From Candidatus Odinarchaeia archaeon (lineage in GTDB: Archaea; Asgardarchaeota; Odinarchaeia; Odinarchaeales; Odinarchaeaceae): a DNA stretch of 17,049 nt. Both the position numbers and the translations under genes were made by a program. Within the stretch, counting starts at the first letter, position 1. Each line of letters begins with the position of its first letter. Below the pieces are notes generated by a model. That model made no database searches. It was not told the DNA's origin and was given only the letters and a program-made list of their open reading frames with translations. The stretch is taken from positions 1 to 17,049 of the forward strand of contig JAHQXC010000024.1 of the NCBI GenBank assembly GCA_029856525.1, given 5' to 3'. This document shows, one piece after another, positions 1-17,049 of the stretch.

Positions 1-818
1 TTCAAATAGCTGACTGCGGCTTAAACTCGGATCCAAAGTATAATCCGGATGGGTCAATCTACGGTCCATCGATCATTGAGCTGAAAGGCTTCACTGAAGC
101 TGAAGCGATGGGAGTGTTAACTAATGAGAATAAGCATGTGATGAAAGCGTTAACCGTCGAACAGATAAAGGAGAAAGTGAATTTATTCGGTGAAGCGGCG
201 CGTCGAGCTATTAAAGCTGGATTTGACGGGGTTGAACTTCACGCCGCTCACTCTTATTTAATATCCCAGTTTCTCTCAGATCTATATAATAAGAGAAGAG
301 ATGAATACGGTGGCAGCCTCGAAAACAAGATGAGATTTCTATTAGAGGTTTTCAGTGAAGTGAAAGATAATGTTGGAGGCCATCCGGTATCTGTGAGATT
401 AAACGGAGAAGACGGGGTTGCAGGCGGTATAACTATACGGGAAACTGTTAAAGTCGCTGAGAAGCTTGTAGAAGCGGGATGCGATTTAATATCTGTAAGC
501 GGAGGAGCTCCTGAGAAAACAGGAATAGTAAAAGAAAGCGATGAAGCGTATTTTTCAAGCTTCGCTAAGAAAATTAAAAGCCATGTTAAAACACCGATTC
601 TTTTAACTGGAGGTATAAGAACACCGAGAGTAATAGACAGGTTATTAAAAGAAGGAGTATGCGATCTCATAGGTTTAGCGAGACCGTTAATCGCTGAACC
701 TAATCTCATATCGAGATGGAGGGCTGGTGATCTTAGAAAAGCTAAATGCATCTCCTGTAACAAGTGTTTTTATGAAGAGGGGCTTAGAAAATACGTGAAC
801 TGCCCTGTTTTTAAATAA
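1..818 (+). CDS. NADH:flavin oxidoreductase / old yellow enzyme family protein (5'-partial; true start is upstream of the window)
   Basis: Motifs GFDGVELHAAHSYLISQFLS, NKRRDEYGGSLENKMRF, TGGIRT and GLARPLIAEP are typical of OYE TIM barrels. C-terminal CISCNKC-x11-C. The frame is open from base 3 (QIADCGLNSD...) to the ATG at 108, so 108 is an internal Met. Confidence 0.9.
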   Translation, partial: QIADCGLNSDPKYNPDGSIYGPSIIELKGFTEAEAMGVLTNENKHVMKALTVEQIKEKVNLFGEAARRAIKAGFDGVELHAAHSYLISQFLSDLYNKRRDEYGGSLENKMRFLLEVFSEVKDNVGGHPVSVRLNGEDGVAGGITIRETVKVAEKLVEAGCDLISVSGGAPEKTGIVKESDEAYFSSFAKKIKSHVKTPILLTGGIRTPRVIDRLLKEGVCDLIGLARPLIAEPNLISRWRAGDLRKAKCISCNKCFYEEGLRKYVNCPVFK

Positions 819-847
819 CAACATGGTTTGAAGAATTCACCATGCGC

Positions 848-2218
848 TTATATGAATATTGGTAGAGTTAAACCGAGTAAACCAACTTCAATATATAATA
901 TGAGCGAGGAGAAAGCGACTTCTACAATGGATAGAATTGAACCTACTTTAAGATATTCTCTAAGAGTTATTTTCAAACCCCCTCTCCTGATAACGTCAAA
1001 CCACATTAGTATAGCTAAAGAGCCTATAGGGAAAAAGTGGGGGCCGATATTATTTCCGATAATATTTGAGAATATAAGATTTGTACCAGTCTCCGGAGTT
1101 AAACCGATAGATGACACAGCGTATCTTATTGAAACCAATCCTAGTAGAGTCATAGGCCAGTTATTCATAAAACTGGCTAGAATCGTGACTGCTAAAGAAG
1201 GTGTTAGAAAACCTAGATATGAGGGTAAATGCGACGCGGATGTTAGAAGTAAACCGATGAAATCTATAATACCTGCGGTTCTTAAACCTTGAACCACTAT
1301 AAATATGCCGATCATGAAAACCAGTATACCCCAGTTAACCTCTCTTAGAAGCTTGGAGACAGATTTATAAGTATTCGGCTGAACGTTATCTCTCTTAGAA
1401 TAAAAATAATATACTATTAAGAGGGAGAATGCTCCTGAGCATATAACCGTGGAAACTGGTATTCTAATGAAAGAGGTTAAAACATAGCCTATATCTATGA
1501 TTATAAGTGTTGTGAATATAATTTTGATTAACCTATGGGACGCTAACATAAGCCCGCAATCTAAATCCACGCATCCAGCGTCATATTTAACCGGGATCTT
1601 ACTTCTAAAAAACAAGTAGACGACTAAAATGCTGAAGAAAACTGTGATAACAGCGACAGGGCCCATAAAAATAAGATGATCGATAAAAGTATATTTGAAA
1701 AAGTCTGCGCTAACAATGTTAACAGGGTTGCTTGTTATAAGAGGCATCGCAGCTGTATCAGCTACAAACCCCGCTGCGAAAAGGTAAACCATTCTAGAGC
1801 CGCCTTTAAAATCTAGTTGACGCGTAATCTCCACAACTATAGGTGTTAAAATGAGTATAGCGGAATCGTTTGCGAAAAGAATACTAACCGCGGCTGTTAA
1901 CAACGCTACATAAATATATAGTCTTCTACCGTCTCCTTTAGCATAGTGAATGATTTTTAAAGCAGCCCATTTAAAGAAGCCCATAGCATCCAAGGTTACA
2001 GATAATGTGACAATACCGAAGAATGCTAAAGCTGCATCCCATATCTCTGTAAGCAAGCCGAGAGCTTCTAAAACAGTAACCGTTCCAACTAATAAAGATA
2101 GTAAAGCTCCTATGCTCGCGGTGATGCCTATATTTAAGTTTTTAGGCCTTTTTATCAAAAGAAAGAGAGTGACGCTGAAAATCACTATAGAGGCTACGGT
2201 CTTAATTTCCATAGACAT
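848..2218 (-). CDS. arsB: Arsenite efflux membrane protein ArsB
   Basis: Very hydrophobic 456 aa. [62 protein letters not shown], NNWP and IGSLAILMW closely follow the ArsB consensus ([54 protein letters not shown]). The start could be Met3 (2212). Confidence 0.88.
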   Translation of the reverse strand: [456 protein letters not shown]

Positions 2219-2241
2219 CGCTTATAGCGTTAAAATTCTAT

Positions 2242-2250
2242 CTTAAAAAA
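2242..2250 (-). promoter_or_regulatory. Putative TATA box for a leaderless arsB transcript
   Basis: The minus strand reads TTTTTTAAG 24-32 nt upstream of the ATG at 2218, the usual spacing for leaderless archaeal mRNAs. No SD precedes the ATG. The same T-rich tract could also terminate the upstream 88-aa gene. Confidence 0.35.
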
Positions 2251-2275
2251 TAAGAGAAGAAGGGGTATTTCATGT

Positions 2276-2542
2276 TTAAGACTGCTTCTTCTGCTTCAAG
2301 TACGCGTACAAATACGGGCGGGTGTGCAGGTCCTTGTATTCTTCATTATAGTTTTGAATATAACAGCGTTTAACAACTTCGTCTATTGTCAAATCGCTGA
2401 GAGTTTTAATAATACCCATCTCATCGTCTCCTAGTTTTTTCACATGAACGTCTTCACCGCATAAAGGGCATGGTAATATTAAAGTCTCCTTACCGATGAC
2501 AAGGTTTTTAATCCAATGTTTTAATTCAGGATGTTTAACCAT
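2276..2542 (-). CDS. Small hypothetical protein with a single CxxC (CPLCG) knuckle
   Basis: 88-aa ORF with a strong SD (GGAGGA 5 nt before the ATG) and an upstream TATA-like TTAAATATATAAG (about 2594-2582, minus). No family recognised. Confidence 0.7.
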   Translation of the reverse strand: MVKHPELKHWIKNLVIGKETLILPCPLCGEDVHVKKLGDDEMGIIKTLSDLTIDEVVKRCYIQNYNEEYKDLHTRPYLYAYLKQKKQS

Positions 2543-2581
2543 ACTATTCCTCCTATCCAGTAGCGTGTTTATTCAAAGATG

Positions 2582-2594
2582 CTTATATATTTAA
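2582..2594 (-). promoter_or_regulatory. Putative TATA box for the 88-aa gene
   Basis: The minus strand reads TTAAATATATAAG about 40-50 nt upstream of the ATG at 2542, leaving room for a short SD-containing leader. Confidence 0.4.
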
Positions 2595-2841
2595 TCCTGC
2601 GAAGTTTATGAGCATATTTGTGCCCTTACTAATATAAATGAGGTAATAGGTATCTTCATCTAAAAGTTTCCAGTTTTGAAGAAAAAGAAATATTAAAAGC
2701 TTTTAAAAATAATTAAAGCAGTTTAAATCCTCATAATCGTTTAAAAAAGTTAAAAAATTTTTTTAGGTTATAAAAAGACTTATAAAGCCTTAAAATCTAC
2801 CAAAAAGAATCTGGTAGACGAGCAGATAGTTAAGTGAAAAT

Positions 2842-2852
2842 TTTAAATATAA
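2842..2852 (+). promoter_or_regulatory. Putative TATA box of the hydrogenase operon
   Basis: TTTAAATATAA preceded by purine-rich GTGAAAA (BRE-like), about 30-50 nt upstream of the candidate starts at 2879/2897. Confidence 0.45.
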
Positions 2853-2878
2853 GAAATAATGTTTAACGATTTGTAAAA

Positions 2879-3226
2879 ATGAAAGGAATGATCACCATGC
2901 TAGATGAAGTATGGGTTCCCGTAGCTTTTATAATAATTCTTATAGCTACAGCTGCGATTTACACATGGGGTAGAAAGATAGCACCGCCGTCGAGAAATAA
3001 AGGAGAAGCGGTTGAAAGCTATGCTTGCGGTGAAGAGCAACCTGATATACATACACATTTCAGAATAAACTGGTTTTACTATGCCGTATACTTTATGATA
3101 TTCGATATTATAGCTTTCATATTAACATTCGGAGCCTTCCAGATAGGTGTTCTACCCGCAGTTTACGCTGTAGTACTCTACGCGGCTGTATCAATAGTAG
3201 CCGTAGTAGTTTTATTAAGGGGGTAA
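2879..3226 (+). CDS. NuoA/ND3-like (MbhI N-terminal-like) membrane subunit of a group 4 [NiFe]-hydrogenase; probable start 2897
   Basis: Three hydrophobic segments with the loop motif ESYACGE (cf. NuoA PYECG) and YFMIFDI (cf. FLxFDVE). First gene of the cluster. The ATG at 2897 is preceded by GGAATGATC. Confidence 0.8.
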   Translation: MKGMITMLDEVWVPVAFIIILIATAAIYTWGRKIAPPSRNKGEAVESYACGEEQPDIHTHFRINWFYYAVYFMIFDIIAFILTFGAFQIGVLPAVYAVVLYAAVSIVAVVVLLRG

Positions 3227-3230
3227 AAAA

Positions 3231-3680
3231 ATGAGTAGATTAGTAGACTGGGCTAGAAGAAGCTCACCCTGGTTGCTACACTTCAACTCAGGCAGCTGCA
3301 ACGGCTGCGATATAGAAATTTTAGCTGCTTTAATGCCGAGATTCGATTTAGAAAGATTCGGGGCTTTACTGAAGGGGAGCCCACGCCACGCAGATGTATT
3401 AGTCTGCACTGGACCTGTTACAAGACAACAGGCACCGCGTCTTAGAAGAATATATGAGCAGATGCCTGAGCCTAAATTCGTAATGGTGGTAGGGACATGC
3501 GGTTCAACAGGCGGAGTTTTCAGAGGATGCTATAATGCAGCTGAAGGTATTGACACAGTTATACCAGTAGACGTCTATGTACCCGGATGCCCCGCTCGAC
3601 CTGAAGCTATAGCTTTAGGAGCGGTTAAACTTTTAGAAAAACTGAAAAACGCTCAGAAACAGGCTAGAGGTGAAAAATAA
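3231..3680 (+). CDS. Group 4 [NiFe]-hydrogenase small subunit (NuoB/HycG/EchC/MbhJ family)
   Basis: SCNGCDIE (CxxC, hydrogenase-type rather than the NuoB tandem CC), SPRHADVL, GTCGSTGG and YVPGCPARPEA supply four Fe-S cysteines. TAATG overlap with the next gene. Confidence 0.92.
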   Translation: MSRLVDWARRSSPWLLHFNSGSCNGCDIEILAALMPRFDLERFGALLKGSPRHADVLVCTGPVTRQQAPRLRRIYEQMPEPKFVMVVGTCGSTGGVFRGCYNAAEGIDTVIPVDVYVPGCPARPEAIALGAVKLLEKLKNAQKQARGEK

Positions 3681-5413
3681 TGGCGGAGTTAACTCAAATA
3701 CCTAAAACTGAAGAGTTGAAAAACGAATATGAAATCGTTGAAGAGATGAAAAACCTGCTTGGAAGCGATTTACTCGAATACAAGGTTCCGCGTGTAAACC
3801 GGGTTTGGATAACAGTCCCGAACGGTAAACACTACAAAGCAGCTGAGCATTTATATAAGAAGATGGGCGTCTGGTTTATAAGCACTGTAACCGGCTTAGA
3901 CTTAAAAGATCATTTTGAAGTATTATTCCATCTATTAGACATGCAGAGAAAAGTTGAGATCACCATTAGAGTCCCTGTATCTAAAGATAAACCTGAATTA
4001 GAATCTTTAACAGACTTCTATCCGGGCGCTAACCTCTATGAGAGAGAAGTCTACGATATGTTTGGAATAGTTTTTAAAGGACACCCTAATCTTAAAAGAC
4101 TTCTATTAGCTGAAACCTTCCCTGAAGGAGAACACCCGTTAAGAAAAGACTGGACTCCGGATAAATGGGATCCTAAAAAAGTTCCGCTTATACAAAGAAA
4201 ACCAATTCTACCAGAGGAGACCAGCGACTACGTTCTCCAAGTTGGGCCTCAAACTCCAACTCTAAAAGAACCTATGAACTTCGAAGTCATAGTAGACGGG
4301 GAAATAGTCGTCGACGTGATACCGCACATAGAATACAATCATAGAGGTTTAGAGAAAGCGTTCGAGCAGAGAACGTTTATACAAGGCATCTACATGGCGG
4401 AGAGAGTCTGCGGTATTTGCAGTCAAGCTCATACACTACCATACTGCGACGCTGTAGAGCAGCTGCTTGGAGTCCAAGTGCCGCCGAGAGGAAAATACAT
4501 TCGAACAATGGTCACAGAGTTTAACAGAATCCACAGCCACCTGCTATGGATAGGAGTAGCCTGCCATCTAATAGGCTGGGATACCATGTTCATGTACAGT
4601 TGGAGGGATCGAGAGGTTATCTTAGATTTAACTGATCTAGTATGCGGAAGCCGTGTAACAGCGGCTATAAACACAATCGGAGGGGTTCGAAGAGACATAA
4701 CAGATGAGCAGATATATAAAATAAGGAAGGGCATGGATATACTTGAAAAAAGAACGAAGACATATAAGAAAATCGTGTTAGAGGAGGATACTCTACTGAA
4801 ACGCGCTGTAGGCGTAGGCTATTTGAATCCCTCATACCTTAAAGCTATGAGCGCTGTAGGCCCAGTTATTAGAGGATCAGGTGTTAAAACAGATGTAAGA
4901 TATGATGACCCGCATTTCGGCGCATACGATGAAATCCCGTTCAACGTCTGCACATCCGATATGTGTGATGTAGCTGGCAGATTAGTAGTCCGCGTCGACG
5001 AGCTTATAGAATCCATTAACATAATAAGATATATCCTAGATCATCTCCCAAGCGGTGAGGTGAGAGTTAAAGTACCCAGAAAGGTACCTCCCGGAGAAGC
5101 GGTAAGTCATAACGAAGCGCCTAGAGGAGAAGTCTTCTATTATATTAAATCAAATGGCACAGATAAACCTGAAAGAGTTAAGGTTATCACACCTACCATG
5201 GCTAATCTTCTACCAATCATAGAATCTTGTAAAGGCCATTATATAGCGGACTTCGTTCTAAACTTCGGTAGCATCGATCCTTGCATAGCATGCATGTGCA
5301 GAACAACCTTCATAGATATCTCTAAGAGTAAGCCGAAGAAATGGGTTTGGACAGATGAAGAGATGAGGCGCTATGGAATAGAATGGTATCAGAATAGAGG
5401 TTGGAGGAGATAA
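3680..5413 (+). CDS. Group 4 [NiFe]-hydrogenase large subunit, fused NuoC+NuoD-like (HycE/HyfG-type architecture)
   Basis: N-terminal 30-kDa-type domain (YEREVYDMFGIVFKGHPNLKRLLL...HPLRKDW). L1 RVCGICSQAH (C244/C247) and L2 DPCIAC (C535/C538), followed by Arg541 and a 36-aa tail. SD GAGGTGA upstream. Confidence 0.92.
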   Translation: MAELTQIPKTEELKNEYEIVEEMKNLLGSDLLEYKVPRVNRVWITVPNGKHYKAAEHLYKKMGVWFISTVTGLDLKDHFEVLFHLLDMQRKVEITIRVPVSKDKPELESLTDFYPGANLYEREVYDMFGIVFKGHPNLKRLLLAETFPEGEHPLRKDWTPDKWDPKKVPLIQRKPILPEETSDYVLQVGPQTPTLKEPMNFEVIVDGEIVVDVIPHIEYNHRGLEKAFEQRTFIQGIYMAERVCGICSQAHTLPYCDAVEQLLGVQVPPRGKYIRTMVTEFNRIHSHLLWIGVACHLIGWDTMFMYSWRDREVILDLTDLVCGSRVTAAINTIGGVRRDITDEQIYKIRKGMDILEKRTKTYKKIVLEEDTLLKRAVGVGYLNPSYLKAMSAVGPVIRGSGVKTDVRYDDPHFGAYDEIPFNVCTSDMCDVAGRLVVRVDELIESINIIRYILDHLPSGEVRVKVPRKVPPGEAVSHNEAPRGEVFYYIKSNGTDKPERVKVITPTMANLLPIIESCKGHYIADFVLNFGSIDPCIACMCRTTFIDISKSKPKKWVWTDEEMRRYGIEWYQNRGWRR

Positions 5414-5415
5414 AA

Positions 5416-6465
5416 ATGGTCTTAGACATCTTCCTTGGAATCCTTCAAATAGTTTTATTCCCCGGCATAGTATTCTGCATAGGATTAACATTTCTCCTTG
5501 AATGGATTGATAGAAAATACTACGCGGATTTACAGAACAGAATGGGGCCCCTCTACGTTGGTTGGAGAGGTATACTTCAACCCTTCGCCGACTTCATTAA
5601 GCTTATGGCTAAAGAGGATATCACCCCGAAGGCCGCTGATAGAAGACTTTTCACAGCGACACCTTTCTTCTCGGTAGCGGTGCCTTTACTAGCCTTACTA
5701 TTCATTCCAATAACTAATGTGACAGGCGTTTTAAGCTTTCAAGGAGATCTCATATTCGTATTATTCTTAACAACAGTGATCGCCATATTAATTATACTAG
5801 CAGGGTATTCTTCAATGAACCGTTACAGTTCAATAGGAGCCGCCAGAGCAGGGTTACAATTAATGGGTTATGAAATACCTTTAACTTTAGCCGCGCTGAC
5901 ACCTGCCATGATAGCTAGAAGCCTAACTATAACAGAGATAGTTAAGTATCAAGCTGTAGCAGGTATGAGTATTCTAATATTCCCGAGCATGATCGCATTC
6001 GGAGTATTCATAATAACGCTTCTACCTGAATTGGAGAAAATACCCATGGATATACCTGAAGCAGAGACTGAGCTTGTAGCAGGCTGGCAGACAGAGTTCA
6101 GCGGTAAAAAATACGCGTTTCTCAGATTATCAAATAATCTAGAGCTTCTTTTAGGAGCAGGACTAGCGGTCACATTATTCTTAGGCGGACCCTATGGAAT
6201 AGAGAAGCTCCCAGGTTTGACAGCCCTAGATCTAGCGATTCAAGCTAATATAGTGTTATCCACAGTGTGGTACACTGCCTGGTTCCTTATTAAGACGGCG
6301 ATAGTTGTTTTAATAATAACGAATCTAAGAGCTTTATTCTCCAGGTATAGAATAGACCAGATGGTGAGAGGGGCATGGAAATATTTAACACCGCTCATGA
6401 TAGGGATTACAGCGATCACCATGCTTTTAAGCGCGGCTGTACCTGGCTTATATCCTATCGTTTAG
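5416..6465 (+). CDS. NuoH/ND1-like (HycD/EchB/MbhM) membrane subunit
   Basis: QNRMGP, GILQPFADFIKLMAKE, PMDIPEAETELVAGWQTEFSG and RYRIDQ match the ND1 family. Start moved from the track's TTG 5401 to ATG 5416 because 5403-5409 is the SD (GGAGGAG) and this removes the overlap with the previous gene. Confidence 0.92.
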   Translation: MVLDIFLGILQIVLFPGIVFCIGLTFLLEWIDRKYYADLQNRMGPLYVGWRGILQPFADFIKLMAKEDITPKAADRRLFTATPFFSVAVPLLALLFIPITNVTGVLSFQGDLIFVLFLTTVIAILIILAGYSSMNRYSSIGAARAGLQLMGYEIPLTLAALTPAMIARSLTITEIVKYQAVAGMSILIFPSMIAFGVFIITLLPELEKIPMDIPEAETELVAGWQTEFSGKKYAFLRLSNNLELLLGAGLAVTLFLGGPYGIEKLPGLTALDLAIQANIVLSTVWYTAWFLIKTAIVVLIITNLRALFSRYRIDQMVRGAWKYLTPLMIGITAITMLLSAAVPGLYPIV

Positions 6466-6477
6466 AGGTGAAATATA

Positions 6478-6858
6478 ATGGTTAGAAAACTAGGAGCAAT
6501 GGAACCGGAACTGTTAAAAAATCTCACTAAGAAAAGAGCTACAGTACTCTACCCTTTTGAAAAAATAGAGCTACCTGAAGCTTACAGAGGCTTATGGAGT
6601 TTCGATATAAACAAGTGTACAGGGTGCGGTTTATGCGCTAAAGACTGTCCGAGCGGAGCTATAGAGCTTAAGCCGACTGAGAGAACAAAAGCGGGCAGAT
6701 ATCCTATAAATTATGTGAGCAGATGCATGTTCTGCTCTCAATGCCAGGAAGTATGCCCAACCGGCGCGATTAAAATGACACCTGTATACGAGCTGTCAGA
6801 TTACAGGAAGAAGATAATAGACGCTGAAGCCCCCGAAGGCTACAGATACGAAGAGTAA
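6478..6858 (+). CDS. NuoI/HycF/EchF-like 2x[4Fe-4S] subunit
   Basis: CTGCGLCAKDCP and CMFCSQCQEVCP; TVLYPFEK N-terminal motif; SD GAGGTGA at 6465-6471. Confidence 0.92.
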   Translation: MVRKLGAMEPELLKNLTKKRATVLYPFEKIELPEAYRGLWSFDINKCTGCGLCAKDCPSGAIELKPTERTKAGRYPINYVSRCMFCSQCQEVCPTGAIKMTPVYELSDYRKKIIDAEAPEGYRYEE

Positions 6859-6890
6859 TATTCTTTTCCACCATCCCATATTTTTTAATA
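6859..6890 (+). terminator. Putative oligo-T terminator of the hydrogenase operon
   Basis: TTCTTTT and TTTTTT tracts directly after the NuoI-like stop codon. Confidence 0.35.
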
Positions 6891-6918
6891 TAATATACTT
6901 TCATGGAAACCTAAATTT

Positions 6919-6927
6919 TTTATATAA
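6919..6927 (+). promoter_or_regulatory. Putative TATA box for cimA
   Basis: TTTATATAA about 55-60 nt upstream of the TTG start; SD GAGGGA at 6966-6971. Confidence 0.4.
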
Positions 6928-6979
6928 GAGAATTATCTTCAATTCTAAGCAGAGGTTAAAGATATGAGGGATTATTTTA

Positions 6980-8482
6980 TTGGATAAAAGAATACTCGTT
7001 TTCGACACTACTTTAAGAGACGGAGAGCAAACACCAGGTGTAACACTTTCACCTGAAAAAAAGGTGGCTTTAGCTAAAAGCCTTGACGAATTCGGAGTCG
7101 ATATAATAGAAGCGGGCATGGCGGTCACCAGCAGAGGAGAGTATGAGGCTATAAGAGAAATAGCTAGACAGGGGTTAAACGCTAAAATATATGACGGATG
7201 CAGGTTAAACATTAAAGAAGTGGAGTTAGCTTTAGAACTCGACGTTAACGGTGTTCAAATCATTGTCCCAACCAGTGAACTCCACCAGCGGGTTAAACTC
7301 GGTAAAACACGGCAGCAGATAGAAGACATGCTCGTAGAGGTAATCTCATACGCTAAAGATCATGGTTTAGAGGTAGGGGTATCAGCGGAGGACGCTTCTA
7401 GAACAGAGAACAACTATTTAATAGAATTAGCTAGAAGAATAGAAGAATTGAAGGGTGATCGCTTCTGCTACTGCGACACCGTTGGAGTTTTAACACCTGA
7501 AAACGCTTATAAAAATATAAGCGAGCTGAGAAAAGAAGTAAACTTGAAAATAGGCATACACTGTCACGATGACTTCGGATTAGCGACAGCGAACACTATA
7601 GCAGCCCTCAAAGCAGGCGCCGACGAGTTTCACAGCACCATAAACGGGTTAGGTGAGAGAGCCGGGAACGCGGCTACAGAAGAGATAGTAATGGCGTTAA
7701 AACAATTATACGGAGTGGAACTAAACTTGAAATATAATAAGCTATTCACCTTATCACGGGAGATAGCGAATCTAACAGGCATCCAAGTGCAGCCGAATAA
7801 AGCAATCGTAGGAGCCAACGCGTTCACACATGAATCAGGCATTCACACAGATGGCATGATGAAGGATACGCGAATGTATGAGCCATTCGACCCTGAGATA
7901 ATAGGGCGGAAAAGAAAATATGTTATAGGAAAACACTCCGGTAAAAGCATAGTAAAAAACATGCTTAAAGAGCTTGGAATAGATTTAACCGAAGACCAAT
8001 TGTTAATACTAGTAGATAAAATTAAAACATTAGCTGAAAAAGATAAACTTGTAACAGAAGCTGACGTAGTAGCCTTAGCTTACGATATTATAGGCTCGCC
8101 GAGAAAAGAATTCGTAAAACTAGATGAGTTAACAGTAGTGACAGGGAACAAGATAACACCCTTCGCAAGCGTTCACATATATGCTAATAACCAGAAGTAT
8201 ATGGCTTCTGGAACAGGCGTGGGTCCTGTTGACGCCGCTATAAACGCTATTAAAAACGCTACCAACATGTTCACGGATATAAAACTCGAAAACTATGAGG
8301 TTAAATCTATAACAGGGGGTACAAACGCATTAGTTGATGTGGCTGTAACACTTAAAAGGGGAGAAGTGGAGAGAAAAGGAAGAGGAGTCAGCGAGGACAT
8401 CATAGCGGCGAGTGTATTCGCATACCTGTCGGCGGTTAACCAAATACTTATATTACCTGAAGAAAATGAAAAACAAAAATAA
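6980..8482 (+). CDS. cimA: (R)-citramalate synthase CimA (archaeal LeuA/CimA family; 2-isopropylmalate synthase not fully excluded)
   Basis: DRE-TIM motifs DTTLRDGEQTPG, HCHDDFG and GLGERAGNA plus the C-terminal regulatory domain. IVPTS, CDTVGVLTP and KLDELTVVTGNKITP match methanogen CimA better than LeuA (IATS, PDTVG). TTG start with SD. Confidence 0.75.
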   Translation: MDKRILVFDTTLRDGEQTPGVTLSPEKKVALAKSLDEFGVDIIEAGMAVTSRGEYEAIREIARQGLNAKIYDGCRLNIKEVELALELDVNGVQIIVPTSELHQRVKLGKTRQQIEDMLVEVISYAKDHGLEVGVSAEDASRTENNYLIELARRIEELKGDRFCYCDTVGVLTPENAYKNISELRKEVNLKIGIHCHDDFGLATANTIAALKAGADEFHSTINGLGERAGNAATEEIVMALKQLYGVELNLKYNKLFTLSREIANLTGIQVQPNKAIVGANAFTHESGIHTDGMMKDTRMYEPFDPEIIGRKRKYVIGKHSGKSIVKNMLKELGIDLTEDQLLILVDKIKTLAEKDKLVTEADVVALAYDIIGSPRKEFVKLDELTVVTGNKITPFASVHIYANNQKYMASGTGVGPVDAAINAIKNATNMFTDIKLENYEVKSITGGTNALVDVAVTLKRGEVERKGRGVSEDIIAASVFAYLSAVNQILILPEENEKQK

Positions 8483-8543
8483 TATAATATTCAACTTTAA
8501 AGATTCGCGGAAGGCTTGAAAACTATTCTATAAGGTGATTTTA

Positions 8544-9362
8544 ATGAATATAGGTTTACTAGGCTGCGGCGCGATTGGTGAACTAATAGTAGAAGCACAA
8601 GTAGAAGGAATACTAGAAGACATCGATATTATAATAGTTTACGATCAAGATCGTGGAAGAGCTGAGAAATGCGCTAGCAAAATGCCTAAACCACCAAAAA
8701 TAGCTGAGAACATTAATGAACTTATCGAAAACAAGGACATCCAGCTTATAGTTGAAGCAGCCTCCCAGAAAGCTGTCAGAGATTACGCTTTAAAAATCCT
8801 TGAAAATGATAAAAACCTTATGATTATGAGCGTTGGAGCTCTTGTAGATAAAGAATTTTATAATCTACTCGTTCAAACCGCTAAAAAAAGAAACCGGAAA
8901 ATATATATTCCATCCGGTGCCATAGCTGGTGTGGACGCTATTAAAGCAGCCTCGTTAGGTAAAATCCATGAAGTGGAATTAATAACCCGTAAACCGCCGA
9001 GCAGATTTATAAGCGATAAGCTCCCAGGCGGGATTAAAATAAACCAGGATATGAAGGAGCCTACAGTAATATTTAAAGGAGATGCGAAAACAGCCCAAGA
9101 CTTTTTCCCGCGGAGTATAAATGTAGCTGCAACGTTAAGCCTAGCGAGTATAGGCCCGGAGCTTACGAAAGTTACAATAATCGCTGATCCAACTATAGAA
9201 GAGAATATCCATGAGATAAATGTTAAAGGAGAGTTCGGCACACTAAGAACATATGTGAAAAATCTTCCATCAATTAAAAACCCTAAAACCAGTTATCTAG
9301 CAGCTTTATCAGCGATAAAAACTCTTAAAAAAATATCCGAGCATATTGAAATAGGAACGTGA
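8544..9362 (+). CDS. nadX: L-aspartate dehydrogenase NadX
   Basis: Rossmann GCGAIG, EAASQ, SGAIAGVD, FPRSINVAATLSLA, NIHEI and NPKTSYLAALS; directly upstream of nadA-nadC. Start moved to ATG 8544 because the track's GTG 8535 lies in the SD AAGGTGAT. Confidence 0.9.
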   Translation: MNIGLLGCGAIGELIVEAQVEGILEDIDIIIVYDQDRGRAEKCASKMPKPPKIAENINELIENKDIQLIVEAASQKAVRDYALKILENDKNLMIMSVGALVDKEFYNLLVQTAKKRNRKIYIPSGAIAGVDAIKAASLGKIHEVELITRKPPSRFISDKLPGGIKINQDMKEPTVIFKGDAKTAQDFFPRSINVAATLSLASIGPELTKVTIIADPTIEENIHEINVKGEFGTLRTYVKNLPSIKNPKTSYLAALSAIKTLKKISEHIEIGT

Positions 9363-9479
9363 ACTATCAATCTTACAGCCTAAGCTAGGATAATCAACTT
9401 CGGTTCAAGAGTATTATGAAAAAAATTATAGTGAATAAACTGTTAAATCTATTAGGTTAAATTGCGGAGAGGATGAATC

Positions 9480-10400
9480 TTGCTTTCAACACTGCAAAAG
9501 GAGATTTTGAATCTTAAAAAAAGTGAAAACGCGGTTCTATTAGTTCATAATTATCAGACGATGGATATACAAGAAATAGCCGACTACATAGGCGACTCAT
9601 ATGAGCTATCCGTGAAAGCATCTCAGATCAAAGACGTCGATTACATAGTATTCTGCGGAGTAGACTTCATGGCGGAAACAGCTTCAATCCTAAACCCTGA
9701 TAAAAAAGTTTTAATCCCGGATAGAAACGCTAAATGCCCTATGGCTGCGATGCTGCCTGCGAGTTTAATCAGAGAAGCCAGATTAAAACACCCGAACGCT
9801 GAAGTCATGGTTTACGTTAACACATGGGCTGAAACTAAAGCTGAAGCAGATGTAACATGCACGTCTTCAAACGCGGTGAAAATAGCTGAAAAACTTGAAT
9901 CTGAAACAATACTATTCGGACCTGATAAAAACCTTGCTTTATATGTTCAAAGCCGACTCCCGAATAAAAAAATAATACCTATACCAGAGTACGGGCATTG
10001 CTACGTTCACAGCCAGTTCACCTATGAACCTATAAAAATGAAAATAGAGCACCCGGATGCTATTCTCATGGCTCACCCTGAGTGCTCGCCTGAAGTTTTA
10101 AAAAGAGCTGATTTCATTGGAAGTACAAGTCAAATGTATAATTACGCTAAGACATCACCTCATAAAAAATTCATAGTTACAACGGAGATAGGGTTGATAC
10201 AGAGAATGCAAAGAGAGATACCGGATAAAACATTTATAATGGCTAAACCGGACGCTGTATGCACGCAGATGAAGATGCATACACTTGAAAAAATTAAAGA
10301 AGTACTAGTTAACAAAGATAAAATTGTTAAAGTGAAGAGTGAAATAGCTGAAAAAGCTCGGAAAGCTATACTTAGAATGGTGGAGCTTACAAATGGTTGA
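9480..10400 (+). CDS. nadA: Quinolinate synthase NadA
   Basis: VHNYQ, FCGVDFMAETA, CPMA, YVNT, CTSSN, GHCYVH, AHPEC, GSTS, TEIG and CTQMK, including the three cluster cysteines. TTG start after GGAGAGGATGA. Confidence 0.95.
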   Translation: MLSTLQKEILNLKKSENAVLLVHNYQTMDIQEIADYIGDSYELSVKASQIKDVDYIVFCGVDFMAETASILNPDKKVLIPDRNAKCPMAAMLPASLIREARLKHPNAEVMVYVNTWAETKAEADVTCTSSNAVKIAEKLESETILFGPDKNLALYVQSRLPNKKIIPIPEYGHCYVHSQFTYEPIKMKIEHPDAILMAHPECSPEVLKRADFIGSTSQMYNYAKTSPHKKFIVTTEIGLIQRMQREIPDKTFIMAKPDAVCTQMKMHTLEKIKEVLVNKDKIVKVKSEIAEKARKAILRMVELTNG

Positions 10401-11253
10401 AAACATTCAATGGGTTAAACAAAAAGTATTAGCCGCTCTTCTAGAAGATGTAGGATACGGTGATATAACAACTGAGATAATAATACCGGGGGATAAAAAC
10501 GGTGAAGCAGCTATAATAGCTGAGGAGAAAGGTGTTTTAGCCGGTTTACAGGAAGTTAAACTACTCTTCAACGAGTTTAATATAAATATAACAGCTGAGT
10601 TAAAAGACGGGGACAGCATAACTGAACCGGGTTTAAAAATAGCAGAGATTAAAGGCCCTTTAAAAGGGATTCTCACATGTGAGCGAACCGCGCTGAATTT
10701 TTTAATGAGAATGAGCGGTGTTGCAACTCTAACTAATCGAATCGTATTAAAAGCTAAGAAAGTGAACCCGAATATTCGAGTAGCTGCAACCCGTAAAACA
10801 CTGCCTTTACTAGGCTACTTTGATAAAAGAGCAGTCCAGTTAGGGGGAGGGGACACACACCGGTTAAGATTAGACGACTGTATATTAATAAAGGATAATC
10901 ATATAAAAGCTGTAGGGGGGATAGAGGAGATTCTTAGAAAGGTTAGAGGACAAGTGAGTTTCACTAAGAAAATCGAGATAGAAGTGGAAAACGAGGAGGA
11001 CGCGGTTAAAGCGGCTAAAAACGGAGCTGACATAATAATGCTAGATAATATGAAACCGGGCAATATAATATCAACTATTAGAAGACTTGAAGAAAACAAG
11101 CTGAGAGACAGAGTCATATTAGAAGCCTCAGGAGGTATAAATGAAGAGAATATAGTCGAATACGCGAAAACCGGAGTAGATGTAGTATCATTAGGTTATA
11201 TAACTCATTCAGCTAAAGCTTTAAACTTTAAAATAGAACTTGAGAGAATTTAA
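10393..11253 (+). CDS. nadC: Nicotinate-nucleotide pyrophosphorylase (quinolinate phosphoribosyltransferase) NadC
   Basis: EDVGYGDIT, ERTALNFL..MSGVAT, ATRKT, GGGDTHRLRLDDCILIKDNH, IEIEVE, DIIMLDNM, EASGGI and GVDVVSLG. 8-nt overlap with nadA. Confidence 0.95.
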   Translation: MVENIQWVKQKVLAALLEDVGYGDITTEIIIPGDKNGEAAIIAEEKGVLAGLQEVKLLFNEFNINITAELKDGDSITEPGLKIAEIKGPLKGILTCERTALNFLMRMSGVATLTNRIVLKAKKVNPNIRVAATRKTLPLLGYFDKRAVQLGGGDTHRLRLDDCILIKDNHIKAVGGIEEILRKVRGQVSFTKKIEIEVENEEDAVKAAKNGADIIMLDNMKPGNIISTIRRLEENKLRDRVILEASGGINEENIVEYAKTGVDVVSLGYITHSAKALNFKIELERI

Positions 11254-11302
11254 AATATCTAAAAAGTTTTAGTTAGCAGATTATTTATAAAAAACATAAC
11301 TG

Positions 11303-11310
11303 TTATAAAT
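11303..11310 (+). promoter_or_regulatory. Putative TATA box of the por operon
   Basis: TTATAAAT about 45-50 nt upstream of the ATG at 11356; strong SD GGAGGAG just before the start. Confidence 0.45.
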
Positions 11311-11355
11311 CACTTGTAATAACGTTTAATCGGCGGAGTCTTAGGAGGAGTCTTA

Positions 11356-11919
11356 ATGAATAAGATTATTGAGATAAGATTTCACGGTCGAGGCGGTCAG
11401 GGCGCTTGGACTGCAACCCAGCTTCTAGCTATGTCAGCTTTAGAAGAGGGAAAATACGCTCAATCATTCCCTTCATTTGGACCTGAAAGAGCCGGCGCTC
11501 CTATGATGGCTTTCGTCAGAATCTCAAATCAGCCTATTAAACTGCACTCGGATATTTACAACCCTCACAGCGTAGTCGTATTAGATCCTACACTTCTATC
11601 CGCGGTTAACGTTTTAGATGGAATGCAATCTAACGGTAAACTAGTAGTTAACTCTCATGAGTCCCCTTCCACCCTTAAAAATAAGCTTAATTTAAAAGAT
11701 CAGCAGGAGTTATGGGTTGTTCCAGCCTCAGATATAGCTATAGAAATACTAGGCAGAGACATAACCAGCACGGCGATGATCGGTGCACTAGTGAAGGCTA
11801 CAGGGTATGTTAGCTTAGACAGTGTACTCAAACAAGTCCAGAAACGTTTCTCAGGAGCGATAGCGGAGAAAAATATTATTTTAATAAAAAGATCATACGA
11901 GGAGGCTAAAAAAGCATGA
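11356..11919 (+). CDS. porG: Pyruvate/2-oxoacid:ferredoxin oxidoreductase gamma subunit
   Basis: EIRFHGRGGQGAWTA, AQSFPSFGPERAGAP, VVVLDPTL and NS motifs; first of four contiguous POR genes. Confidence 0.92.
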   Translation: MNKIIEIRFHGRGGQGAWTATQLLAMSALEEGKYAQSFPSFGPERAGAPMMAFVRISNQPIKLHSDIYNPHSVVVLDPTLLSAVNVLDGMQSNGKLVVNSHESPSTLKNKLNLKDQQELWVVPASDIAIEILGRDITSTAMIGALVKATGYVSLDSVLKQVQKRFSGAIAEKNIILIKRSYEEAKKA

Positions 11920-12197
11920 GCGAGGAGAAATCTTGGCGGGAAATCCCACTAGGCGGTTTAACCTGGCTTCACAGCTCAGAGTATAAAACAGGTGAGTGGA
12001 GATCGTTTAGACCTGTAGTCGACCATAATAAATGTACACGGTGCATGCAATGCGTTATATACTGTCCGGATATCGCGATTAAATATAAACCTGACGTTAA
12101 CATGATTGAAATAAACTTTGATTATTGTAAGGGATGCGGTGTATGCGCGGAAGAATGCCCTGTCCACGCTATAACAATGGTTAAGGAGAAAGAATAG
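11916..12197 (+). CDS. porD: Pyruvate/2-oxoacid:ferredoxin oxidoreductase delta subunit
   Basis: KTGEWRSFRPVVD, CTRCMQCVIYCP and YCKGCGVCAEECP. ATGA overlap with gamma. Confidence 0.92.
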   Translation: MSEEKSWREIPLGGLTWLHSSEYKTGEWRSFRPVVDHNKCTRCMQCVIYCPDIAIKYKPDVNMIEINFDYCKGCGVCAEECPVHAITMVKEKE

Positions 12198-12202
12198 GGG
12201 GG

Positions 12203-13513
12203 ATGGTGATGTCTAAGATTGTGAAACAAGAAATGATGGGTATGAACGGTGATACAGCTTGCGCTTACGCTGTTAAACAGTGTAATCCTGAAGTGGTTGC
12301 CGCATATCCGATCACACCTCAAACAATTATCGTCGAAGTATTCTCAGAGTATGTCGCCAACGGCGAGGTTACCACCGAGTTTATACCTGTTGAATCAGAG
12401 CACAGCGCGATGTCAACCTCTATAGGAGCGGCTGCAGCTGGAGCTAGAGCGTACACGGCTAGCGCATCTCAGGGATTAGCTTTAATGTATGAAATGTTGT
12501 ATATAGCTTCAGGTTTAAGGCTGCCAATAGTGATGACATGTGTGAATAGAGCGTTAAGCGCGCCTATAAACATTCACGGTGATCACTCGGATGCTATGGG
12601 TGCAAGAGACAGCGGTTGGATACAATTATATTGCGAGAACAGTCAGGAAGCTTATGATACGGTGATTCAGGCCTGGCGTATAGCAGAGCATAAAGATGTT
12701 CTTCTACCTGTTATGGTTAACATAGACGGGTTTATACTAAGCCATACGCTTGAAAATGTAGCTGTGCTTCCAGACGATGCTGTTAAAAAATTTATAGGGG
12801 AGAAAAAGATCCCGGTTGTTAAAAAACCGAGCGGTGAACTAACACCATATGTTTTACACCCTGACTATCCTGTTTCAATGGGGGCTATAGACTTACAGGA
12901 TTATTATTTCGAACATAAAAGACAGCAAGCTGAAGCTATGAAGAACGCTCTAAAAGTCATTAAAGAAGTCGGTGAAGAGTACGGTGAGCTTACAGGTAGA
13001 AGATACGGTTTAATAGACGCTTACATGATGGATGACGCGGAAATAGCGATAATAGTTATGGGTTCAACAGCGGGCACAGCTAAGTATGCCGCTGACTTAA
13101 TGAGGGAGAAAGGGGTTAAAGCGGGTGTTCTAAGAGTCAGATCTTTCAGACCGTTCCCGAGAGATGACATCGTGAAAACGCTTTCAAAAGTTAAAGCCTG
13201 CGCTGTTCTCGATAGAAGTATAAGCTTCGGCTCCTACGGGGGACCGTTATTCACTGAGATAAGATCTTCATTCTGCTATGAATGCGAGAAGCCTATTATA
13301 ATAAACTACTATTATGGGCTTGGAGGAAGAGACACACCCCCGAATCTTTTAGAGAATGTTTTCAGCGAGCTTAAAAGAATTGTTGAAACAGGTAAAATCG
13401 GCGAGGAGATAAGATATCTAGGGCTTAGAGAGGATAGTATTGACTCTGTTAATTATAAAGCGGAGCTTATCAGCTTTAAAGATTTAAACACTGGAAATAT
13501 TGGAGGGAAATAA
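12203..13513 (+). CDS. porA: Pyruvate/2-oxoacid:ferredoxin oxidoreductase alpha subunit (start may be 12209)
   Basis: AAYPITPQT, VESEHSAMS, TASASQGLALMYE, VNRALSAPINIHGDHSD, VRSFRPFP and GLGGRD. POR versus VOR specificity is not resolvable by eye. Confidence 0.92.
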   Translation: MVMSKIVKQEMMGMNGDTACAYAVKQCNPEVVAAYPITPQTIIVEVFSEYVANGEVTTEFIPVESEHSAMSTSIGAAAAGARAYTASASQGLALMYEMLYIASGLRLPIVMTCVNRALSAPINIHGDHSDAMGARDSGWIQLYCENSQEAYDTVIQAWRIAEHKDVLLPVMVNIDGFILSHTLENVAVLPDDAVKKFIGEKKIPVVKKPSGELTPYVLHPDYPVSMGAIDLQDYYFEHKRQQAEAMKNALKVIKEVGEEYGELTGRRYGLIDAYMMDDAEIAIIVMGSTAGTAKYAADLMREKGVKAGVLRVRSFRPFPRDDIVKTLSKVKACAVLDRSISFGSYGGPLFTEIRSSFCYECEKPIIINYYYGLGGRDTPPNLLENVFSELKRIVETGKIGEEIRYLGLREDSIDSVNYKAELISFKDLNTGNIGGK

Positions 13514-13514
13514 G

Positions 13515-14483
13515 ATGTCTGTTGTTAAACCTAAAGATTTAGCGCTCACAGAGGAGCGGTTGGCTCCAGGTCACAGATTATGCCCTGGCTGCGGTGAACC
13601 GACCACTGTTAAATTAGTTTTAAAAGCGAGTGATGACCCTGTTATAGTTTGCAGTGCGACTGGTTGCTTAGAGGTTTCAACCTCAATATACCCGTATACT
13701 TCATGGAATGTACCCTGGATACATAGCGCTTTCGAAAATGCAGCGGCTACAGCTGCAGGCGTAGAAGCCGCTATAAAAGCTTTGAAAAGAAACGGTGTAT
13801 ACAAGTATGATAAAGTAAATGTTCTAGCGGTTGCAGGGGATGGGGGAACCTATGATATCGGTTTTCAAGCGCTTTCAGGAGCTTTTGAAAGATATCATAG
13901 AATAGTATACTTGCTGCTAGATAATGAAGCTTATATGAATACCGGTATCCAAAGAAGCGGCGGCACGCCTAGCTATGCTTCAACGACTACAAGCCCTGAT
14001 GGCAAGGTGATACCCGGTAAATTGCAGACTAAAAAACAGATCAGCCGTATAATGGTTGAACATGAACCCGCTTATGTAGCAACTATTTCAGCTGCTTTCT
14101 GGCAGGATTTAATACAGAAATCTAAGAAGGCTTTCGCGGCGGATGGACCCGCCTTCCTTCATTCAATCACTCCATGCCCGCGTGGATGGAGGCATGCGGA
14201 TAATCTTACAATAGAATTGTGTAGACTCGCAGTTCAAACATGCATATTCCCGTTATGGGAGGCTGAAAAAATCGATGGCAAAATGGTTTACAAGTTATCC
14301 GCACCCAGCAAGCAGATAGCTAAAAACCCTGATAAAAAGAAACCTGTAGTCGAGTATCTTAAGCTTCAAGGAAGATACAGACATTTATTTAAACCAGAGG
14401 AGAAAACGGAGCTCATCAATCAGATACAAGAGTGGGTTGACACTGAATGGGATATTATATTAGAGCGGTGCGGTGAAAAATAA
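13515..14483 (+). CDS. porB: Pyruvate/2-oxoacid:ferredoxin oxidoreductase beta subunit
   Basis: GHRLCPGCG, TGCLEV, FENAAATAAG, the TPP motif GDGGTYDIGFQALSG...DNEAYMNTGIQRS, and PCPRGW. Start moved to ATG 13515 (SD GGAGGG at 13502-13507). Confidence 0.92.
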   Translation: MSVVKPKDLALTEERLAPGHRLCPGCGEPTTVKLVLKASDDPVIVCSATGCLEVSTSIYPYTSWNVPWIHSAFENAAATAAGVEAAIKALKRNGVYKYDKVNVLAVAGDGGTYDIGFQALSGAFERYHRIVYLLLDNEAYMNTGIQRSGGTPSYASTTTSPDGKVIPGKLQTKKQISRIMVEHEPAYVATISAAFWQDLIQKSKKAFAADGPAFLHSITPCPRGWRHADNLTIELCRLAVQTCIFPLWEAEKIDGKMVYKLSAPSKQIAKNPDKKKPVVEYLKLQGRYRHLFKPEEKTELINQIQEWVDTEWDIILERCGEK

Positions 14484-14486
14484 TCG

Positions 14487-15011
14487 TTAACAGTGTTGAG
14501 AGATTAGAGAAGCAGCGATTTCTATAAAAACCCTTTCTATATTAAACCCGGTCTTAGAGGAGACCGGGATAAATTCTTTTAACCCGTATTTTTTAACTAA
14601 TTCGATTATCTGATCTGAATAGGGGTTATCGTTTATTAAATCAGATTTAGAACCGACTAAGATTATCGGTATCTCACGAGTATTCTGTTTGACGAGCTCA
14701 ATCCATTCAGGTAAAGCTAGAAAAGTCGAGAACCTGCTTTGATCGAATACTATGATAGCCCCCTGAGCGCCTTTACAGAAAGATGGTAGAAGAGTTCTAA
14801 AACGATCCTCTCCTCCTAAATCCCAGATCTGCATTTTAACAGTTACACCGTTTAAGTTTACAGTCGCTATTGCGAAGGAGACGCCTATAGTGGTTTTACT
14901 GTTAGTGAACTGGCCTGTTACATATCTTTTTATAAGCGTAGTCTTTCCGACACCACCCTCGCCGACAACTATGATCTTGTAGAGTCGTTGATAGCTGCTC
15001 ATCTTCGTCAC
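14487..15011 (-). CDS. Rab-like small GTPase (Ras superfamily); alternative start ATG 15002
   Basis: G1 GEGGVGKT, G2 TTIGV, G3 WDLGG, G4 SKSD, G5 SSK. RabF-like segments IGVSF, KMQIW, RFRTLL, FCKGA and IVFDQS. Confidence 0.92.
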   Translation of the reverse strand: MTKMSSYQRLYKIIVVGEGGVGKTTLIKRYVTGQFTNSKTTIGVSFAIATVNLNGVTVKMQIWDLGGEDRFRTLLPSFCKGAQGAIIVFDQSRFSTFLALPEWIELVKQNTREIPIILVGSKSDLINDNPYSDQIIELVKKYGLKEFIPVSSKTGFNIERVFIEIAASLISQHC

Positions 15012-15027
15012 TGATTAAGTAGTATAA

Positions 15028-16350
15028 CTACGGAATTAATTTGTATCTCATGCTAATTAACTTTTCCAAACTAGAAGAATCAGATGGAATAAACTCGTAT
15101 TTTACGTTAACGATAGGGTAATCCCTGTTTAATATTAATTTCAGATCCGCAGGGGTAGCTGATACAATCACATCGAAATCTGAGTTTTCAATAGTTTCAA
15201 CGAAATCTTTTATCTGCTGTTCATTATATCCTATAGCTGGGAGAACACGCCCAATATGCGGGTATATTCTGTAAATCTCTCTAAGAAGTCCTTTAGCGAA
15301 TGGTCTCGGATCGATTACAACACCCTCCCGCTCCATGGAATAAGCGTAAGCTGCTCCGAAGCTTAGCCCACCGTGAGTTATTGAAGGACCGTCTTCAATA
15401 GCTAAAACTTTTTTACCTTTCAATGAGAGTTCAGGCTCCCCTTTCTTCGCTAACACACCTTCAACTATTTCAGCTTTAGGATTCAAAACAGCAGCGTGAT
15501 CATATATTCTTTTAATATTCTCTTTAGGTGAAATATCCGTTTTAGTTATCACTATAATATCAGCTCTTCTAAAGTTCACTTCACTAGGGTAATATTCAAC
15601 TATATGATCCGGTCTCAATCCGTCTACCACCACAATATTTAAATCTGTTTCATAAAATGGAAAATCATTATTTCCCCCATCCCATATAATGAAATCCCCT
15701 TCACGCTCAGCATAGTTAAGGACCCTACCGTAATCGACACCGGTATAAACTGTGAAGCCTGCTCTAATATGAGGCTCGATATCCTCACGCTCCTCTACAC
15801 TACACTTATAATCATCTAAATCTTTTAAAGATGCGAATCTTTGAACAATACTACCAGCTAAGTCCCCGTAAGGCATAGGGTGCCTAACAATAATCGGCTT
15901 AAAACCTCGCTCCCTCAGAAGACGCGCAATATAACGTGTTACAGGAGATTTACCTACACCCGTCCTCACACCGCATATTGAAATAGATTTAACCGTTGGT
16001 TTAAGCATAGTTGACCCAGGAGATAATAAAATAAAGTCGCAGCCGAGTGATTGAACTAAAGCAGCTTTAGAAAGCAGATCTCTATAGGATACATCGCTAT
16101 AAGAGAAAAACACAGCCTTAACATTATACTTTATAATTAACTCCTTCAACATACTTTCACTGTAAACAGGGATACCTTTAGGATACCTTCTTCCACTTAA
16201 TTCAGGAGGATAAACCCTATTATCAACACCTGGAATTTGAGCTGCTGTAAAAGCCACTATATTATATAGTGGATTCTCTCTAAAGTAGACATTAAAATTA
16301 TGAAAATCTCTTCCAGCAGCCCCCATTATTATAGCGTTAACGCTCTTCAA
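15028..16350 (-). CDS. COG2403-family P-loop ATP-dependent ligase (usually annotated cyclic 2,3-diphosphoglycerate synthetase/'GTPase'; resembles arginine synthetase ArcE)
   Basis: IMGAAGRDFHNFN, TAAQIP, YPPEL, YSDVS, P-loop VRTGVGKS, VRHPMPYGDL, EERE, WDGGNNDFPF, IEDGPSITHGG, DPRP and LPAIGY. TTG start after GGGGGAAG. Confidence 0.8.
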   Translation of the reverse strand: MKSVNAIIMGAAGRDFHNFNVYFRENPLYNIVAFTAAQIPGVDNRVYPPELSGRRYPKGIPVYSESMLKELIIKYNVKAVFFSYSDVSYRDLLSKAALVQSLGCDFILLSPGSTMLKPTVKSISICGVRTGVGKSPVTRYIARLLRERGFKPIIVRHPMPYGDLAGSIVQRFASLKDLDDYKCSVEEREDIEPHIRAGFTVYTGVDYGRVLNYAEREGDFIIWDGGNNDFPFYETDLNIVVVDGLRPDHIVEYYPSEVNFRRADIIVITKTDISPKENIKRIYDHAAVLNPKAEIVEGVLAKKGEPELSLKGKKVLAIEDGPSITHGGLSFGAAYAYSMEREGVVIDPRPFAKGLLREIYRIYPHIGRVLPAIGYNEQQIKDFVETIENSDFDVIVSATPADLKLILNRDYPIVNVKYEFIPSDSSSLEKLISMRYKLIP

Positions 16351-16374
16351 ACACTTCCCCCTGAAAAAGATTCT

Positions 16375-16860
16375 TTACTCTGTTTGAGCGCGCATCTTAG
16401 TGAAAAGCTGTTTAAGCTCCGTGTTAAGAGCCTGCCTTATATTTATAGGGTTAATAGGTTGAGCGGCTGGGGGAGGCGGTGAAGCTGCGGGAGGAGGAGG
16501 GGTAACCTGTTGAGAAAATGTTGTAGGGGTGTGAACGTATTCCTCGGAAGGAGGAGCCTCCTCTTCAAGAGACTCATCTAAGATAACGGGTTTTCTACTC
16601 GGAGCGGTTGTTGGCTGAACAACCGGTTTAACAATCTGAGGCTTAACCGCGTTTAACCCTATCATATTAATCTTCTGTTCGAGAGCTGAGATACGTTGAT
16701 TAACTGAATTACTTAAATTATTAAGATTCTGCTCAAGCATATCAACAGCGTTAATAACGATTTCAAGGGTTCTAGTTAGTATCATCGCTAATTCCTGAAT
16801 TTGTTTATTAACAGATTGCCCGGATATATGTGAGAGAAGATCAGAGAAGTCGTCACTCAT
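16375..16860 (-). CDS. Hypothetical protein: N-terminal coiled coil, proline-rich linker, C-terminal amphipathic (WH2-like) helix
   Basis: 161 aa with SD AAGGTG. Heptad-patterned residues about 18-68, then PPPPAAS-PPPPAAQ, then IRQALNTELKQLFTKMR. Ends 24 nt before the next gene. Confidence 0.8.
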   Translation of the reverse strand: MSDDFSDLLSHISGQSVNKQIQELAMILTRTLEIVINAVDMLEQNLNNLSNSVNQRISALEQKINMIGLNAVKPQIVKPVVQPTTAPSRKPVILDESLEEEAPPSEEYVHTPTTFSQQVTPPPPAASPPPPAAQPINPINIRQALNTELKQLFTKMRAQTE

Positions 16861-16958
16861 CTTTCATACACCTTTATTCCAGTAAAACCAGCATTATACT
16901 TGGTAATCTAAAACCGCTGGTTTAATAATTTAATTCAACAGTACTAAGAACTCCAAAC

Positions 16959-16970
16959 TTAAATATTTAA
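16959..16970. promoter_or_regulatory. Perfect 12-bp palindromic TATA-like element (candidate promoter of the minus-strand trio)
   Basis: TTAAATATTTAA is its own reverse complement and lies about 100 nt upstream of ATG 16860. Confidence 0.35.
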
Positions 16971-16994
16971 CTGTAACTTATACGAAGACTTTAT

Positions 16995-17049
16995 GTGAAC
17001 TACCCCTTATCGGATGGGGTTTCCTGCTTCAATGATGAAGCTTGCCGGT
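16995..17049 (-). mobile_element. Putative right end of an IS200/IS605-family (IS1341/TnpB-type) element or PATE remnant, continuing beyond the window
   Basis: The minus strand reads TGAAGCAGGAAACCCC-ATCCGATAA-GGGGTAGTTCAC: a subterminal CCCC/GGGG hairpin preceded by GAA and followed by a TTCAC terminus, the layout of IS200/IS605 right ends. One minus frame ends RQASSLKQETPSDKG* (stop 17002-17000), like TnpB tails that read into the right end. No transposase is visible in the window. Confidence 0.6.

Follow-up and report, generated by a model that had tools for sequence, protein, structure and literature searches.

A probable complex-I-like group 4 [NiFe]-hydrogenase in an Odinarchaeon, with its hydrogenase arm and candidate membrane arm encoded in separate units

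Do the five tightly packed plus-strand genes at positions 2879-6858 of the window (the whole stretch of DNA analyzed, 17,049 nucleotides from an Odinarchaeon) constitute a complete enzyme or one part of a larger complex? Their order, NuoA, NuoB, a NuoC-D fusion, NuoH and NuoI, had been predicted and was confirmed by the open reading frames and Pfam matches, and a Pfam search of the window detected no PF00361 antiporter-like gene. The original prediction offered two readings, (i) a hydrogenase that does not pump ions and (ii) a hydrogenase that docks, possibly interchangeably, on a membrane arm encoded elsewhere. The second, stripped of its interchangeable docking, is the reading favored here: with a probability of about 0.75, the five-gene unit represents the hydrogenase arm and the NuoH/NuoA anchor of a predicted 11-12-subunit complex-I-like group 4 [NiFe]-hydrogenase.

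The unit is preceded by an AT-rich divergent spacer of 336 bp (2543-2878, sequence read directly), as had been predicted, beyond which an 88-amino-acid gene lies on the minus strand. A TATA-like box at ~2841-2851, which precedes the start of the nuoA-like gene by ~30 nt, was assigned by eye and is likely the archaeal promoter of the five-gene unit; the sigma-70 promoter scan is not applicable to archaea. The first gene (2879-3226, plus strand) encodes a NuoA/ND3-like membrane subunit of 115 amino acids with ~3 transmembrane (TM) helices, whose match to PF00507 (Oxidored_q4) at 30.9 bits is weak yet exceeds the cut-off. Translation may in fact begin at Met4 or Met7. The loop motif YACGE (amino acids 48-52, nt 3020-3034) was invariant in an alignment of 16 orthologue sequences. 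The second gene (3231-3680, plus strand) encodes a NuoB-like hydrogenase small subunit of 149 amino acids (PF01058, Oxidored_q6, 109.6 bits; TIGR01957, 158 bits, above cut-off). Its cysteines C23, C26, C90, and C120, located in CNGC (amino acids 23-26), GTCG (read as GTCGSTGG) and PGCP, would bind one [4Fe-4S] cluster, the single proximal one; the pattern is the hydrogenase-type CxxC, and the tandem CC of complex I was not seen.

The third gene (3680-5413, plus strand) encodes a single protein of 577 amino acids in which a NuoC-like domain is fused to the [NiFe] large subunit (Complex1_30kDa, NiFeSe_Hases, and Complex1_49kDa matches). All four Ni/Fe cysteines are present, in the L1 motif RVCGICSQAH (amino acids 242-251, nt 4403-4432) and the L2 motif DPCIACMCR (amino acids 533-541, nt 5276-5302), which conform to RxCGxCxxxH and DPCxxCxxR; the translations from which the motifs were read thus bore out the claim that RVCGIC, DPCIAC, and the small-subunit CNGC are intact. 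L2 is followed by a C-terminal extension of 36 amino acids (nt 5303-5410) that a HycI-type protease probably cleaves off. The fourth gene (5401-6465, plus strand) encodes a NuoH/ND1-like membrane anchor (PF00146, NADHdh, 282.6 bits) of 354 amino acids if read from TTG 5401, the ATG at 5416 being the likelier start, and retains the acidic loop between TM5 and TM6, PMDIPEAETELVAGWQTE (nt 6043-6096). The fifth gene (6478-6858, plus strand) encodes a NuoI-like 2x[4Fe-4S] ferredoxin-type subunit of 126 amino acids, likely the docking site for ferredoxin, with two CxxCxxCxxxCP motifs (nt 6616-6651 and 6724-6759) matching Fer4 families; its matches to NuoI/HycF-type NCBIfam models were under their cut-offs.

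Two features assigned downstream fared less well. Where a terminator had been proposed after the nuoI-like gene, the spacer at 6859-6979 contains an oligo-T run only (~6880-6887), and a hairpin scan of this spacer found no stem-loop terminator; from general knowledge of archaea, the transcription unit likely ends at the oligo-T run. The gene that follows, called cimA at first, belongs to the isopropylmalate/citramalate-synthase (leuA/cimA) family, and among NCBIfam models 2-isopropylmalate synthase fits it best; the name cimA is thus not established. Pyruvate:ferredoxin oxidoreductase genes are located 4.5 kb downstream of the unit.

Several features expected of a group 4 [NiFe]-hydrogenase were found, namely both CxxC motifs, the four-Cys NuoB-like subunit, the C-terminal extension, and maturation genes. 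The latter, hypC, hypD, and hypF on one contig of the genome and a HycI-type protease gene on another, were recovered by the genome search that had been proposed with the original prediction, as was the orphan antiporter cluster described below. All 15 orthologues from the loci compared retain the Ni/Fe cysteine motifs and a C-terminal extension; 121 of 121 close database homologues keep L2 and the extension, and 117 of these the strict L1. This conservation, together with the maturation genes, argues for a working hydrogenase.

The view of the unit as a mosaic of hydrogenase and complex I was upheld by the score comparisons, in which the NuoB-like and C-D subunits scored higher against E. coli HycG and HycE, and H, I, and the L and M subunits of the membrane arm higher against their Nuo counterparts (for the NuoH-like protein, 152 bits against NuoH and 89 bits against HycD). 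As in the complex I core (NuoABCDHIJKLMN of E. coli and T. thermophilus), the same 11 subunit types are encoded and the gene order within each half is the same, L satisfies the NuoL family model and M the NuoM one, and both the acidic loop of NuoH and the ND3-type loop of NuoA have been retained. Unlike in complex I, the four Ni/Fe cysteines are all present in the D domain, which has a presumably cleavable tail at its C terminus, and the small subunit has CxxC (CNGC) rather than tandem CC. Respiratory complex I (NADH:quinone oxidoreductase) was rejected on account of the Ni/Fe cysteines in D, the CNGC in B and the result for NuoF (PF01512), for which no match was found in the genome (93% complete).

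Among solved structures, E. coli HycE (7Z0S_E, 316 bits, full-length) is the best match to the large subunit, followed by MbhL and Nqo4. E. coli hydrogenase 3 (HycE/HycG, PDB 7Z0S, group 4a) likewise has a NuoC-like domain fused at the N terminus and a peptide at the C terminus, which HycI cleaves in Hyc, but it lacks NuoA, J, K, M, and N, possesses one antiporter-like subunit (HycC), and is wired to formate dehydrogenase via HycB. Assignment to Hyc/Hyf (group 4a/4f) was rejected: the window contains no HycB-type ferredoxin, formate dehydrogenase or HycC/HyfB-type antiporter, and the likeness consists of the C-D fusion and the score only. The description of the fusion as Hyc/Hyf-like holds for its form and score, but not for its origin: beyond the Odin order, C and D are encoded by separate genes in the nearest orthologues, so the fusion arose independently of Hyc. 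P. furiosus Mbh (PDB 6CFW, group 4d) is a ferredoxin-dependent, H2-evolving, ion-translocating relative, properties that are here predicted, and likewise has NuoJ split in two (MbhD/MbhE); it differs by its one antiporter-like subunit with an Mrp-type Na+ module, by having no NuoA-like gene where NuoA would stand, and by its single 14-gene operon. Ech-type enzymes (group 4e; six genes echABCDEF, one antiporter-like EchA, no NuoA/J/K) were rejected as well, NuoA being present, antiporters absent from the unit, and C and D fused. Group 4g of HydDB, where a Bathyarchaeota enzyme (BA1) is listed, would be a guess for the present enzyme, 4g being loosely clustered, polyphyletic, of unknown function, and not a natural group (PMC13582414).

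The statement that antiporter genes are missing is correct for the contig of the window and incorrect for the genome. A single orphan cluster of nuoJ (split), K, L, M, and N was found on another contig (C96) of the metagenome-assembled genome (MAG), with no B, D, H, or I gene beside it. L (685 amino acids) passes TIGR01974 (NuoL), which it matches at positions 7-629 of 630, and ends in a TM helix, a long amphipathic stretch, and a further TM helix; M passes TIGR01972 (NuoM). Of the E. coli NuoL residues compared, E144, D178, K229, H334, H338, K342, and K399 have identical counterparts in L, and D400 corresponds to Glu. Alignment to the E. coli positions was poor for the N subunit and for some residues of M and K. 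For the split NuoJ, J1 matches PF13244 and J2 has a faint match to MbhE. The NuoL and NuoM matches, the conserved residues of L, the acidic loop of NuoH, and the YxCGx loop of NuoA argue for a working membrane arm.

When compared with a closed Odinarchaeum genome, C96, the contig of an HdrB-linked second hydrogenase (C63), and the contig of the window (C17) are collinear and consecutive. In the closed genome the starts of A and J are 16,955 bp apart, the two units are divergent, and the HdrB-linked hydrogenase sits between them; MAG J65_bin.29 has the same layout. The L-M-N set thus lies ~17 kb from the hydrogenase unit in the same region, while the NuoH-like gene is inside the unit. The gene content of the two units is complementary: the window encodes A, B, CD, H, and I, with the one NuoA-like gene of the genome, and C96 encodes J1, J2, K, L, M, and N, with its one NuoK, so that all eleven core types are covered. 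From this complementarity, the missing NuoF, the collinear contigs, and the linkage of orthologous units in relatives, we infer that the two units probably form one enzyme.

In relatives, the orthologous units occur as a single operon A-B-C-D-H-I-J-K-L-M-N (two genomes), as J to N followed by A to I (two genomes), or back to back (six genomes). Across other Asgard and TACK archaea the two units are either joined in one operon or placed back to back at distances of 0.25-3.5 kb, and one operon or back-to-back units were also found on Thermoprotei, Asgardarchaeia, and Bathyarchaeota contigs, the Thermoprotei contig carrying hypF/C/E/D and hycI alongside. No NADH module (NuoE/F/G) was found beside the unit in any relative inspected. 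The D domain of the window groups on short branches with Asgard and TACK orthologues, the tree showing only that grouping, and the two paralogous large subunits of the genome, E. coli HycE, and NuoCD are on long branches. Outside Asgard, the closest homologues are "nickel-dependent hydrogenase large subunit" proteins of Bathyarchaeia/Thermoproteota (54-58% identity).

Counting against a joint enzyme, the two units are separate transcription units, each with its own AT-rich upstream region, and at least three Asgard lineages show them unlinked: 17 kb lie between them in Odinarchaeum and ~70 kb in another lineage, and in a sister family they fall on different contigs. The A-B-CD-H-I unit might instead be a self-sufficient, membrane-anchored ferredoxin:H+ oxidoreductase, non-pumping or with one channel, and J-K-L-M-N an independent cation/proton antiporter, and the MrpD-like model is indeed the top score for N. 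In the T. thermophilus complex I structure, NuoA is bundled with NuoJ and NuoK. Here the only NuoA is encoded with the hydrogenase half and the only J and K with the antiporter half, which speaks against this division. The units are moreover contiguous or adjacent in most relatives, and the J-N cluster contains no MrpE/F/G genes and has L and M subunits that pass the NuoL and NuoM models. We therefore regard a self-sufficient hydrogenase beside an independent antiporter as quite improbable, even with the precedents of Thermoprofundales, in which the MBH arms are encoded apart and reported to function independently (PMC9585477), and of Drh of Methanocellales, an antiporter-free group 4 enzyme (10.1101/2022.04.06.487207).

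The genome encodes three group 4 hydrogenase modules (the window, the HdrB-linked C63 module, and a Hyf-like module on C54) and one J-N cluster, which in Odin genomes is nearer to the adjoining HdrB-linked module (~5 kb) than to the unit of the window. A J-K-L-M-N arm shared by, and docking interchangeably on, any of the three is nevertheless very unlikely, and this part of the original prediction is not supported: the C63 and C54 modules have their own antiporter-like subunit(s) and no NuoA, and where no second module is nearby the J-N genes stand beside orthologues of the window unit. In the tree, the large subunit of the window is orthologous to those adjacent to J-N genes, and its C63 and C54 counterparts stand as distant paralogues. 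Assembly of the window unit with the J-N arm is suggested by the synteny in relatives.

The joint enzyme would have all 11 core subunits of complex I, again in 11 polypeptides because the fusion of C and D is offset by the split of NuoJ, with no NADH module and with a nickel-iron active site in place of the quinone site. Its catalytic half (NuoI-like, NuoB-like, and NuoC-D) would be joined through the NuoH-like and NuoA-like subunits to a membrane arm of split NuoJ, NuoK, NuoL with its long C-terminal helix region, NuoM, and NuoN, encoded by the oppositely oriented distant unit. Ferredoxin reduced by, for instance, the pyruvate:ferredoxin oxidoreductase whose genes lie downstream would dock on the NuoI-like subunit, electrons would travel along three [4Fe-4S] clusters and reduce protons to H2 at the Ni-Fe site, and the reaction would drive H+ or Na+ movement via the NuoH/A/J/K region and the antiporter-like L, M, and N subunits. 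As judged from sequence, the enzyme probably oxidizes ferredoxin, evolves H2, and moves ions. The ferredoxin-to-H2 reaction releases too little energy to power four pumping channels with the stoichiometry of complex I, and therefore stoichiometry, ion or direction may differ. The same 11-12-subunit complex running mainly in reverse, with an ion gradient driving ferredoxin reduction by H2 as for Eha/Ehb and Ech in methanogens, would, given several pumping channels, be favored on general bioenergetic grounds over pumping powered by this small energy drop, and nothing in the sequence fixes the direction. We consider this unlikely: besides the nearby ferredoxin-producing oxidoreductase, Odinarchaeia are described as organoheterotrophs consuming or producing H2 (PMC11291895), and H2 evolution is proposed in published models of the family (PMC11291895; 10.1101/2024.07.04.601786).

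An enzyme of this kind is already published for Asgard archaea, as complex-I-like group 4 [NiFe]-hydrogenases of Freyarchaeia/Atabeyarchaeia (Valentin-Alvarado et al., 2024; PMC11291895) and as subgroups 4j-4q (Appler et al., 2024; bioRxiv 10.1101/2024.07.04.601786). Antiporter genes adjacent in close relatives and an enzyme inside a described subgroup of standard composition had been named as what would refute the original prediction, and this is largely what was found, the antiporter genes being contiguous with or beside A-B-C-D-H-I orthologues and the enzyme belonging to a published kind. The Odinarchaeon enzyme shares with the published kind the NuoB/C/D/I peripheral arm, the intact Ni-Fe site, the absence of NuoEFG, and NuoH with an L-like subunit bearing an HL-type C-terminal region plus at least two antiporter-like subunits, M and N being present. 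It differs in its fused C and D and in the 17 kb that separate the halves, within which another hydrogenase is nested. The preprint, which modelled neighbouring ORFs only, reported shortened membrane arms (10.1101/2024.07.04.601786), whereas in this genome a full L-M-N set is located at a distance.

The ORFs were named with Pfam and NCBIfam models and the metal-binding motifs were read from the translations. At 2879-6858 five ORFs lie on one strand, neither overlapping nor separated by more than 12 nt, and encode a NuoA-like protein (PF00507, a weak match at 30.9 bits), a NuoB-like protein (PF01058, with TIGR01957 above its cut-off), a single 577-aa protein joining a NuoC-like domain to a [NiFe] large subunit (PF00329, PF00374 and PF00346), a NuoH-like protein (PF00146, 282.6 bits) and a NuoI-like protein with two [4Fe-4S] motifs (CxxCxxCxxxCP twice). 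The large subunit carries the N- and C-terminal Ni/Fe-binding motifs L1 (RVCGICSQAH) and L2 (DPCIACMCR), the latter followed by a 36-residue tail, and the small subunit carries CNGC, GTCG and PGCP. The acidic loop of the NuoH-like protein reads PMDIPEAETELVAGWQTE, and the first loop of NuoA contains the sequence YACGE, invariant in the orthologue alignment, which we take to be the counterpart of the ND3 YECGF loop. Profile searches found no antiporter-like gene across the 17-kb window. The five-gene order, the intact metal motifs and this absence were thus as the original prediction had described them.

The upstream spacer of 336 bp is AT-rich, with a TATA-like box about 30 nt 5' of the first ATG. 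The terminator reported 3' of the unit proved to be an oligo-T run in which no hairpin was found, and the downstream gene called cimA scored best with the isopropylmalate-synthase family, so that its identity as cimA is not established. A bacterial promoter and terminator scan, which is not applicable to archaea, gave fewer sites than in shuffled sequences. The start of NuoA is uncertain (2879-2897), the orthologue alignments beginning at Met4; for the NuoH-like gene the ATG at 5416, 3 nt past the stop of the CD gene, is likelier than the TTG at 5401, which overlaps that gene by 13 nt.

The MAG (1.32 Mb in 127 contigs, 93% complete), of which the window is one entire contig (C17), was searched with PF00361 and contains six antiporter-like genes, three of them on contig C96 and three in two further, self-contained group 4 modules on contigs C54 and C63. 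One DNA sequencing run, probably that of the source sample, contains the stretch, and no RNA run was listed for it. The orphan NuoJ-N cluster for which a genome search had been proposed was found on C96, as a run of six minus-strand genes encoding the N-terminal part of NuoJ (J1, 86 aa; PF00499 and MbhD), a 106-aa membrane protein (J2) with only a faint MbhE match in Pfam, NuoK (PF00420), NuoL (685 aa, passing model TIGR01974 along its whole length), NuoM (517 aa, passing TIGR01972) and a NuoN/MrpD-like protein (520 aa). No B, D, H or I gene stands beside this cluster. NuoJ takes the form of two ORFs (C96 5806-6365) in Odinarchaeia and also in Asgard, Thermoprotei and Bathyarchaeota relatives; the arrangement is like MbhD/MbhE and unlike the single NuoJ of bacteria. 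The genome has one NuoK and one NuoA, and NuoF was not found in the 93% complete MAG. The maturation genes that had been proposed as a further search target were found as hypC, hypD, hypF and a HycI-type protease.

At the eight positions that we take to be essential in E. coli NuoL (E144, D178, K229, H334, H338, K342, K399 and D400) the Odinarchaeia L protein aligns with E, D, K, H, H, K, K and E, and its C-terminus looks like a transmembrane helix, an amphipathic stretch of about 70 residues and a last transmembrane helix, as expected of the long lateral helix. The first conserved Glu of NuoK is kept; at such divergence the alignments of M, N and the second NuoK position with E. coli are too poor for these positions to be judged. 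A complex prediction of the window NuoA with J1, J2 and K of C96, with an orthologue alignment for each (score 0.04, mark 0.32), weighs neither way.

The C54 module comprises C, L-like, an ORF with no name, antiporter, then B, D, H and I. The C63 module (2925-10410) comprises Fer4_11, a no-name ORF, a CCG/HdrB-like gene, another no-name ORF, an antiporter-like gene (528 aa), a CD fusion (595 aa), a NuoH-like gene, a 207-aa Fe-S protein (I) and a NuoB-like gene. The small nameless ORFs of both modules had no Pfam match.

Candidatus Odinarchaeota MAGs and a closed genome (1.418 Mb) from the same genus carry near-identical loci, at 93-98% protein identity. BLASTN against the closed Odinarchaeum genome placed C96, C63 and C17 as collinear and consecutive; the MAG assembly broke twice within one region of about 33 kb, and the C63 module separates the genes for the two halves of the complex-I-like enzyme. 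The nuoA-like and nuoJ-like genes of the closed genome are divergent, with starts 16,955 bp apart, and the interval holds an 88-aa gene, an ArsB-family transporter, an OYE-family oxidoreductase, the HdrB-linked hydrogenase module, a GcvH-like gene, a 441-aa no-name gene and a small GTPase. The layout is identical on a 1.05-Mb contig of the MAG J65_bin.29. A misassembly was ruled out, because the antiporter-free five-gene unit recurs both in the closed genome and on this contig.

For the comparison of gene order, all eleven query proteins were mapped on loci taken from other Asgard genomes at their best large-subunit matches. The genes form a single run A-B-C-D-H-I-J-K-L-M-N in two genomes (G094 and G085), J to N is directly followed by A to I in G004, and the same order with a gcvH-like gene between is found in G008. 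Back-to-back units with a spacer of 0.25-3.5 kb occur in G005, G009, G010, G120, G122 and G390. MAG contigs from outside this Asgard set agree, with a single run B-C-D-H-I-J-J2-K-L-M-N-A (Asgardarchaeia), the back-to-back form (Bathyarchaeota) and A-B-C-D-H-I-J-J2-K-antiporter with two more antiporter-like genes divergent and hypF, hypC, hypE, hypD and hycI alongside (Thermoprotei). In family f2, the sister of the Odinarchaeia genus, the units are unlinked on different contigs, and in G118 of family f15 a single contig carries both at a distance of about 70 kb (G118:C1: L-M-N cluster at 474097-479337, orthologous large-subunit gene at 548870-549922). Since the units are unlinked in f2 and G118 and linked in other relatives, the split is real and recurrent but a derived arrangement of one enzyme family. 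The L-like protein in G118 has 804-813 aa. In the Heimdall-side genome G390 (contig C84, locus L052, 1470-13071) C and D are detached from A-B-H-I, which is still back to back with J-K-N-L-M; here the gene set is rearranged in yet another way. In the sister family a C63-type module lies directly 5' of the A-B-CD-H-I unit (L025 and L026). A phylum-wide NuoL search, in which only two first-look candidates per genome were scored, missed the L genes that tblastn found beside D in G120 and G122, and absences from it were therefore not used for a co-occurrence statistic.

In the phylogenetic tree of the large subunit the window sequence falls into a clade of starred support with those of Odinarchaeia, f2, DRO11 and Asgardarchaeia, and this clade stands on short branches (0.1-0.6) among the remaining orthologues from Asgard and TACK archaea. 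Branches of 1.7-5.7 lead to HycE and NuoCD of E. coli and to the large subunits of C54 and C63. As the tree does not resolve its deep branching, no conclusion is drawn from it on any relation to true NuoD. Both Ni/Fe motifs and a tail of 31-41 residues were present in 15/15 locus orthologues. Among the best 121 database homologues L2 and a tail of 24-59 residues were found in all 121 and the strict L1 in 117; their source names include 'nickel-dependent hydrogenase large subunit', 'NADH dehydrogenase subunit D' and 'membrane-bound hydrogenase subunit alpha'. A degenerate NuoD-type protein that is no longer a hydrogenase was ruled out by the family-wide Cys motifs and the maturation genes.

The solved structures matched best were, in descending order, HycE (7Z0S, 316 bits), MbhL (6CFW, 242 bits) and Nqo4 (230 bits). 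Against the E. coli proteins B scored 121 with HycG and 115 with NuoB, and CD 319 with HycE and 241 with NuoCD, whereas the Nuo counterpart scored higher for H (HycD 89, NuoH 152), I (HycF 69, NuoI 77) and L (HycC 98, NuoL 293), which agrees with the mosaic of hydrogenase and complex I that had been proposed. The CD fusion had been called Hyc/Hyf-like; inheritance from Hyc/Hyf was ruled out, the nearest orthologues being unfused, and with separate C and D genes in most orthologues the fusion is a local event.

The five genes most likely encode the catalytic half of an enzyme of a published kind (Valentin-Alvarado et al., 2024, PMC11291895; Appler et al., 2024). What was observed here is the set of subunits with their cofactor motifs, the presence of maturation genes and the linkage of the units in relatives; that the window unit and the J-N unit of C96 form one complex is inferred and considered probable (roughly 0.75-0.8). 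In such a complex reduced ferredoxin would be the donor, electrons would travel via NuoI and NuoB to the Ni-Fe site and produce H2, and the reaction would drive ion movement via H/A/J/K and L/M/N. The four-gene pyruvate:ferredoxin oxidoreductase at 11356-14483 is a likely source of the reduced ferredoxin. On general bioenergetic grounds the drop from ferredoxin to H2 does not yield enough energy for four protons per electron pair, so that the enzyme may move fewer ions, exchange Na+ for H+ in part of the arm, or run in reverse. The 'minimal, antiporter-free' enzyme of the original prediction holds for the contig but not for the genome, with its J-N cluster on C96, and results from viewing a single contig of a fragmented MAG together with the real 17-kb separation of two transcription units; an autonomous hydrogenase of this type is improbable. 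The split between I and J into two transcription units, present in Odinarchaeia and in one or more further Asgard families, might also let the cell build the hydrogenase half with or without the L-M-N pumping arm and so alternate between venting H2 without coupling and conserving energy. We regard this as a long shot; if true, such switchable assembly would illustrate in a living organism the modular origin from hydrogenase and Mrp that has been proposed for complex I.

That a full complex I subunit set with a live nickel-iron site stands between energy-converting hydrogenases and respiratory complex I, and that such enzymes occur in the archaeal group closest to eukaryotes, has been published. 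The Asgard subgroups 4j-4q, as defined by Appler et al. (2024, bioRxiv 10.1101/2024.07.04.601786), are described as resembling complex I in architecture, with a NuoD that has an active Ni-Fe site and with NuoEFG lacking; they were modeled from adjacent ORFs only, with the authors' own warning that ORFs may be missing and models incomplete. The HydDB subgroup 4g is a loose, polyphyletic bin (PMC13582414) that includes a Bathyarchaeota enzyme. Antiporter-free group 4 enzymes (Drh; 10.1101/2022.04.06.487207) and arms encoded apart (Thermoprofundales MBH; PMC9585477) are also in print. The useful remainder is the recurrent split between I and J and its effect on neighborhood-based reconstructions: in Odinarchaeia, as in one or more other Asgard families, the genes for the catalytic and pumping halves are far apart and may land on different contigs of a fragmented MAG, and neighborhood surveys and adjacent-ORF multimer models will then show too little of the membrane arm or take the enzyme for a 'minimal' one. 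The break coincides with the border of the hydrogenase module and the antiporter module.

A GcvH-like (lipoyl-carrier) gene lies beside the divergent nuoA/nuoJ region in at least five Asgard lineages (C96 8514-8951; L048 11249-11647; L050 5428-5829; L051 5766-6167; L046 12962-13405), and its product could be a disulfide substrate or partner. In Culexarchaeia a GcvH gene within an HdrB-linked hydrogenase cluster has been described. The 88-aa gene (window 2276-2542, minus strand) has no family match beyond a faint zinc-ribbon match, is 91-97% identical in other Odinarchaeum genomes and there always lies between arsB and nuoA. The OYE-family ORF at 3-818 of the window is open at its 5' end and probably continues from the open ORF (11089-11445) in which C63 ends. 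The stretch at 8535-14483 contains nadX-nadA-nadC (NAD biosynthesis) and then the pyruvate/2-oxoacid:ferredoxin oxidoreductase genes (gamma, delta, alpha, beta). Two eukaryote-like small GTPases, of a kind typical of Asgard genomes, are encoded at 14487-15011 of the window (minus strand; Ras/Roc family) and at 6548-7141 of C96 (plus strand; Arf-like), the latter divergent from nuoJ.

Follow-up and report, generated by a model that had tools for sequence, protein, structure and literature searches.

The window analyzed here is one whole contig of 17,049 nucleotides (17 kb) from an Odinarchaeial genome of 93% completeness. It contains a 161-residue open reading frame with an ATG start, termed P0001, which both the ORF list and the translation confirm, and which heads a trio of co-directional genes separated by gaps of 24 and 16 nt (Table 1). 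The second gene of the trio encodes a P-loop NTPase that shows weak similarity to HypB/CobW-type proteins and has no Pfam family above cut-off, and the third encodes a Ras/Rab-like small GTPase. Three other Odin genomes share this gene order. With regard to RNA evidence for the trio, no RNA run was listed, and the sole run that contained the trio is the probable source metagenome.

Table 1. Features of P0001 and of the two genes that follow it in the window.
Feature	Position	Strand	Evidence and remarks
Whole gene P0001, Odin family member	16375..16860	-	161 codons plus stop; ORF list, translation, homologs
N-terminal motif, residues 1-15 (M-S-D-D-F-x-x-L-L...)	16816..16860	-	Family alignments; hhalign; predicted helix 2-15
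Long coiled-coil helix, residues 18-68	16657..16809	-	AlphaFold2 pLDDT 95-98; Odin alignment; PDB profile matches
Variable disordered linker, residues 69-137 (24% Pro)	16450..16656	-	pLDDT <50 over residues 70-130; family variation
Putative C-terminal docking helix, residues 138-161	16378..16449	-	Invariant residues; predicted helix 138-160
P-loop NTPase (440 aa), downstream, co-directional	15028..16350	-	24 nt after the P0001 stop
Ras/Rab-like small GTPase (174 aa), third of the trio	14487..15011	-	16 nt further; PF00071 Ras, E=5.5e-37

The P0001 protein is made up of four parts. The N-terminal motif is a short acidic-aromatic helix, for which the alignments give the family-wide form [DE][DE][FY]xx(x)LL, and hhalign places it in register with the DDY..LL motif of the Heimdall proteins discussed below. 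The coil that follows is near-invariant within Odin over residues 19-47, and its heptad helix ends with VNQRISALEQKINMI (residues 53-67). The linker contains an acidic patch, DESLEEEAPPSEEY (residues 95-108), and two PPPP runs that lie in the tandem PPPPAAS/PPPPAAQ (residues 121-134). The C-terminal helix is introduced by a P-I-N-P-I-N cap and continues as R-x-A-L-N-x-E-L-K-x-L-F-x-K-M-R, with IRQALNTELKQLFTKMR occupying residues 141-157, a hydrophobic moment (muH) of 0.41 and a net charge of +3. The heptad coil, the acidic patch, the tandem PPPPAA and the terminal helix that the preliminary description had listed are therefore all found in the translation. In the AlphaFold2 model built on the Odin alignment, three of the four parts are helical, the terminal helix with a pLDDT of about 85, the region between the coil and this helix is disordered, and the monomer as a whole has a pTM of 0.33 with no confident packing.

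Profile searches place P0001, as the Odin representative, in a protein family that has not been described before and is present in nearly all Asgard archaea. Early protein searches, both word-indexed and exhaustive, found Odin relatives first, including the LCB_4 protein OdinLCB4_005915 (71% identity), and later shorter relatives with the same plan in Helarchaeota, Lokiarchaeota and others. A first profile, built from 15 sequences, had matches in 252 of 400 Asgard genomes, and a better profile made from 43 diverse members matched 111 of the 121 Asgard genomes that are near-complete (at least 92% completeness), representing 38 of 43 genera. The gene is mostly present as a single copy per genome and the family seems to be restricted to Asgard archaea. 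P0001 itself matches the family HMM with E=3.9e-49 and has all of the family motifs. No Pfam or NCBIfam model covers P0001 or the family, and the nearest clusters in the ESM Atlas are unnamed Asgard hypotheticals (score 0.93), with no usable named cluster. Among the other ORFs of the genome from which the window comes, tails of the E-L-K-x-x-F type are chance look-alikes only, such as a GalT-like enzyme that ends in ELRRFFGG. By sequence comparison, the recurrence of the layout across Asgard archaea far exceeds chance, and the order proposed in the preliminary description, in which a Pro-rich tether joins an assembly coil to a terminal amphipathic helix, is real and is kept throughout the phylum.

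The four parts common to the family are the N-terminal acidic-Phe motif, a coil of about 50 residues, a Pro-rich disordered linker and the C-terminal E-L-K-x-x-F helix, whose consensus can also be written as E-L-K-x-[LA]-F. The only invariant residues of the family are located in this terminal helix, where E148, L149, K150 and F153 (P0001 numbering) are invariant among the 43 diverse members and R142 and L152 are conserved in at least 90% of them, so the prospect that the helix would prove unconserved is clearly false. No residue of the N-terminal region is invariant across family members, and what persists in the 43 is its [DE][DE]F motif together with the hydrophobic pattern of the coil. Linker length ranges from 43 to 86 residues and proline content from 7 to 37%, and conservation of the acidic patch does not extend beyond Odin. 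Runs of at least four prolines occur in 14 of the 43 members and runs of at least five in nine, and members from the Asgard families f21 and f22 have PPPPPG-type tracts. Hence, of the polyproline claimed at the outset, the tandem PPPPAA is indeed present in P0001, but the runs as such are not conserved and only the richness in proline is general. An invariant helix at the end of a linker that is free to vary speaks for a protein partner that is itself near-invariant across the phylum, and the extreme constraint on individual residues argues against a purely physico-chemical role.

The preliminary description likened the coil to those of BRK1 and CCDC53 (WASHC3), which are subunits of the WAVE and WASH complexes, respectively. 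The register that had been proposed for BRK1 was reproduced by HMMER, which aligned residues 43-69 of the query with residues 44-70 of BRK1 (3p8c_E). When the N-terminal family profile was searched against all PDB sequences, BRK1 scored E=0.014 (18.4 bits) and ranked about 36th, behind about 35 unrelated coiled coils, the best of which reached 8.4e-7, and with the full-length profile BRK1 was absent from the PDB search. The likeness to BRK1 is thus generic. The coils that outscored it include designed peptides, GCN4-adhesin fusions, reovirus sigma-1 and a phage needle, and since these are mostly trimeric they give a weak hint of a trimer. A Foldseek search of the P0001 model against the Swiss-Prot AlphaFold models gave nothing below E=0.9, with BRK1, WASHC3 and ABI absent from the top 30, and the top matches (E≥0.9) were to the coils and Pro-rich stretches of formins, HSF and MADS proteins. 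A lone PDB fold match to Abi2 of the WAVE complex (3p8c_F; E=4.6, probability 0.16, rmsd 32 Å) was rejected as chance on account of this Swiss-Prot result. In the case of CCDC53 (PF10152), P0001 has no Pfam match at E≤1 and no Odin, f21 or f22 member has one at E≤0.02. Across the family, 14 of 43 members match CCDC53 below threshold (best E=8.6e-5), which places it third by member count after Baculo_PEP_C (21 of 43) and DUF1664 (17 of 43). By these scores, neither BRK1 nor CCDC53 did better than unrelated coils, and the homology that had been suggested for both is not supported.

The orthologs from Heimdallarchaeaceae, which are 269-321 residues long, come closest to the eukaryotic proteins. 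Their N-terminal motif and coil match those of the family (hhalign Prob 97.1, E=7.3e-11) and they retain the family terminal helix, so that by profile comparison these proteins and the Asgard-wide family are one family, a link that is new here. Their linker holds two additional elements. The first is a conserved helix followed by L-Q-K-A-P, and the second is the motif [DS]-I-Q-x-[IV]-[RK]-x-G-L-[KT]-K-V-D, in which the L, K and D are invariant and the V is conserved in at least 90%. This LKKV/LTKV motif is followed, in order, by a basic stretch, another copy of the family helix (A-L-N-x-E-V-K-x-A-L), a K-R-K patch and an acidic segment with a Phe at its end. Beyond the terminal helix, the protein closes with an acidic tail. 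One member from family f11 ends in K-G-W-D-E-E-K. By eye, this order resembles a WH2-WH2-C-A layout, which is undetectable by profile. The Heimdall orthologs also provide the best case for CCDC53, which is the top Pfam match in four of the seven. Scores of 25.5, 21, 17.1 and 14.8 bits were obtained among these orthologs, the first of which reaches the Pfam gathering score of 24.6 bits. One protein, P0041, is tagged with PF10152 in the source database.

A common ancestry of the N-terminal helix with CCDC53 or BRK1 would be compatible with the actin-related role that we propose below, and these Heimdall scores, the sub-threshold CCDC53 matches elsewhere in the family and the reproduced register of BRK1 are all consistent with it. 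Set against them are the low score of the Heimdall helix alone against CCDC53 (17.1 bits), the rank of BRK1 among unrelated coils, the lack of CCDC53 matches in Odin, f21 and f22 members, and the absence of BRK1, WASHC3 and ABI from the top 30 Swiss-Prot fold matches, and we consider such an ancestry unlikely.

The terminal helix had been described as WH2-like, and it does share the helix start R-x-A-[LI]-x-x-x-[LI]-[KR] with WH2 domains (PF02205), including those of tandem-WH2 proteins like cordon-bleu and Spire. The Heimdall orthologs go further and have I-x-x-[IV]-R-x-G-L-K-K-V, with L-[KT]-K-V directly after R-x-G. The spacing from helix to LKKV in WASP-type WH2 domains is two residues longer than this. 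P0001 has no LKK[TV] motif and in that place has L-F-T-K-M-R, of the form L-F-x-K-[MLR]. The Pfam WH2 model had no match at E≤10 to the last 40 residues of ten diverse members and none to the Heimdall repeats or full-length proteins; in all of these scans very weak matches may be hidden by the HMMER filters. A PDB profile search with the WH2-like half of the Heimdall proteins found no WH2 or VCA protein, phmmer searches of two C-termini against the PDB found nothing, and that of one Heimdall ortholog gave nothing but coiled coils, haemagglutinin among them, at E>0.2. With a profile of the C-terminal helix, the best PDB matches were designed coiled-coil heptads, and the sole natural match, which is not significant (E=5.5), was to the start of the cordon-bleu WH2 helix in its complex with actin. 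The WH2 likeness therefore survives in the LKKV motifs and acidic tails of the Heimdall orthologs but not at the level of the Pfam model, which matches no member, and on the profile evidence membership of the family in BRK1, CCDC53 or WH2 is not established.

The genomic surroundings of the family are varied. When 26 loci were clustered by neighborhood there was no shared operon partner, and actin, profilin and gelsolin were absent from all of the approximately 30 neighborhoods examined. The usual neighbors in most lineages are an Elf1-like protein, a tRNA endonuclease, PhoU_div and metabolic genes. An "AAA" cluster that seemed to join five lineages to Vps4 was discarded as mixed, as true Vps4 is found only in Odin and in family f6 and the remainder are Cdc48 or plain AAA proteins. 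What does recur in several settings is a connection with small GTPases. In addition to the Odin trio, at least a dozen genomes of f22, the largest sampled family, encode paralogs of 409-422 residues in which an Arf/Rag-like GTPase domain (PF00025, ~1e-20) is fused to a miniature coil and C-terminal helix separated by a linker of about 23 residues. The fused part matches the family by hmmsearch (2e-11) with both modules in order. In Helarchaeota, tandem paralogs adjoin a V4R/Roadblock gene and there are more Robl_LC7 genes within 8 kb, while the upstream 162-residue gene product (P0039) is Roadblock-like by eye, with a mean pLDDT of 42.6 in its predicted structure. The tandem arrangement also gives a hint, and only a hint, of hetero-oligomers.

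These associations raise the possibility that the family is a small-GTPase module, in which the coil would oligomerize and the helix would bind a Ras/Arf GTPase or a Roadblock partner as an effector, GAP/GEF helper or scaffold, without any direct contact with actin. The conserved trio in four Odin genomes, the f22 fusions and the Roadblock genes around the Helarchaeota paralogs are all in keeping with such a role. However, Asgard genomes each have many GTPase and Roadblock genes, so their proximity is partly a matter of chance, the four trios are not independent since Odin genomes are broadly syntenic, and most lineages have neither a GTPase nor a Roadblock neighbor. We regard a module of this type as possible but on the unlikely side.

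A second set of neighbors points to ESCRT. In Odin and f6, Vps4 and two ESCRT-III genes are located six to eight genes from the family gene, and the terminal helix could in principle act as a MIM1-like motif, either recruiting the MIT domain of Vps4 or being handled by that domain. ESCRT-III MIM1 tails dock on this domain, and the C-terminal peptide of arcadin-2 docks on a hydrophobic groove of crenactin; both resemble the family in that a disordered linker leads to a conserved helix, which forms the extreme C-terminus. The last 16 residues of P0001 are similar to the tail of the Odin ESCRT-IIIA (x-x-E-L-x-x-x-hydrophobic-x-K-M-basic) at the same distance from the end, there is a P-I-x-P-I cap before the helix, and the hydrophobic spacing of the Odin members (L149, F153, M156, R157) fits the MIM1 consensus (D/E)xxLxxRLxxL(K/R), the Arg position of which is occupied by Leu. 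Yet the linkage is absent in all other lineages, and the consensus residues of MIM1 are not those that the family conserves: the Arg and the final Leu/Lys positions are not conserved ones, the hydrophobic residue at +7 is lost outside Odin, and the invariant E, K and F map nowhere on the consensus. A role as an ESCRT accessory protein is very unlikely.

The physical character of the terminal helix would also suit a membrane tether, with a MinD/FtsA-type amphipathic membrane-targeting helix for which oligomerization would provide avidity. Like the MinD/FtsA helices, it is a terminal, basic and amphipathic helix of the L-K-x-L-F type at the extreme end of a flexible tether (family means of 0.37 for muH and +3.3 for net charge), this L-K-x-L-F presumably resembling the tail of E. 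coli MinD, and on the GTPase fusions its C-terminal position is where membrane anchors sit. Lipid-binding helices conserve physical character rather than residue identity, whereas this helix has an invariant E and an invariant K, and its mean hydrophobicity is modest (H of 0.21). Many members also have acidic tails, namely those from Heimdall and several others that add DDDDDD or EE, and these tails would make for poor binding to anionic membranes. Membrane tethering is thus an improbable function.

Alternatively, the helix might find its partner within the protein itself by folding into the grooves of an N-terminal trimer, giving a trimer of hairpins and a closed structural or auto-inhibited particle. 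The coil and helix are co-conserved with a free linker between them, residues 19-47 contain hydrophobic residues beyond those at the a/d positions, the helix has a 3-4 hydrophobic spacing and its best PDB matches are designed heptads, and the f22 fusions manage with their short linker. Weak matches to the heptad regions of viral fusion proteins recur in the searches, but none of these rises above noise. There is no invariant N-terminal residue with which the E and K of the helix could pair, and the monomer model shows no confident packing. We consider self-docking decidedly improbable.

The explanation that we favor, and which we put forward tentatively and with some doubt, is that P0001 and its relatives are oligomeric adaptors whose docking helices are presented, under the control of GTPases, most probably to actin. 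From a domain plan whose conservation is demonstrated by the family alignments, we infer oligomerization, docking and an actin partner as follows. The acidic-Phe motif and the coil would assemble a homo-oligomer, probably a trimer, each subunit of which would extend a flexible Pro-rich tether that ends in the invariant amphipathic helix. This helix would serve as the peptide that docks on a highly conserved partner, taken here to be actin, and would lie in the barbed-end cleft as do WH2 and WASP "C" helices, such that the oligomer could gather or deliver several actin subunits in the manner of Ena/VASP or of the WH2/C part of WASP-family proteins. Control would be exerted by small GTPases, the Ras-like protein of the trio in Odin and the fused Arf/Rag-like domains elsewhere. 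Actin is the most conserved candidate partner, with a mean column identity of 81% over 23 Asgard genomes, and as a partner it would agree with the Pro-rich tether, with the WH2-like insertions of the Heimdall orthologs and with the non-significant cordon-bleu match. By analogy, the GTPase coupling fits the mode of control of eukaryotic WASP-family proteins and formins. There are also observations that speak against an actin adaptor: no actin-binding family gives a significant sequence or fold match, P0001 lacks LKK[TV] and its polyproline runs are not conserved, none of the neighborhoods contains actin, profilin or gelsolin genes, and the GTPase fusion would equally suit a membrane anchor or a GTPase-binding helix. 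In addition, binding to polyproline is reported to be absent for the Odin profilin (PMC8410842). The proposal is thus a claim by analogy that the protein works like these actin assembly factors, and it does not depend on membership in the WH2, BRK1 or CCDC53 families.

As an analogy, the family is best filed with those adaptors that combine an oligomeric coil, a Pro-rich tether and a terminal docking helix, such as Ena/VASP and the WASP-family complexes. For a standalone protein, the nearest functional parallel is Ena/VASP, which has a Pro-rich region, a G-actin-binding WH2-like motif and a tetramerization coiled coil; P0001 would likewise be a coiled-coil oligomer with several Pro-rich arms that each end in a short basic amphipathic helix. 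The order is reversed, with the coil of P0001 at the N-terminus, P0001 has no EVH1 domain or F-actin-binding motif, and no homology was detected. The WAVE/Abi/BRK1 and WASH1/FAM21/CCDC53 assemblies have the same order of parts, in which a Pro-rich region lies between a short assembly helix and a terminal amphipathic helix, and share the link to small GTPases. The Heimdall orthologs add to this the WH2-like LKKV motifs, the basic patch, the acidic tails and CCDC53 as a top, if marginal, Pfam match. In contrast to the five-subunit WAVE and WASH complexes, the family is represented by one small polypeptide that is probably a homo-oligomer, no Sra1/Nap1 or SWIP/strumpellin partners are known for it, and a complete Arp2/3 complex is not known from Asgard archaea. 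P0001 moreover has neither an LKKT motif nor an acidic-Trp tail, and there is no significant profile match. The interpretation given in the preliminary description, of an archaeal forerunner of such assemblies, finds partial support as an analogy and none as homology. That the family actually is the forerunner of the WASP-family module, with a CCDC53/BRK1-type helix, a Pro-rich tether and a WH2/C-type helix, and with acidic tails already in place in Heimdallarchaeia, is in our estimation rather unlikely.

Our analysis establishes a family that is real, ancient within Asgard archaea and experimentally tractable, and that is among the most widespread of the protein families that seem to be restricted to these organisms. 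In the literature consulted (PMC12050087, PMC9433394, PMC8410842), the actin regulators described for Asgard archaea are limited to profilin and gelsolin-type proteins. The present family has the layout of eukaryotic actin-assembly factors, resembles eukaryotic proteins more closely in Heimdallarchaeaceae, and is physically linked to small GTPases, through an operon in one lineage and a fused gene in another. A protein of 160 residues with an invariant peptide of 20 residues provides an easy experimental handle on core Asgard cell biology, whatever its partner proves to be. If that partner is actin, the family would bear directly on the origin of the WASP, WAVE and WASH systems, and if the forerunner reading is true, a GTPase-coupled actin assembly factor in Asgard archaea would predate the eukaryotes.

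Between the gene of the P0001 type, the Odin member of the Asgard-wide coiled-coil adaptor family, and the gene for the Ras-like GTPase, a 440-aa P-loop protein is kept in all of the Odin genomes seen, and this protein gave weak matches of the HypB/CobW/LpxK type, none of which was above the family cut-off. The region upstream of P0001 lies past the end of the window and is described from other Odin genomes (L001:1-9854, L004, and L002), where it encodes a VTT/DedA-domain membrane protein, UbiA, an MFS transporter, a longin-Arf-like GTPase and an OB-fold protein and, farther upstream, the entire ESCRT cluster (Vps28, EAP30, Vps25, Vps4, and two ESCRT-III proteins). The actin gene of the closed Odin genome has a frame shift close to its 3' end, such that the ORF of 386 aa has an unrelated tail and the last 39 profile positions are found in another frame, and this may be a genuine frameshift or a fault in the assembly. 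The actin gene is intact in genome G301 (394 aa), and in the genome of the window itself it is divided between the ends of two contigs (C3 and C8).

Locations of adaptor-family genes and associated genes
Feature	Location	Strand	Remark
440-aa P-loop protein	window 15028-16350	(-)	
Actin gene, closed Odin genome	L064/L071 (G303:C1:534567-535773)		
Tandem adaptor-family copies, Helarchaeota	L007:8966-10384		
Tandem adaptor-family copies, Helarchaeota	L010:8862-10438		
Elf1-type zinc-ribbon protein	L049:8527-9144	(-)	
Elf1-type zinc-ribbon protein	L048:7238-7858	(+)	
GTPase-fusion paralog	L103:1455-2711	(-)	
GTPase-fusion paralog	L104:606-1832	(+)	
GTPase-fusion paralogs	L113		three copies
Second-group paralog	L101:960-1910	(-)	
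Second-group paralog	L102:635-1966	(-)	long K-G-K-D-K-D repeat
Second-group paralog	L114:536-1447	(-)	
Heimdallarchaeaceae ortholog	L099:996-1952	(-)	genome G015
Heimdallarchaeaceae ortholog	L100:1508-2443	(+)	genome G016

In Helarchaeota the adaptor gene is present twice in tandem (gap of 1-11 nt), preceded by a conserved gene (162-184 aa) with no Pfam match and followed on the opposite strand by genes for a V4R/Roadblock protein, an apolipoprotein-like coiled-coil protein (~1120 aa) and a SNAP/TPR-like protein (~625 aa). The closest conserved neighbor in Asgard families f21 and f22 (L049, L048, and the f22 loci) encodes a protein of ~200 aa with an Elf1-type zinc ribbon (PF05129, 7e-18) and a long extension, and in f21 this gene is immediately upstream of, and co-directional with, the adaptor gene.

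Two types of paralog were also found. In the fusion proteins of f22 (409-422 aa, with three copies inside 5 kb in genome G170), an N-terminal region of ~130 residues that by eye is helix-hairpin-helix-like is joined to an Arf/Rag-like GTPase domain and to the adaptor-family coil and terminal helix in miniature form. The second group (304-444 aa) has the N-terminal coil common to the family and ends in a distinct conserved tail, V-P-D-N-W-L-P ... K-Y-Y-N-P-K ... K-D-I-F.

The Heimdallarchaeaceae orthologs (the L099 and L100 loci and proteins P0041-P0056) contain A-P-N-L-S repeats together with WH2-like helices (two or three of them) with LQKA/LKKV, a duplicated adaptor-family helix and acidic tails. 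The repeat number is three in both G016 and G015 but two in P0041, which shows that repeats were recently gained or lost among these orthologs.
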